From an uncultured Candidatus Saccharibacteria bacterium (GTDB lineage: Bacteria; Patescibacteriota; Minisyncoccia; UBA6257; GWB1-50-10): a stretch of DNA of 43,647 nt. This document shows, piece after piece, positions 1 to 43,647 of this stretch. The first letter of the stretch is position 1. Every line of letters starts with the position of its first letter. The position numbers and the translations under genes are program-made. Location: the NCBI GenBank assembly GCA_964639325.1, contig CAZXDO010000024.1:1-43647 (forward strand). The letters run 5' to 3'. The notes beneath the pieces were generated by a model. That model was not told where the DNA came from and ran no database searches. It saw nothing but the letters and a program-made list of their open reading frames with translations.

Positions 1-130
1 CGAACCGAATTTTGCGGGAACGGGAATTAGTTTTTGAGCCACGCGGAGCGTGGCAAATCCTCTTAAAATCAGGCCTTAGCGCCCGCAGGGCGCGTGCCGA
101 GGCGCGAAGCGCCGAGGCAATAAACTCGCA
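1..130. other. GC-rich, hairpin-dense non-coding segment; unassigned structured-RNA candidate cut by the window edge
   Basis: No ORF. Local GC is far above the AT-rich background. Three perfect GC hairpins: gccacgc-gga-gcgtggc (38-54), gcgccc-gca-gggcgc (79-93), ggcgc-gaa-gcgcc (101-113). The minus strand of 1-10 reads ..TTCGGTTCG, like the start of a T-arm. Confidence 0.3.
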
Positions 131-140
131 ACATACAATT

Positions 141-410
141 TGGCTCCGGGGGCCGGATTCGAACCGGCAACCTTCTCCTTACATGTAACCCTCCTGTTAC
201 CAAGAGGCATGGACTATCTCATCACCATATTCTAGAAAGAACTTAGGTGCCGGGCGCTATAAGTCTCTGCACCTTCCCCAATAAAATCAGGGCTTGGCTC
301 AGGATTGCCCCAGTAGGGTTTCCCTGAATTCACCCGGTGTTTCAACCGTGATTTCTCACAGAAGCTGCCGTTTAGGACAGGGAGTCGCACTACCATTGTG
401 CTACCCCGGA
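141..410 (-). tRNA. tRNA-Asn(GUU) interrupted by a group I intron (exon 1 = 377-410, exon 2 = 141-181)
   Basis: The joined exons give a 75-nt cloverleaf. Acceptor TCCGGGG/CCCCGGA (U1-A72), G73, encoded CCA. D arm GCAC-AATGGTA-GTGC. Anticodon loop CUGUUAA. T arm GCCGG-TTCGAAT-CCGGC. Confidence 0.8.
182..376 (-). ncRNA. Group I (IC3-like) intron, 195 nt, no ORF
   Basis: Core strings match those I recall from the cyanobacterial tRNA-Leu intron: UCAGGGAAACC, GGCAAUCCUGAGCCAAGCC, GGAAGGUGCAGAGACU, AGUCCA. P1 has a U.G wobble at the 5' splice site. P2 is CUGUGA-GAAA-UCACGG. The terminal base is G. Confidence 0.8.
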
Positions 411-420
411 ATGCGAGGAG

Positions 421-446
421 ATAAATAGAAATTAATTTCTATTTAT
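421..446. repeat. 26-bp perfect AT-rich palindrome just upstream of tRNA-Asn
   Basis: ataaatagaaatt / aatttctatttat are exact reverse complements. Function unknown (operator or terminator). Confidence 0.6.
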
Positions 447-617
447 TCCGAGCTGCCCCGGAGCAAACTTTGTTTACCCCGGAATACTTTTCAATTGTAT
501 CAACTTTCCTTTCATTTTCAAGTCCTAATACATCCTTGGGAGGTAGCAACATCCAAGTTTAATAAACTCTTCAACTTGGGGAGGATTAACATCCTATATT
601 CTAAAAAGATTTTAATA

Positions 618-645
618 TTGAAATATATGTAAAAATATGTAAAAT
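618..645 (+). promoter_or_regulatory. Putative sigma70-type promoter for tRNA-Lys (and the downstream endonuclease gene)
   Basis: TTGAAA (618-623), N16 spacer, TAAAAT (640-645). It ends 11 nt before the tRNA 5' end. Confidence 0.45.
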
Positions 646-656
646 ATAAAAGTCAG

Positions 657-731
657 CCCCCCATAGCTCAATTTGGCAGAGCAGCTCCCTTTTAAGGAGA
701 AGGTTTCTAGGTTCGAGGCCTAGTGGGGGGA
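657..731 (+). tRNA. tRNA-Lys(UUU), CCA not encoded
   Basis: Acceptor CCCCCCA/TGGGGGG. U8, D arm GCTC-AATTTGGCA-GAGC. Anticodon loop CTTTTAA. T arm CTAGG-TTCGAGG-CCTAG. Discriminator A. The variable loop is 6 nt and there is a 27:43 mismatch. Confidence 0.8.
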
Positions 732-733
732 CA

Positions 734-1597
734 ATGAATAAAACTCCCGAATATCTCATACAAAAATGCCGCTCTTTAAGAAGGAAAAGTATTCCTTTGA
801 AAAAGATAATGGAAGAAACGGGACTACCTAAAACCACTGTCTATGGATATATATACGACATTCCCCGATCTCCCCATTTTGAAAGAAAAATAATAAAAGA
901 ATCAACAGAAAGAATAATAAAATTCAATAAATCCAGGAAAGGTAAAAGCGCTTTAAACCGCCACCCTATTGAATTTAATGAATGGAACCCACAGCTTGTT
1001 ATGCTTGTGGGTCATTTTATTTTTGATGGAGAAATAAAGAAAAATGGTTGCATCTACAATAATAGAAGCAAAAAATTAATAAGAAGGGTAAAAAAATTAA
1101 CAAAGTATGTATATAAATACCCTCCCAAAGAAATGATAAATGAAAAATCAGGAGTTATTACAATATCATACTTTAATGTAGAGCTTTCTAAGCTAATTAA
1201 CCAAAGATCAAAAGAATTGATAGAATACATAAAATCAGCACCAAAAGAACACAAACGAATTTTCTTAAAATCTTTTTTCGACGATGAAGGGTGTATCAGT
1301 TTTTACAATAATACGAATAGAAAGGTTAAGGGCTATCAGTATAAAATTGAAATATTAAAACTAATTCAAAGCCTCCTTCTAGATTTTAAAATCAAAAGCA
1401 CTATTGAAAATCAACAAAGAGAAATAGTAATAAGAAGAAAAGAAAATTTAAAGAAGTTTCAAAAAGAGATAAATTTCTCCAAAGGTATTTATATGAACCC
1501 AAACCGGAAAAACAGCGTTTGGAAAAGAAAATTGGAAAAAAGAGAAATATTAAAAAACGCCATTAATTCATATCAAAACCTCAACCGGACATATTGA
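734..1597 (+). CDS. Free-standing LAGLIDADG homing endonuclease (two motifs) with N-terminal helix-turn-helix
   Basis: Motif 1 is LVMLVGHFIFDGEI and motif 2 is IFLKSFFDDEGCI. The N-terminus has an HTH-like segment, IPLKKIMEETGLPKTTVYGYI. TGA stop, followed by a terminator hairpin. Confidence 0.8.
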   Translation: MNKTPEYLIQKCRSLRRKSIPLKKIMEETGLPKTTVYGYIYDIPRSPHFERKIIKESTERIIKFNKSRKGKSALNRHPIEFNEWNPQLVMLVGHFIFDGEIKKNGCIYNNRSKKLIRRVKKLTKYVYKYPPKEMINEKSGVITISYFNVELSKLINQRSKELIEYIKSAPKEHKRIFLKSFFDDEGCISFYNNTNRKVKGYQYKIEILKLIQSLLLDFKIKSTIENQQREIVIRRKENLKKFQKEINFSKGIYMNPNRKNSVWKRKLEKREILKNAINSYQNLNRTY

Positions 1598-1631
1598 AAA
1601 ATGAGGGATGTTTAACATCCCTCATTTTTTT
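1597..1631. terminator. Bidirectional intrinsic terminator hairpin
   Basis: aaaa-atgagggatgt-tta-acatccctcat-ttttttt: an 11-bp stem flanked by an A-run and a T-run, between convergent genes. Confidence 0.6.
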
Positions 1632-1640
1632 AAAAACTCT

Positions 1641-1671
1641 CAACTTGGGGGTTCCCGACACCCCCAAGTTG
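1641..1671. repeat. GC-rich palindromic repeat element, copy 1
   Basis: caacttggggg-ttcccgaca-cccccaagttg. The identical 31-mer occurs at 4718-4748, and an inverted-loop copy at 29752-29780. Confidence 0.85.
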
Positions 1672-1672
1672 G

Positions 1673-1681
1673 TGTGGATAA
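1673..1681 (-). promoter_or_regulatory. Perfect DnaA-box 9-mer (TTATCCACA)
   Basis: The plus strand reads tgtggataa. It sits between repeat copy 1 and the nrdJ stop codon. The sequence match is exact; function is untested. Confidence 0.35.
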
Positions 1682-4579
1682 CTAACTGCAGCCGCCGGAA
1701 GTTTCTCCGCATTGAATACAAGTTTCACAAGTTCCCGTGCGAACCATCATTCCTCCGCACTTTGGACAAACACTAGTTCCTGAGACAGATTTTTTCTTTA
1801 CCACGCCTCCGTTTTCACTATTCTCTCCATTACCGCCTACTTTAACTTTTTCTTCTTTTTTAGAAACAACTGAAGCTATAATTTCGTCATCGCCATCTTC
1901 TTCAATTTCCTCATTTTCTTTTTCTTCTTTAATCTCGTTTTTAGAAGAATCATCTTCCTCTAACTCATAAATTTTCCGGCTTAAACCAAAATCAGCTAAT
2001 TCCTCATCTTTTAAAAACCTTAAAGACAAATAACGGAATATATAATCTACAATACTGGAAGCTATACGAATATCAGGATTTTCTGTAATGCCGGCCGGCT
2101 CAAAACGGCTATAAATAAACTTGCTGGCCAAGCTCTTTAAAGGAACACCGTACTGCAAGGCCAAAGAAACAGAAATTGAGAAAGAATCCAAGAGACCGGC
2201 CAAAGTACTTCCCTGTTTTGACATTCTAATAAATATTTCCCCAAGGCGCCCGTCATCGTACATTCCGTAAGTTAAGTAACCCTCATGGCCGATAATGGAA
2301 AACTTGTGGGTTTCTGATTTTCTAACATTAGGCAAACGACGTCTTTCAACAAAGTCCCGGCCATTCTTTACCTTTTCTTCTTTTTCATCTTTAACCTCTT
2401 TGTTGTCTTCTTTATCCTCTTCCTTCTCTTCTTTTTTCTTACTTCCCGAAGAGTGCAAAGGTTGAGAGACTTTAGAACCGTCGCGATACACGGCAAAAGC
2501 TTTTATCCCTGACTCCCAAGCCATCCTATAACTTTCTGCTATTTCCTCAACACTAGTTTCGTGAGACATATTAAAGGTTTTTGAAATTGCTCCGGAAATA
2601 AAAGACTGAACTGCGGCTACCATCCGCACATGACCCTTCCAAGAAATTACTCTAGTACCATTTTGAGGTTTAATAGCGCAATCAAAAATGGGTAAATGTT
2701 CTTCCTTAAAATGAGGTGCTCCTTCTACGGTTCCCTCTTTAGAAATATATTCTACTATTTCCCTTAACTCCTCATCTTTATAACCAAGATTTTCTAAGGC
2801 TTTTTTTACAGCTCCGTTTACAATTTTCATCCAACCGCCCCCTACCAACTGTTTCATTTTTATCAAAGAGAAATCAGGTTCAATTCCGGTAGTATCACAA
2901 TCCATCATAAAGGAAATTGTTCCTGTTGGAGCAATAACCGTAGCCTGAGAATTTCTAAAACCGTATTTCTGACCTAAGTCATAAGCTCTATCCCAAACAG
3001 CAGTTAACTCTTCCCTGACTTTATTATTATCAATTTTTGACTTATCAACCTCCAAAGATTTTGCCCTGTGCTTCCCTATTACTCTAAGCATGGGTTCCCT
3101 GTTTAACTCATAACCGTTAAAAGGATCCATCCTCTTGGCAATAACAGCAGATTGACGATATGCTTCTCCGGTCATAATAGAAGCTATTGCTCCACCCCAA
3201 GCAAAACCTTCTTCTGAATCATAAGGGATACCTTTAGTCATCAAGAAAGCGCCAAGGTTAGAAAACCCAAGACCAAGCTCTCGGAAATCATGAGCGTTCT
3301 CAGCAATTTTCTTTGTTGGATAACTTCCTCCATCTACCACTATTTCCTGAGCAAGAATAAATATATCAACAGCATGTTTAAATTCATCTACAGCAAAACT
3401 ACCGTCATTCTTTAGAAATTTGAGTAAGTTCAAAGAAGCCAAGTTACAAGCCGAGTTATCCAAGTGAAGATACTCGCTACAAGGGTTGGAAGCGTTAATT
3501 CTTCCGGAATTAGGACAAGTGTGCCAATCATTTATGGTTGTATCAAACTGGACCCCCGGATCACCGGACTTCCAAGCCGCTTTAGCAATTTCCTCCAAAA
3601 GCTCCCGGGCATCGTACTCCGGAGCGTCGTTCTTGTCACTAACCCGATACCTTGTCTTCCACTTTTTATCATCTCTTACTGCTTCCATAAATTCATCAGT
3701 TATCCTAACCGAGTTATTAGCGTTTTGAAATTGGATTGAATACCACCCCTCATTATTCAAATCCATCATATTATAACCGGCCTCGGCAAGAGCTTTTATT
3801 TTATCTTCTTCATCTGCTTTAGTTCTAACAAAATCAACAATATCAGGATGGTCAACATCTAAAACCACCATCTTGGCTGCCCGGCGGGTTGTTCCTCCGG
3901 ACTTAATCATACCCGCCACTGAATCAGACCCTCTCATAAAAGAAACCGGACCTGAAGCGTAACCTCCTCCGGACAATTCTTCATTTTTAGAACGAAGAGA
4001 AGAAAGATTAACTCCCGAACCGGAACCTAGTTTAAATATCAAACCCTCGGTTTTTATCCAATCAAGAATTGCTTCCATTTCATCTTCTACAGACAAAATA
4101 AAACAAGCCGAAACCTGAGGCGGGTCAATAGTTCCCACGTTAAACCATACGGGACTATTAAAAGATCCTTTTTGGTGAAGAATAATATGAGTTAATTCAT
4201 CTTCAAAAATTTGGGCTTCTTTTTCGTTAGAAAAATGTCCCTGTTCTCTCCCCCATTCACTAATTTTTTTTGTTACTCTTGAAATTAATTGTTTCAAACT
4301 GTACTCCCTTTCAGGAGAGCCAAGTTTGCCATAAAAATATTTTGAAACTGTAATGTTTACCGCATTTCTTGACCAGAAACTTGGAAACTCTACACCCTTT
4401 TGTTCAAAAAAACTATCCGACCCCTTTTTTACCGAAGCATCTCTCTTTACCCATTCAACTTCATCAAATGGATGAACACCTTCTTTTGTAAAAACCCTTT
4501 TTATAGGTATTGACGGCTTCCCTGTAAAATCTCTTTTCTCGACTTTTGATGTAAAACCCATTTTATTTACTTTTCCCAT
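1682..4579 (-). CDS. nrdJ: Class II (adenosylcobalamin-dependent) ribonucleotide reductase
   Basis: FPSFWSRNAVNITVSKYF, ACFILSVEDEME..GSGSGVNLSSLR, NPCSEY..CNLASLNL, and a C-terminal CPKC..CETCIQC zinc ribbon. It has two K/E/D-rich low-complexity inserts. Confidence 0.9.
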   Translation of the reverse strand: MGKVNKMGFTSKVEKRDFTGKPSIPIKRVFTKEGVHPFDEVEWVKRDASVKKGSDSFFEQKGVEFPSFWSRNAVNITVSKYFYGKLGSPEREYSLKQLISRVTKKISEWGREQGHFSNEKEAQIFEDELTHIILHQKGSFNSPVWFNVGTIDPPQVSACFILSVEDEMEAILDWIKTEGLIFKLGSGSGVNLSSLRSKNEELSGGGYASGPVSFMRGSDSVAGMIKSGGTTRRAAKMVVLDVDHPDIVDFVRTKADEEDKIKALAEAGYNMMDLNNEGWYSIQFQNANNSVRITDEFMEAVRDDKKWKTRYRVSDKNDAPEYDARELLEEIAKAAWKSGDPGVQFDTTINDWHTCPNSGRINASNPCSEYLHLDNSACNLASLNLLKFLKNDGSFAVDEFKHAVDIFILAQEIVVDGGSYPTKKIAENAHDFRELGLGFSNLGAFLMTKGIPYDSEEGFAWGGAIASIMTGEAYRQSAVIAKRMDPFNGYELNREPMLRVIGKHRAKSLEVDKSKIDNNKVREELTAVWDRAYDLGQKYGFRNSQATVIAPTGTISFMMDCDTTGIEPDFSLIKMKQLVGGGWMKIVNGAVKKALENLGYKDEELREIVEYISKEGTVEGAPHFKEEHLPIFDCAIKPQNGTRVISWKGHVRMVAAVQSFISGAISKTFNMSHETSVEEIAESYRMAWESGIKAFAVYRDGSKVSQPLHSSGSKKKEEKEEDKEDNKEVKDEKEEKVKNGRDFVERRRLPNVRKSETHKFSIIGHEGYLTYGMYDDGRLGEIFIRMSKQGSTLAGLLDSFSISVSLALQYGVPLKSLASKFIYSRFEPAGITENPDIRIASSIVDYIFRYLSLRFLKDEELADFGLSRKIYELEEDDSSKNEIKEEKENEEIEEDGDDEIIASVVSKKEEKVKVGGNGENSENGGVVKKKSVSGTSVCPKCGGMMVRTGTCETCIQCGETSGGCS

Positions 4580-4639
4580 TTTATTTTTTTATTTTATTTT
4601 TTATTTCGTCCGACCCTAAAATAAATGACCCGTAATAGT

Positions 4640-4668
4640 ATTTTACACCAGGATACCAAACTCGGCAA
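4640..4668 (-). promoter_or_regulatory. Putative nrdJ promoter
   Basis: The minus strand reads TTGCCG (4668-4663), N17 spacer, TAAAAT (4645-4640), about 60 nt upstream of the nrdJ ATG. Confidence 0.3.
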
Positions 4669-4707
4669 AACTGAAAAAAACCCCATAGAATCTAACATTC
4701 AAAAAAG

Positions 4708-4716
4708 TTATCCACA
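4708..4716 (+). promoter_or_regulatory. Perfect DnaA-box 9-mer (TTATCCACA)
   Basis: ttatccaca lies 1 nt from repeat copy 2 and about 130 nt upstream of the nrdJ start. Confidence 0.35.
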
Positions 4717-4717
4717 A

Positions 4718-4748
4718 CAACTTGGGGGTTCCCGACACCCCCAAGTTG
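4718..4748. repeat. GC-rich palindromic repeat element, copy 2
   Basis: A 31-mer identical to 1641-1671. Confidence 0.85.
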
Positions 4749-4784
4749 ATAATTGTATCTTTTTATTTTTAAGAGCCAAAAAAA

Positions 4785-4804
4785 CCCGAGCTAAAAAACT
4801 CGGG
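4785..4804 (-). terminator. Intrinsic terminator downstream of ftsZ
   Basis: The minus strand reads CCCGAG-TTTTTTAG-CTCGGG followed by TTTTTTT. Confidence 0.6.
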
Positions 4805-4831
4805 GTATATAAAAATAAATTCTAAACACAA

Positions 4832-4855
4832 AATCCTAAATTAAAAATTAGGATT
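4832..4855 (-). terminator. AT-rich hairpin immediately after the ftsZ stop
   Basis: aatcctaa / ttaggatt form an 8-bp stem, followed on the minus strand by TTTGTGTTT. Confidence 0.4.
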
Positions 4856-4864
4856 CTCTTATAG

Positions 4865-6352
4865 CTATTTCTTTTTCTTTTTTCTAAGAAAAGTAGGAAC
4901 ATCCCAAGGACTGGACTTGGAATCATCATTACCTTCCTCGTCCAAATCTCTTTCACTTCCCCAACTACCACCTGATGAAGAATTAGAAAAAGGATTTTCT
5001 TCTTCTTCTACACCACTTTCATCATCTGAATCCTTATCAACTTTCAAGGAGTTAATTTCAAAATTGCTTTTTCTTTTCTCGTCACGGCTAAAAAGGTGGG
5101 GCATATTAAAAGAGTTGCTATCTCTTAATGCTCCGTTAAAACCGGTAGCGATTACCGTTAATTTTATTGCTTTGTCTTTCAAACTATTGTCATTTATTGC
5201 CCCAAAGATGACTTGAGCGTTAGGATCCAAACTATCTGATATTACTTTGGCAATGTCATTAACTTCTGACATTTTAAGATCTCTGCCTCCGGCAATAGAA
5301 AACAAAACACCCTTAGCTCCTTCAATTGATGTTTCAAGAAGCGGTGAGTTAACTGCTTGTTGAATAACTTTTGTACTCCTATCTTGTCCTCTTGCCAAAC
5401 CTACCCCAATCATACTTGTCCCCATATCTTTCAAAATAGTTCTGATATCTGAAAAATCAACATTAATAATTCCAGGTACGTTGATAAGATCGGCAATTGC
5501 CCCAACACCGTCTTTTAGGACGTCATCAACATAAGCAAAAGCCTTAAGAATAGAAGTGTCTTTATCAATTACAGAGAAAACTCTGTCGTTAGGAATAATT
5601 ACCAAGGCGTCAACATTTTCTCTTATCCTGTCAATTGCTTCTTGGGCAATCATCATTCTTTTTGATCCTTCAAATTTAAAAGGGCGAGTAATAATACCTA
5701 TAGTCAAAACCCCGGCTTCTTTAGCTATCTCAGCAATAACCGGAGCAGCTCCGCTTCCGGTTCCACCGCCAAAACCAGCTGCTACAAAAACAATATCAGC
5801 TCCTTTAATAATTTCTCCTATCTCAGAACGATTTTCTTCAACAGCTTGGCGGCCAATATCAGGATTCATCCCTGCTCCCATACCTTTAGTAAGAGCTCGG
5901 CCTATATGAATTTTTTTGTGGGCTGAAACTTCTTCAAGGTCCTGCATATCAGTATTTACTGCAATATATTCCACTCCCCTTATCCGATTACTGTTTCTCA
6001 TTCGGCTAATTATATTACCCCCGGCTCCGCCTACTCCAATAACTTTAATATTAGTAATTCCCTGATTACTCTTTGATCTTGGACGCCTGCTCTTTGAACT
6101 TTTTCCCGCAGAAACTCTACGCTTTTTCGTACCCTTTTTCCCGGTACTTGGTTTTTTTCTTTTACTGTTTGAAGTTTTCTTAACTTTCTTATCAACCGTT
6201 TCTTTTACGTTCTTGGTTTTCTTGCTATTTTCTTTCTTTTCTTTGTCTTTTTTGTTTTTTTCTTTCTCGTGAACTGCCATATGAGCTTTAAGGTTATAAA
6301 AAAGTTTATGACACACAGGACAACGTTCTCTTTTTTTCTTGGTTTTTGGCAT
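4865..6352 (-). CDS. ftsZ: Cell division GTPase FtsZ with an approximately 100-aa N-terminal zinc-finger/basic extension
   Basis: IKVIGVGGAGGN, the GGGTGSGAAPVIA tubulin signature, and the C-terminal DVPTFLRKK peptide. The N-terminus carries CPVCHKLFYNLKAHMAVH and a K/R/S-rich tail. Confidence 0.9.
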   Translation of the reverse strand: MPKTKKKRERCPVCHKLFYNLKAHMAVHEKEKNKKDKEKKENSKKTKNVKETVDKKVKKTSNSKRKKPSTGKKGTKKRRVSAGKSSKSRRPRSKSNQGITNIKVIGVGGAGGNIISRMRNSNRIRGVEYIAVNTDMQDLEEVSAHKKIHIGRALTKGMGAGMNPDIGRQAVEENRSEIGEIIKGADIVFVAAGFGGGTGSGAAPVIAEIAKEAGVLTIGIITRPFKFEGSKRMMIAQEAIDRIRENVDALVIIPNDRVFSVIDKDTSILKAFAYVDDVLKDGVGAIADLINVPGIINVDFSDIRTILKDMGTSMIGVGLARGQDRSTKVIQQAVNSPLLETSIEGAKGVLFSIAGGRDLKMSEVNDIAKVISDSLDPNAQVIFGAINDNSLKDKAIKLTVIATGFNGALRDSNSFNMPHLFSRDEKRKSNFEINSLKVDKDSDDESGVEEEENPFSNSSSGGSWGSERDLDEEGNDDSKSSPWDVPTFLRKKKKK

Positions 6353-6410
6353 AAAAATAAAACTATTAGTAATTATTTATAAAATAAAATTGACTAAATT
6401 ACAAATGAAA

Positions 6411-7637
6411 TTATGGCATTAAATTTTTTAAAAACTTTTTAACAACTTCCACCGGCCCTGAAGGCTGGATTACTTCTTCATTTCCCCAAATAAGCAAACC
6501 GACTGCTGTAGAAAATTCCGGGTCTTCAATAAGATCCTTGTGAGTAGGATTAATTGCTTCAAGACCGTCAACTTGAGGATAACCTATCTGAACCGGCAAT
6601 TTCAATTCTCTTTTTATTAATTCATCCATACCGGCAATCTTAACCCCGCCTCCGCATATCACTGCTCCGGCAGGTAATTGAACTGAACCGGTAGCTTCCT
6701 TTAACTCATCGTTAACTAATTCTAAAATTTCTTCTAAACGAATTTCAATTATTTCTGAAATAAATTTGCTTGAAACCTCAGTATTATCTTTAACCGAAAC
6801 ATCAATTTCAGAAAGATCTATCTTTTCCTTCCTGGAAACATCCTTTGATATAGCATAGCCGTAAGTCTTTTTAATTTTTTCAGCTAGATCAATTGAAACT
6901 TTAAGGCCCATGGCAATGTCATTGGTAACGTGACCGGACCCCACGGGCAAACTTTTTGAATGAACCACTTTCCCCTCTTCATAAACAACCAAAGAGGTGG
7001 TACCGCCGCCAAAATCTATTAAAACTGTTCCTAATTCTTTTTGTCTTTTAGAAAGAACTGCCCGACCAGACGCCAAAGGTGAAAAAATTATTCCAGACAC
7101 ATCCCCGCCTGTCTTCTTTAAAAGTTCAACAAGCTTTTTTATATGAGGATGAAAAGCTTGAATAAGCATAGTTGAAACTTCAAGGCGGCTGCCTTTCATT
7201 CCAACAGGGTCGGTAATTTCTCCTACGTCATCTACTAAATATTCAGAAACAACATTATGAAGAATAGTGTAATTTCCTTGGCTGAATTTGATTGCCTCTG
7301 AGGCTTGAAAAACTCTATCAACATCATCTTGCTGAATTTCTTGATCAGCTCTTGAAACTGCTACAATCCCCCTGCTCAACCTGGGAATAATGTGCTTTCC
7401 ATTAATGTTAATAAAGATATTTTCAGTAGCCTTCTTAGAAACTTTTTCCAAGTCAACCATTACCTTACGAAAAACTTTTAAGGCCTCTTCTTCGTCAACT
7501 AAAACCCCTTTCCTTAAACCGGCCGAAGGGTGTGAAAAAACGGAAATAACGGAAAGAGTTCCGTCCTTTTTTTTGTCCGCAACCACTCCTTTAATAGAAG
7601 AGGTTCCGATATCTAGTCCTGTGATAATATTTGCCAT
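6411..7637 (-). CDS. ftsA: Cell division protein FtsA
   Basis: GLDIGTSSIKGVV and DFGGGTTS actin-fold motifs. It lies directly upstream of ftsZ. Confidence 0.9.
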   Translation of the reverse strand: MANIITGLDIGTSSIKGVVADKKKDGTLSVISVFSHPSAGLRKGVLVDEEEALKVFRKVMVDLEKVSKKATENIFININGKHIIPRLSRGIVAVSRADQEIQQDDVDRVFQASEAIKFSQGNYTILHNVVSEYLVDDVGEITDPVGMKGSRLEVSTMLIQAFHPHIKKLVELLKKTGGDVSGIIFSPLASGRAVLSKRQKELGTVLIDFGGGTTSLVVYEEGKVVHSKSLPVGSGHVTNDIAMGLKVSIDLAEKIKKTYGYAISKDVSRKEKIDLSEIDVSVKDNTEVSSKFISEIIEIRLEEILELVNDELKEATGSVQLPAGAVICGGGVKIAGMDELIKRELKLPVQIGYPQVDGLEAINPTHKDLIEDPEFSTAVGLLIWGNEEVIQPSGPVEVVKKFLKNLMP

Positions 7638-8032
7638 ATTTTATCTTCAACTCGTTCCATTTCTATAGTATCACTTCTCCTTTTGTGTGTATAGCCTAAA
7701 AGATGGAGTAATCCGTGAATAGCCACCCTTACAGAATCCATTTCTTTCTTTTTTATTGTTCGGGGAGCCAAATATATTTCCCCTAACTTACGCGGCTCAC
7801 CCTTAATACGAGGAATTTCTTCGGGCTCTTCAAAACTAAGGACGGTAGTTGAACCCTCTTTGCCCCTTGATTTTTTATTAACAAGAGCCATTTCTTTGTC
7901 TTCAAGAAGACAAACTTCAACAGAACAATTATCTTTCCCCAAAAAATGAAGCGCCTTTAAGAGCGCTTCCTCTATTTTATTAGCTAAATCACTAAAACCC
8001 TCTTTACTTACGACGTCCACTAAAAGGGCCAT
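7613..8032 (-). CDS. ybeY: rRNA maturation endoribonuclease YbeY
   Basis: HGLLHLLGYTH metal-binding motif; 139 aa. Confidence 0.85.
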   Translation of the reverse strand: MALLVDVVSKEGFSDLANKIEEALLKALHFLGKDNCSVEVCLLEDKEMALVNKKSRGKEGSTTVLSFEEPEEIPRIKGEPRKLGEIYLAPRTIKKKEMDSVRVAIHGLLHLLGYTHKRRSDTIEMERVEDKIWQILSQD

Positions 8033-8240
8033 GACCGTATTTCGTTAATTCTTCTATTTCTTTTCTTTTCTTGTCACGATACAAAGCTGACTTTCGCTGC
8101 TGATTTTTACTCAATTCTTTCTGATAAAACATCCGCTTCTTGGCCTCTCTCAGCACTCCGCTTCTCTTTATTTTCCGATTAAATCGGTAAAGTAAAGAAA
8201 TAAAATTTTCTCCTTTTCTTTTTTTTACTTTAATAGACAT
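8004..8240 (-). CDS. rpsU: 30S ribosomal protein S21
   Basis: Small and highly basic. FNRKIKRSGVLREAKKRMFYQK. Confidence 0.8.
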   Translation of the reverse strand: MSIKVKKRKGENFISLLYRFNRKIKRSGVLREAKKRMFYQKELSKNQQRKSALYRDKKRKEIEELTKYGHGPFSGRRK

Positions 8241-8254
8241 TTTAATAAAATAAT

Positions 8255-8668
8255 TTATTTATTTACTTGCCGTATTTTTTCTGCAATATCCGATAATTTT
8301 TTTTCAGAAGGGCTGTTTATTACATCTTGAATGGAACCGCCCTTATCTCCTTCAAATCTAGGAATAATATGGAAATGAAGATGGTCTACCACCTGTCCAG
8401 AAATTTCTCCGTGGTTTAAACCCATAGTATAACCGGAAGGGTTTAGTGCTTTCTCTATCATTTCTGAAACAATCTTCACTCCCTTAAAGAAAGGTTCAAT
8501 TTTTTCATCCGGCAATTCCAAAAGATTTGAAACATGAATCTTGGGTATAACCATAGTATGTCCTAGTGATCTAGGATTAACATCCAAAAAAGCTACAATA
8601 TCATCATCCTCATAAACTTTTTCAGCCGGAATATCACCTTTTATTATTTTGCAAAAAATACAATCCAT
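8255..8668 (-). CDS. HIT-family nucleotide hydrolase
   Basis: Histidine triad HLHFHIIPR; N-terminal CIFCKII. Confidence 0.85.
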   Translation of the reverse strand: MDCIFCKIIKGDIPAEKVYEDDDIVAFLDVNPRSLGHTMVIPKIHVSNLLELPDEKIEPFFKGVKIVSEMIEKALNPSGYTMGLNHGEISGQVVDHLHFHIIPRFEGDKGGSIQDVINSPSEKKLSDIAEKIRQVNK

Positions 8669-8705
8669 TAGCGTAGCTACATTATTATTGTTATACCAAC
8701 TATTG

Positions 8706-10055
8706 TCAACAATGACTCCTCTTTTTTATCTTTTTTAATCTTGATTTAATCTTCTCCACCATATCCTCCAAAGGAACAGTTTCCTGAATACCTGTATCAA
8801 GCTCTCTCATAACAGCCGTACCCTCAAAAACTTCTTTTTGTCCGTATATCAAAACTAGGCCCACTCCGCTTTTTTCAGCCGCTTTCATTTGCGACTTAAA
8901 AGTTTTTCTACCCAAACATTCAACAACCACTACGCCTTTTTTTCTAAACTTATGAATAATTTCTAAACTAGAATTTTTAGCCGCTTCCCCTACGGCCACA
9001 AAAAACAATTCATCCTTTTTTCCCTTTTCTTCCTTTGTTTTTATATTAGTTTTCAATAAATAATCAATGAGGTTGTCCAAATAAATTTCTCCGCTGACCG
9101 AAGGAAGCTGTCTTCCCCCAATTCTTTCTGCTAAATAATCTTGGCGCCCCCCTGAAGCAATTGGTATTTCCAAATTCTCATCAGGGTAAACCTCAAAAAC
9201 AAATTTGTTGTAATAATTTTTATTCCCAAACAAATAAGGATCTGAAACATAATCCACACCATTATCTTCAATAAGGGCAAGAACCTTTTGAAAATGGCTG
9301 TTACAATTTTGGCAAAGATGATCCAAAATATTAGGAGCATTATCACGCACATCAAGACATTTATCTCTCCAACATCTAAAAACTGTTACGGGGTCTTGCT
9401 CGCAACGCTCTCTACACTCACCACAAATCTTATTCTTGTTAAAATCACAGTAATTTTTAAGCTTTTCTTGAAAACCGGGACGGCAAACTCGGCAGCCAAC
9501 GGTGTTAACCTTTAAAACAGGGTTGGTTATCTTCAAATCATTTAACAAATCTAAAATAGCTAAAACTACTTGAGCATCATAAACCGGATCATTGTCCCCT
9601 ATTATTTGAAAACCCCATTCACGGAATTGGCATTTTTCTCCCCTGCCGTTTTTTCTAAAAACCGGACCAGAATAATATGCCTTCAAAGGGAGAGAAAAAT
9701 AACCAAGCTGGTTCTCTAAATAACTCCTCATAACAGAAACACTGCCTTCCGGCCTTAAAACCATTTTTGTCCTTGTACCTGATTTAAAGGTAAAAAGCTT
9801 TTTTTCAGAAAAATCAAAATCTCTTTCCAGTGCCCTTTCAAACAACTCGGCTCTTTCTACTACCGGCGTTTCAACATAATGAAAATGGTGAAATTTAGCT
9901 ATTTTATTTCCAACATCCCAAACTGTCCTCCATAAATCTGTATTTTTTGGAGAAACATCAGCCATACCTTCCACCCCCTTAATCCCCTTAAACCTCTTGT
10001 CTCCATTTTTCTTGGGTTTCTTATTGGTGTTAAATTTTTTAGAGGATTTGGCCAT
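8706..10055 (-). CDS. hisS: Histidyl-tRNA synthetase (start moved to the ATG at 10055)
   Basis: LRPEGSVSVMRSY, YYSGPVFRK..QFREWGFQIIG, and a Cys-rich insertion domain. It has a short K-rich N-terminal extension. Confidence 0.85.
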   Translation of the reverse strand: MAKSSKKFNTNKKPKKNGDKRFKGIKGVEGMADVSPKNTDLWRTVWDVGNKIAKFHHFHYVETPVVERAELFERALERDFDFSEKKLFTFKSGTRTKMVLRPEGSVSVMRSYLENQLGYFSLPLKAYYSGPVFRKNGRGEKCQFREWGFQIIGDNDPVYDAQVVLAILDLLNDLKITNPVLKVNTVGCRVCRPGFQEKLKNYCDFNKNKICGECRERCEQDPVTVFRCWRDKCLDVRDNAPNILDHLCQNCNSHFQKVLALIEDNGVDYVSDPYLFGNKNYYNKFVFEVYPDENLEIPIASGGRQDYLAERIGGRQLPSVSGEIYLDNLIDYLLKTNIKTKEEKGKKDELFFVAVGEAAKNSSLEIIHKFRKKGVVVVECLGRKTFKSQMKAAEKSGVGLVLIYGQKEVFEGTAVMRELDTGIQETVPLEDMVEKIKSRLKKIKKRSHC

Positions 10056-10114
10056 ATGTATAAATAGATAGTTAATAAAACTCGGAGCAACAGAAACTAA
10101 AAACAAGTTACAAA

Positions 10115-10654
10115 CTAATATTCTGGTGCTGTTATTGCCATTGCCTCGTTAACCGGCCATAGCCGAAAACGAACTAAACCTATAACATTAGAATCTTTCA
10201 AAGCCCCCCAGCTTCGCGAATCAAAACTAAAATCACGATTATCCCCCATTACAAAATATTCGCCTTCATCAAGTTTAACCTCGTATTTTCTACCGCTATT
10301 CTTATCAAGAACATAATTTTCCTCTAATGCGTTTTCCTTGCCGTCCTTAACCACACTTACCCGATCTCCGTCTATAACTAAACTCTCTCCGGGCAAACCA
10401 ATTATTCTTTTGATATAATATGAATGGCCGTCAGTGGGACTTTTAAAAACTATAACCTCTCCTCTCTTGGGTTCGCGAAAACGGTAAGTTAACTCATCAA
10501 CTAATAAATAGTTTCCATTCTCAAAACTAGGCTCCATACTTGAACCGCTTACTAAAAAGGGCTGAGTAACAAAAGTACGGATAAGAACTACTGCCACAAC
10601 AGCAATTATTACCGTTTCGAATATTTCAAAAAATGACCAAAATATCTTCTTCAT
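10115..10654 (-). CDS. lepB: Signal peptidase I
   Basis: N-terminal TM segment, GSSMEPSF, YIKRIIGLPGE, GDNRDFSFDSRSWG. Confidence 0.9.
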   Translation of the reverse strand: MKKIFWSFFEIFETVIIAVVAVVLIRTFVTQPFLVSGSSMEPSFENGNYLLVDELTYRFREPKRGEVIVFKSPTDGHSYYIKRIIGLPGESLVIDGDRVSVVKDGKENALEENYVLDKNSGRKYEVKLDEGEYFVMGDNRDFSFDSRSWGALKDSNVIGLVRFRLWPVNEAMAITAPEY

Positions 10655-10692
10655 CCTTTTTTGCTCTTTTGCTTTCTTGTATACTAAACAAA

Positions 10693-11190
10693 ATGAACAG
10701 TAATTTCAACATCAATAATATTAGGGCCGTAATTGGTCTGGGAAATCCCGAAAAAAAATACTTAAACACCTACCACAATGTAGGTTATATGCTTGTTGAT
10801 TATCTTTACAAAAAAAATCTTAATAACCCCTCCCTATTCACTACCGATTGCAATATGAATATATCCGGCCAATTTGTCCAAAAAATATTAAGTTATTACA
10901 AACTTAAACCCGAAGAAATAATTTTAATTCATGACGATTCAGATTTAAAAACAGGGCAATATAAACTATCTTTTGATCGAGGATCTGCCGGTCATAAAGG
11001 AATTGAATCGGTTATTAACCACTTGAAAACAAAAAAAATATGGCGTCTCAGAATAGGCATCCGTCCTGATAAAGTAACTGCTAAAGCTGAAAAATTTGTC
11101 CTTAAAAAAATTAATGAAAAAGAAAGAGAGGTTTTAGAAAAAACATTTTCTCAAATATATAAAGATATATTTTCTCCAAAAAATTCTTAG
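10693..11190 (+). CDS. pth: Peptidyl-tRNA hydrolase (start at the internal ATG 10693)
   Basis: IGLGNPEKKYLNTYHNVGY, IHDDSDL. Confidence 0.85.
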   Translation: MNSNFNINNIRAVIGLGNPEKKYLNTYHNVGYMLVDYLYKKNLNNPSLFTTDCNMNISGQFVQKILSYYKLKPEEIILIHDDSDLKTGQYKLSFDRGSAGHKGIESVINHLKTKKIWRLRIGIRPDKVTAKAEKFVLKKINEKEREVLEKTFSQIYKDIFSPKNS

Positions 11191-11203
11191 ATAAGTTTAA
11201 GGC

Positions 11204-12724
11204 CTACTCTTTAACTGCTCCTTTTCCCGTGTATCTAAAACTAACGTCAAAAGAAACAAAATTTCCTTCAGAAGTAAAAATTTTGGAAAAAGGCATATTA
11301 ACTTCTGTAAACCTGGGATCGTTTTCAAGAGTATTTTTAAACTCTATCACCTTGTCATAACTTGGAACCTTGCCTGATAAAGAAATAGGACTGTTTGTTG
11401 AACCAATATTAATACTGTCAATAATTAAGTCGTCCTCCTTGGTTAAACCCATTACTTCTTCCAAAATATTAGGTATTTCCCCTTCATTTTTCTTAACTTT
11501 TAGAACGGCGTCAACTAAAAAGTTAAACTCCTCAACGCTTTCTCTAAGACTATTTACCTCTTCTCGTTCCAAAGTAGTATCAAAAATCTCCAACCTTTCC
11601 CCTAAAGTTCTAGGCTGGGTATTAAGAAGAATATAAGACCCGATCGTTATAATTAGAAAAACAGCCGCTACCCCCAAAAACACATTCCTCCACATTTTTA
11701 TAAAATCTATCACCTGCTCTCTAAAAAATATATCGTCTACTCGAAAAGTTCCTAAACTTATATAATGATCTTTGGACCTGTTCCAATTTCCCCTTACAGC
11801 TGACCCCAATACCGTATACCAAGAAGAGTCCAAAGGTTGGATGCTAATTTGAAGAGGAGCTGCTTGAACCCGGAAGTTAGCTTCAATTAAACTTTTCATT
11901 TCCTGCTCCAGACCGGGCGCTATTACAAAAATATATTTCAAATCTTCATTAAACTTATTAGAAGCAAAATTAGACACCTTTTTAATTTCTTCCACAACCA
12001 CTCTGTTAAAGTCCTCTTTAACTATCTCTTTTTTGTTCCCTTGGACAGAACGCCAAGATCGGAAATAATCAAAATAAATAGAGCCGTCTCTTAAAAGAAA
12101 CAAATCTATTCCGTCACCGGATATATTTAAAATAAGAAAAGAATTTTCCCTTGGCCCGAATTCATTATTAATTACCCAAGATAAAGAAAGAGAGGGGAAT
12201 TCAAAAATTATTGGAGAAAAACCTGCTTTTTCTAAAAGATCCCTAAACTTATCTACCACCTCCGATTCTGCAAAAGCTCCTAAAAGATCAAATTTATCTC
12301 TTGTTTCTTTAATAAGCTGCCAGCTCATATAAGCCTTTTCTGCCGGGATGGGAGAAATGGTCTCCAGATTAAGATTCGCTGCTTCTTTTAATCGCTCTTT
12401 ACCTACGTTAGGAATACTATAACTTTGAGTGTAAACAACCGCAGAAGGCAGACAAACCACCGTCTTTATTTTCTCATCCGGATTCTCCGGAAATATCAAA
12501 CTATGAAGTTCTCTCAAATACGAAACAAAAGCTTCCTCATCTTGAACCTTTCCTCCTAAAACAATACCCGGAGGGAGCTTAACAGAAAAAGTTTGCGGTT
12601 TGTCATCTTTATTAATTTGAAGATATCGAAGATTTGAATCATTAATTTGAAAACCTCCCAATCGAGGTTTCAAAGCCAAGTTCTCAAAAAAAGCGGTTAA
12701 ATTTGCAAAAAGATTTTTTTTCAT
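11204..12724 (-). CDS. PilM-like actin-fold protein fused through a TM helix to a PilN-like C-terminal region
   Basis: The N-terminus, LGGFQINDSNLRYLQI..LPPGIVLGGKVQDEEAF, resembles the PilM N-terminus. A TM segment FLGVAAVFLIITIGSYILL follows, then an approximately 140-aa tail. The ATG at 12724 is preferred over the GTG at 12733. Confidence 0.5.
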   Translation of the reverse strand: MKKNLFANLTAFFENLALKPRLGGFQINDSNLRYLQINKDDKPQTFSVKLPPGIVLGGKVQDEEAFVSYLRELHSLIFPENPDEKIKTVVCLPSAVVYTQSYSIPNVGKERLKEAANLNLETISPIPAEKAYMSWQLIKETRDKFDLLGAFAESEVVDKFRDLLEKAGFSPIIFEFPSLSLSWVINNEFGPRENSFLILNISGDGIDLFLLRDGSIYFDYFRSWRSVQGNKKEIVKEDFNRVVVEEIKKVSNFASNKFNEDLKYIFVIAPGLEQEMKSLIEANFRVQAAPLQISIQPLDSSWYTVLGSAVRGNWNRSKDHYISLGTFRVDDIFFREQVIDFIKMWRNVFLGVAAVFLIITIGSYILLNTQPRTLGERLEIFDTTLEREEVNSLRESVEEFNFLVDAVLKVKKNEGEIPNILEEVMGLTKEDDLIIDSINIGSTNSPISLSGKVPSYDKVIEFKNTLENDPRFTEVNMPFSKIFTSEGNFVSFDVSFRYTGKGAVKE

Positions 12725-12771
12725 GTCACACACTAAATTTAATTTTTCCTATTTTTTAATTCTAATAAAAA

Positions 12772-13215
12772 TTATTCAATAGAAACCTCTTCTACTGATT
12801 GGAGATTAACTTTCCCCGTTAATTGGTCAACTATTAATTTTGCTCTTACTTTTCTTTCCCGATTTCTTGCACTGGCCGTAGATTCAACAGTATAAATATA
12901 AAGATTATTTTGTTCATCAACCGACCTAGAAATAGAAACAGAAACCGTATCATCACCTACTCCGGTTTCATAGTCTACACCGCCTGCCCCAAACTCTTTA
13001 TTACTTGAAATCTTAACTATTGCATCATACATCCCCGTATTAGCAGCAGAGAGAGCTCTAACAGAAAGACGTTCTCCCAAAGAAGAAGCGCTGACAAAAA
13101 ATGAAATAAAGGATCCGGCAATAACAATTTCAATAATTATTCCTCCAATTAAAAGAACAAAAGGAAGAGCAATCTGCCCCTTTGAATTATACAGGTTATT
13201 TAATCTCAACTCCAT
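12772..13215 (-). CDS. PilX_N-like putative minor pilin / membrane-anchored protein
   Basis: KGQIALPFVLLIGGIIIEIV hydrophobic N-terminus followed by RALSAANTGMYDAI. The ATG at 13215 is preferred over the TTG at 13236. Confidence 0.4.
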   Translation of the reverse strand: MELRLNNLYNSKGQIALPFVLLIGGIIIEIVIAGSFISFFVSASSLGERLSVRALSAANTGMYDAIVKISSNKEFGAGGVDYETGVGDDTVSVSISRSVDEQNNLYIYTVESTASARNRERKVRAKLIVDQLTGKVNLQSVEEVSIE

Positions 13216-13261
13216 CTTGTTAATTATAAACCCCAAGCTTTAAATTCCAAAGACTATAAAA

Positions 13262-13297
13262 AATTATCCCTTGCAACAAAAAATGCAAGGGATAATT
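13262..13297 (-). terminator. Intrinsic terminator
   Basis: aattatcccttgca / tgcaagggataatt form a 14-bp stem, followed by a T-run on the minus strand. Confidence 0.65.
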
Positions 13298-13321
13298 ATT
13301 TTTCGCAAGTTATAAGAATTT

Positions 13322-13753
13322 CTACTCAATAGAAGCTTCTTCTTGTTGCTGAGGCTGAACTTGCTGTTGCTGTTGAGGTACCTGTTGCTGTTGAGGCAAA
13401 AGGTCAGGATTTTCTTCTAACAATTGAGCCATCTGCCCGGTTGAATCAAGCTCAGTACTCCAAAGCACTTGGTCTTTGTTTATATTCAAGAAATCACCCG
13501 GACCCCAGAAAACATTTTTAAATCTCTGAACCGAGTAAGGATTGTCTTGGTCTTCCATATTAACCTGAATGGTGTAAACCTGACTCATACCGTACTTTGG
13601 AAAATGAACTAATTTTCCAAAGTATAAATCACCGGTAGTAAGGTAAACTGCACTAAACTTAGAACTGCCTACCATCTTCCATATCCCCCAACCTGCAATT
13701 AAAAGAATTACAACAATAATTGCAATTAAAAGAATTAAGTTAACTTTTTTCAT
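13322..13753 (-). CDS. Hypothetical N-terminally anchored protein with a Gln-rich C-terminal tail
   Basis: TM segment LILLIAIIVVILLIAGWGIW. The tail PQQQQVPQQQQQVQPQQQEEASIE is encoded by a 15-bp tandem repeat, ctgttgctgttgagg x2. Confidence 0.55.
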   Translation of the reverse strand: MKKVNLILLIAIIVVILLIAGWGIWKMVGSSKFSAVYLTTGDLYFGKLVHFPKYGMSQVYTIQVNMEDQDNPYSVQRFKNVFWGPGDFLNINKDQVLWSTELDSTGQMAQLLEENPDLLPQQQQVPQQQQQVQPQQQEEASIE

Positions 13754-13815
13754 AATAATTTATTTTATTTTAATTTTTTATCTCGCGAAACTTTCTCACT
13801 AATATTACCTTAAAC

Positions 13816-14316
13816 TTATCGCGCTTTTATTACTAACGACCCTTTTATTTCCTTTCCTCCGGGGCATATATCCCGGCAAAGGTAAGTGTATGTTCCTGAA
13901 GACAAGGCTTGAAATTCAAGCACTTTCTCATCACCCTCTTCTATAATTTGGTAATGACCTGTGTCGGGCAAGAAAATGTCATAACTAACTCCATCTGTTA
14001 TTAAATCAATATGTACCGTATCGCCTTGGTTAACCACAATCTCCTCCGGATCAAAACCGTCTTTGGTAGCTGTCATTTCAAAAGTTCTTAAACTGGCCTC
14101 ACTCCCAGGAGCTGCTTTAGCCTCGCTCTTGGGCTCTGTCAATTCTATATCTTCATCAGGAATTTCCGGGTTAAAAGTTTCAGTTCCTACTGTTTCTTCA
14201 TTTTCTAAAACATCGCCATTATCTTCAATAACGCCCTTTTTACCGCCTAGGGCAATAATAACCAAAACTATAGCAACCACTATTACTAAACCTATTAAAA
14301 TTCCTTTTTTATTCAT
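13816..14316 (-). CDS. Membrane-anchored cupredoxin-like domain protein
   Basis: An N-terminal TM segment, an acidic linker, then FDPEEIVVNQGDTVHIDL..GTYTYLCRDICPGG..GSLVI, which resembles a cupredoxin fold. Confidence 0.45.
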   Translation of the reverse strand: MNKKGILIGLVIVVAIVLVIIALGGKKGVIEDNGDVLENEETVGTETFNPEIPDEDIELTEPKSEAKAAPGSEASLRTFEMTATKDGFDPEEIVVNQGDTVHIDLITDGVSYDIFLPDTGHYQIIEEGDEKVLEFQALSSGTYTYLCRDICPGGKEIKGSLVIKAR

Positions 14317-14381
14317 GGACTTATTATATTTATTTATCTTCTTTAATTATATTAAGCAAAACAACAAAGGTAAACAGGGGC

Positions 14382-14390
14382 TGTGGATAA
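14382..14390 (-). promoter_or_regulatory. Perfect DnaA-box 9-mer (TTATCCACA)
   Basis: The plus strand reads tgtggataa, 2 nt past the antiporter stop and about 70 nt upstream of the cupredoxin-like gene. Confidence 0.3.
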
Positions 14391-14392
14391 CA

Positions 14393-16081
14393 CTATGTCA
14401 CAATATCCTCTCTCTTTATCATTTCAAAATCTTTTTCTTTTAAGTTTTCAAGGGTTTCTAAATTAGGATCCTTAGATACAATTTTTTTAAGGTAATGTCC
14501 TGAAACAAAGTTAGGCATTAAAACATAATCTGCTCCTGATTCATAAAGAAGCTTGGCGTCGTTTTCTTCTTCAGCTCTAACAATAACCTTGGGAAAACCA
14601 TCTTCTCTCACCTCCTTAGTTATCTTCTCTACTAACATCAAATTATCGTCAAAATTAGGGCTAGTAGAAATAATCATTTTGGCCTTGCTAAAATCAACTT
14701 TCTCAAATATTTCAAAATCGGAAATATCCCCAAATATAGCCGTGTAACCTTTTTTACGAAGCTCGCTTACGATCACCGGATCAAAATCAATAATTAAAAT
14801 ATTCTCTAAAGGAACGTCCATAGCCAAAGCCTCGCCGGTACGATGGCAACCGATAAGAATCATTTCCTTGTCCAAATTTTCATCATCCAAATTTATTTTT
14901 TTCTTATTCTTCCTCTCAAAGATTCTTAAATAAGGAGAGAAGAATTTGAAAAGAGCGTCTGCGTTAACAATAAAGTAAGTTGAAACCGTAATGGTTATAA
15001 CCCCCACCGCCGTTATCAAAGCAACCACCTCCTCTCCTAAATGACCAACCTTTAATCCCAAAGCTGCTACAATCAAGCTGAACTCTGAAATTTGAGCAAC
15101 GGTTAAACCGGATAAAAAACTGGTTCTTTTTTCATGGCCCAAAAGCCCCATGATAGTTAAAACAATAAGAGGGTTGCCTATTAAAACAAAAACAGAAAAA
15201 GCTATTATCGGCCAAATAAGTCCGGAAAAGTCAACAAAGAAAACCGAAGAACCTAAAATAGCAAAAAAGACCACAATAAAGAAATCTCTAAGAGGTTTAA
15301 TTCGGGAAGAAATCTCAAAATGCTCTGAAGAATTTGCCAAAGCTAGTCCGGCTAAAAAACCACCCACTTCAATAGAAAAACCAATTCCTTTAGTTATTGC
15401 TGCTGCGGTAAAAAGCCAGGCCAAAGAACTTAAGAAAAGAAGCTCTTGGGATCGGGCTATCTTGTTAAATAAATAAGGGAAAAACTTCCGCCCTAAATAA
15501 AATATCAAGACAAAAAGAATAACTCCTTCTACTACCGTTAAAATAAGTTTCCCCGCAGAAAAACCTTCTCCGGACTCTATACCGGCCAAAAATATTAAAA
15601 CAAGAATAGCTATAAAATCTTGAACCAACAAAAAACCCACCGAAATCTTACCGTATAAACTATTCATAGCCCTCTTCTTTGAAAGCAGCTGAACCACAAT
15701 AATGGTACTTGAAAAGGTTAACCCTATAGCAATATAAGTAGCAGGAACTATTTCAAAACCAAATAGAATAGCAATTCCCAAACCAACTAAAAAGGTAAAC
15801 AATATCTGGCCCAAACCGACTATAAGAGATGTTTTCCCTACCAGACGCAGCGACTTATAATTAATCTCTAAACCAACCAAAAAAAGCAGGAACATTATCC
15901 CCATATCTGAAAAAACTTGAAGTACTTCCTGATTGTCAAAGTTAAAAAAACCAAAAAGGGCAATTACCACTCCCGTTACTATGTAAGCCAAAATAGTCGG
16001 CTGTTTTAACAACTCAGCAATAATTCCAAGAACCACCGCAAGAACAATAACAATAGCGAGTTCAATAAGGCCTGTAGTCAT
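14393..16081 (-). CDS. CPA2-family cation:proton antiporter with a C-terminal RCK/TrkA-N domain
   Basis: About 12 hydrophobic helices followed by the Rossmann-like segment ILIGCHRTGEAL..IIDFD. Confidence 0.8.
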   Translation of the reverse strand: MTTGLIELAIVIVLAVVLGIIAELLKQPTILAYIVTGVVIALFGFFNFDNQEVLQVFSDMGIMFLLFLVGLEINYKSLRLVGKTSLIVGLGQILFTFLVGLGIAILFGFEIVPATYIAIGLTFSSTIIVVQLLSKKRAMNSLYGKISVGFLLVQDFIAILVLIFLAGIESGEGFSAGKLILTVVEGVILFVLIFYLGRKFFPYLFNKIARSQELLFLSSLAWLFTAAAITKGIGFSIEVGGFLAGLALANSSEHFEISSRIKPLRDFFIVVFFAILGSSVFFVDFSGLIWPIIAFSVFVLIGNPLIVLTIMGLLGHEKRTSFLSGLTVAQISEFSLIVAALGLKVGHLGEEVVALITAVGVITITVSTYFIVNADALFKFFSPYLRIFERKNKKKINLDDENLDKEMILIGCHRTGEALAMDVPLENILIIDFDPVIVSELRKKGYTAIFGDISDFEIFEKVDFSKAKMIISTSPNFDDNLMLVEKITKEVREDGFPKVIVRAEEENDAKLLYESGADYVLMPNFVSGHYLKKIVSKDPNLETLENLKEKDFEMIKREDIVT

Positions 16082-16116
16082 GTTAATTCAAGATTATAAC
16101 AAAATTTAAAACTTAT

Positions 16117-16974
16117 CTATAAAGAATCTATTTTACCCCCTAATGTTTGAAGCTGTTTTAAGGCTTCTTCTGCTTCTTTCCTGCTGGGCGGTTTTCCGTG
16201 CCAATGAAAATCCCTTTCCATAAAATCAACCCCTCTTCCGGGAATAGTATGGGCAATAATTACGCTCGGCTTTTCGTAAATTGCTTGGGCTTCCGTAACC
16301 GCGTCAACAAAAGCTTCAATATTATGCCCATCAACCTCAATGACGTGCCAATTAAAAGCGAGGTATTTATTTCGAAGAGGCTCCAAGGGCATTATATCTT
16401 CCGTAAACCCATCAATTTGAATATTGTTTCTGTCAACTACCACAATAAGGCGGTGCATATCATACTTTTTATTTCCGGCATACATTACCGCCTCCCACCA
16501 ATTTCCTTCCTGATGCTCCCCGTCAGAAGAGATTACATAAGTCCAAAATTTTTCTTCATTTATATTAGAAGCCAAAATTATTCCAATAGCAGTTGAAAGC
16601 CCTAAACCTAAAGGTCCGGAAGTAGTTTCCAAACCGGGCAAGGCCAGGCGATGAGGATGTCCTTGAAGGCGGCTATTCATTTTTCTCAAAGTTTTTAATT
16701 CTTCTATTGGAAAATAACCGGCGTAAGCCATAGCTGCATATAAGGCAGGAGCAACATGGCCGTTAGAAACTATTAAACGGTCTCTTTCGGGCCAATCAGG
16801 ATTTTCCGGATCAAATTTCAAAATGTGAAAATAAAGAGCAGTAAAAATATCAGCCAAACCCAAAGAACCGGCAGAATGGCCGGAGCCGGCTTCAAGCAAA
16901 GATTCAATAACACTCCGGCGGATTAAATTTGCCTTCTCTTCCAAAACTTTTAATTTTTCATCATTTAATATCAT
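16117..16974 (-). CDS. tkt: Transketolase, N-terminal (TPP-binding) subunit
   Basis: GSGHSAGSLG, SNGHVAPALYA, SSDGEHQEGNWWEA. Confidence 0.85.
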   Translation of the reverse strand: MILNDEKLKVLEEKANLIRRSVIESLLEAGSGHSAGSLGLADIFTALYFHILKFDPENPDWPERDRLIVSNGHVAPALYAAMAYAGYFPIEELKTLRKMNSRLQGHPHRLALPGLETTSGPLGLGLSTAIGIILASNINEEKFWTYVISSDGEHQEGNWWEAVMYAGNKKYDMHRLIVVVDRNNIQIDGFTEDIMPLEPLRNKYLAFNWHVIEVDGHNIEAFVDAVTEAQAIYEKPSVIIAHTIPGRGVDFMERDFHWHGKPPSRKEAEEALKQLQTLGGKIDSL

Positions 16975-16979
16975 AAAAA

Positions 16980-17624
16980 CTAAACTAATGATTTCAGCAT
17001 TTTATACTTTTGAATCGGGTTGGGAGAATCAAAAATAAAAGAACCAACTGCTACCATATTTATTCCTTCCTCCTTTAATTTTTTAACAATTCTATTATCA
17101 ACTCCTCCATCAATTTCAATTATAACTCCCGGAGCTTTTTCTAACAAAGTATTAATTTTAAAAATAATGTCTTTTTGAAAATCCTGTCCGGAAGGACCGG
17201 GAGAAACTGCTAAAAGCTGAACCAAGTTAGTTTTTGAAAGATAAGGAAATATTTCCTCAACCGGTGTTTCAGGAAAAAGAGATACCATTAATTCCGCTCC
17301 GTATTTTTGGCAAAGTAAAGAAAGTTCGTCAAAATTAAAGTCTGATTCTATATGCACAATTATTCTATCTACCCCGGCCTCAAGCCACCGATGAACTAAC
17401 TTTGCGGGTTCTTTTACCATAAGATGGACTTCAATATAAAAATTTAAATTTTCAACTCCTATTTCATTAATAAACTCTTCCGGGTCGTTCCAACTTTCAA
17501 AACCGCAAAAACTTTTCTCTGAAACATCAATCTGAACCCAGCCCACTTCAAAATCCTTAGCGATTTCGAGCCGCCGCTTTACACACTCTAAATTTTCACA
17601 GTTAATAGTCGGTATTATTTCCAT
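16980..17624 (-). CDS. rpe: Ribulose-phosphate 3-epimerase-like protein
   Basis: IEVHLMV, IEIDGGV and a TIM-barrel-like length. It sits in a PPP context and is divergent. The ATG at 17624 is preferred over the TTG at 17636. Confidence 0.6.
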   Translation of the reverse strand: MEIIPTINCENLECVKRRLEIAKDFEVGWVQIDVSEKSFCGFESWNDPEEFINEIGVENLNFYIEVHLMVKEPAKLVHRWLEAGVDRIIVHIESDFNFDELSLLCQKYGAELMVSLFPETPVEEIFPYLSKTNLVQLLAVSPGPSGQDFQKDIIFKINTLLEKAPGVIIEIDGGVDNRIVKKLKEEGINMVAVGSFIFDSPNPIQKYKMLKSLV

Positions 17625-17646
17625 AAAAATCAGCAATTAAAAAACA

Positions 17647-18111
17647 CTAAACCTCTCTTGAAATTTCAGATTCAACATTATAAATTTTTTGCAATCTTCT
17701 CACGTGCCGACTCTCCCCTGAAAAAGGAGTCTCCAGCCAAGTAACAACTATACCTTTTGCTTTCTCTCGAGAAAGGTAATTTGAAGGAAGGGATAAAATA
17801 TTGGTATCATCATCATTTCTAGAATCATAAGCCTGGTTAGAATTGAAAGCTAAAGCTGAACGGATGTTTTTAAATTTATTAGCTACAATATCAACTCCTA
17901 CTCCGGAACCGCACACCAAAATACCTCGAGAATTCTCATAGCCCTGGCTAACCCGCCTTGCCACCTCTTTAGCGAAATCGGGATAATCATCATCAGCCTC
18001 ATATTCCTTGTTTCCCAAATCCGCCACTTCATAACCCATTGACTTAACTAAACCTTCAATATATTCCTTTAGCTCAAAACCTTGATGATCTGCTCCAAGA
18101 TAAATAATCAT
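17647..18111 (-). CDS. rpiB: Ribose-5-phosphate isomerase B
   Basis: GADHQGFELK, VCGSGVGVDIVANK. Confidence 0.85.
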   Translation of the reverse strand: MIIYLGADHQGFELKEYIEGLVKSMGYEVADLGNKEYEADDDYPDFAKEVARRVSQGYENSRGILVCGSGVGVDIVANKFKNIRSALAFNSNQAYDSRNDDDTNILSLPSNYLSREKAKGIVVTWLETPFSGESRHVRRLQKIYNVESEISREV

Positions 18112-18152
18112 AATAATATTTTAACGTATTTTCTTTTTAAATTCACACACTC

Positions 18153-19535
18153 TTACAAACCAAAATTATTTTCCAACCATTTTATAATATTTTTCACATC
18201 ACTTTCCCTATTTTCTGAATCTAAAACTCCTATAAAGAAATATCTGGGAATATTATCTTTTTCAAATTTCCAAACAGAAGCATATGTTTTACCGGCTGAA
18301 GAGGACTCTCCATTTTTTGCTCCAACAAGACGAGGGTCGTCGCTAAATTCATTAAAAGTTTCAATTCCGGAAAAAACATTTGAACCAAAAATAGAATAAT
18401 CCTTCCCTTTAGAAATATCATAAATAAAACGCCGCTTCTCCAAAATATATTTTGCCATCTTTAAAACGTCGTGAAGAGTAGAAATATTTCCTGCCTCAAC
18501 ACCGCCGGGGTCAACAAATTTAGTTTCTGTCATATTAAGGGACTCTGCCTTTTTATTCATCTGATAAACAAAATATTCCTCCCCCATCATTGAAGCAATA
18601 GCTCTTCCTGCTCCGTTGGAGGACTGGGCAAGAAGCGGATACAGCATATCAAAAGCTTTATAACTCTTCCCCGCCGAAAGAGGATAACTCTGAACAGAAT
18701 CTTTTAGCATTTCCGGTGTAATAATAACTTCTCTCTCTAGATATATAAGCTCGCTAGCCACTGTTGCTGTCATCAATTTAGCAAGAGAAGCTATAGGCAT
18801 AACAGAATCAGAATTTTTGTTTAAAATAGTTTCGCCGGTATCCAAATCCCCCACTAAAACTGCTTCAGCTGAAACCTGAGGAACTTTCGCAACAGAATCC
18901 AATGGTACAACCTTTGAATAAAGAGATGGTTTTTCTTCCTTGTCATAAACCAAAATAGGCATCCCTTTCTCCGCAAAATTAAAAACCTCCTCAACATTTT
19001 CATCTTTTAGGCGAATACAACCACCGGAATAACCGTCGGGGACCGGTTCTCCATTAGAATAATAAGGACGACCGTGAATAAAAAAGTTGCCGTAAAACTG
19101 GATACTCCAAGGCATCCAAACTTCTCCAATTGAAGAAAAATGGTTAATTTCCTTATTTAAAGCAGTATAAAATCCTGTGGGAGTTTCCCACCAACTTCCT
19201 TCTTTTCCTTTGCTTAAAACCTCAAAAGAATCTTTCTCCTTTCCTTTGTCGTACAAAAACATTTTCATACCTTCCAAATCAATCGCTATAAAACTTTTTT
19301 CCTCCTCTATCAATTCATTCTTTTTATCCATAAAGGTTCCCTGCCCATTTCTCCCTTGATTACCATCAACAAAAAAGGTTTGGTTGTAACCGGTTTGATA
19401 AACTTTTGTTTCGGGAGTTTTTTCTTTCACCAACTCTTTATTCTTTACCCATAATTTCAAATTGAAACCCATTGAAATAACGAGAAGGAGTAAAAGAAAT
19501 AATGAAATACCTAAATATATATAACGCTGTTTCAT
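18153..19535 (-). CDS. Fusion of an L,D-transpeptidase (YkuD) domain and a D-alanyl-D-alanine carboxypeptidase (S11) domain
   Basis: N-terminal TM segment. YkuD motif FFIHGRP..SGGCIRL. S11 motifs ASLAKLMT (SxxK), SSNGAGRA (SxN) and KNG (KTG-like). Confidence 0.75.
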   Translation of the reverse strand: MKQRYIYLGISLFLLLLLVISMGFNLKLWVKNKELVKEKTPETKVYQTGYNQTFFVDGNQGRNGQGTFMDKKNELIEEEKSFIAIDLEGMKMFLYDKGKEKDSFEVLSKGKEGSWWETPTGFYTALNKEINHFSSIGEVWMPWSIQFYGNFFIHGRPYYSNGEPVPDGYSGGCIRLKDENVEEVFNFAEKGMPILVYDKEEKPSLYSKVVPLDSVAKVPQVSAEAVLVGDLDTGETILNKNSDSVMPIASLAKLMTATVASELIYLEREVIITPEMLKDSVQSYPLSAGKSYKAFDMLYPLLAQSSNGAGRAIASMMGEEYFVYQMNKKAESLNMTETKFVDPGGVEAGNISTLHDVLKMAKYILEKRRFIYDISKGKDYSIFGSNVFSGIETFNEFSDDPRLVGAKNGESSSAGKTYASVWKFEKDNIPRYFFIGVLDSENRESDVKNIIKWLENNFGL

Positions 19536-19609
19536 TAAGAAAATAATAACATAAGAAAAGGCAAAAAACGTCTTAATAATTTCTTGCCTAATTTTTTAAT
19601 AAATAGAAA

Positions 19610-19643
19610 CTCAATTCATATCACGACCGTGATATGAATTGAG
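19610..19643. repeat. 34-bp perfect palindrome, left copy
   Basis: ctcaattcatatcacg-ac-cgtgatatgaattgag. It ends 2 nt from the stop codon of the PaaX-like gene. Confidence 0.9.
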
Positions 19644-19645
19644 CA

Positions 19646-20227
19646 CTAAATCTTCTTTTCCAAAGTCCCTTTTTTATTTACAGAAAATATTTCCACATAA
19701 GGTGCTATATTTAATAATTTTAAATCACCCAAAAAATTACTGGATATTTTTTTACTGCCAATCCACACACTGCCCTGAAGAAGTTCAAAACCCATATTAT
19801 TTAAAGCCGATCTTAACCAATCTCTTTTCCACCTTTCCTTTTCAGGCACATCAAATATAACTATAACGACCCCGTCAATCTTTTTTTCTTCGTAATTATT
19901 CTTTCCAAATCTAGCCCTCAAAAAACTTTTTTTCTTGTTGCCTAACTTGGTTAAAGTCCATCCATTAGTGTTCTTCTCTACTAATCCTTGTTTTTTTAAC
20001 TCACTAAGCGTGGAATAAACTGTCTGCTTTTCTTTTCTTATTTTTTCCTTTTTACTTTCATAAACTGCTGAAGTTCCTGAAATTTTCCTCCTCATTTTTT
20101 TATAAGATTCATTATACCCGCTTGTTGCTATATCAATTATTTCTGCAGTAGTTTTTATCCCTTCTTCCAAAAACTCCATTAATTCTAATCTTCTTTTGGT
20201 ATTCCTCATATATATTAAAAAAGTCAT
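19646..20227 (-). CDS. PaaX-like regulator: winged HTH plus a Cas2-like ferredoxin-fold domain
   Basis: wHTH segment VYSTLSELKKQGLVEK..GWTLTKLG. Cas2/PaaX-middle-like segment VVIVIFDVPEKERWKRDWLRSALNNMGFELLQGSVWIG. The true start may be M7 (20209). Confidence 0.6.
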   Translation of the reverse strand: MTFLIYMRNTKRRLELMEFLEEGIKTTAEIIDIATSGYNESYKKMRRKISGTSAVYESKKEKIRKEKQTVYSTLSELKKQGLVEKNTNGWTLTKLGNKKKSFLRARFGKNNYEEKKIDGVVIVIFDVPEKERWKRDWLRSALNNMGFELLQGSVWIGSKKISSNFLGDLKLLNIAPYVEIFSVNKKGTLEKKI

Positions 20228-20230
20228 TAA

Positions 20231-20264
20231 CTCAATTCATATCACGGTCGTGATATGAATTGAG
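20231..20264. repeat. 34-bp perfect palindrome, right copy
   Basis: ctcaattcatatcacg-gt-cgtgatatgaattgag. The arms are identical to the left copy and the central dinucleotide is reverse-complemented. It lies 3 nt upstream of the annotated ATG. Confidence 0.9.
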
Positions 20265-20317
20265 CAATAAATTTTTCCCAACTTTATTACTTTCTGACAA
20301 TCTACTTCTTTTTTTAC

Positions 20318-21325
20318 CTATAACAACTTTGATGCCCTCACTACGTGTTTAAGCAAGGTTGATGCATAACCAAATTCATTATCGTACCAAGACAAAACTT
20401 TTACCAAATTTCCTCCAACCACTCTCGTAAAAGAAAGGTCAACAATAGCGCCATAGGGCTCACCTATAATATCTGAAGAAACAATAGGTTCATCGGTTGC
20501 CTTCAAAACACCTTCCCATCTGGGGTCAGCTGCTGCTTTTTTAAAAACTTTGTTTACTTCTTCCACGCTTGTATCTCTTTTAGAAATAAAAGTAATATCA
20601 GCTATAGATCCGGCTATTACCGGAACTCTTAAGGCAATTCCATCAAATTTTCCTTCCATTTCCGGAATAGCCTTAGCAACGGCCTTAGCCGCTCCGGTTG
20701 TCGAGGGAATGATGTTTTGGGCAGCTGCCCGCCCTCTTCTTACCTTAGAACCCTTAGGGGCCACATCTACAATATTCTGAGAAGACGTATATCCATGAAC
20801 GGTGTTTAATATTGCTTTTTCAATTCCAATTTCTTCATCAATAACTTTAATCACGGGAGAAGCTGCGTTTGTAGTACAAGAAGCATTTGAAGAAAGAGGA
20901 AATTCTTCAAGGCCGTTTTCATTTATCCCCATAAGAACAGTTACTCCTTCGTCACCTTCTGAAGGGGCAGTAATTACCACTCTCTTTGCTCCGGCTTCTA
21001 TGTGTTTTTTAGCTTTTTGATATTCAGTGAAAACTCCCGTAGATTCAACCACAATATCAATTCCTAAATCACCCCAAGGGAGATTTTCCGGGTCTTTTTC
21101 TTGAAAACATTTTATTTCCTTTTCAGCAACAACAAGATTCTCATTTTTTATTTCCACTTCCCTAGAAAAACGTCCGTAAACGGTATCGTATTTCAAAAGA
21201 TAAGCAAGGGTTTCTATATTTCCCAAATCGTTAATTGCTAAAACGTCAACATCTTTATTCTCTAAGGCAAGGCGAAAGAACAAACGGCCGATCCGCCCAA
21301 AACCATTTATTGCTACTTTTGTCAT
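20318..21325 (-). CDS. gap: Glyceraldehyde-3-phosphate dehydrogenase
   Basis: INGFGRIGR and the SCTTNA active site. Confidence 0.92.
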   Translation of the reverse strand: MTKVAINGFGRIGRLFFRLALENKDVDVLAINDLGNIETLAYLLKYDTVYGRFSREVEIKNENLVVAEKEIKCFQEKDPENLPWGDLGIDIVVESTGVFTEYQKAKKHIEAGAKRVVITAPSEGDEGVTVLMGINENGLEEFPLSSNASCTTNAASPVIKVIDEEIGIEKAILNTVHGYTSSQNIVDVAPKGSKVRRGRAAAQNIIPSTTGAAKAVAKAIPEMEGKFDGIALRVPVIAGSIADITFISKRDTSVEEVNKVFKKAAADPRWEGVLKATDEPIVSSDIIGEPYGAIVDLSFTRVVGGNLVKVLSWYDNEFGYASTLLKHVVRASKLL

Positions 21326-21352
21326 AATTATTATTTTATTGAAACTTTTTCT

Positions 21353-21877
21353 TTATTGTAACAAAAAAGTTACTATTTGGTTAATTAACTTTCCTTCGTT
21401 TGGAATAACTCTTTTCACCTCTACCATATCTCCAATCTCAGCATCTAGAATATCTATCCTTCCTCCTCTAATTTCTAAAAAGGCGTCAATTGGTTGAGGT
21501 GAGCGATAAAGGGTTAATTCGCTATCGTTTTTATCTTCCTCGGGCATAACCCTTTCTTCGAAACCAACAATTTTTCCATCTGAAATCCAAACAACGTCAA
21601 TTGGAATTCTCATTCCTTTCATCCAAAAAGAGTAATAACCCGTTTCTTTAAAAGTAAAAAGCATTCCTTCGTTTACTCCCATATAACTTCTTCCGGCCAA
21701 TCCCTTTCTTTTTTTGAGAACCGTATCGGCAACATCGGCGTATATTATTTGGTCGCCTATAAAAACAAGAGCTTTTTTTTCAATCTCTTTCACTTTTTGA
21801 ACTGAAGGAACTATTAAAACAATTGCCGCCAAAGAAAAACCGACAACTAAAAAAACTAATTTCATTATCTTCGACAT
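21353..21877 (-). CDS. DUF192-family protein with a signal/anchor sequence
   Basis: GLAGRSYMGVNEGMLFTF..FWMKGMRIPIDVVWI. The ATG at 21877 is preferred over the TTG at 21919. Confidence 0.65.
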   Translation of the reverse strand: MSKIMKLVFLVVGFSLAAIVLIVPSVQKVKEIEKKALVFIGDQIIYADVADTVLKKRKGLAGRSYMGVNEGMLFTFKETGYYSFWMKGMRIPIDVVWISDGKIVGFEERVMPEEDKNDSELTLYRSPQPIDAFLEIRGGRIDILDAEIGDMVEVKRVIPNEGKLINQIVTFLLQ

Positions 21878-21967
21878 TTTTATAAAAATAATCGTTAACT
21901 GTAACCGACAAAATACCAAACCTACTAAATTAGTATAACACGACTATGATTATTTTTTTAAAACAAA

Positions 21968-21990
21968 AAGGGAAGTATAAATCTTCCCTT
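21968..21990 (-). terminator. Intrinsic terminator
   Basis: aagggaag-tataaat-cttccctt, followed on the minus strand by TTTGTTTT. Confidence 0.55.
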
Positions 21991-21993
21991 AAA

Positions 21994-22191
21994 TTAAATA
22001 ACTTTAGACTTTAAATCTAACTGCAATAACTCATCTCCTACGCTTTCAAAATTATCAAAAGAATGAACAACTATTTTCTTAACTCTCCCTGTTTTTGAAA
22101 TTTTTAAATGCAGTTCAGCTCCACACTCAGAACACCTTAACCAAGGCCTAACTTCAATAATTTCGCTTTCACAAACCGGACACTTTGCCAT
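21994..22191 (-). CDS. Small zinc-ribbon protein
   Basis: CPVC..x14..CSEC at the N-terminus; 65 aa; no further assignment. Confidence 0.5.
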   Translation of the reverse strand: MAKCPVCESEIIEVRPWLRCSECGAELHLKISKTGRVKKIVVHSFDNFESVGDELLQLDLKSKVI

Positions 22192-22272
22192 AATTTCTCC
22201 TTTCTTTTTTGGTTATAAAAATACTGTTTGAGATTATACCAAAATAGCAAAAAACGTCAATAAGAAAGGAAC

Positions 22273-22301
22273 TTGCTAGTAAAAAATATAAAGGGCATAA
22301 T
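22273..22301 (+). promoter_or_regulatory. Putative dnaE promoter
   Basis: TTGCTA (22273-22278), N17 spacer, CATAAT (22296-22301). Confidence 0.35.
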
Positions 22302-22323
22302 CTAAAGTAGAAAAACTTTATTT

Positions 22324-25300
22324 ATGAACAAATTTACTCACTTACACGTACACTCCCATTACTCCATGTTAGATGGGCTGTCAAAAATTGAAGATATTGT
22401 TAAAAAAACTAAAGAACATGGAATGAAAGCCGTGGCCTTAACCGACCACGGTAACCTCTATGGTGCTATCGAATTTTATAAAAAAGCAAAAGCGGAAAAC
22501 ATCAAGCCAATTATGGGTCTTGAAGCGTATTACGCTCCGGAAAGCCGGAAAAAAAAGGATAAAACAAGTAGAAACCGCTACCACCTCACTCTTTTGGCAA
22601 AAAACAATACCGGCTGGAAAAACCTTCTTCAACTAGTTACCATATCAAACCTTGAAGGCTTTTATTACAAACCCCGCATTGACGACGAACTCCTTGAAAA
22701 ATATCACGAAGGGTTAATCTGTCTTTCCGGATGTATTTCCGGAGAAATTCCTTCTCTTGTTAAAAAGGAAAAAAAAGAAAAAGCAGAAAAAAGAGCAAAA
22801 TGGTTTAAATCCTTGTTCGGTGACGATTATTACATAGAACTCCAGAAAAACTATTCCGAACTTCATGAGGAATTGAAAAAACTTGCCAAGAAAATAGGTA
22901 GTAAAGTAGTGGCTACACAAGATTCCCATTACATTAATAAAGAAGATAAAGACGCCCACGAAATTCTTCTTGCCGTCCAAACAAAAAATGTAATTGAAAG
23001 TGATGATAGAATGTCCCTAAAAGATTTTGACCTTCATTTTGCCTCTACTGAAGAAATGACTGAATATTTCAAAGACACTCCGGAAGCAATAAAAACAACA
23101 GAAGAAATTGTTGATAAATGTAATGTTGAAATAAAACTTGGAGAAAACAAAATTCCTAAATTTGAAACACCAAATGGAGAAACTACCCAAGAATATCTTA
23201 CCAAACTAGCCAAAGAAGGGCTTTCTAAAAGATATGAAAAAGTTACTCCGGAGATTAAAGATCGCCTTAAAGCTGAGCTGGAAGTTATTAAAAAAACCGG
23301 CTTCGCCGATTACTTCTTAATCGTCCAAGATTTTGTCCAATGGGCTAAAAAAAGAGACATTGTGGTCGGTCCGGGAAGGGGTTCGGCTGCCGGAAGTTTA
23401 GTTTCTTACTCTATCGGCATTACCAATATTGACCCACTAAAATACGACCTCCTTTTTGAAAGATTTTTAAACCCTGAAAGGGTTCAAGTTCCCGATATTG
23501 ATATTGATTTTACTGATACAAGACGCGATGAAGTTATTGCTTACGTCCGTGAAAAATACGGCCAAAAAAACGTAGCTCAAATCATTACCTTTGGAACTAT
23601 GGCTGCTAGAGCTGCTATTCGTGATACCGGACGGGCCCTGGGATATTCATACGGATTTTGTGACAGAGTAGCCAAACTTATCCCCTTCCAAACAAACATC
23701 AAAGAAGCTCTTGATTCGGTTGATGAGCTTAAAGAAATGTACGAAACCGAAGAACAAGTTAAAAAATTAATTGACTCGGCCCTAAAACTGGAAGGAGTTG
23801 TCCGCCATGCTTCAGTTCATGCCTGCGGAGTAGTAATTTCTCCTAAACCCCTTCCCAACTATGTTCCTCTCCAAAAAGCTCCCCAAGGAGAAGACGCTAT
23901 TATTACCCAATTTGAAATGCATAGCGTGGAAGATCTCGGTATCCTTAAAATGGACTTTTTAGGACTCAAAAACCTCACTATTATAGAAGAAACTCTCCAA
24001 AGCATAAAAGAACAGCACAACAAAGAGATAGATATCAATAAAATACCTCTGGACGACAGAAAGACTTATCGACTCCTTCAAAAAGGTTTAACCGTAGGTG
24101 TTTTTCAGTTGGAAGGCCAAGGTATGCAACGTTATCTCAAAAAACTTCTCCCTTCTGAATTTGAAGACATTATCGCCATGGTTTCCCTTTATCGTCCCGG
24201 ACCCATGGAACTTATCCCTCACTACATAAAAAGGAAGTTTGGTGAAGAAAATGTTACTTTTCTTCATCCTAAACTTGAACCAATTCTCTCCCCTACTTAT
24301 GGCATAGGAATTTACCAAGAACAAATGATGAGAATAGCCCGAAACCTGGCCGGATATTCTCTTGGAGAGGCCGATGTTCTTCGAAAAGCGATTGGTAAAA
24401 AAATAAAATCACTCCTTGATAAGCAAAAAGTAAAACTTATAGAAGGAATGATAAAAAACGGCATTGAAGAAAAAACCGCTAAAAAAATATGGGACCTCTT
24501 TCCTCCCTTCGCCCGTTATGGTTTTAACAGATGTTTAACAGGGGATACTAAAATATACAACCCGGAAACCGGCAGTTTGGATGAAATAAAGGAAATCCAC
24601 CGGAAAGGAAAAGGGACGGTAGCCTCCATAAAAGAAAACTTTAAACTCGCAAAATACCCTGCTACCAAAACCTACTACAACGGAAAAAAGAAAGTTTGGA
24701 AAATAACTACCAAAAGTGGAAGAGAGATAACCGCTACCCCCAACCACCCCTTCTATACCGAAAGCGGCTGGCAAAATCTTGAAAACATAAAGGAAGGCGA
24801 TCGCCTTGCCGTCCCCCGCACACTTCCCGAACCAAAAAAGACAAAACCGGTAAAAAAACACAAACTTGCTCTTCTCGGCTACCTTATAGCAGAAGGGAAT
24901 CTCTGTCACCCCCACGGATTTTACTTCTACTCCAAAGAGGAAAACGAAATAAAGGACTATATTAAAAACCTGGAGAAATTCAAAAACACTGTTGGAAGAA
25001 TAGACCGAAGCAAATCCGCTGCCTCAGTCTACTCTAAAAGAAAGAATGTAAAAGAAAAATCGGAAGCCGTTGAATGGATTAATTCTCTGAGCATTAAAAA
25101 CAAAATTGCCATTGAAAAGAAATTCCCTGACTTTGTTTTTAACCTTTCCAACAAAGACCTTTCTATCTTAATCAGCAAAATGTTCCAAGGCGACGGATGC
25201 ATAAATAACAAGCGAGATCCTCAAATATTCTACGCCACCTCCTCAAAAAAACTGGCTAAAGAGCTCCAACACCTCCTTCTCCGTTTTAATATTCTCTCCA

Positions 25301-26757
25301 CTATCCACCAAAAAAATTTCAAATACCGGGAGGAGATAAAAAAAGGCTACACCGTAACCATCTCCCGCTACAACAACATTGAAAAGTTCATCAACGCCTT
25401 CAGTAAGCATTTCGTAGGCGAAAAGAAAAAAACATCCAAAAAAATCTTAAAAAAACATCCTATTATAAATAAAAAAATAAAAACCTGGTCCGCCAGAGGC
25501 AGTTTTGATACAATCCCTGTTTCCCTGGTCTTAAATGAAATCCGGGAGGTTGTAAAAACAAAAGCAGGTTCCTTTCGAAGTTTTTCAAATGAAACCGGCA
25601 TTTCCTGGCGCCTCTTTATGAAAGATAAAAAGAAAAAAGGATATCTAAGGGAAACTATCAACGAAATAGCGGAAAAAACCAGAAACGAAAATCTCTATAA
25701 TCACGCTCAATCAGACATCTATTGGGACAAAGTAGCAAAAATAGAATACGCAGGAGTCGAAGACACCTATGATCTTACTATCCCTAAAACCCACAACTTT
25801 GTAGCCAACGATATAATTTCCCACAACTCCCATGCCGCTTCCTACGCTACTATTGCCTACCAAACCGCTTACCTCAAAGCCCGCTACCCAATTGAGTTTA
25901 CCACTGCCCTCCTAAATGTTTCCGGTAATGATATTGAAAGAATAAGTTTTCTCATCGGTGAGTCGCGCCGCTTGGGCATTGAAGTTCTTCCTCCGGATAT
26001 AAACCAAAGCTATCGCAACTTTACCATAGACGAGGAAAATATCCGCTTTGGCCTTCTTGCCGTCAAAAACATCGGCGGAAATATTGCTGATGCAATAATA
26101 GCAAAAAGAAGAGAAGGAGGTCCCTACCAAAACATCTCTGACTTTCTTTCCCGCGTCCACCATCATGATTTAAACAAAAAATCACTAGAGAGTTTAATAA
26201 AATGCGGAGCCTTTGATAATTTTGAAAGCGACAGAGGAAAGCTCCTTGCCAATATAGAAGAAATGCTTAGATTTAAAGAAGCTGTCAGAAAAAAGATGGA
26301 TAGTAATCAAGGAGATCTTTTTGGTAAAAAATCATCAATTACTCTTAAACTTAAACCGGCTAGAGAAAAGGTTGATAAAAATAAAATTCTAGCTTGGGAA
26401 AAAGAACTTTTAGGTCTCTACCTTACCGACCACCCTTTTATTAAATACAAAAACAAACTTTCAAGCTGGGTAAAACCAATAGGAGAAATAACCCAAAATG
26501 GTGCCGGCGGAAGCAAGTATTATATAACGGCAGGACTTATTTCTTCCGTTAAAAAAATACTTACCAAAAACGGAAAACTTATGCTTTTTGTAAAACTTGA
26601 AGATGAAAAAGATTCTATCGAAATACTTGTTTTTAATAATACCTTTCAAGAAAACAGCAAAGTTTGGGAAGAAAATAAAATAGTCCTTGTAAAAGGAAAA
26701 TTATCAAGCCGAGATAACGACCCTAAACTTATCTGTAATCAAGTTAAGGAACTTTAA
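22324..26757 (+). CDS. dnaE: DNA polymerase III alpha subunit (DnaE) containing an intein
   Basis: PHP motif HLHVHSHYSMLDG, GPGRGSAAGS, PDIDIDF. The FARYGFNR / SHAASYA motif is split by 432 aa. Confidence 0.92.
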   Translation: MNKFTHLHVHSHYSMLDGLSKIEDIVKKTKEHGMKAVALTDHGNLYGAIEFYKKAKAENIKPIMGLEAYYAPESRKKKDKTSRNRYHLTLLAKNNTGWKNLLQLVTISNLEGFYYKPRIDDELLEKYHEGLICLSGCISGEIPSLVKKEKKEKAEKRAKWFKSLFGDDYYIELQKNYSELHEELKKLAKKIGSKVVATQDSHYINKEDKDAHEILLAVQTKNVIESDDRMSLKDFDLHFASTEEMTEYFKDTPEAIKTTEEIVDKCNVEIKLGENKIPKFETPNGETTQEYLTKLAKEGLSKRYEKVTPEIKDRLKAELEVIKKTGFADYFLIVQDFVQWAKKRDIVVGPGRGSAAGSLVSYSIGITNIDPLKYDLLFERFLNPERVQVPDIDIDFTDTRRDEVIAYVREKYGQKNVAQIITFGTMAARAAIRDTGRALGYSYGFCDRVAKLIPFQTNIKEALDSVDELKEMYETEEQVKKLIDSALKLEGVVRHASVHACGVVISPKPLPNYVPLQKAPQGEDAIITQFEMHSVEDLGILKMDFLGLKNLTIIEETLQSIKEQHNKEIDINKIPLDDRKTYRLLQKGLTVGVFQLEGQGMQRYLKKLLPSEFEDIIAMVSLYRPGPMELIPHYIKRKFGEENVTFLHPKLEPILSPTYGIGIYQEQMMRIARNLAGYSLGEADVLRKAIGKKIKSLLDKQKVKLIEGMIKNGIEEKTAKKIWDLFPPFARYGFNRCLTGDTKIYNPETGSLDEIKEIHRKGKGTVASIKENFKLAKYPATKTYYNGKKKVWKITTKSGREITATPNHPFYTESGWQNLENIKEGDRLAVPRTLPEPKKTKPVKKHKLALLGYLIAEGNLCHPHGFYFYSKEENEIKDYIKNLEKFKNTVGRIDRSKSAASVYSKRKNVKEKSEAVEWINSLSIKNKIAIEKKFPDFVFNLSNKDLSILISKMFQGDGCINNKRDPQIFYATSSKKLAKELQHLLLRFNILSTIHQKNFKYREEIKKGYTVTISRYNNIEKFINAFSKHFVGEKKKTSKKILKKHPIINKKIKTWSARGSFDTIPVSLVLNEIREVVKTKAGSFRSFSNETGISWRLFMKDKKKKGYLRETINEIAEKTRNENLYNHAQSDIYWDKVAKIEYAGVEDTYDLTIPKTHNFVANDIISHNSHAASYATIAYQTAYLKARYPIEFTTALLNVSGNDIERISFLIGESRRLGIEVLPPDINQSYRNFTIDEENIRFGLLAVKNIGGNIADAIIAKRREGGPYQNISDFLSRVHHHDLNKKSLESLIKCGAFDNFESDRGKLLANIEEMLRFKEAVRKKMDSNQGDLFGKKSSITLKLKPAREKVDKNKILAWEKELLGLYLTDHPFIKYKNKLSSWVKPIGEITQNGAGGSKYYITAGLISSVKKILTKNGKLMLFVKLEDEKDSIEILVFNNTFQENSKVWEENKIVLVKGKLSSRDNDPKLICNQVKEL
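24532..25827 (+). mobile_element. DnaE intein (432 aa) with a LAGLIDADG homing endonuclease domain
   Basis: Starts CLTGDTKIY. Block B is TATPNHPFY. LAGLIDADG motifs LALLGYLIAEGN and LISKMFQGDGCI. Ends THNFVANDIISHN, followed by +1 Ser. Confidence 0.9.
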
Positions 26758-26770
26758 CGAAATTAAAGTT

Positions 26771-26902
26771 CTAAATTTCAAGTTCCAAATTACAAATAAC
26801 AAATAAATCTCAAATTACAATAACCGAACTCTCAAAAGGTTTGGAATTTGGAATTTGAAGTTTGGAATTTATTTGAAATTTGGTGCTTGTTATTTGGTGC
26901 TT
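26771..26902 (+). repeat. Strand-asymmetric AT-rich repeat region in the dnaE-thrS spacer
   Basis: 26771-26837 is almost G-free (caaattacaa-type units). 26839-26900 is almost C-free (tttggaattt units). A tandem 14-bp repeat carries atttggtgctt at 26878-26888 and 26892-26902. Confidence 0.6.
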
Positions 26903-26955
26903 TTCCAACATCATTCACCTTGTTTCTTCAATAATTATTTGTAATAATATTCACA

Positions 26956-28743
26956 ATGTCTACAAATCAGAAAAAAATAGACCATATCCGCCATTCCTTG
27001 GCCCATCTTTTAGCTGCAGCAGTTCTTGAAAAATACCCGAGAACAAAGCTGGGAATAGGACCAACAATAGAAAATGGTTTCTATTATGATTTTCTTTTCC
27101 CTGAAGGAGTTTCTTTAAACGAGGAAAATCTCCAAGAATTGGGGGATAAAATAAAAGAATACATTAAAGAAGGCCTTCCTTTTTCAGGAGAAAAAATATC
27201 TGAAGAAGAAGCTAAAAAACTTTTTTCCAACCAACCTTTTAAGTTGGATCTAATAGAAGAATATATCTCGGAAGGAAGTGAGCTTTCTATCTATAAAACC
27301 GGAGAAATCTTTACAGACCTTTGCCGTGGCGGACATGTTGAAAACACTAAAGAAATAAATCCCGACGCTTTTAAATTGATAAATATAGCCGGTGCGTATT
27401 GGCGAGGCGATGAATCAAACCAAATGCTCACCCGCATTTACGGTCTGGCTTTTGAATCAAAAAAAGGACTTGATGAGTATCTTGTTTCGTTAGAAGAAGC
27501 GGAAAAAAGAGACCACCGAAAAATAGGGCGGGATCTTGAACTTTTTATGATAGATGAAAACATCGGCCAAGGCCTTGTTCTTTGGCTGCCTAAGGGAGCC
27601 AAAATGAGAAAAATAATAGAAGATTATTTATATGAAGAACTGGCCGGGGCTGACTACCAATGGCTCTACACTCCTCACATTGCAAACCGAAAACTTTGGG
27701 AAATATCAGGCCATTGGAATTTCTATAATGAAAGTATGTATCCCCCTATAGAAATAGGCCGCAGCTTGGAAGATGTCCAAAAGAATGTAGAAGGAAAAAC
27801 AAAAGAAGAATATCTTTTGAAACCAATGAACTGTCCTTTTCATATTCAAGTTTATAATTCAAAAATAAGAAGTTACAACGATTTACCCATAAAATACGCT
27901 GAGTTGGGAACGGTATACCGCTATGAAAGATCCGGCACTCTCCACGGCCTTACCCGAGTCCGCGGCTTTACCCAAGATGATGCCCATATCTTCTGCCACC
28001 CCGAACAAATGCCTGAAGAGCTTTCCAAGCTGGTAAGCCACGGCTTAAAGATGTTAAAAGATTTTGGTTTCTCTGACTTTAATATTTATCTTTCAACCAA
28101 ACCTGAAAAATACGCCGGCAAAGATAAGGATTGGGAAACTGCCACCAAAGAATTAGAAAATGTTTTAAAAGAACAAAACATAGAATACAAAATTGACGAG
28201 GGTGGAGGTGTTTTCTACGGACCTAAAATAGATATAAAAATAAAAGATTCTCTAGGAAGAGAATGGCAGTGTACTACCATCCAATTTGATTTTAATCTTC
28301 CTGAAAGATTTAATATAAACTTTATAAACAAGCATGGTGAAAAAGAAAGACCCTTTATGATCCACCGCGCTCTTCTTGGTTCAATGGAGAGATTTTTTGG
28401 CGTTCTCATAGAACACTATGCCGGCGACTTCCCTGCCTGGCTTGCTCCCACACAAACCCTTATCCTTCCTGTCAGCGAAGAATACAAAGAATACGGTAAA
28501 GAAATAAAGGAAACCTTAAAGAATAAAAATATAAGAGCTGAGTTAGATGAATCCGATGAAACTCTCGGTAAAAAAATAAGAAATGCTGAAATCCAAAAAA
28601 TCCCTTATATCCTCGTAGTTGGAAAGAAAGAAAAAGAAAGTAATACTGTCAACGTAAGAAAAAGACACGAAAAAGAAAGTAAGAGTTTAGAATTAGAAAA
28701 ATTTATAGAAAATATCTCTAAAGAAATTAAAAATAAAAATTAG
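26956..28743 (+). CDS. thrS: Threonyl-tRNA synthetase (no N-terminal TGS domain)
   Basis: Starts at the editing-domain HxxxH (HIRHSLAHLL). Class II core FRYERSGTLHGLTRVRGFTQDDAHIF. Confidence 0.9.
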   Translation: MSTNQKKIDHIRHSLAHLLAAAVLEKYPRTKLGIGPTIENGFYYDFLFPEGVSLNEENLQELGDKIKEYIKEGLPFSGEKISEEEAKKLFSNQPFKLDLIEEYISEGSELSIYKTGEIFTDLCRGGHVENTKEINPDAFKLINIAGAYWRGDESNQMLTRIYGLAFESKKGLDEYLVSLEEAEKRDHRKIGRDLELFMIDENIGQGLVLWLPKGAKMRKIIEDYLYEELAGADYQWLYTPHIANRKLWEISGHWNFYNESMYPPIEIGRSLEDVQKNVEGKTKEEYLLKPMNCPFHIQVYNSKIRSYNDLPIKYAELGTVYRYERSGTLHGLTRVRGFTQDDAHIFCHPEQMPEELSKLVSHGLKMLKDFGFSDFNIYLSTKPEKYAGKDKDWETATKELENVLKEQNIEYKIDEGGGVFYGPKIDIKIKDSLGREWQCTTIQFDFNLPERFNINFINKHGEKERPFMIHRALLGSMERFFGVLIEHYAGDFPAWLAPTQTLILPVSEEYKEYGKEIKETLKNKNIRAELDESDETLGKKIRNAEIQKIPYILVVGKKEKESNTVNVRKRHEKESKSLELEKFIENISKEIKNKN

Positions 28744-28764
28744 CTGAATTCTTATACATCAAAA

Positions 28765-28800
28765 ATCAACAGCCGGAAAATTTCCCGGCTGTTGATTTTA
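28765..28800 (+). terminator. Intrinsic terminator of thrS
   Basis: atcaacagccgg-aaaatttc-ccggctgttgat forms a 12-bp stem, followed by ttta. Confidence 0.6.
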
Positions 28801-28829
28801 TCTATCTCCTATACAATAATCTTTTTAAA

Positions 28830-29753
28830 ATGACTAAAAAATACAAAATATTAGTTATTGTTGGACCTACCGCTTCAGGAAAAAGCGACTTGGCAGTTAA
28901 AATAGCCAAAGAATTCAATGGGGAAATAATTTCAGCCGATTCCCGTCAAGTGTACAAAGGGATGGATATCGGCACGGCCAAAGTTCCTCTTATTAAAAAA
29001 GACGATAAACTTTACTACAAAAATATTCGCCACCACCTTATTGACATCGTGAAACCCAATAAACAATTTACGGTCCGGCAATACAAATCCTTAGGACAAA
29101 AAGCTATTAAAGATATAGTAAAAAGAAAAAAACTTCCCATAATTGCCGGCGGAACCGGTTTCTATATTGACACCTTAATTTACAATCTCCAAATACCAGA
29201 AATTCCACCCCAAGAAGAACTGAGAGAAAAATTGTATAAAAAAAGCACCCAAGAACTATACAAAGAACTTGAAAAACTAGATCTCGAGAGAGCTAAAGAC
29301 ATAAATAAAAACAATAAACAAAAAATAATCCGAGCTTTGGAAATAATAAAAACCACAGGAAAAACAATTCCGAAAATAATAAAACCGGATTCCCCTTATA
29401 ACCCTCTCTTTATCGGACTCAAATGTGAAAGAGACAAGTTAAAAGAAAAAATAAAAAATCGTTTGGAAAAAAGGCTAAAGAACAACAATCTTGTAAAAGA
29501 AATTAAAAATCTTCATGAAAGTAGAATTTCTTGGAAACGTCTGGAATCATTTGGGCTCGAGTATCGCTATGTCGCCCAATATCTTCAAAATAAAATTTCT
29601 GGAGAAGAAATGAAGGAAAAAATAATAAACGAAAGCTATAAATATGCCAAACGCCAGATGACTTGGTTCAAAAGAAACAAAAAAATTTACTGGTTTAACC
29701 AAGAAAACAAAGATGAAACCTTTACTTTAATTCAAAACTTTTTAAAAAAGTAA
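28830..29753 (+). CDS. miaA: tRNA dimethylallyltransferase
   Basis: P-loop GPTASGKS, DSRQVYKGMDIGTAK. Confidence 0.88.
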   Translation: MTKKYKILVIVGPTASGKSDLAVKIAKEFNGEIISADSRQVYKGMDIGTAKVPLIKKDDKLYYKNIRHHLIDIVKPNKQFTVRQYKSLGQKAIKDIVKRKKLPIIAGGTGFYIDTLIYNLQIPEIPPQEELREKLYKKSTQELYKELEKLDLERAKDINKNNKQKIIRALEIIKTTGKTIPKIIKPDSPYNPLFIGLKCERDKLKEKIKNRLEKRLKNNNLVKEIKNLHESRISWKRLESFGLEYRYVAQYLQNKISGEEMKEKIINESYKYAKRQMTWFKRNKKIYWFNQENKDETFTLIQNFLKK

Positions 29754-29780
29754 CTTGGGGGTGTCGGGAACCCCCAAGTT
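29752..29780. repeat. GC-rich palindromic repeat element, copy 3 (loop inverted)
   Basis: aacttggggg-tgtcgggaa-cccccaagtt. It overlaps the miaA TAA stop and lies between convergent miaA and gatB. Confidence 0.85.
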
Positions 29781-29805
29781 GATATGAATAAGTAAATTTA
29801 TTTAG

Positions 29806-31227
29806 TTATTTCCTTAAAGAATTTTTTAGGGCTTCTGCAGCTTTTTCGGGATCAGCCTGTCCCCTGCTTTTAGCCATTACTTGTCCTACCAAAAATTTTA
29901 AAACTTCCTCTTTTCCTTTTTTATAATCTAAAACTGCTTTTTCATTTACCAAAATAACTTCTTTAACAAAATTTTCCAACTCCCCGCCTTCGCCAATAAC
30001 ATCAAAGCCTCCTTCTTTTTTAATATCACTCGGATCTCTGCCTGTTTCAATCATTTTTAAAAGCATATTTTTAGCAAGCTTACTTGAAAGATCTCCACTT
30101 AAAGTCATATAAACAAATTCAGCAAAATTTTCCGGGGATATCTTTAAATCTTTAAACTTTATACCCTTATCACTCATTAAGCCCCTTAGTTCCCCAACAA
30201 AGTAGTTATAGAGAGATTTTACATTTGCCCCTTTATCAAAGGTCTTTAATTCTGAAACGGCTTCTTCAAAATATTCCGATTCTTCTCTTCGGCTGATTAA
30301 AATCTCCACCTCCTCTTTAGCAAGGTTAAATTGATTTACAAACCTTTTTCTCTTCTCTTCTGGAAGTTCGGGCAAATCAAGTTTAATTTTCTTCAAGTCC
30401 CAATCTTTAAGATCTAAAGGAGGCAGGTCCGGCTCAGGAAAATAACGATAATCATGAGACTCCTCCTTACTTCTTTGAGAAAAAGTTTTTTGTTTTTTTT
30501 CGTCCCAACCTCTCGTTTCCTGCTCTATTTTTTTGCTTTCCAAAAGCATTTCTTTTTGTCTTTCTGTTTCATATTTAATTGCCGAAAACACAGCCCTAAA
30601 AGAATTAATATTTTTTAACTCTACTTTTGTTCCCATATCAAGACTTATATTTGCCTCTACTCTCATTTCCCCCTTTTCCATATCTGCGTTTGAAATTCCA
30701 ATATACCGTAAAATAAGCTGAAGTTCTTTAGCAAATTCTACTGTTTCCTCAGCGCTTCTAATATCAGGTTCAGTAACTAACTCCATAAGCGGAGTGCCTG
30801 CTCGGTTATAGTCAACCAAACTGGAATCTTCTTTCGAATGAACCAAGCTTCCGGCGTCTTCTTCCAAATGAATTCTAGTTATTCTCACGCCCTTAAGGTT
30901 ACCTCCTGAAACAAGAGGTCTGTCATATTGAGAAGTTTGAAAACCTTTAGGAAGATCGGGGTAAAAATAACTTTTGCGGTCAAAATTTGTTTCTTTTGCT
31001 ATTTCCCCTCCTATGGCAATTCCGCACATTATCACCTTTCTAACCGCTTCTTTGTTTATGACCGGCAAAGTTCCGGGATGAGCTAAACAAATTGGACAAA
31101 CATTTACATTAGGATGTTTTTCGTTTGAGTCGTTGCGGCAAGGACAAAACATTTTAGTTTCTGTATCTAATCTTACGTGTATTTCAAGTCCTATAGTTGG
31201 TTGATATTCTTTAGGCATATAATTCAT
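29806..31227 (-). CDS. gatB: Asp/Glu-tRNA amidotransferase subunit B
   Basis: IGLEIHVRL, CPCRND..CPICLAHPGTLP, and a C-terminal YqeY-like tail. Confidence 0.9.
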   Translation of the reverse strand: MNYMPKEYQPTIGLEIHVRLDTETKMFCPCRNDSNEKHPNVNVCPICLAHPGTLPVINKEAVRKVIMCGIAIGGEIAKETNFDRKSYFYPDLPKGFQTSQYDRPLVSGGNLKGVRITRIHLEEDAGSLVHSKEDSSLVDYNRAGTPLMELVTEPDIRSAEETVEFAKELQLILRYIGISNADMEKGEMRVEANISLDMGTKVELKNINSFRAVFSAIKYETERQKEMLLESKKIEQETRGWDEKKQKTFSQRSKEESHDYRYFPEPDLPPLDLKDWDLKKIKLDLPELPEEKRKRFVNQFNLAKEEVEILISRREESEYFEEAVSELKTFDKGANVKSLYNYFVGELRGLMSDKGIKFKDLKISPENFAEFVYMTLSGDLSSKLAKNMLLKMIETGRDPSDIKKEGGFDVIGEGGELENFVKEVILVNEKAVLDYKKGKEEVLKFLVGQVMAKSRGQADPEKAAEALKNSLRK

Positions 31228-31300
31228 TATACATAATTTCCAAAAATGAAAAATAAAAGAAGAGATAAATATTTTTTATAGTTATTAAAAAATAAGAAAT

Positions 31301-31321
31301 TCGGGGTGTTAAACACCCCGA
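31301..31321 (-). terminator. Intrinsic terminator after rplK
   Basis: tcggggtgt-tta-acaccccga, followed on the minus strand by a U-rich tract. Confidence 0.6.
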
Positions 31322-31363
31322 TATTAGTAAATTAATACAAACAATTCCTTCCCAAAAATATAG

Positions 31364-31789
31364 TTATTCCTCAACGGAAATACCCATATTTTTAGCCGTG
31401 CCTTCAATAATTTTCATTGCTGCCTCTATATCATTAGCGTTTAAATCTTCCATTTTTCTCTCAGCAATTTTTCTTAAATCTTCTTTTGTTATTGTAGCTA
31501 CTTTTTTCTTTCGAGAGTCCCCGGAACCCTTTTCAATTCCAGCTGCTTTCTTTAATAAATAAGAAGCCGGAGGAGTCATCAATCTCATATCAAAACTCCT
31601 ATCTTCGTATATAGTTACCTCTACGGGGATAAGCTCACCGCCCATATCTTTAGTTTCTTCATTAAACTGGCTTACAAAACCACCTATATTAACACCATGC
31701 TGACCCAAGGCCGGTCCTGTAGGAGGAGCCGGTGTAGCCTGACCGGCCGGAATCTGAAGTTTTAATACTGCTTTAATTTTTTTTGCCAT
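31364..31789 (-). CDS. rplK: 50S ribosomal protein L11 (start at ATG 31789)
   Basis: [35 protein letters not shown]. Confidence 0.92.
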
Positions 31790-31799
31790 ATTTTTTAAA

Positions 31800-32375
31800 T
31801 TATATTTTTTTAACTTGAAGAGTATCAAGCTCAACGGTCGTATCTCGACCAAATATTGGTACAACAACCTTCACCTTCCCTCTCTCCTCATCAACCTCAG
31901 CCACTTTACCATCATAATCCTTAAAGGGACCATCAATGATTCTAACAGTTTCATTCTTCTTAAAATCAACTTTGTGAGTAGGTTCTTTTTCCCCCATTCT
32001 TTGCATAATATCATCAACCTCTTCCTTATAAAGAGGTGTTGGATTGGTTGGATCAGAACCTACAAAACCGGTGACTCGGGGAGTATTTCTAACCATATAC
32101 CAAGAATCTTGATCAAGAATCATGTCTACCAAAACATAACCCTGGTATATTTTTTCTTTAACAACATAACGCTTTCCTCCTCTTACTTTTATCTTCGCTT
32201 CTTTGGGAACAATAACATTAAAAATTTTATCATTCATATCTAAAGAGTTAACCCTTTGATTAAGGTAACGGGCTACCGCATCCTCGTAACCGGAATAAGT
32301 GTGTACGGCATACCAATGTCTTTCTTTTCCCTCTCCGGAATCATCTAAAATTGTTTGTTTATTGTTTTCTGACAT
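31800..32375 (-). CDS. nusG: Transcription antitermination factor NusG
   Basis: [14 protein letters not shown] domain and the KOW segment [15 protein letters not shown]. Confidence 0.9.
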
Positions 32376-32379
32376 TTTA

Positions 32380-32562
32380 TTAAATAACTAACTTCAAAAC
32401 ACTTGTAAAAATATAATCAAGCAAACCCAAATAAAGAGCTACTGCTACCGAAATACCAATTACAAAAAGAGTGTAACGAACAGTCTCTTTTCTGGTCGGC
32501 CAGTTAACCCGTTTTAACTCCTGATGAGCTTCCTTTAAAAATTTTCCAATTTTGTTAAACAT
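32380..32562 (-). CDS. secE: Preprotein translocase subunit SecE
   Basis: ELKRVNWPTRKE followed by a single TM helix, in the conserved secE-nusG-rplK order. Confidence 0.85.
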   Translation of the reverse strand: MFNKIGKFLKEAHQELKRVNWPTRKETVRYTLFVIGISVAVALYLGLLDYIFTSVLKLVI

Positions 32563-32612
32563 TTTAATCAATAGAATACTAAATAAAACACCCTTATGTC
32601 AAACCCTGCTAT

Positions 32613-35600
32613 TTATATATCCAAATTTTTAACTCCTTTAGCGTGAGCTTGAATAAATTTCTTTCTTGGAGCCACCTCTTCTCCCATTAATACATCAAAA
32701 AGGTTGTCTGCTTCAGCAGCGTCTTTAACTGTTACCCTTTTCAAAACTCTATTTTCCGGATTCATGGTAGTTGCCCAAAGACGATCAGGATTCATCTCTC
32801 CAAGACCTTTGTATCTTTGAACATTAACATTTTTTCCCATTTCTTTAACTAACTTATCGTACTCAGCATTATTATACGCATATTCCACCTTTTTACCCTT
32901 ATTTAATTGATAAAGTGGGGGTTGAGCAATGTAAAGATAACCTTGTTCAATGATTTCCCTGAAATAACGATAGAAAAGAGTTAAAAGAAGGGTTCTAATA
33001 TGAGCTCCATCTACATCGGCGTCAGTCATAATTATGACTTTATGGTACCTAAGCTTAGAAACATCAAATTCTTCTCCTATAGCCGTACCAAGGGCTATAA
33101 TCAAAGCTCTTATTTCTTTATTTTTTAACATTCTATCGATTCTCGCTTTTTCCACATTTAATATTTTACCCCGAAGAGGCAATATTGCCTGTGTTTTCTT
33201 ATCTCTCCCTCCCTTGGCACTATTATGAACAAATACTCCAGACGATAAGGCAAAGTTATGAGTTTTTTCTACCTCTAAATCGTAAACATCTATTTTCTCA
33301 TGTATTCTTTTGATTCCGACAACTCTATGGTTGTAATTTACAACAGCCTCTTTCATCTTTCTGTCATTGTTTCCAAAAAACCTATTTCTTATGGTTTCAT
33401 ACCTAATCAAACTCTTATCATTAGATTCTCTTCTTAATCTATTATATTCTCCTATATCAATCTTCTTTTTCTCAAGATAAATATCATGAAGAACTTTCAA
33501 AGCTTTATTCATATAGGTAAGGTTGTAAGCTTCTTTCCTTTTCTTTCTAAAGTCAGAAGTCCATTGATCTTTTGTTTTTTTTGATCGCCAGTTTCTAAGT
33601 TGCGAATCACCCCACTGTTTTTTTGCTATTTTAGATAACTCTTCTATTTTATCAGGATTATTTTTAAAATACTCCGAAACTCTTTTTGATTGCTTGTTTC
33701 TATTTTTTAAATCTGACCAATATCTTTTTTGTTCCTTGTATAATCTACTTTCAGATTCTTTTCTATATTTTTCGTTAGAATAATAAAATTCCAAAAACTT
33801 TTTCACCATATAATTCTTATACTCAACACTCTCCCACTGTTTTTTTGCCCTCTTACTTAATATCTTTTTCATTTCAGGGGTAGTCATCACTTTTCTAATT
33901 TTCTCTCTAAATTCCAATGTCTTCCTTATTTCCCTAAGCTTTTTCCTAACATCAGGCCTGTTCAAAGTCATCTTAGCCATCTCACGATGAAGGTTTATAT
34001 GCTCATCCTTATTCATTCTAACCAAATTATCAGGATTATTATTTAACTTATTAAAGTCCTTATGGTGTACATGAGAATTAACTATCTTTTTATAAACACC
34101 ATTATCTAAGTTACACTTATCACTCAAAAGGTGGGTAAATATCCATTTGTTTATCTTGGAATCAAAAACCATTTCATAACCTTCTATTGTTATTCCTCCT
34201 CCTTTTTCAGAAAGTTTTTTTCTAAAAGGCATAAGAGAATCATTTTTGGTTAGAGTTTCAGCTTTTTTATAACTACCATCTCTAAGCATAAATAAGTGGT
34301 CGGGAGTACATTTAATCTTCTTTCCGTTATCAAGCGTCACTTCCACCACTTCCACATTTTTCTTAGTTACTCTAGGGTTTTTTATAGGAGCTATTCCTAT
34401 ATTTCCGTTTTCTTTTATCGTATAACAATAATTTTTCTTATTATTCCTTGCTTCTTTAAATAAATCTTTAAAACTAACATTCCGGCCATCGACAAGGGCT
34501 ACTTCAGTATCACCAGAAAAACATCCACCGGCGCTGTCGCCCTCCACTATGAAAAGCTCTGATTCTTCTGGTTTTCTAGAAATACAATCAGCTAATTTTC
34601 CGGGAAGGGATAATCCCTCAAGAGCTCCTTTCCTTAAAACAGTATCTTTAGCTGCTTTAGCCGCCTTTCTAGCCTTAGCCGCCAAAAGATTTTTTTCCAA
34701 AATTCTCTTAGCATCATTTGAGTATCTCTCCAAAAATTCGCTTAAAGCTTCATTAACCACGGTTTCTACCGCACTTCTTGCTTCCGGGTTACCTAACCTA
34801 GCTTTGGTTTGCCCTTCAAACTGAGGTTCGTGGGGAGCACTTAACTTTACCGAAACAGCAGCTACTATTCCCTCCCTGACATCCTCTCCCGTCAAATTAC
34901 TATCAGAATCCTTCAAAAAACCTTCCTTTCTGGCATAATCGTTAAGGGTTCTAGTAAGGGCAGAACGAAAACCGGTAAGGTGCATACCTCCATCTGCGGT
35001 ATAAATATTATTAGCAAACGTGTGCTCTTCACTTTCAACATCATCGGTATAGGAAAAAGTCGCTTCAATATCAACACTATTTTCCTCTTTATGAATATAA
35101 AAGGGATGGTCATGAATAGGGTTGGAATTTCCAATTAAGTAAGTGAGATAAGATTTTAACCCTCCTTCAAAATAAAAAGCATAAGAATTATCCTTCTCGC
35201 CTCTCTTGTCTAAAATATCAATTCGTAAACCTTTAGTTAAATAAGCCTGCTGTCTCAAATGGTTTACGATAAGATTAAAATTAAAACTGCCGCCGCCTGT
35301 AAAAATTTCTGGATCCGGTTTAAAAGAAACAGTAGTACCATTTCTCTCACATTTCCCTTGTTTTTTAACGTTGCTTTTTGGCTTGCCTCTTTCATATTCT
35401 TGCACGTACCTATTTCCCTCTAAGCAAACCTCAGCTTTCAACCATAAAGAAAGAGCATTTACAACAGAAACACCCACTCCGTGTAATCCTCCGGATACTT
35501 TATAAGACTCACCGCCAAATTTACCTCCGGCGTGGAGGGTGGTCATTACTGTTTCTAAAGCAGATTTTCCGCTTTGTTTATGTTTTTCTACCGGAATCCC

Positions 35601-35855
35601 CCGACCATCATCAGTTACTCTCACTTCATTATCAGGCAAAAGCTCAACTAAAATATTTGTAGCATAGCCCGCCATTGCTTCGTCTATAGAGTTGTCAATA
35701 ACCTCCCAAATAAGATGATGAAGACCATCTGGGCCGGTCGATCCGATATACATTCCCGGCCTTTTTCTTACAGGATCAAGGCCCTCGAGTATGTAAATAT
35801 CTTCTGCTCCATAATCAGATTTTTTAACATTTTTCTTGTTTTTTTTATCTGCCAT
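32613..35855 (-). CDS. gyrB: DNA gyrase subunit B containing an intein
   Basis: GLHHLIWEVIDNSIDE, and the Toprim motif EGDSAGG / SAKGGRD split by 434 aa. PLRGKILNVE. The ATG at 35855 is preferred over the TTG at 35864. Confidence 0.92.
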   Translation of the reverse strand: MADKKNKKNVKKSDYGAEDIYILEGLDPVRKRPGMYIGSTGPDGLHHLIWEVIDNSIDEAMAGYATNILVELLPDNEVRVTDDGRGIPVEKHKQSGKSALETVMTTLHAGGKFGGESYKVSGGLHGVGVSVVNALSLWLKAEVCLEGNRYVQEYERGKPKSNVKKQGKCERNGTTVSFKPDPEIFTGGGSFNFNLIVNHLRQQAYLTKGLRIDILDKRGEKDNSYAFYFEGGLKSYLTYLIGNSNPIHDHPFYIHKEENSVDIEATFSYTDDVESEEHTFANNIYTADGGMHLTGFRSALTRTLNDYARKEGFLKDSDSNLTGEDVREGIVAAVSVKLSAPHEPQFEGQTKARLGNPEARSAVETVVNEALSEFLERYSNDAKRILEKNLLAAKARKAAKAAKDTVLRKGALEGLSLPGKLADCISRKPEESELFIVEGDSAGGCFSGDTEVALVDGRNVSFKDLFKEARNNKKNYCYTIKENGNIGIAPIKNPRVTKKNVEVVEVTLDNGKKIKCTPDHLFMLRDGSYKKAETLTKNDSLMPFRKKLSEKGGGITIEGYEMVFDSKINKWIFTHLLSDKCNLDNGVYKKIVNSHVHHKDFNKLNNNPDNLVRMNKDEHINLHREMAKMTLNRPDVRKKLREIRKTLEFREKIRKVMTTPEMKKILSKRAKKQWESVEYKNYMVKKFLEFYYSNEKYRKESESRLYKEQKRYWSDLKNRNKQSKRVSEYFKNNPDKIEELSKIAKKQWGDSQLRNWRSKKTKDQWTSDFRKKRKEAYNLTYMNKALKVLHDIYLEKKKIDIGEYNRLRRESNDKSLIRYETIRNRFFGNNDRKMKEAVVNYNHRVVGIKRIHEKIDVYDLEVEKTHNFALSSGVFVHNSAKGGRDKKTQAILPLRGKILNVEKARIDRMLKNKEIRALIIALGTAIGEEFDVSKLRYHKVIIMTDADVDGAHIRTLLLTLFYRYFREIIEQGYLYIAQPPLYQLNKGKKVEYAYNNAEYDKLVKEMGKNVNVQRYKGLGEMNPDRLWATTMNPENRVLKRVTVKDAAEADNLFDVLMGEEVAPRKKFIQAHAKGVKNLDI
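33222..34523 (-). mobile_element. GyrB intein (434 aa) with an HNH endonuclease domain and basic tandem repeats
   Basis: Starts CFSGDTEVALVDG. Block B is KCTPDHLFM. HNH motif HVHHKDFNKLNNNPDNLVRMNKDEHINLH. Ends THNFALSSGVFVHN, followed by +1 Ser. Confidence 0.9.
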
Positions 35856-36042
35856 ATTTATCAAAATTCTAATTTTGTTAGGAATTTAAGCCAATTATAA
35901 AACCCTTTTCAAGGGCTTTAGCATACTCTAATAATACCAAAAAATACTGCTAAAAACAACTTCCAAAAACACGTCTTTTTTAGGTAACTAGACATATTTA
36001 AATTATTAAGTTAATATGACAAAACTAACCTAAAACAAATCT

Positions 36043-36267
36043 ATGAAAAAAGATATACATCCAGAATATTATGAAAAAGCCACGGTAAAATGCGCTTGCG
36101 GTAATACTTTTACTATCGGTTCTACCAAAAAAAACATTGAAGTTGAAATATGCAACAAATGTCATCCTTTCTTTACCGGCAAGAAACAATTAGTGGATAC
36201 GGCCGGAAGAGCTGAAAAATTCAAAGCAAGACAAGAAAAAGCTAAAAAGGAAAAGAAAGGAAAATAA
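36043..36267 (+). CDS. rpmE: 50S ribosomal protein L31
   Basis: [10 protein letters not shown], CxC..CxxCHPFFTG. Confidence 0.9.
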
Positions 36268-36280
36268 AAGTAATAAAAAT

Positions 36281-36961
36281 ATGACTATTAAACTTGAAGC
36301 TCAAAAAAGAGAAATTTTAGGAAGAAAAGTCAAAGCTCTTCGCAAAGAAGGTTTTGTTCCTGCTGAAATATTTGGACCTGAAATAGAAAATAAACATATT
36401 TTGATATCTCAAAAAGACTTCAATAAAGTTTATAAAGAAGCCGGAAAAAACACCATAATTGAGGTAAATATAGAAGACGAAAAAAAGGTTATCCCTACAA
36501 TGATAACCGATATTCAAATACATCCCCTAAACCGTAAACCTTTGTCCGTTGATTTCTATATGGTCAGCCGTGACACTAAGATAGAGGCAGAGGTGCCCCT
36601 TAAATTTGTAGGTGAAGCACCTGCCGAAAAAGACGACCTTATCGTCATTAAAGTACTAAACGAAATTGAAGTTGAGGCTCTTCCTCAAGATATTCCCCAT
36701 GAGATTGAAGTTAATATTACTAACCTTAAAACAACTAAAGATCATATCCTTGTAGAACATTTGAATATTCCTTCTAATGTAGAATTAGTCACTCCTCCTG
36801 AAACAACCGTAGTTACCGTTTCAGAAAAAGAAGAAGAAATTGTTGAGGAAGAAACAACTCCTTTGGCTGAAGAACTCGAAGAAGAAGTTAAAGATGAAAA
36901 AGAAAAGGAAGAAGATTCTTCTCCAAAAAACAAAGAACAGTCAGAAAAAGAAAACGGATAG
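36281..36961 (+). CDS. rplY: 50S ribosomal protein L25/Ctc with an acidic C-terminal tail
   Basis: LEAQKREILGRKVKALRKEGFVPAEIFG; two-domain Ctc length. Confidence 0.85.
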   Translation: MTIKLEAQKREILGRKVKALRKEGFVPAEIFGPEIENKHILISQKDFNKVYKEAGKNTIIEVNIEDEKKVIPTMITDIQIHPLNRKPLSVDFYMVSRDTKIEAEVPLKFVGEAPAEKDDLIVIKVLNEIEVEALPQDIPHEIEVNITNLKTTKDHILVEHLNIPSNVELVTPPETTVVTVSEKEEEIVEEETTPLAEELEEEVKDEKEKEEDSSPKNKEQSEKENG

Positions 36962-37016
36962 AGTAACCTTGACCTAATCTTGGTTTTAAAACACCTTCTT
37001 GTGGTATTATTTATGT

Positions 37017-38516
37017 ATGGCTGCTTCCGATAAATATAGAAATAATTTACACAAAAACAAGATTTTTATAATCGCCTTGTTTATTTTTTTTGTTTCTTTT
37101 GCCGCCTTCGCTTTCTCTACCAAAGCTCAAACAGCCACTTCAACAGATGAAGAAAATTCATCAATAGATATAGCTACCTCCACCGAGGATTTAGAAAAAC
37201 TCTCATCCAATGAAATTGGATCTCAAAGAGAGTATCTTGAAAACAAGCTGGAAGATTTGGAAATAGAAATGGCAGAACAGCAGGAAATAATCAACCAATA
37301 CAAAACCGAGGGACGAACCCTTCAAAACGAAATCTACAGTATTAATGCCCAAACAAATAAAATCAATTTGCAAATTGAAGCGGTTAATGTTTCTCTGCAA
37401 AAATTAAACAGTGAAATATATGAAACCCAAGGGCAAATAAATAGAACCCAAAATAATATTGAATCCCACAAAAAAGCCCTTGCTTCTGCTCTCCAAACGT
37501 TATATGAAACCGACAACCAAACTTTAATCGCAATTCTTCTTCAAAACAGCAAAATTTCCGATTTTTTCAATAACATAAATGAAATTCTTCTTGTTCAAGA
37601 TAATATTAACCACTCTTTAAGCAAAATTGTTAATCTTCGCCAGAAATTAATAGAAGAAAAGGAAAAATTAGGAATGGAAAAGTCAGATGAAGAGAACCTT
37701 AAAACTATCCGTGAATCAAGAAAACAAGAACTTCAATATACCAAAAGTTATAAAGCCAATCTTTTAGAACAAACCCAAAATGAAGAATCAAAGTATCAGG
37801 AAATTCTTGAAGAAACTCGCCAGACAGCAGCAGAAATAAGAAGCCGAATTTTCCAACTCATCGGCGGAGGAGAATTAACTTTTGAAAAGGCTTATGAATT
37901 AGCCAAACTCGCAGAAGGAGGAACCGGCGTTAAAGCCTCTCTTACTCTTGCTATTTTGAGCAGGGAATCTCTTCTCGGAAAAAATGTCGGGCAATGTTCA
38001 TACGAAACAGCTATGCACCCTGACCGCGATATCCCGGTTTTCAAAGCAATTATTAAAAAACTAGGACTTGAAGGAAATTCAATGATTACCAAAGTATCCT
38101 GTCCTAATGCCCACGGAGCCTATGGCGGCGCCATGGGACCGGCTCAATTTATTCCTTCAACCTGGGCTATTTACGGAGGGTATGAAAAAAATGGAGGTGT
38201 CTGGGAATACAATTCTAGCAAAGACCAAATAGGCTCAATTACAGGCAGCAAACCTTCCAATCCATGGAGCAATCAAGACGCCTTTGTAGCTACCGCTGTT
38301 TATATAAAAGAATTAATGGAAACTTCAAGTTGTGTAAATTATGCTGAAGAAAACAAACATATTCTCCCCTACGAAACTCTTTTAAACCGTTGTGCCGCTG
38401 CTAAATATTATGCCGGCAGCCGCTGGTGGACATACCGCTTCTGGTATGGAGATGCCGTAGTAGAAAAAGCTAAAGAACTAGAAAAGGATATTCAAATTCT
38501 TAAAGAAGGAAAATAA
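37017..38516 (+). CDS. Secreted coiled-coil protein with a C-terminal lytic-transglycosylase-like domain
   Basis: An N-terminal anchor, about 250 aa of heptad-like Q/E/K/N-rich sequence, then GAMGPAQFIPSTW, an SLT/MltB-type motif. The ATG at 37017 is preferred over the TTG at 36999. Confidence 0.6.
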   Translation: MAASDKYRNNLHKNKIFIIALFIFFVSFAAFAFSTKAQTATSTDEENSSIDIATSTEDLEKLSSNEIGSQREYLENKLEDLEIEMAEQQEIINQYKTEGRTLQNEIYSINAQTNKINLQIEAVNVSLQKLNSEIYETQGQINRTQNNIESHKKALASALQTLYETDNQTLIAILLQNSKISDFFNNINEILLVQDNINHSLSKIVNLRQKLIEEKEKLGMEKSDEENLKTIRESRKQELQYTKSYKANLLEQTQNEESKYQEILEETRQTAAEIRSRIFQLIGGGELTFEKAYELAKLAEGGTGVKASLTLAILSRESLLGKNVGQCSYETAMHPDRDIPVFKAIIKKLGLEGNSMITKVSCPNAHGAYGGAMGPAQFIPSTWAIYGGYEKNGGVWEYNSSKDQIGSITGSKPSNPWSNQDAFVATAVYIKELMETSSCVNYAEENKHILPYETLLNRCAAAKYYAGSRWWTYRFWYGDAVVEKAKELEKDIQILKEGK

Positions 38517-38518
38517 AA

Positions 38519-39256
38519 TTAGCTCAACTCTTTTTTTGTAGCTTTCACTATCATACCTAAATCCCCATTTATTATTTTATCCAACTGTTTCCATTTTTTA
38601 TTTATTCTGTGATCGGTGACTTGGTTTTGAGGATAGTTATATGTTCTAATTTTCTCCGCTCTCTCCGCCTCCCCGATTTGTTCTCTTCGGGTAAAACCTA
38701 CTTCCTGCTGTTTCTCTTTTTCTTGTCTCTCAAAAAGCTCGGCTCTTAATAACGTCATTGCTCTTTCTCTGTTTCTGGCTTGGGAACGTTCGTGTTGAGA
38801 AGAAACCGTAACTCCTGTCGGTTTATGAATAATTCTAACAGCCGTTTCTACTTTATTTACGTTCTGCCCTCCCGGACCGGAAGAACGGAAAAAAGAAACA
38901 TCAAGATCGTGGGGTTCAATTCTTACCTCTTCGGGCTTAACCACCGGTAATACTGCTACCGAAGCGGTTGAGGTGTGTATCCGCCCGGCTTTTTCGGTTG
39001 TAGGAACCCTTTGCACCCTATGAACTCCTGATTCATATTTCAAGGAATCGTACGCTCCGGAACCTTTTATTTGAATAATAAGAGTTTTAAACCCCCCTCC
39101 TTCATTCCTGGTATAATCAGTAACTTTAAAAGACCAATTTTGGTTTTCGCAATAAGTTTTATACATTTTCCCTAAATCCTCAGCAAAAAGAGCTGCCTCA
39201 TTTCCACCGGCTCCGGCTCTTATTTCCATTATTAAACTTTTTATTTTATCAGTCAT
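38519..39256 (-). CDS. prfA: Peptide chain release factor 1 lacking the N-terminal domain 1
   Basis: GGQ motif SGPGGQNVNKV. RF1-type recognition loop RVQRVPTTEKAGRIHTS. The ORF begins about 10 aa before EIRAGAGGNEAALFA. Confidence 0.8.
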   Translation of the reverse strand: MTDKIKSLIMEIRAGAGGNEAALFAEDLGKMYKTYCENQNWSFKVTDYTRNEGGGFKTLIIQIKGSGAYDSLKYESGVHRVQRVPTTEKAGRIHTSTASVAVLPVVKPEEVRIEPHDLDVSFFRSSGPGGQNVNKVETAVRIIHKPTGVTVSSQHERSQARNRERAMTLLRAELFERQEKEKQQEVGFTRREQIGEAERAEKIRTYNYPQNQVTDHRINKKWKQLDKIINGDLGMIVKATKKELS

Positions 39257-39327
39257 ATTCAATATATACTAAACAAGAAACCCAAAAAATCAAATAAATA
39301 TAAAATTTATAAGCTTCTTAGTTAACG

Positions 39328-40188
39328 TTAAAGATTATAAAAAAGTTTTATTTTCCCTTCTACAATTTCCTCCATTTTTTTAATAACAGGAGGAATTATT
39401 TTGTAAGGCGCCACTTCATCCGGATTATTTTTTAAAGCTTCCTCAAGGCTATTTCTCCAAGCCGATCTAATTTCTGTACTTACATGAATTAAAGATATCC
39501 CTGCTTTTATTGCTTCTTTAAAATTACCGTCTGTAAGGCCGGAACCTCCGTGCAAAACCAAAGGTACATTTACAGCTTCTTTAATCTCCTTAATTCTCTC
39601 AATATTCAAATCAGGATTTTTAGCATTTTTCATCATTCCATGAATATTCCCTACCGCCGGAGCTAACATATCCACTCCCGTCTCTTCAACAAATCTCTTT
39701 GCTTCCTCGGCAGTAGGAAGGTCTTCCGGATTGAGAGAAACATCTTCCGGAATAGTTTCTAAAACCTTAGAAGAAGCCCCTACATATCCCAACTCCCCTT
39801 CTATTAAAACTTCACCGTTTATCTCTTTCGCTGCTAAAACAGCTTCTTTCGTTTTCTTTATATTCTCTTCTAAATCAAGTTTAGAGGCGTCAAAAATAAC
39901 AGAATCATAACCGGCTTTTACCACTTCGGTAAGTTTTTCAATTGAATGAATATGGTCAGCGTTTAAAAATAAACGATACCCGAAATCGTTATAACTCTTT
40001 ATTATGCTCACTATATTATAAGCTCCCAAATAACCCTCTTCCCCTTCAGAAGTTCCAATAAAAAGAGGTACGTTATATTTTTCTGCTGCATTAGAAATAG
40101 CTTTTAACATATCAAAATTAGCAATATTAAAATGTCCCATTGCTCTACCCTCTCTCTCGTATGTTTTTAAGATTTCTAATAAATCCAT
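39328..40188 (-). CDS. fba: Class II fructose-bisphosphate aldolase
   Basis: NADHIHS, LVLHGGSG, GISLIHVSTE. Confidence 0.85.
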   Translation of the reverse strand: MDLLEILKTYEREGRAMGHFNIANFDMLKAISNAAEKYNVPLFIGTSEGEEGYLGAYNIVSIIKSYNDFGYRLFLNADHIHSIEKLTEVVKAGYDSVIFDASKLDLEENIKKTKEAVLAAKEINGEVLIEGELGYVGASSKVLETIPEDVSLNPEDLPTAEEAKRFVEETGVDMLAPAVGNIHGMMKNAKNPDLNIERIKEIKEAVNVPLVLHGGSGLTDGNFKEAIKAGISLIHVSTEIRSAWRNSLEEALKNNPDEVAPYKIIPPVIKKMEEIVEGKIKLFYNL

Positions 40189-40190
40189 AA

Positions 40191-41447
40191 TTAAATTTCA
40201 AAATATCCCTGAAGCAAATATCTTTTCATGAAATACTCTAACTTTTCTTCTCCAAAATATTCTATAAAAATCTTATTCCAAAGTGCCTCTTGGTGGTGAT
40301 AAAGGTATTTAATAAGCTCCTTTTCTTTTACCAAACTCATTACCGTATCCACTAAATCAAAACTCACCAGTGTCTCATGTCCCGAGTCATCTTTAAAGTA
40401 ATCACCTACCCAATCTAAGTCATTCCAAAACCTCAAACTCTCACCAAAATGGTTTAAACTATCCCCTATCTTTACCAAATCTCTTTCCGCTTTCATCCAA
40501 TGAAGAGCTTCCGGATTTAGGTGGGGCACAAAAAGACGCCAATCATTTTCATCTTCTTTGGCTAAATATCTTTGAATAACCAACCATAAAGATTTCTCTC
40601 CTTCAATCATTTTTCTGTCAATAGATTCACCTTTAAGAAGAGAAACTACTTTTTGAGCAAACATATCCGGAACCTCCGTGCTTTGTTTAAACATATCGGA
40701 GTAAAAAGGAATTTCGTTTAAATAATGAAGAACTAAACTAACCATTCTAAGAAGCCCTCCGGAAATGCCCAATATCCTGGGAATAACAAAAACTATCCCC
40801 ATTTCCTTCAAGTGAGAAATATTGTGCCATTTCTTTTCTATAAAACTATCTGCAGCCTTGTTCCACTTTTCTCCTAAGGCTTTAACTATTATGTCCCGTT
40901 CTTCAAAATCATCGGGTTTTAAGCTTTCGTATTGCTTAAAGAAGGTGTTGTTCAACCACTCTGAATCTTCCAAAAATCTTAGAGAACTAAAAACCTCATA
41001 CAAATCTTCTTCCTCAAGCATTTTTGTTGGAGAATCATAACCCAAATAACGCATAACATTCTCGGGCGGGATATTAACTAAAAACTCTTTTGCTTTATCT
41101 TCTTTTAAAAAGAAACCTCTTTGGGAACTTATCACTCCTTTAACTATAGCCAAAACTTTACTGCAATCAGATTTATCACCGCTTATCGGATTTCCCATAA
41201 TTTCAGACAGCCTTTTATCATCTGCTTCAATTTTTGACGTCAAAGCGTCATACACTTCTTTAGCTTTAGCGTCCCGAGCTACTCCCAATTTATCCAACTT
41301 TTCACTTATCTGTCTCTCATTTTCTTCCATCAATTTATCTAAAATATTTCTTTTTCCCGTAACCTCGGAAAGACGTTCTTGGACCTTCGCGATATTATCC
41401 TGATCCGTTCTTAAAATACTAGATATTTTTTTTATAGAATTGTTCAT
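40191..41447 (-). CDS. Hypothetical protein (418 aa), no recognisable domain
   Basis: Long uninterrupted ORF spaced 2-6 nt from its neighbours in the tkt-pfkB-?-fba operon. The N-terminal approximately 90 aa are coiled-coil-like. Confidence 0.6.
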   Translation of the reverse strand: MNNSIKKISSILRTDQDNIAKVQERLSEVTGKRNILDKLMEENERQISEKLDKLGVARDAKAKEVYDALTSKIEADDKRLSEIMGNPISGDKSDCSKVLAIVKGVISSQRGFFLKEDKAKEFLVNIPPENVMRYLGYDSPTKMLEEEDLYEVFSSLRFLEDSEWLNNTFFKQYESLKPDDFEERDIIVKALGEKWNKAADSFIEKKWHNISHLKEMGIVFVIPRILGISGGLLRMVSLVLHYLNEIPFYSDMFKQSTEVPDMFAQKVVSLLKGESIDRKMIEGEKSLWLVIQRYLAKEDENDWRLFVPHLNPEALHWMKAERDLVKIGDSLNHFGESLRFWNDLDWVGDYFKDDSGHETLVSFDLVDTVMSLVKEKELIKYLYHHQEALWNKIFIEYFGEEKLEYFMKRYLLQGYFEI

Positions 41448-41453
41448 TTTAAT

Positions 41454-42461
41454 TTATATTAATGGTTCAATATCAAGGTCTAAATACTTAAACCTTTCTT
41501 TCCTAAGAGCGTTCTTAGGCAAAATTCCGGTTTGAGCCCCCACGCTTTCAATCACCGAAGCAGCATTAGCAGAAGCAAGTTTAAGCCCCCAACTTATCTC
41601 GTTTTTCTGGATAAGACCGGCTACAAAACCGGCTCCAAAAGCATCCCCGGCCCCGGTTCTATCAATTACTTCTTTTTCCGGATAAACCCCGGCCCGGTAC
41701 ATATATCGGCCGTCAGAAACAACTGAACCCTTCTCTCCTTCGGTCATTACCGCAATCCCTCCAATTATTTTATCAAACTTTCTAAAAATAGCCCGTTCAT
41801 CGTTATAATCTAAATCTGTTAACTCTGCTGCCTCTTCTCGGTTAAGTATCACTACATCAATGTTTTTAAAAAGAGGTTTCATTTTCTTTAAACCCATTTC
41901 AATATAGTTTCCGGAAGGATTCATGGCTATCTTAACTCCGTTCTTTTTTAAAGTATCAACTATTTTTTCAATAACCAAAAAAGGAATATTGCTTGGGGAA
42001 ATATAAGCCCATTTTGCCTTAAGGCGGGAAAAAGGCACGTCTCTATTTGATATTTTCTCTCCGGCTCCACGATAATTAAAAATTGTCCGTCCTCCGGAGG
42101 GCGTAAGAAGAATTAAAGAATAAGCTGTCTTCTCTTTCTTATCCTTGGAAACAATTAATTCAATTCCAAGATTCTTCAAATTATCAACTACCTGATTACC
42201 GATATAATCATCGCCTACCTTTATAATTGCCCCCGTTTTAAAACCTTGCCGAGCAAAAGAAGCTGCTGTGTTAGCACCCCCGCCCCCAAACTCAACCATT
42301 AAATCATCAACCTCAACCTTGTCGCCAACAGCGAAGCACTTTACTTTTCTTCCAACAAAATCTAATTTTTTTAAACAATCTTCATTTTCAAGATTTTTAA
42401 GATTACCGGTCTTTAAAAAAATATCCTGTGTTACTGACCCAATTGTTATTACATCATACAT
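41454..42461 (-). CDS. PfkB-family carbohydrate kinase
   Basis: GGGGANTA and the C-terminal DRTGAGDAFGAGF signature. Confidence 0.8.
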   Translation of the reverse strand: MYDVITIGSVTQDIFLKTGNLKNLENEDCLKKLDFVGRKVKCFAVGDKVEVDDLMVEFGGGGANTAASFARQGFKTGAIIKVGDDYIGNQVVDNLKNLGIELIVSKDKKEKTAYSLILLTPSGGRTIFNYRGAGEKISNRDVPFSRLKAKWAYISPSNIPFLVIEKIVDTLKKNGVKIAMNPSGNYIEMGLKKMKPLFKNIDVVILNREEAAELTDLDYNDERAIFRKFDKIIGGIAVMTEGEKGSVVSDGRYMYRAGVYPEKEVIDRTGAGDAFGAGFVAGLIQKNEISWGLKLASANAASVIESVGAQTGILPKNALRKERFKYLDLDIEPLI

Positions 42462-42470
42462 AATTATATT

Positions 42471-43463
42471 TTATTTACGCTTTGCTGCGCGTTTAACTGA
42501 TTTTTTAATATCTTCAACACTCATTCCATATTTTTCAATTAACTCTTCCGGTTTCCCCGACTCTCCAAAAGTATCTTTTACTCCAATAAATTCAATTGGA
42601 GCCGGATTTTTCTTTGCCAAAAGCTCTGATACCGCCGAACCTAATCCCCCCAAAATATTATGTTCCTCAACTGTTACCACCGCGCCTGTTTTCCTTACAT
42701 ATTTTAAAATAGCTTCTTCATCCAAGGGTTTTATGGTGTGATTGTTTAAAACCACCGTTTCCAAACCCTCTTCTTCTAATTCTTTTGCGGCCAATAAGGC
42801 ATTGTAAGTGAGCCATCCGCAAGAAATTATCACCACTTCCGGTTTCTTGTTTTCCCAAAAAACTTGCGCCTTCCCGGGGATAAAAGGAGTTTCTTCAGTT
42901 GTAAAAACAGGTGTCTTGGGACGGGATACTCTAAGATAAACCGGCCCCCATATTTCCGTTGCCATAATTGTTGCTTTTTTTGCTTCTATTTCATCTGCCG
43001 GTACAATTACTTTCATATTAGGCATTGCTCTCATTGTGGCAATATCCTCAATAGCTTGATGAGTTGCCCCATCCGGACCCGTAGAAAGACCGGCGTGGTG
43101 GCCAACAATTTTTACATTAGAATCATTATAAGCAATTGTTGTTCTAATTTGCTCCCAGTTCCTGCCCGGAGAAAAAACTGCATAAGAAGCTATAAAAGGA
43201 ATTTTTCCGGAAACACCAAAGCCGGAAGCAATTCCTGCCATATTTTGTTCAGCCACTCCCACGTCAAAAAACCTTTCAGGAAACTTTTCGGCAAACCAAT
43301 GACTCCGAGTTGATTCTTTAAGATCTCCTGTTAAAACCGCTACATTTTCATTTTTTTCACCTGCCTCAACTACCCCTTTTCCATATCCATCCCTTACAGG
43401 AGACATCTTAACCTTTTCTTTATCAAAAAAATTAGGAACAATATGAGATTCCTTTTTCAGCAT
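42471..43463 (-). CDS. tkt: Transketolase, C-terminal (pyrimidine-binding) subunit
   Basis: GVAEQNMAGIASGF, HHAGLSTGPDGATHQ. Confidence 0.85.
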   Translation of the reverse strand: MLKKESHIVPNFFDKEKVKMSPVRDGYGKGVVEAGEKNENVAVLTGDLKESTRSHWFAEKFPERFFDVGVAEQNMAGIASGFGVSGKIPFIASYAVFSPGRNWEQIRTTIAYNDSNVKIVGHHAGLSTGPDGATHQAIEDIATMRAMPNMKVIVPADEIEAKKATIMATEIWGPVYLRVSRPKTPVFTTEETPFIPGKAQVFWENKKPEVVIISCGWLTYNALLAAKELEEEGLETVVLNNHTIKPLDEEAILKYVRKTGAVVTVEEHNILGGLGSAVSELLAKKNPAPIEFIGVKDTFGESGKPEELIEKYGMSVEDIKKSVKRAAKRK

Positions 43464-43554
43464 ACCTTAATTATCTCATATCTAAACACTTCCCTCAAGA
43501 ATAAATTTAAAAAGCATTCTCCTTATAACAAAACCTTAATTTAACCCCAAAAAG

Positions 43555-43563
43555 TTATCCACA
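43555..43563 (+). promoter_or_regulatory. Perfect DnaA-box 9-mer (TTATCCACA)
   Basis: ttatccaca lies within aaaaagttatccacaac, a 17-mer also present at 4702-4718. It is about 90 nt upstream of the transketolase C-half start. Confidence 0.3.
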
Positions 43564-43647
43564 ACGTTTAATATGAAATTCCACCAATACAACATTATTC
43601 CTGAAGACATAACAAAGGAATTAGTTAGTGAATAACTACCAAGCTGT

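Follow-up and report, generated by a model that had tools for sequence, protein, structure and literature searches.

The stretch of DNA analyzed here at its full length of 43.6 kb (the window) carries on its minus strand, at positions 410-141, a tRNA-Asn(GUU) gene that is cut within the anticodon by a group I intron of 195 nt (Table 1). The genes of the contig are chromosomal and include those for a class II RNR, ftsZ, ftsA, hisS, dnaE and gyrB. The best named matches of the RNR belong to Candidatus Paceibacterota, Jorgensenbacteria and Wolfebacteria at 63-71% identity, while its best match overall reaches 76%; these matches therefore identify the host as a CPR/Patescibacteria bacterium, of the Paceibacterota. 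The gene order upstream of the RNR is kept in four relatives. The selfish elements on the contig comprise the intron, two inteins and one free-standing LAGLIDADG gene.

Table 1 Coordinates of the split tRNA-Asn gene, its upstream site and the parts of the intron within the window.
Feature	Position	Strand	Description and basis
Promoter-like site TTGAAA-16-TACAAT with TG extension	521-494	(-)	84 nt upstream of the tRNA; consensus match only
tRNA-Asn exon 1, TCCGGGGTAGCACAATGGTAGTGCGACTCCCTGT	410-377	(-)	34 nt; tRNA nt 1-35; its last bases are CUGU (U35 is the -1 base); L126 has an identical acceptor stem and junction
Group I intron without ORF	376-182	(-)	195 nt; begins CCTAAAC, finishes ACATG; Rfam RF00028, cloverleaf mapper, U(-1)/terminal-G rule
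Internal guide sequence GGCAG (P1 3' strand)	365-369	(-)	Pairs with exon CUGU and intron C1, placing a U35.G wobble at the 5' splice site
P2 hairpin, GAAA tetraloop 352-355	346-361	(-)	All 6 P2 pairs change on both sides across the family
P3 5' strand (331-337), J3/4, P4-P5-P6/P6a domain (271-327)	271-337	(-)	Rfam, pair check, covariation
P7 5' strand GAGACU, bulged A	262-267	(-)	Pairs with 211-215; pseudoknot, guanosine-binding helix; invariant in 38 aligned introns
J7/3, UAUAG	257-261	(-)	Place of the P7.1/P7.2-like hairpin region of 18-40 nt in 58 other mapped Asn.4 introns
P3 3' strand CGCCCGG	250-256	(-)	Pairs with 331-337; pair check, covariation
P8 with canonical 11-nt GAAA-tetraloop receptor, CCUAAG 242-247 / UAUGG 225-229	223-249	(-)	Sequence motif
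J8/7 (216-222) and P7 3' strand AGUCC (211-215)	211-222	(-)	Invariant in the family
P9 hairpin, GUAA loop 197-200	190-207	(-)	Covariation in 6/7 pairs
3' tail GUUACAUG, last base the terminal G (182)	182-189	(-)	U(-1)/terminal-G mapping
tRNA-Asn exon 2	181-141	(-)	41 nt; runs from U36 through discriminator G73 to a CCA encoded at 141-143

A first-pass annotation of this DNA had proposed the split gene, with a 75-nt cloverleaf formed by the two exons, and had named a covariance-model search and a tRNA search of the joined exons as ways to check it. Both checks bear out the proposal, and its statements on the sequence are all correct. The Rfam model RF00028 (Intron_gpI) matches the locus with 92.6 bits against a gathering threshold of 50 and E=1.2e-22 for the entire window, and the only RNA families that Rfam detects in the window are this intron and the neighbouring tRNA-Lys. 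The joined exons are called by ARAGORN as a tRNA-Asn(gtt) of 75 nt, with the insertion point between nt 35 and 36 (loop CUGU/UAA, the slash marking the splice site; anticodon GUU). The coordinates of the Rfam match itself (443-190) are not the intron boundaries: the match ends 8 nt before the terminal G, and the P1 of the Rfam model fell on an unrelated, perfect 26-nt palindrome (446-421) upstream of the tRNA. The boundaries were instead set by the cloverleaf and the U(-1)/terminal-G rule, and by an orthologue that is uninterrupted and has an identical junction.

This orthologue is found in a relative of the host, L126 (GCA_964504895.1), whose RNR is 70% identical to that of the window and has a tRNA-Lys(UUU) gene beside it. 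Its tRNA-Asn(GTT) gene is uninterrupted, and its acceptor stem, its T-stem and the junction CCCTGT/TAAGGA equal those of the joined exons in the window. The search for intron-less alleles in related genomes, likewise proposed in the first-pass annotation, thus provides an independent confirmation of the splice junction. Judging from the genomes compared, the intron is present in some members of the window's lineage and absent from others.

When the native sequence is given to ARAGORN, no tRNA-Asn is called and the tRNA-Lys alone is detected; because the intron splits the gene, the tRNA-Asn of this contig is missed by standard tRNA finders. Intron-split tRNA genes thereby affect inferences of a 'missing tRNA' in reduced genomes. 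In its long-intron mode the same program reports a tRNA-Val with a 179-nt intron at the native locus, which is a mis-call. No second tRNA-Asn is found by ARAGORN in the 43.6-kb window, and the gene is probably the sole tRNA-Asn(GUU) of the genome. Its exons have a perfect acceptor stem and a T arm, and G73 precedes the encoded CCA; one mismatch, A27.A43, lies at the top of the anticodon stem. The CUCC/GGAG anticodon stem and the GCAC/GUGC D stem are unusual within the class of introns to which, as shown below, the window belongs. Screening the GC-rich 3' flank and the leader for further structured RNA gave no Rfam match at E<=1 and a fold z-score of -1.41, and the sequence of these regions is not repeated elsewhere in the window.

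To describe the intron we drew up a manual P1-P9 model, whose pairs were verified one by one against the sequence. All 59 model pairs are standard in the window, the P7 pseudoknot included. The details predicted for the two ends of the intron hold: exon CUGU and the first intron base pair with GGCAG and place a U.G wobble at the 5' splice site, a GAAA loop closes P2, and the final intron base is G. The strings that had been recognized as a P4-P7 core, UCAGGGAAACC, GGCAAUCCUGAGCCAAGCC, GGAAGGUGCAGAGACU and AGUCCA, are every one present inside the intron. No convincing P10 pairing with the 3' exon was found. When the whole precursor is folded by minimum free energy, the acceptor, D and T arms of the tRNA form together with P1, P2, P3, P4, P5, P6a, P8 and P9 of the intron; the fold z-score, -2.08, is modest.

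The periphery is of the IC3 type: a GAAA loop in L2, the 11-nt receptor in P8, a GUAA loop in L9, a simple P5 hairpin and no P5abc. The preprint of Williams states that the four classical tRNA types are assigned to IC3 in the intron database used in that work for validation (doi 10.1101/2020.01.27.920355). By these features the window intron is IC3-like. The Rfam score, the verified pairs and the covariation described next together uphold the earlier reading, in which a group I intron that has an IC3-like core and encodes no ORF interrupts the gene between nt 35 and 36.

For the covariation analysis, the window model was projected onto the columns of an alignment of 38 Asn.4 introns (the window and 37 others) of at most 262 nt, each carrying 6 exon bases. 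Standard pairs fill 91.8% of the cells, compared to 34-44% after a shift of the 3' partners by 1-3 columns, a control in which the unslid register is favoured by the model having been taken from one of the aligned sequences, the window. Both-sided changes occur in 36 of the 59 pairs, the covariation score is 0.416 against at most 0.097 in the controls, and the observed measures were matched by none of 500 shuffles. In P2, P6a and P9, covariation is seen at almost every pair. The alignment has 63 invariant columns; P7 and the exon portion of P1 never vary, and hence are uninformative alone. The first intron base pairs with the base just 5' of GCAG in 49 of 54 Asn introns, and it does so as A-U (21), C-G (11), G-C (9), U-A (6) and G.U (2).

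The first-pass annotation had suggested that a tRNA-Asn host with an insertion at 35/36 was not among the known ones. This suggestion does not stand. Williams (bioRxiv 2020, doi 10.1101/2020.01.27.920355) describes a screen of 80,413 bacterial genomes that extended the four classical tRNA/site types, Leu.3Ug, Arg.5Ug, fMet.2Ug and Ile2.5Ug, to a total of 21, and the supplementary seed alignment of that work includes Pam37.Asn.4Ug. In this nomenclature 'Asn.4Ug' denotes a tRNA-Asn with an intron after the 4th base of the anticodon loop (U35), a U at -1 and a terminal G, while the seeds Tyr.4Ug and Asp.4Ug have the same CUGU/...GCAG P1 at the same loop position (same source). The window has the tRNA-Asn host, the site after the 4th loop nucleotide, the U(-1) and the terminal G of this class, and it also shares with the class the P1 of CUGU with GCAG and the strings GGGUGAAUUC, AGCGCCCRRC and AUGAGAUAGUCC. 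Among the eight seeds compared, Pam37.Asn.4Ug ties with Dba165.Lys.2Ug as the nearest to the window; pairwise identities to the seeds are inflated by cheap gap extension and serve here for ranking only.

To assess how widespread the class is, we derived a search motif common to the window and the seeds nearest to it, AGCGCCCRRC followed after 10-40 nt by ATGAGATAGTCC. Searched in a single genome for each GTDB species, this motif returned at least 120 loci. Among the 120 loci listed, 58 are tRNA-Asn(GTT) genes with the intron at exactly the 35/36 site, 14 are tRNA-Phe(GAA) with position 2, and 14 are CAU-anticodon tRNAs with position 5; 20 of the 120 are unmapped, and several classes with a single count are probably mis-mapped. 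Loci were assigned by a strict cloverleaf mapper that applies the U(-1)/terminal-G rule and for which the window served as positive control; the final joins were rechecked by ARAGORN. All 59 Asn joins (the 58 and the window) are called tRNA-Asn(gtt) and have G73. An earlier procedure, in which ARAGORN was run on brute-force exon joins (467,877 combinations), had returned many spurious cloverleaves with long variable arms and was replaced by the strict mapper.

The hosts of the Asn.4 introns, with taxa taken from record titles, span at least a dozen phyla among the matches listed. They include Acidobacteriota, Burkholderiales and other Proteobacteria, Cyanobacteria (Hormoscilla, Phormidium, Floridaenema), Nitrospirota, Planctomycetota, Bacteroidota, Aminicenantes, Binatia, Chloroflexota, Elusimicrobia, Margulisbacteria, Actinomycetota and Firmicutes-type MAGs, as well as the CPR groups Saccharibacteria and Peribacteria. 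Candidate routes by which an ORF-less intron could have reached one and the same site in so many phyla are reverse splicing, recombination with co-conversion of the flanks, and endonucleases acting in trans. The best matches of the window among the mapped introns are all Asn.4. As judged by host, site and sequence, the window intron is a new and unusually compact member of the known and widespread Asn.4Ug class, not a new kind of intron. The known range of bacterial group I intron sites is unchanged by it, the Asn(GUU) 35/36 site being already catalogued and common across phyla. In the searchable literature we found no peer-reviewed description or experimental test of a tRNA-Asn group I intron; the 'introns' of 22-49 nt claimed for cyanobacterial tRNAs are of a size that rules out group I ribozymes, and the other literature matches were organelle genomes.

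What sets the window apart within its class is its short build. The 58 other Asn.4 introns listed measure 220-422 nt (median 257), the window being the shortest among them. From the 5' strand of P7 to the 3' strand of P3 the window has 4 nt, compared to 18-40 nt, mostly around 32, in the 58 others, which form there one or two hairpins at the P7.1/P7.2 position. This hairpin region, which occurs in the seed and in all 58 and is not a formal criterion of the class, is missing from the window. It is also present in Phe.2, Met.5 and Lys.2 relatives that share the AGCGCCC motif, and its absence is therefore most simply a derived deletion. Thus, we infer that the window intron is most simply a minimised derivative that arose through loss of the P7-P3' hairpin region.

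Two further cases of the short junction came from a scan of metagenomes, both of them in tRNA-Asn at 35/36. One, L122, has an intron of 194 nt (Rfam 71.8 bits) and the CUCC/GGAG anticodon stem of the window, while the other, L121, has an intron of 230 nt (Rfam 80.2 bits). A gap at columns 203-242 of the 38-intron alignment is common to the window, L122 and L121 only. The window and L122 are 74% identical and differ by 8 compensatory and 7 one-sided, pair-preserving changes; three pairs counted as broken lie in P5 and P8a, where the alignment shifts the helices. Since pairs are kept by compensatory changes at 74% identity, the short form appears to be preserved by selection and not to be in decay.

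These comparisons bear directly on an alternative reading, in which the ribozyme no longer works after the loss of the hairpin region and the tRNA-Asn is a pseudogene backed by an intact gene elsewhere in the genome. Such a relic would fit with the window being, among the genome-scan introns listed, the sole mapped intron with 4 nt at the P7-P3' position, with the A27.A43 mismatch, and with a tRNA-Asn search whose reach is the 43.6-kb contig rather than the whole genome. On the other hand, the core helices, the guanosine-binding helix P7, J8/7, the terminal G and the tetraloop/receptor pair are all intact, the short architecture recurs in L122 and L121, and the compensatory changes that separate the window from L122 are unlike those of a decaying sequence. 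Moreover, the established self-splicer of Azoarcus likewise lacks the P7-P3' hairpin in the seed alignment, and the exons retain the acceptor stem, T arm, G73 and CCA described above. We therefore regard a relic as improbable.

The Azoarcus intron is also a close reference for the architecture. Both introns are small, ORF-less and inserted in a tRNA anticodon loop; both have a P2 with a GAAA loop and the 11-nt receptor CCUAAG/UAUGG in P8 (Williams seed alignment), the core strings GAGCCAAG and GAAGGUGNAGAGACU, a short J7/3 without an extra hairpin, and a P9 with a GNRA loop. The Azoarcus intron differs in its site, after nt 36 of Ile-CAU, and in being experimentally established, whereas the window intron is known from sequence. 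The window has shorter P2, P5 and P6 and 10 nt less in total, and the AGCGCCC motif of its P3' strand places it in a different sequence subfamily from Azoarcus. With the cyanobacterial and plastid tRNA-Leu(UAA) IC3 intron, the window has the P4-P7 core strings UCAGGGAAACC, GGCAAUCCUGAGCCAAGCC and GGAAGGUGCAGAGACU in common, but that intron lies after U34, typically measures 240-300 nt, has a longer P6 and P9, and belongs to another lineage.

With respect to size, the Azoarcus intron, an established self-splicer, measures 205 nt, and to our knowledge it is the smallest intron that has been experimentally shown to self-splice. The same count as used for the window reproduces these 205 nt on the Williams seed alignment. 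The earlier remark that 195 nt is shorter than the Azoarcus intron is correct, but the length is not a record among predicted introns: the intron of L122 has 194 nt, and the seed alignment contains predicted introns of similar size in Gba28.Ile2.2Ug (~193 nt) and Wba81.Asp.4Ug (~196 nt). The tRNA-Phe(GAA).2 introns of two CPR genomes (L105 and L077), which map cleanly, measure 200-202 nt. An apparent 'Ile.5' intron of 159 nt at L110 is a mis-mapping, with a low score and an exon 1 that lies inside P4, and was left out of the size comparison. The minimised introns Gba28.Ile2.2Ug, Wba81.Asp.4Ug, those of L105/L077 and that of L122 are all in the window's size range, ORF-less, and from CPR or metagenome hosts. 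Each minimised CPR intron has been shortened differently: in the Phe.2 introns the P7-P3' hairpin is kept and P9 is nearly absent, the Ile2 and Asp seeds come from sequence subfamilies other than the window's, and L122 alone, of those listed, has the window's build.

We infer splicing, the promoter and the single copy from sequence features, and consider it highly likely that the locus is an active, ORF-less, self-splicing intron in a functional and probably single-copy tRNA-Asn gene. Transcription would probably start from the promoter-like site at 521-494. In the transcript, P1 would form between GGCAG and exon CUGU with intron C1, its U.G wobble lying at the splice site; P2 would dock through its GAAA loop into the 11-nt receptor of P8, and the P3-P8 and P4-P6 domains would pack around P7. 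A free guanosine held in P7 would then attack the 5' splice site; subsequently the terminal G (182) would replace this guanosine in P7 and U35 would attack the 3' splice site. Ligation of the exons would yield the 75-nt tRNA-Asn with G73 and its encoded CCA.

The 194-195-nt lineage may be regarded as a naturally minimised version of a well-populated class, in which the L2/P8 clamp is kept and one peripheral hairpin region is gone. It offers a natural test of what the hairpin region contributes, in a ribozyme slightly smaller than that of Azoarcus. If spliced exons were demonstrated, this lineage would be the shortest natural self-splicing group I ribozyme with experimental backing.

The LAGLIDADG gene next to the neighbouring tRNA-Lys is of interest in its own right. 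The ORF (734-1597, 287 aa) begins one base after the tRNA-Lys(UUU) gene (657-732). The closest relatives lack it; in L126, the gap from the RNR to the tRNA-Lys is 58 nt. Homologues number 360 at E<=1e-5, are ~50% identical and ~280 aa long, and those with a named host come from CPR; the protein has no PHROG or PDB sequence match. In 7 of 7 homologues whose contigs were examined, a tRNA-Lys(UUU) on the same strand precedes the gene by 0-23 nt, in at least 4 gene neighbourhoods, so that with the window the gene is directly 3' of tRNA-Lys(UUU) in 8 of 8 cases. The ORF-linked tRNA-Lys genes are mutually alike, one of them (L130) having an anticodon arm and variable loop identical to the window's, and are distinct from the alleles without the ORF in the window's relatives. 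The gene product looks like a free-standing homing endonuclease that lands at tRNA-Lys or its 3' flank, with tRNA-Lys alleles that would be co-converted or resistant. The SegB endonuclease of phage T4, which is located in a tRNA gene cluster, is a loose precedent (PMC2330249).

The proximity of this gene raises the question of whether the intron is functional but not autonomous, requiring a helper protein for its folding, such as an RNA chaperone or a LAGLIDADG maturase. Some LAGLIDADG proteins are indeed maturases (I-AniI, bI3 maturase), the gene lies 320 nt away, and the intron has lost a peripheral stabilising element. However, the family follows tRNA-Lys(UUU) in all of its contexts whether an intron is nearby or not, tblastn detects no homologue in other intron loci, L122 and L121 included, and the intron shares its L2-P8 tetraloop/receptor clamp with the Azoarcus ribozyme, which is independent of proteins. 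Dependence on a helper is, in our estimate, very unlikely, and autonomous splicing is the reading that we retain.

We also considered a link through mobility. In collaborative homing, a free-standing endonuclease acts together with an ORF-less intron, as in cyanophage psbA. Such a linkage is not supported for the present locus: tblastn finds no LAGLIDADG homologue near other Asn introns, the endonuclease gene is not recurrent with intron loci, and its family tracks tRNA-Lys. Within the window, the exon flanks of the tRNA-Asn (CTCCCTGT and TAAGGAGAAGGTT on the two sides of the splice junction) equal the tRNA-Lys arm save for nt 34, and the anticodon-arm sequence CTCCCTNTTAAGGAGAAGGTT is common to the window's tRNA-Asn and tRNA-Lys, a sharing between the two genes seen in no other of the genomes compared. 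A coupling of intron, tRNA-Lys(UUU) and LAGLIDADG gene, in which the endonuclease would recognise CTCCCTNTTAAGGAGAAGGTT and the intron would shield the Asn copy from cleavage or be mobilised in trans, has in our view only a slight chance of being correct, and any functional tie between endonuclease and intron is speculative. Under such a coupling, a candidate target of the endonuclease would be an intron-less tRNA-Asn with the arm CTCCCTGTTAAGGAGAAGGTT. Independently of the intron, the tRNA-Lys-linked LAGLIDADG family may merit a study of its own.

Four selfish elements are found on the 43.6-kb contig: the intron, an intein in dnaE, an intein in gyrB and a free-standing LAGLIDADG gene. This last gene adjoins tRNA-Lys(UUU), and the same arrangement is seen in all eight members of the family that we examined (the window and seven homologues), where a tRNA-Lys(UUU) in the same orientation precedes the gene by 0–23 nt, across at least four different gene neighbourhoods. 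The nearest relatives of the window, L124–L126, have no LAGLIDADG ORF beside tRNA-Lys, and tRNA-Lys alleles with an adjoining ORF are more alike mutually than they are to ORF-less alleles. The gene probably encodes a homing endonuclease of the free-standing kind, with the flank of tRNA-Lys as its landing place. A single literature search found no description of a tRNA-Lys-linked LAGLIDADG family.

Selfish elements and neighbouring features of the contig
Feature	Position	Strand	Remark
GC-rich cluster	40–120	-	three short hairpins, just 3′ of tRNA-Asn
tRNA-Lys(UUU)	657–732	+	directly 5′ of the LAGLIDADG ORF
LAGLIDADG ORF	734–1597	+	287 aa; begins 1 nt past tRNA-Lys(UUU)
dnaE	22324–26757	+	intein holding a LAGLIDADG domain (about aa 754–1168)
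gyrB	32613–35864	-	intein (about aa 457–881)

The two neighbouring tRNA genes are alike in part. The anticodon arm and variable loop of spliced tRNA-Asn, CTCCCTgTTAAGGAGAAGGTT (169–181 and 377–384, minus strand), differ from those of tRNA-Lys, CTCCCTtTTAAGGAGAAGGTT (685–705, plus strand), only at nucleotide 34, and both genes share a 27:43 mismatch with A43. The stems in the tRNA-Lys genes of L124–L126 are unrelated to the window's arm. This near-identity may reflect ectopic conversion between both genes, or may be due to chance.

The leader of tRNA-Asn also holds copies of parts of the gene. Its 5′ end and flank, ATTCCGGGGTA (402–412), recur as an exact 11-nt copy in the leader (475–485), and its 3′ end with flank (137–151) has a 15-nt inverted near-copy there (456–470). 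The CCA within this 3′ end (141–143) is gene-encoded, in contrast to the uninterrupted orthologue in the relative L126 (18737–18740) and the split gene of the metagenome sibling L122, neither of which ends in an encoded CCA. The leader further contains a 26-nt perfect palindrome (421–446), whose placement by Rfam as intron P1 is erroneous. The copies and palindrome could be recombination remnants or a regulatory hairpin.

On the other side of the gene, the GC-rich cluster stands out against a genome GC content of 36%. A 17-nt segment is 88% identical to the intron P6 region (64–80 versus 282–298), and a 9-mer is complementary to the P3 3′ strand (77–85 versus 251–259). The cluster has a fold z-score of -1.41, no match in Rfam and no repeat elsewhere in the window.

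The intron sequence subfamily also occupies other tRNA hosts in the genome scan (L001–L120), with counts that leave out 20 unmapped loci; several single-count host classes are probably mapping errors. Among the matches listed, tRNA-Phe(GAA) is interrupted after loop position 2 at no fewer than 14 loci (200–336 nt), mainly in CPR or MAGs. At 14 or more further loci, mainly in Burkholderiales, the host is a CAU-anticodon tRNA and the intron follows position 5.

What the first reader, a model, noticed from the sequence alone, without database searches (positions are those of the whole stretch)
6056..6352. FtsZ with an N-terminal Ros/MucR-like C2H2 zinc finger and an approximately 70-aa basic tail
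The FtsZ core starts near residue 100 (IKVIGVGGAGGN). Upstream, in the same frame, residues 11-28 read CPVCHKLFYNLKAHMAVH. This gives a C-x2-C-x9-H-x3-H spacing with F, L and K at the positions I recall from the prokaryotic Ros/MucR finger (CLECGxSFKSLKRHLTTHH). About 70 residues of K/R/S-rich sequence follow. The only ATG, GTG or TTG codons upstream of the essential first beta-strand are M1 and M25, so an extension of at least 75 aa is unavoidable. FtsZ normally has only a short N-terminal peptide. By inference, a DNA-binding finger plus polycationic linker could tether the Z-ring protein to the nucleoid, perhaps standing in for Noc/SlmA/MatP-type coordination.
Basis: partly seen in the sequence, partly recalled or inferred. 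Interest (0 to 1): 0.68.

Follow-up and report, generated by a model that had tools for sequence, protein, structure and literature searches.

The report
FtsZ with N-terminal mini zinc finger
The cell-division protein FtsZ of this ultra-small (Patescibacteria) bacterium starts with a conserved single zinc finger and a long positively charged tail, and related genomes put the same module on the main sigma factor and on a DNA methyltransferase, so it probably links the division ring to DNA.

Summary
The ftsZ ORF (4865..6352, minus strand, 495 aa) starts with MPKTKKKRER. A C-x2-C-x9-H-x3-H motif follows (residues 11-28), then about 70 K/R/S-rich residues. Residues 1-101 carry a net charge of +31. 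The FtsZ core begins at I102.

The finger is real. Orthologous, syntenic FtsZ loci conserve it, with synonymous codon changes. AlphaFold2 models a beta-beta-alpha finger at pLDDT about 95, followed by a disordered linker.

It is not a Ros/MucR family member. Only the roughly 18-residue finger aligns with Ros, ungapped and with the zinc ligands in register. The 58-aa Ros domain is absent and Pfam scores fall below cut-off. It is a short-spacer C2H2 finger flanked by basic segments, like GAGA factor.

Two points change the picture:
- The polybasic N-tail is clade-wide: 111 of 118 close FtsZ homologues have one, and 109 of 117 RpoD homologues do too.
- The finger is a portable N-terminal module. 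A pattern scan of 185,579 genomes gave six hits, all in Patescibacteria: FtsZ, RpoD and a C5 DNA methyltransferase.

The nearest sister FtsZ has lost the finger and starts at the Met25 equivalent.

Best reading: a nucleic-acid-affinity tag on the filament face opposite the membrane tether. DNA binding and its cellular role are untested.

The parts
4865..6352 (-). ftsZ ORF, 495 aa including all extensions; stop codon at 4865..4867
   Evidence: Pfam Tubulin 158.9 bits (residues 101-262) and FtsZ_C 103.1 bits (311-405).
6323..6352 (-). Polybasic leader, residues 1-10 (MPKTKKKRER), net charge +5
   Evidence: Every finger-bearing FtsZ and RpoD has an equivalent MAKKK..RKR leader.
6269..6322 (-). 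Short-spacer C2H2 zinc finger, residues 11-28 (CPVCHKLFYNLKAHMAVH); predicted beta-hairpin plus helix
   Evidence: Pattern found once in the window and in 0 of 100 shuffles. Conserved in orthologues with synonymous changes. AF2 pLDDT is 91/89 for the peptide alone and 95-96 in the full-length model. Top fold matches are beta-beta-alpha zinc fingers.
6278..6280 (-). Met25 ATG inside the finger; a possible alternative start that would give a finger-less isoform
   Evidence: The start codon of the finger-less sister P0002 aligns to this ATG. One gene call (P0004) also began at this position although the finger is encoded upstream.
6194..6268 (-). K/E-rich segment, residues 29-53, predicted as a continuation of the finger helix; net charge +5
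   Evidence: (helix 21-44 in the peptide model, 21-53 in the full-length model).
6056..6193 (-). Disordered K/R/S-rich linker, residues 54-99; net charge +19
   Evidence: (pLDDT below 50 for most of residues 50-81; block means 43-64 for residues 51-100).
5567..6052 (-). FtsZ GTPase domain, residues 101-262, with G-box GGGTGSG at residue 195
5138..5422 (-). FtsZ C-terminal domain, residues 311-405; the T7-loop motif NVDFSD (residue 297) lies just before it
4910..5137 (-). Acidic disordered C-terminal linker, residues 406-481; net charge about -11
4868..4909 (-). Conserved C-terminal peptide (PWDVPTFLRKKKKK), the usual FtsA-binding tail
   Evidence: Conserved across homologues.
6411..7637 (-). 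ftsA, immediately upstream in the same orientation; the membrane tether partner
   Evidence: The order HisRS-HIT-S21-YbeY-FtsA-FtsZ-RNR is conserved in L036, L037/L038 and L039.

Best explanation
This is the canonical FtsZ of a Paceibacteria-like Patescibacterium. It has acquired a lineage-specific N-terminal nucleic-acid-affinity module.

The module has three parts:
- a 10-residue polybasic leader;
- one minimal beta-beta-alpha C2H2 zinc finger with the short C-x2-C-x9-H-x3-H spacing also seen in Ros;
- a roughly 70-residue lysine/arginine/serine-rich segment that starts as a helical continuation of the finger and becomes a disordered linker (net +31 over 101 residues).

A single finger flanked by basic segments is the arrangement that lets GAGA factor bind DNA with only one finger. 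The FtsZ N-terminus leaves the protofilament on the face opposite the C-terminal FtsA/membrane tether. In an assembled ring the tail would therefore point into the cytoplasm of a very small cell, where it can contact the chromosome. It could concentrate or hold FtsZ filaments on DNA and so couple division to the nucleoid.

Shown here: the domain architecture, conservation, predicted fold, distribution, and the sharing of the module with RpoD and a DNA methyltransferase.

Inferred, not shown: zinc binding, DNA (or RNA) binding, and any effect on ring placement.
For: 1. The finger is translated and constrained.
- It is conserved in FtsZ loci at roughly 53-74% protein identity (P0003, P0005/L003/L010/L039, L002, L004/L032/L034, L021, L014).
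- Cys, His, Pro, Asn and Leu codons are kept through synonymous changes, while the tail itself cannot be aligned.
- Synteny is conserved.
- M1 has the same AT-rich, Shine-Dalgarno-less leader as the other genes in the window.

2. The fold is confidently predicted. AF2 gives pLDDT 95-96 for residues 11-30, with a hairpin at 9-10/17-18 and a helix from residue 21; most of residues 50-81 are below 50. The top 50 PDB fold matches are essentially all beta-beta-alpha zinc fingers, including GAGA factor 1yui.

3. Profile searches hit DNA-binding C2H2 fingers, and hit Ros with the zinc ligands in register.

4. The module is portable and keeps DNA-related company.
- The pattern scan of GTDB genomes gave 6 hits, all in Patescibacteria: FtsZ three times, RpoD twice and a C5 DNA methyltransferase once. 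Two MAGs carry it on both FtsZ and RpoD.
- A metagenome scan added more FtsZ and RpoD examples.
- The RpoD and FtsZ copies are each more similar between MAGs than to each other within a MAG. The duplication is therefore old and both copies have been maintained.

5. Polybasic N-tails are selective rather than proteome-wide.
- 111 of 118 close FtsZ homologues and 109 of 117 RpoD homologues have one.
- Within the window only FtsZ and HisRS have one, plus a short leader on GyrB. Metabolic enzymes do not.

6. Geometry. A membrane-targeting sequence placed at the N- or the C-terminus of FtsZ attaches opposite faces of the filament (PMC5979038).

7. GAGA factor binds DNA with a single finger plus N-terminal basic regions (PMC10465944).
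Against: - There is no experimental evidence of zinc or nucleic-acid binding.
- Every database score for the finger is below the curated cut-off (13-19 bits).
- The short x9 spacer removes about one turn at the N-terminal end of the recognition helix, so any DNA binding is probably weakly specific or non-specific.
- The sister lineage P0002 lost the finger, and most relatives have only the tail. The finger is therefore dispensable for FtsZ function.
- Met25 could be used as a start and give a finger-less protein.
- Holding FtsZ on DNA runs against the usual logic of nucleoid occlusion.
- Beta-beta-alpha fingers can also bind RNA or proteins; the top fold hit was the ubiquitin-binding UBZ of WRNIP1.
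- Many of the other carriers of the finger are small proteins of unknown function.
Confidence: 0.5

Rival explanations
1. The tail acts on the polymer itself. The polycationic N-tail and finger mediate lateral association or condensation of FtsZ filaments, for example by pairing with the acidic C-terminal linker of neighbouring filaments or with another partner protein. Nucleic acid plays no part.
For: The same protein has a +31 N-tail and a -11 C-terminal linker, and the finger-bearing clade has the most acidic linkers (-11 to -13). From established knowledge, basic C-terminal variable regions of some FtsZ proteins promote bundling. Beta-beta-alpha fingers can be protein-binding; UBZ was the top fold hit.
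Against: Across 115 homologues N-tail charge and linker charge do not correlate (Spearman -0.12, p = 0.22). The same tail and finger sit on RpoD and a DNA methyltransferase, which do not polymerise.
Confidence: 0.15
2. The tail is a second membrane anchor. The polybasic tail binds anionic phospholipids and supplements FtsA.
For: Polybasic stretches commonly bind acidic lipids (general knowledge). The tail is long enough to reach around the filament.
Against: FtsA is encoded next door and the FtsA-binding C-terminal peptide is intact. The N-terminus is on the filament face opposite the C-terminal tether. There is no amphipathic helix or hydrophobic residues in the tail. The cytoplasmic DNA-binding protein RpoD has the same kind of tail. 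This model does not explain the zinc finger.
Confidence: 0.08
3. The extension is largely neutral baggage. In an AT-rich genome without Shine-Dalgarno sequences, A-rich lysine codons accumulate at 5' ends, perhaps helping initiation. The finger cassette was copied from RpoD and is tolerated. Translation may often begin at Met25, so the finger may contribute little or nothing.
For: Tail length and sequence vary widely (10-101 aa). P0002 lost the finger by deleting the first 72 nt and now starts at the Met25 equivalent. A gene caller chose the internal Met for P0004. The genome lacks Shine-Dalgarno sequences and has AT-rich leaders.
Against: The finger's ligands and core residues are conserved with synonymous substitutions across orthologues at roughly 53-74% identity, and in parallel in RpoD. 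The reading frame is open from M1 in every finger-bearing locus. The basic character holds in 111 of 118 homologues, including arginine-rich versions. The tails are restricted to a few proteins.
Confidence: 0.17
4. The module binds RNA or ribosomes rather than DNA, for example to localise or co-regulate FtsZ with the translation machinery.
For: Lysine-rich disordered tails and some C2H2 fingers bind RNA. A tRNA-binding enzyme in the window, HisRS, also has a basic N-leader. There are weak zf-C2H2_jaz (dsRNA-binding finger) matches for 4 of 23 fingers.
Against: The identified carriers of the finger itself (RpoD, C5 DNA methyltransferase) act on DNA. HisRS has no finger.
Confidence: 0.1

Closest known systems
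Canonical bacterial FtsZ (for example E. coli or B. subtilis FtsZ)
   Same: Tubulin/FtsZ GTPase domain, FtsZ_C domain, G-box GGGTGSG, T7-loop NVDFSD, disordered C-terminal linker, conserved C-terminal peptide (DVPTFLRK...), and a position downstream of ftsA.
   Different: There are 101 residues before the first beta-strand, against a median of 17 in diverse FtsZ proteins. These carry a zinc finger and a net charge of +31. None of 139 diverse FtsZ representatives has even a CxxC in its N-extension.
Ros/MucR prokaryotic zinc finger (Pfam PF05443; PDB 2jsp)
   Same: Identical ligand spacing, C-x2-C-x9-H-x3-H, with the aromatic and Leu residues at the same positions. The profile aligns without gaps and the zinc ligands are in register (C82, H92, H96). 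Basic residues flank the finger.
   Different: Only about 18 residues align. The second helix, the 58-aa beta-beta-beta-alpha-alpha globular domain with its 15-residue hydrophobic core, and the N-terminal oligomerisation domain are all missing. Pfam scores are below cut-off. Here the finger sits at the extreme N-terminus of an unrelated protein.
Classical eukaryotic C2H2 finger (PF00096), especially the single-finger-plus-basic-regions DNA-binding domain of GAGA factor (PDB 1yui)
   Same: Predicted beta-beta-alpha fold. Sequence signatures such as CPxCGKxF and NLxxH. One finger flanked by basic segments, the arrangement GAGA factor uses to bind DNA.
   Different: The spacer between the second Cys and the first His is 9 residues, not 12; every alignment to a classical finger needs a 3-residue gap. 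About one turn of the recognition helix is therefore missing. Scores are 13-16 bits against a cut-off of 25.2.
Noc, SlmA and MatP (factors that link the Z ring to the chromosome)
   Same: Only the proposed outcome: a physical link between DNA and FtsZ.
   Different: Those are separate DNA-binding proteins (ParB-like, TetR-like and ribbon-helix-helix respectively, from established knowledge) that act on FtsZ in trans. Here the putative DNA-binding element is fused to FtsZ in cis, and no homology was seen.
Zinc-finger-tagged RpoD of Paceibacteria-like MAGs (L001, L006, L029; P0124, P0138, P0140, P0143, P0152 and others)
   Same: The same polybasic leader plus x9 finger at the extreme N-terminus, followed by a K-rich linker. 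It is found in the same MAGs as finger-bearing FtsZ.
   Different: The recipient protein is the primary sigma factor. Some copies add, or have instead, a classical x12 finger (C-x2-C-GFEAxSExGLKRH-x3-QH).

Membership tests
FtsZ | Tubulin/FtsZ GTPase domain and FtsZ C-terminal domain above Pfam cut-offs | tested here: met
   PF00091 scores 158.9 bits (cut-off 33); PF12327 scores 103.1 bits (cut-off 27).
FtsZ | G-box GGGTG(S/T)G and the T7-loop N-x-D-x-x-D | tested here: met
   GGGTGSG at residue 195; NVDFSD at residue 297.
FtsZ | Conserved C-terminal peptide for FtsA binding, and a position next to ftsA | tested here: met
   DVPTFLRKKKKK at the C-terminus. ftsA lies directly upstream and synteny is conserved.
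Ros/MucR (PF05443) | C-x2-C-x9-H-x3/4-H ligand spacing | tested here: met
   Read directly from the sequence. The profile aligns to 2jsp without gaps and with ligands in register (numbering from PMC9779718).
Ros/MucR (PF05443) | Match to the family model at or above the gathering score | tested here: not met
   The window finger gives no hit at E<=10. Only 4 of 23 related fingers hit, best E = 0.0062, and in the one match shown in detail only model positions 63-85 of 123 are covered at 14.7 bits against a cut-off of 25.4.
Ros/MucR (PF05443) | 58-aa beta-beta-beta-alpha-alpha globular domain with a second helix and a large hydrophobic core | tested here: not met
   AF2 gives a hairpin plus one helix that runs into K/E-rich sequence and then disorder. 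No hydrophobic segment follows His28. Definition.
Ros/MucR (PF05443) | N-terminal oligomerisation region preceding the finger | tested here: not met
   The finger starts at residue 11, after a polybasic leader.
Classical C2H2 zinc finger (PF00096 and relatives) | C-x2-4-C-x12-H-x3-5-H spacing | tested here: not met
   The spacer is 9 residues. All alignments to classical fingers need a 3-residue gap.
Classical C2H2 zinc finger (PF00096 and relatives) | Beta-beta-alpha fold around two Cys and two His | tested here: met
   This rests on prediction only. AF2 pLDDT is 89-96 over residues 11-30. The top fold matches are beta-beta-alpha fingers, though none has a significant E-value because the domain is so small.
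Classical C2H2 zinc finger (PF00096 and relatives) | Score at or above Pfam gathering thresholds | tested here: not met
   zf-C2H2 scores 13-16 bits against 25.2; zf-C2H2_4 scores about 14-15 bits against 27.
Any zinc finger | Zinc coordination and nucleic-acid binding | not testable with these tools
   This needs metal analysis and binding assays on the purified peptide.

The most novel reading that the evidence does not exclude
In one lineage of ultra-small Patescibacteria, a portable tag has been grafted onto both the division GTPase FtsZ and the primary sigma factor. The tag is a polybasic leader, a mini C2H2 finger and a polycationic linker, and it would confer DNA affinity. The Z ring would then be physically wired to the chromosome in cis. 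That would be a built-in nucleoid tether or occlusion device, replacing trans-acting factors such as Noc, SlmA and MatP, and a mode of coupling division to the chromosome not yet described.
Probability: 0.3. Interest if true: 0.8.

Novelty: new variant of a known kind. Interest (0 to 1): 0.62.

Why it matters
FtsZ is among the most studied bacterial proteins, and its N-terminus is usually treated as a short, unimportant peptide. Patescibacteria are mostly uncultured, have tiny cells, and are poorly understood with respect to division-site control.

A cis-fused nucleic-acid-binding module on FtsZ, shared with RpoD and a DNA methyltransferase, gives a concrete hypothesis that a peptide experiment can test: that these cells coordinate the ring with the chromosome through this module.

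The result also defines a short-spacer C2H2 finger that current Pfam models do not capture. It sits between the Ros type and the classical type, which bears on the debated origin of C2H2 fingers.

Finally, it shows that polybasic N-tails on FtsZ and RpoD are a clade-wide trait. I found no mention of this in the searched literature.

Tried and rejected
- Ros/MucR membership: rejected. Only the finger aligns, and the family model and domain are not met.
- Word-index protein search with a tandem-duplicated finger profile (the tool needs at least 40 aa) found only three small proteins (P0121-P0123). They share RKRCPVCNKLF but lack the second His. The search did not even recover P0003 or P0005, so it was uninformative.
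- Charge compensation between the N-tail and the acidic C-terminal linker: no correlation across 115 homologues.
- PHROGs scan of the tail and of six small finger-bearing proteins: nothing meaningful. Pfam on their non-finger parts: nothing.
- An exhaustive representative search with the finger profile alone was not attempted, because multi-finger eukaryotic proteins would swamp the ranking. The single job went to full-length FtsZ to survey N-extensions instead.
- Other copies of the finger in the window: none.
- Literature searches for a zinc-finger FtsZ, for FtsZ N-terminal extensions in the candidate phyla radiation, and for nucleoid occlusion in Patescibacteria returned nothing relevant.
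- Mis-called start as a full explanation: rejected for the tail, because there is no start codon after Met25. It is unlikely for the finger because of its conservation, but a Met25 isoform cannot be excluded.
Full report
**What is in the sequence**

The finding lies in a 495-aa ORF on the minus strand (4865..6352). It sits directly downstream of ftsA (6411..7637) and upstream of a class II ribonucleotide reductase.

Pfam places the Tubulin/FtsZ GTPase domain at residues 101-262 (158.9 bits) and FtsZ_C at 311-405 (103.1 bits). The G-box GGGTGSG, the T7-loop motif NVDFSD and the C-terminal peptide DVPTFLRKKKKK are all present. This is therefore the canonical ftsZ.

Cys11, Cys14, His24 and His28 give C-x2-C-x9-H-x3-H (nt 6269..6322). 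The net charge of the 101 residues is +31, with 31 Lys and 8 Arg.

Nothing usable lies between M25 and the core. A stop lies 27 nt upstream of M1.

The window has 36% G+C. Its genes have AT-rich leaders without Shine-Dalgarno motifs, and M1 fits that pattern.

**Is the extension real and translated?**

The closest FtsZ homologues come from Patescibacteria (Paceibacteria, Jorgensenbacteria and similar labels). Their N-termini show two things.

First, almost all carry a K/R/S-rich tail before the conserved GITKIKV strand. Of 118 homologues, 111 have at least 20 residues with a net charge of +6 or more. The median is 32 residues and +11. The window's 101 residues are the longest.

Second, a subset has the finger: P0003 (CPECGKFYENLGAHMVVH) and P0005 (CPVCNKLYYNLGAHMVVH). 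Pattern scans added further FtsZ loci: L002, L004/L032/L034, L021 and L014.

The loci are orthologous. The order HisRS-HIT-S21-YbeY-FtsA-FtsZ(-RNR) recurs in L036, L037/L038 and L039.

In codon alignments the Cys, Pro, Asn, Leu, Ala-His-Met and His positions are retained through synonymous changes. The tail behind them cannot be aligned. That is the signature of a translated, constrained mini-domain.

In a quick neighbour-joining tree of the core, the finger-bearing FtsZ proteins form one clade. One finger-less member, P0002, is nested inside it as sister to the window protein. L014 falls elsewhere on a long branch, and this was not resolved.

The P0002 locus shows how the finger was lost. Its start ATG aligns with the window's Met25 (the Ala-His-Met-Ala stretch) and the 72 nt before it are gone. 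The finger is therefore dispensable in at least one lineage. Met25 is also a credible alternative start. One gene caller chose that position for P0004, although the finger is encoded upstream in L021.

**What kind of finger is it?**

No Pfam model reaches its cut-off. The classical C2H2 models give 13-19 bits. ROS_MUCR gives nothing for the window's finger at E<=10.

A three-sequence profile searched against PDB sequences hits classical DNA-binding fingers (Aart, ZBTB17, ZBTB24). Every such alignment needs a 3-residue gap, which reflects a spacer of 9 rather than 12.

A 23-sequence profile also finds Ros (2jsp; E = 0.013, 18.4 bits). That alignment has no gaps: profile positions 9-26 match chain positions 26-43. 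This puts Cys10, His20 and His24 of the profile on Ros C82, H92 and H96 (residue numbering from PMC9779718).

[quoted passage not shown] None of that exists here.

AlphaFold2 models residues 9-10 and 17-18 as a hairpin, with a helix starting at residue 21. For the isolated peptide, pLDDT is 91 and 89 over residues 11-30. In the full-length model, with a 50-sequence alignment, it is 95-96. The helix runs on through the K/E-rich stretch to about residue 53. The model then turns low-confidence until the core: pLDDT is below 50 for most of residues 50-81, and the ten-residue block means for residues 51-100 are 43-64.

Fold search gives no significant E-value, because the domain is tiny. Even so, the top 50 hits are essentially all beta-beta-alpha zinc fingers, including tramtrack, CTCF, ZBTB7A, SUPERMAN, GAGA factor and the WRNIP1 UBZ.

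My classification is a minimal, short-spacer C2H2 finger. It is Ros-like in spacing, classical-like in size and fold, and a member of neither curated family.

**The module is portable**

I scanned one genome from each of 185,579 species with the DNA pattern for C-P-x-C-x-K-x-[FY]-x-N-L-x2-H-x3-H. There were six hits. By my own estimate from base frequencies, fewer than one hit is expected by chance.

All six are in Patescibacteria MAGs. All six lie at the extreme N-terminus of an ORF, behind a MAKKK...RKR leader. The carriers are:
- FtsZ, three times;
- the primary sigma factor RpoD, twice (Pfam regions 1.1-4 were confirmed on the near-identical metagenome copy L029);
- a C5 cytosine DNA methyltransferase, once (260.8 bits).

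Two MAGs carry the finger on both FtsZ and RpoD.

The JGI metagenome scan gave 28 hits. They include more FtsZ and RpoD examples and a set of small proteins of unknown function that start with the finger. A few eukaryote-like multi-finger proteins contain an x9 finger among classical ones. One viral contig encodes a 113-aa ORF with two such fingers.

A survey of the 120 closest RpoD homologues mirrors the FtsZ picture. Of 117 with a recognisable region 1.1, 109 have a polybasic N-tail (median 46 residues, +20). Eight have the x9 finger. Eighteen have a classical x12 finger of the form C-x2-C-GFEAxSExGLKRH-x3-QH, and two have both.

The RpoD fingers of two MAGs are identical to each other, and the FtsZ fingers are nearly so. 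The paralogues within one MAG differ more than that. The duplication is therefore old, and each copy has been kept.

Basic N-leaders are not a proteome-wide habit. In the window only FtsZ and HisRS have one, plus a short one on GyrB. Metabolic enzymes do not.

Among 139 diverse FtsZ cluster representatives, none has even a CxxC in its N-extension.

**How it most likely works**

What is shown: FtsZ here consists of a leader, a finger, a helix, a disordered polycation, the GTPase core, an acidic linker and the FtsA-binding peptide. The finger is under constraint. The same tag decorates two DNA-acting proteins in the same lineage.

What follows from published work:
- A single C2H2 finger can bind DNA when flanked by basic regions, as in GAGA factor (PMC10465944, citing Omichinski et al. 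1997).
- A membrane anchor placed at the N-terminus of FtsZ attaches the face of the filament opposite to that used by a C-terminal anchor (PMC5979038).

What I infer: in a ring tethered by FtsA, the N-tail points inward and can contact the chromosome. It would act as a generic nucleic-acid-affinity tag that holds or concentrates FtsZ on DNA.

The short spacer removes roughly the first turn of the recognition helix. I therefore expect low sequence specificity, with binding dominated by backbone contacts from the conserved Lys after the second Cys and from the flanking lysines and arginines.

I put this at about 0.5. The stronger claim, that it replaces Noc/SlmA/MatP-type coordination, I put at about 0.3.

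**Rivals**

- Filament-filament or partner-protein interaction. The tail is +31 and the linker is -11, but there is no charge covariation across homologues, and RpoD has the same tag.
- A second membrane anchor. This is unlikely given the intact FtsA system, the opposite-face geometry and the absence of hydrophobic residues in the tail.
- Mostly neutral A-rich 5' extension, with a tolerated finger and possible Met25 initiation. Tail variability and the P0002 loss support this; the conservation of the finger argues against it.
- RNA rather than DNA as the ligand.

None of these is excluded without experiments.

**Novelty**

My full-text searches found no description of a zinc-finger FtsZ, of polybasic FtsZ or RpoD tails in Patescibacteria, or of this short-spacer finger family.

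This is a new variant of known kinds: FtsZ, and the C2H2 finger. It is not a new system. It does offer a cheap experimental test, with a peptide, zinc and DNA, of how ultra-small bacteria might couple division to the chromosome.

Noticed in passing
L001 5489-6814; L006; L029; proteins P0124-P0152: The primary sigma factor RpoD of Paceibacteria-like MAGs carries polybasic N-tails almost universally (109 of 117). In a sub-clade it also has one or two N-terminal C2H2 fingers ahead of region 1.1: the x9 type, a classical x12 type (C-x2-C-GFEAxSExGLKRH-x3-QH), or both.
   Followed up: partly
L005 1-945 (oriented coordinates), contig CAYNQG010000064.1: A C5 cytosine DNA methyltransferase (Pfam DNA_methylase, 260.8 bits) with the same x9 finger at its N-terminus. 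Its finger gives a weak ROS_MUCR match (14.7 bits).
   Followed up: partly
L008, L012, L015, L016, L022, L023, L026, L028, L013/L017/L024, L018, L031: Families of small proteins (46-269 aa) of unknown function begin with the same finger. Their remaining parts have no Pfam or PHROG match.
   Followed up: partly
L035 (IMG/VR contig), 113-aa ORF: A viral contig encodes a small protein with two tandem x9 fingers (CPVCGKKFRNLSAHLVYH and CPICDKKFRNLSAHIMRMH).
   Followed up: no
L007/L030, L009, L020, L027, L033: Eukaryote-like multi-finger proteins in metagenomes contain an x9 finger of the same consensus among classical x12 fingers. The short-spacer form is therefore not confined to prokaryotes.
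   Followed up: no
window 190-443 (-), 657-732 (+), 734-1597 (+): A group I intron (Rfam, 92.6 bits), a tRNA-Lys(UUU), and immediately after it an ORF whose translation looks like a LAGLIDADG homing endonuclease.
   Followed up: no
window 22324-26757 (+) and 32613-35864 (-): DnaE (1477 aa) and GyrB (1083 aa) are oversized. Their translations appear to contain inteins, with Cys...HN-Ser boundaries and endonuclease-like inserts. This was read from the translations only.
   Followed up: no
window 8706-10106 (-): HisRS has a basic N-terminal leader of about 27 aa (MAKSSKKFNTNKKPKKNGDKRFKGIKG). GyrB has a short one (MADKKNKKNVKK). Most other proteins in the window have none.
   Followed up: partly
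whole window: No Shine-Dalgarno motifs were seen upstream of about 27 genes. Starts are preceded by AT-rich leaders.
   Followed up: partly
P0004 versus L021: The public gene call P0004 starts at the internal Met of the finger (MKTHESG...), although the full finger and leader are encoded in frame upstream. Automated annotation may therefore under-report finger-bearing FtsZ proteins.
   Followed up: yes
P0121-P0123: Small proteins (53-68 aa) begin M..RKRCPVCNKLF...H but lack the second His at +4. They may be a degenerate or different finger.
   Followed up: no

Follow-up and report, generated by a model that had tools for sequence, protein, structure and literature searches.

The 43,647-nt (43.6-kb) window analysed here, the whole stretch of DNA under study, carries a cassette that consists of one gene, encoding a small PaaX-like protein that we call mini-PaaX, and two copies of a DNA site that its own product would recognise (Table 1). 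On balance, we consider it probable that mini-PaaX is a self-regulating protein with two predicted cognate sites, and not a regulator of the adjacent gap or transpeptidase gene. The palindrome-bracketed cassette recurs across the CPR group, and we found no published description of it; none of the papers in our literature search connected proteins like PaaX with CPR bacteria or with palindromes of this kind.

Table 1. Positions of the cassette and its parts in the window.
Feature	Position	Strand	Remarks
Mini-PaaX protein gene	19646..20227	-	193 aa from first ATG; 187 aa from ATG 20207-20209
Upstream palindrome copy, candidate operator	20231..20264		Centre GT on + strand, AC on the gene's sense strand
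Downstream palindrome copy, second candidate binding site	19610..19643		2 nt past stop codon; intrinsic-terminator pattern
Direct repeats embedding the palindromes, family D1	20229..20275 and 19608..19654		47 nt, 91% identity
Weak sigma-70-like match TTGTCA, 18 nt, AAAAAT	20271..20300	-	9/12 consensus positions; candidate cassette promoter
Gap-to-transpeptidase spacer carrying the cassette	19559..20316		758 nt = 51 nt + palindrome + gene + palindrome + 52 nt

Both copies of the site, CTCAATTCATATCACG-NN-CGTGATATGAATTGAG, were perfect 34-bp palindromes (16 + 2 + 16 nt) and exact reverse complements of each other, with AC at the centre of the downstream copy and GT at the centre of the upstream copy. 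An earlier reading of this DNA, made from the sequence only, had described the pair in these terms, and its coordinates were borne out. It had also seen similarity running past the palindromes as a direct repeat of about 45 bp; beyond the palindrome, this repeat continues for 2 nt in one direction and 11 nt in the other, and in the downstream copy the 11-nt extension spans the last codons of the gene and its stop codon. The 16-nt arm occurred four times in the window at up to three mismatches, always inside the two palindromes, compared with a mean of 0.35 occurrences in shuffled sequence, where none of 100 shuffles got to four. A whole-window scan found no further CG-centred long palindrome beyond the two copies.

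The palindrome was also rare in the genome. Public assemblies of the source population gave the unitig of the 34-nt palindrome about twice the depth of its flanks in two runs (75 versus 32–38 and 45.8 versus 15–22), which, as an estimate based on unitig (k-mer) depth, corresponds to about two copies per genome and therefore not to a dispersed repeat. The earlier reading had proposed to look for the arm in genome and metagenome. An exact-pattern search for the 34-mer in the genome contig collection gave no match. Searching metagenome contigs with the 22-nt core, in a collection evidently without the source sample, we found one locus (L005), where a near-identical core forms part of a terminator-like palindrome that follows a methionine aminopeptidase gene in a GC-richer organism, with no PaaX_M gene; this match is consistent with chance.

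The flipped core, with AC in one copy and GT in the other, need not mean inversion, because the two centre bases vary freely in the family (AT, GC, GT, and AC). A contig from runs X3 and X4 joined the gap side to the 3' end of the gene in the opposite orientation. We rejected this apparent cassette inversion as an assembly-graph artefact, since the inverted repeats are exact over 34 nt, coverage was about 4x, and both true junctions lay in coverage gaps; the assembly word was assumed to be 31 letters, as in the run index, and so shorter than the repeats.

The first ATG of the gene, at 20225–20227, lies 3 nt from the upstream palindrome, and its stop codon, at 19646–19648, ends the gene 2 nt from the downstream one, which is the spacing seen from the sequence. 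The distance at the stop codon stands, but the true start is more likely the ATG at 20207–20209 (M7), favoured by two gene calls (P0001, 187 aa) and by the N-termini of homologues, and from this start 21 nt separate palindrome and ATG.

Mini-PaaX is predicted to consist of an N-terminal helical and winged-helix domain (residues ~1–107) and a C-terminal Cas2-fold domain (~115–191). Residues 121–188 matched the Pfam model PF20803, "PaaX central Cas2-like domain" (PaaX_M), with an E-value of 4.6e-15 and 55.9 bits against a cut-off of 24. There was no match to PaaX_C, and the protein stops 5 residues beyond the Cas2-like domain. The PaaX equivalog model TIGR02277 was not reached (19 bits versus a cut-off of 264.55), and the Cas2 models TIGR01573 and PF09827 stayed just under their cut-offs (23.4 versus 24.5 and 17.6 versus 23.8), with matches that span only the first half of each model. 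Compared with known structures using Foldseek, the AlphaFold2 model (mean pLDDT 89.1) was closest to PaaX (8a39) and Rv0674 (3kfw), followed by many Cas2 chains. No HUH/Y1 transposase domain was matched in Pfam or NCBIfam, which confirms what the sequence-only reading had noted.

The Cas2-like domain has an RRM-like ferredoxin fold, as in Cas2 and VapD ribonucleases, and the C-terminal domain of mini-PaaX shares this ferredoxin-type fold. D126 was invariant in 70 sequences and lines up with the Asp that Cas2 proteins conserve at the end of beta-1; in a profile search, it paired with the Asp of "VVYDV" in the Cas2-family chain 3exc_X. A Q-x-S-V-W motif was invariant or nearly so across the family, and this strand, as Q-x-S-V-(F/W), also aligns with Cas2. 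A single-sequence phmmer search of the C-terminal domain against PDB sequences returned no Cas2, but was underpowered, as the profile search alone found Cas2. Mini-PaaX differs from Cas2 in scoring under the curated cut-offs and in being fused to a winged helix, the window contains no CRISPR array, and the genes next to the cassette are housekeeping genes rather than cas1.

In E. coli and Pseudomonas, PaaX (PDB 8A39, 3L09) is a GntR-type repressor that responds to phenylacetyl-CoA; it is composed of the Pfam domains PaaX, PaaX_M, and PaaX_C. Mini-PaaX resembles it in having an N-terminal winged helix followed by a Cas2-like middle domain, but at about 190 aa, compared with ~305–316 aa, it is without the C-terminal ligand (phenylacetyl-CoA) domain, and no paa genes lie near the cassette. 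PaaX, a winged helix-turn-helix repressor, binds TGATTC-N27-GAATCA as an inverted repeat and blocks RNA polymerase, thereby repressing its own promoter (PMC9493321). The sites of the cassette family, in contrast, are continuous palindromes of 34–50 bp with a CG-RY-CG centre, stand on both sides of the gene, and are specific to the paralogue.

Conservation across related loci ties the palindromes to the gene. Among 83 related CPR loci, a long palindrome lay beside the gene in 62 and on both sides of it in 36, and CG-centred long palindromes reached 1.52 per kb near the genes versus 0.013 per kb elsewhere in the same loci, a difference of about 118-fold. Upstream and downstream copies within a locus had a median identity of 0.90, compared with 0.43 for copies across loci. 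Paralogues of one genome, of which there are several that diverged anciently rather than as recent copies, bear different palindromes. The centre was almost always CG-RY-CG across the 62 loci, and the half-site consensus (R at p1, G at p2, C at p3) held in 57–61 of them. The sister locus L004 carries a compensated variant of the palindrome, CTCACTTTATATGACG. The family is large, with 5,470 clusters (50% identity) at E-values up to 0.001 and 842 at E-values up to 1e-30. Searches of 2.9 million viral contigs and of phage records brought up no relatives, and plasmid records contained only distant actinobacterial PaaX genes. The spacing of the two dyads (612–774 bp) showed no helical phasing (Rayleigh p 0.2–0.8).

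Site bases varied together with residues of the Cas2-like domain, with residues 132, 136, and 152 tracking p4, p5, and p1, respectively. K at residue 152 went with A at the centre (36 of 37), and G or Q at this residue with a central G. At residue 132, R was paired with A in p4 (29 of 32), K with a G there, and either Q or S with a C. At residue 136, D accompanied C in p5, and N or G accompanied a p5 G. One contrast of this kind is that between the window, with D136 and ATCACG, and its sister L004, with N136 and ATGACG. Counted on the tree, independent contrasts came to 11:1, 7:0, 7:0, and 5:0, while other site positions, used as controls, were balanced. We note that these counts come from residue–base pairs chosen after a scan of all columns against all positions, that the tree is weakly resolved (11 of 67 branches well supported), and that a stricter independent-pairs test on well-supported branches retained 1, 4, and 3 pairs, too few to test. 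Residues 132 and 136 sit one turn apart on helix 129–144 of the AlphaFold2 model, and the apparent coupling of residues so spaced to neighbouring base pairs is in keeping with a protein that reads the groove of a duplex. We know of no Cas2 that reads DNA sequence; if this reading is true, mini-PaaX would provide the first example of a Cas2-type fold with this ability.

In relatives, promoter-like elements tend to follow the upstream copy. Of 43 upstream copies, 28 had a -10-like box located +15 to +45 relative to the dyad, compared with 11 of 47 downstream copies (p = 1e-4), and the extended TGn form of the box was found at nine upstream copies and one downstream copy. The window itself has no good -10 box after the upstream palindrome; weak candidates (TAATAT or TTTAAT) lie between the palindrome and the ATG at 20209, in the position that corresponds to the perfect TGTTATAAT of L004. 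The sigma-70-like match listed in Table 1 lies just upstream of the upstream palindrome, and such matches are no commoner in the region than in shuffles. The locus turned up in no RNA run.

We suggest that, most likely, a mini-PaaX dimer would bind each 34-bp dyad on double-stranded DNA. Helix alpha-1 of the Cas2 fold (129–144) and the beta2–beta3 turn (151–153) would lie over the CG-RY-CG centre and read p1, p4, and p5, and the winged helix would touch the outer arms. As the upstream site is probably on or beside the gene's own promoter, binding there would set the level of the protein, most simply by repression, comparable to PaaX at Px. The downstream copy may close the unit as a second binding site and work as a transcription boundary, a roadblock, or a loop anchor. 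One option raised from the sequence was that the palindromes are operators of the dimeric protein, controlling it and the flanking genes. Layout, co-variation, and the -10 boxes of relatives support the palindromes as predicted cognate sites, whereas the part concerning gap and the transpeptidase gene did not hold up.

Some features sit less easily with self-regulation. There are about two sites per genome, both at the protein's own gene, with no evident benefit to the cell, and autoregulation alone leaves the 90% identity of the second copy unexplained. The invariant Cas2 Asp, D126, would fit a catalytic role that self-regulation does not need. For PaaX, this Cas2-like part has been described solely as a motif for dimerisation, and not as a DNA reader (PMC9493321), whereas the same domain of mini-PaaX co-varies with site bases.

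CPR bacteria (Patescibacteria) have very small genomes and few regulators, yet the mini-PaaX family is large, and a genome often has several diverged copies, every one of them paired with a palindrome of its own. If mini-PaaX does recognise its flanking sites, the family would be a natural set of orthogonal protein–site pairs with a recognition code that is partly readable.

The cassette is accessory DNA, present or absent in a variable spacer. In a ~99%-identical strain, 57 unrelated bases replace positions 19559–20316: a 322-nt contig from run X5 connects 20317 to 19558 with 57 letters in between, which were read from loose contig ends and showed no residual likeness to the cassette or its flanks above shuffles. 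In the relatives L087 and L088, gap adjoins the transpeptidase gene, with spacers of 76 nt and 2 nt, and an unrelated 263-aa ORF takes the place of the cassette in L089–L091. The comparison of this spacer among relatives, which had been put forward as a check, found the cassette either present or absent, and the palindrome was missing from the empty sites of the ~99%-identical strain and the relatives. The cassette is therefore not a split or duplicated older terminator. The earlier suggestion of a mobile cassette inserted into a terminator survives as a present-or-absent accessory segment, without the insertion into a pre-existing terminator.

Presence and absence among ~99%-identical strains would also suit a selfish element that handles its own palindromes, although we regard this as unlikely. 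Under this alternative, the Cas2 fold would work as a nuclease or strand-transferase on its own palindrome (as duplex, cruciform, or hairpin), nicking or cutting it at the dyad, and this activity would drive gain, loss, copying, or rearrangement of the cassette, like RAYT on flanking REP. That the hairpins may be substrates of the Cas2-like nuclease domain was the third option raised from the sequence. It is favoured by the other cargo in the spacer of relatives, the unrelated housekeeping neighbours, the several diverged paralogues per genome, and the same site at both ends, as well as by the (near) invariance of the Cas2 metal-binding Asp and Q-x-S-V-W and by the downstream palindrome of L004, which is interrupted 4 nt beyond the dyad. 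However, in comparison with the empty-site strain, the breakpoints fall at gene ends, some 50 nt beyond each palindrome, and the empty site contains no solo palindrome or footprint. We found no target duplication or terminal (inverted) repeat at the boundaries of the 758-nt segment and no recent identical copies of the cassette. The two copies per genome, the ancient divergence of paralogues, the lack of relatives among viral contigs and phage records, and the explanation of the single inverted contig by the assembly graph also count against a selfish element, and L004, 69% identical, holds the cassette at the same place after gap, which points to vertical inheritance.

In the REP/REPIN-RAYT system (REPtron), as in the cassette, one gene has palindrome copies on both sides that its product is thought to recognise, and proteins and repeats form matched pairs that differ among paralogues. 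Unlike RAYT, mini-PaaX has no HUH/Y1 (IS200/IS605-like) transposase domain, and the cassette palindrome is much longer and perfect; a genome has about two copies of it, compared with tens to hundreds for REP. Insertion sequences and MITEs differ in their terminal inverted repeats and target duplication, and in the empty-site strain the whole 758-nt spacer differs. Integron cassettes have a single 3' attC with RYYYAAC/GTTRRRY cores, compared with two identical sites here, and the 34-mer has no GTTRRRY core, nor is there an integrase in the neighbourhood; the sequence-only reading had likewise remarked that no attC-like consensus is present. If the self-regulation reading is right, the cassette bears on the shape that selfish or accessory DNA takes in minimal genomes, as it has no evident host benefit.

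It is doubtful, in our assessment, that the Cas2 fold is both a sequence-reading and a catalytic module, with a dimer that cuts or nicks the CG-RY-CG centre via a pair of conserved Asp residues. Were this catalytic reading true, the family would constitute a class of selfish modules, bounded by palindromes, that has gone unrecognised in CPR bacteria, and a possible hint at a pre-CRISPR role of Cas2-like proteins.

Function at the RNA level seems to us improbable. Here the palindromes would be 5' and 3' hairpins of the mRNA, bound or processed by the Cas2-like domain, with control of mRNA stability, termination, or antitermination as the outcome. Both copies would form very stable hairpins in sense RNA: -27.7 kcal/mol (z -7.9) for the upstream copy, whose stem extends imperfectly into its A-run/T-run flanks, and -24.1 kcal/mol (z -6.95) for the downstream copy. 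In the window, the upstream palindrome is preceded by the best promoter-like match, which could place this copy inside the transcript; the downstream copy is in the 3' UTR in all loci (median stop-to-dyad distance 45 nt), and asymmetric centres are biased on the sense strand (GT 15 versus AC 3). In most relatives, however, the -10 box is downstream of the upstream dyad, which would leave that copy outside the mRNA. We found no G-U wobble bias among arm mismatches (16 GT versus 12 AC), near-perfect complementarity over 16–25 bp exceeds the need of an RNA stem, and the geometry of the coupling suits duplex-groove reading.

We give little credence to the idea that the palindromes are plain bidirectional intrinsic terminators that insulate an inserted gene, with no recognition by the protein. 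The downstream copy is the sole terminator-like match in 19400–20500, with a stem of 16 pairs and then TTTCTATTTAT on the minus strand, and it shares with Rho-independent terminators a stable stem-loop and U-tract form at the 3' end of a gene. The upstream copy, with its A-run/T-run flanks, comes after gap and could also terminate gap transcription, and the L005 core lies once downstream of an unrelated gene. However, other terminator-like hairpins, in the window and at empty sites, have GC-rich, looped stems and are never CG-RY-CG centred, whereas this centre is conserved in 62 loci and the two copies of one gene are near-identical. T-runs do not generally follow the downstream copies of the family, and plain terminators would not predict the residue–base coupling. 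The terminator form of the downstream copy is compatible with recognition by the protein too.

Regulation of the flanking gap and L,D-transpeptidase/S11 peptidase (carboxypeptidase) genes through palindrome operators is disfavoured, and we think it very unlikely: the three genes lie on the same strand, with palindromes at the 3' end of gap and upstream of the transpeptidase gene, but such control is unsupported, given that the order DUF192-gap-transpeptidase-rpiB-rpe-tkt is found without the cassette in the ~99%-identical strain, L087, and L088, and that we found no conserved neighbour genes across the family. Gap was nearby in 2 of 82 family loci and a transpeptidase-like gene in 1 of 82; the 127 flanking ORFs of family members matched 151 Pfam families, the commonest in only 7. 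The neighbours in the window, including rpiB, rpe, and tkt, are housekeeping genes.

The centre of the palindrome recalls HIP1 (GCGATCGC) of cyanobacteria, a highly iterated 8-mer palindrome found in thousands of scattered copies. To our knowledge, HIP1 lacks long arms and flanks no cognate gene. The CGATCG core is common to HIP1 and the family palindromes, and the exact GCGATCGC stands at the dyad in several family members.

The mini-PaaX gene lies in the spacer between gap and the transpeptidase gene (19559-20316), with one copy of a 34-bp palindrome on either side. As the sequence-only reading had described, the two copies bracket the gene, have AC and GT centres and are exact reverse complements. 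The repeat similarity it had seen continuing beyond them extends to 47-nt direct repeats (91% identity) that enclose each copy. At up to three mismatches, the 16-nt arm had four matches in the window (0.35 expected), all inside the two palindromes, and no further CG-centred long palindrome was found across the 43.6-kb window. In public assemblies of the source population, contigs break exactly at the palindromes, and the 34-nt palindrome unitig is covered about twice as deeply as its flanks (75 versus 32–38; 45.8 versus 15–22). This depth points to about two palindromes in each genome and not to a common terminator dispersed over many loci, a case the earlier reading had raised against itself.

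Features of the window discussed in the text
Feature	Position	Strand	Details
Group I intron, complete	190-443	-	Rfam, 92.6 bits
tRNA gene	657-731	+	about 200 nt from the group I intron
Downstream palindrome	19610-19643		CTCAATTCATATCACG-AC-CGTGATATGAATTGAG
Mini-PaaX ORF	19646-20227	-	193 aa from first ATG
Upstream palindrome	20231-20264		centre GT; exact reverse complement of downstream copy
dnaE (DNA polymerase III alpha)	22324-26757	+	1477 aa; intein with LAGLIDADG endonuclease domain (Pfam)

The ORF ends 2 nt from the downstream palindrome and its first ATG lies 3 nt past the upstream one, both as noted earlier, but the likelier start at ATG 20207-20209 (187 aa), favoured by two gene calls and homologue N-termini, leaves 21 nt after the palindrome. 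The protein matches the Pfam "PaaX central Cas2-like domain" (PF20803, residues 121-188, E 4.6e-15) and, weakly, the winged-helix families TrmB and PadR (residues 61-98). Its scores fall below the cut-offs of the NCBIfam Cas2 model (23.4 bits versus 24.5) and PaaX model (19 bits versus 264.55). A confident AlphaFold2 model (70 family sequences, mean pLDDT 89.1) has three long helices, a beta-hairpin wing and one more helix, followed by a beta-alpha-beta-beta-alpha-beta domain. The best Foldseek matches were PaaX (8a39) and Rv0674 (3kfw), then numerous Cas2 chains for the C-terminal domain. D126 is invariant in the family and lines up with the Asp conserved in a Cas2-family structure. Because the PaaX_C domain is absent, we call the protein mini-PaaX, neither a PaaX orthologue nor a CRISPR Cas2; the window contains no CRISPR array.

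The association of gene and palindrome is a family trait. The family search, with one genome per species, gave 291 relatives, from which 80 loci were retained, all from metagenome-assembled genomes of uncultured bacteria, mostly labelled as CPR/Patescibacteria lineages; several genomes have two to three paralogues each. Searched with a profile, 1.84 billion representatives yielded 5,470 clusters (E ≤0.001), nearly all of 185–215 aa. A long near-perfect palindrome (arms 13–25 bp) adjoins the gene in 62 of 83 loci, on both sides in 36, upstream only in 11 and downstream only in 15. The density of such CG-centred palindromes is 1.52 per kb by the genes and 0.013 per kb in the rest of these loci. 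The arms are locus-specific, with median identity of 0.90 between one gene's two copies versus 0.43 between loci, and nearly every locus has a half-site that ends in N-C-G-R at the dyad, hence CGATCG, CGGCCG or CGGTCG/CGACCG. Since the two centre bases (AT, GC, GT or AC) differ even inside one locus, the proposed flipping of the core between the window's copies needs no inversion. A 69%-identical homologue, the sister locus L004, occupies the same place after gap and has a palindrome with compensated changes, CTCACTTTATATGACG-GT-... Among non-self-complementary centres in the family loci L003–L085, the sense strand reads GT in 15 and AC in 3, which may reflect strand-biased mutation or functional polarity; AC, the rare form, is what the window's upstream copy has.

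Residues of the protein covary with bases of the palindrome. We compared each alignment column with each half-site position (p1 at the dyad centre), and the strongest links all fell within the Cas2-like domain. Residue 152, in the LQ-x-SVW motif, is K with A at p1 (36 of 37) and G or Q with G. Residue 132 is R with A at p4 (29 of 32), K with G, and Q or S with C; residue 136 is D with C at p5, and N or G with G. For these pairs, chosen after the scan, phylogenetically independent contrasts on the best tree, which is weakly resolved and whose well-supported branches alone give too few pairs, gave same-to-opposite ratios of 11:1 for R132 and p4 A (p = 0.006), 7:0 for K132 and p4 G (p = 0.016), 7:0 for D136 and p5 C (p = 0.016) and 5:0 for K152 and p1 A (p = 0.06). 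Control contrasts against other site positions were balanced. One contrast is between the window (D136, ATCACG) and L004 (N136, ATGACG). In the AlphaFold2 model, helix 129-144 carries residues 132 and 136, separated by one turn, and the beta2-beta3 turn contains residue 152; this predicted placement suits groove reading of adjacent base pairs.

On balance, we favour a self-contained protein-site module. A dimeric mini-PaaX would bind its own two dyads; the upstream palindrome would be tied to the gene's own promoter and provide autoregulation, and the downstream palindrome would act as terminator and second site. PaaX itself autoregulates at Px (PMC9493321). We assign the cassette, as a variant, to the known PaaX-like repressors with inverted-repeat operators, with a small chance that it is something more unusual. 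In the paper library searched, no publication connected PaaX-like proteins with CPR bacteria or with palindromes of this kind.

The cassette is accessory. Comparing the gap-to-transpeptidase spacer across relatives, as the sequence-only reading had proposed, we found the cassette missing from an about 99%-identical strain (dataset X5) and from two relatives recovered through the transpeptidase protein, L087 (76-nt spacer) and L088 (2 nt). The X5 strain differs from the window at 8 of 945 aligned bases, and its contig joins 20317, the base after the gap stop codon, to 19558, 23 nt before the transpeptidase start codon, with 57 bases between. These read as GAAAGTGTCTTTTATTTTAATATCAGACACTTTAAAAATTAATTCTTTTTGATTCGT and include a hairpin with a 9-bp stem; they lack a CG-RY-CG palindrome and show no resemblance to the 758 nt replaced. 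The relatives found via the transpeptidase share the order DUF192-gap-transpeptidase-rpiB-rpe-tkt, and three of them (L089–L091, transpeptidase identity 65%) have this spacer filled by a 263-aa ORF that is unrelated and accompanied by ordinary GC-rich terminators. These empty and differently filled spacers mark a variable spot where palindromes come and go with the gene, and accessory genes have repeatedly settled in this spacer. The 263-aa ORF (L089 2614-3405, also in L090 and L091) has no Pfam match and terminators on both sides.

Such a pattern also suits the main rival, a selfish element that handles palindromes through a catalytically active Cas2-like domain, which we regard as possible but unlikely. 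The invariant Asp, the presence and absence of the unit and the lack of host targets are consistent with it. Against it are the low palindrome copy number, the vertical inheritance common to the window and L004, and breakpoints that lie outside the palindromes, at gene ends. Of the earlier idea of a mobile cassette inserted into a terminator, the present-or-absent unit stands. The breakpoints are not at the palindromes, and no footprint, target duplication or terminal repeat was found at the cassette breakpoints.

The position of the promoter bears on whether the palindromes act as DNA or RNA. A -10-like box lies 15–45 nt downstream of the dyad on the sense strand in 28 of 43 upstream copies versus 11 of 47 downstream copies (p = 1e-4), and the extended TGn form in nine versus one. 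In most relatives, this places the upstream palindrome in the -35/spacer region, untranscribed from the gene's own promoter. In L004, TGTTATAAT lies at +28, 8 nt ahead of the ATG; the window has only weak -10 candidates at the matching place, and a TTGTCA-18-AAAAAT match upstream of the palindrome is weak and no better than shuffles. Both window copies would form strong hairpins if transcribed, and arm mismatches across the family show no G-U excess (16 GT versus 12 AC); action at the RNA level seems improbable. The downstream copy fits a terminator pattern, although we give little credence to plain terminators as the whole explanation given the residue-base coupling.

Regulation of neighbouring genes by mini-PaaX is similarly improbable: no neighbour is conserved across the family, gap occurs close to just 2 of 82 loci, and 127 flanking ORFs match 151 Pfam families, the commonest in only 7. 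As probable cognate sites of the encoded protein, the palindromes find support in the coupling and the family promoter position. The empty spacers of the X5 strain and of relatives argue against control of the flanking genes, and the cassette very probably regulates neither gap nor the transpeptidase gene.

Several further observations concern single loci or datasets. The cassette unitig (19614-20260) is deeper than flanking contigs in two datasets (X1, 38.4 versus 32–33; X2, 21.6 versus 15–16), which could reflect extra copies, a co-occurring strain sharing only the cassette, or contig-wide averaging noise. An apparent cassette inversion in X3 and X4, where a contig links the gap side with the 3' end of the gene in opposite orientation, was discounted as evidence, being an assembly-graph path that the reference arrangement yields. 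Its depth is about 4x, both true junctions fall in coverage gaps, and exact 34-nt inverted repeats exceed the assembly word (assumed to be 31 letters, the length stated for the run index only), so the graph yields an inverted path from the reference order alone. In L004, the downstream palindrome (847-868) retains its left arm and centre but just 4 nt of its right arm, placing that breakpoint almost at the dyad. In a 39%-identical member (L003), three palindromes are centred on ACGATCGT (4882-4917, 5589-5626 and 5854-5891). One precedes the gene, another, whose arms differ, follows its stop codon directly, and the last, which resembles the upstream copy, is found past a tRNA-like gene on the opposite strand; a tyrosine-recombinase gene lies immediately upstream. 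On an unrelated GC-richer metagenome contig (L005 626-673), a 19-bp-arm palindrome with core TCATATCACG-AT-CGTGATATGA follows a gene for methionine aminopeptidase, and the nearest 1.7 kb contain no PaaX_M gene; such a match among terminator palindromes has probably arisen by chance.

Elsewhere in the window, a distinct GC-rich 31-nt hairpin, CAACTTGGGGGTTCCCGACACCCCCAAGTTG, occurs at 1641-1671, 4718-4748 and 29751-29781 (none expected by chance), twice exactly on the plus strand and once with one mismatch on the minus strand. It appears to form a small family of dispersed, terminator-like repeats with no relation to the mini-PaaX palindrome. The dnaE of L087 encodes 1044 aa and lists no intein families among its Pfam matches, so the intein appears present in one genome and absent in the other.
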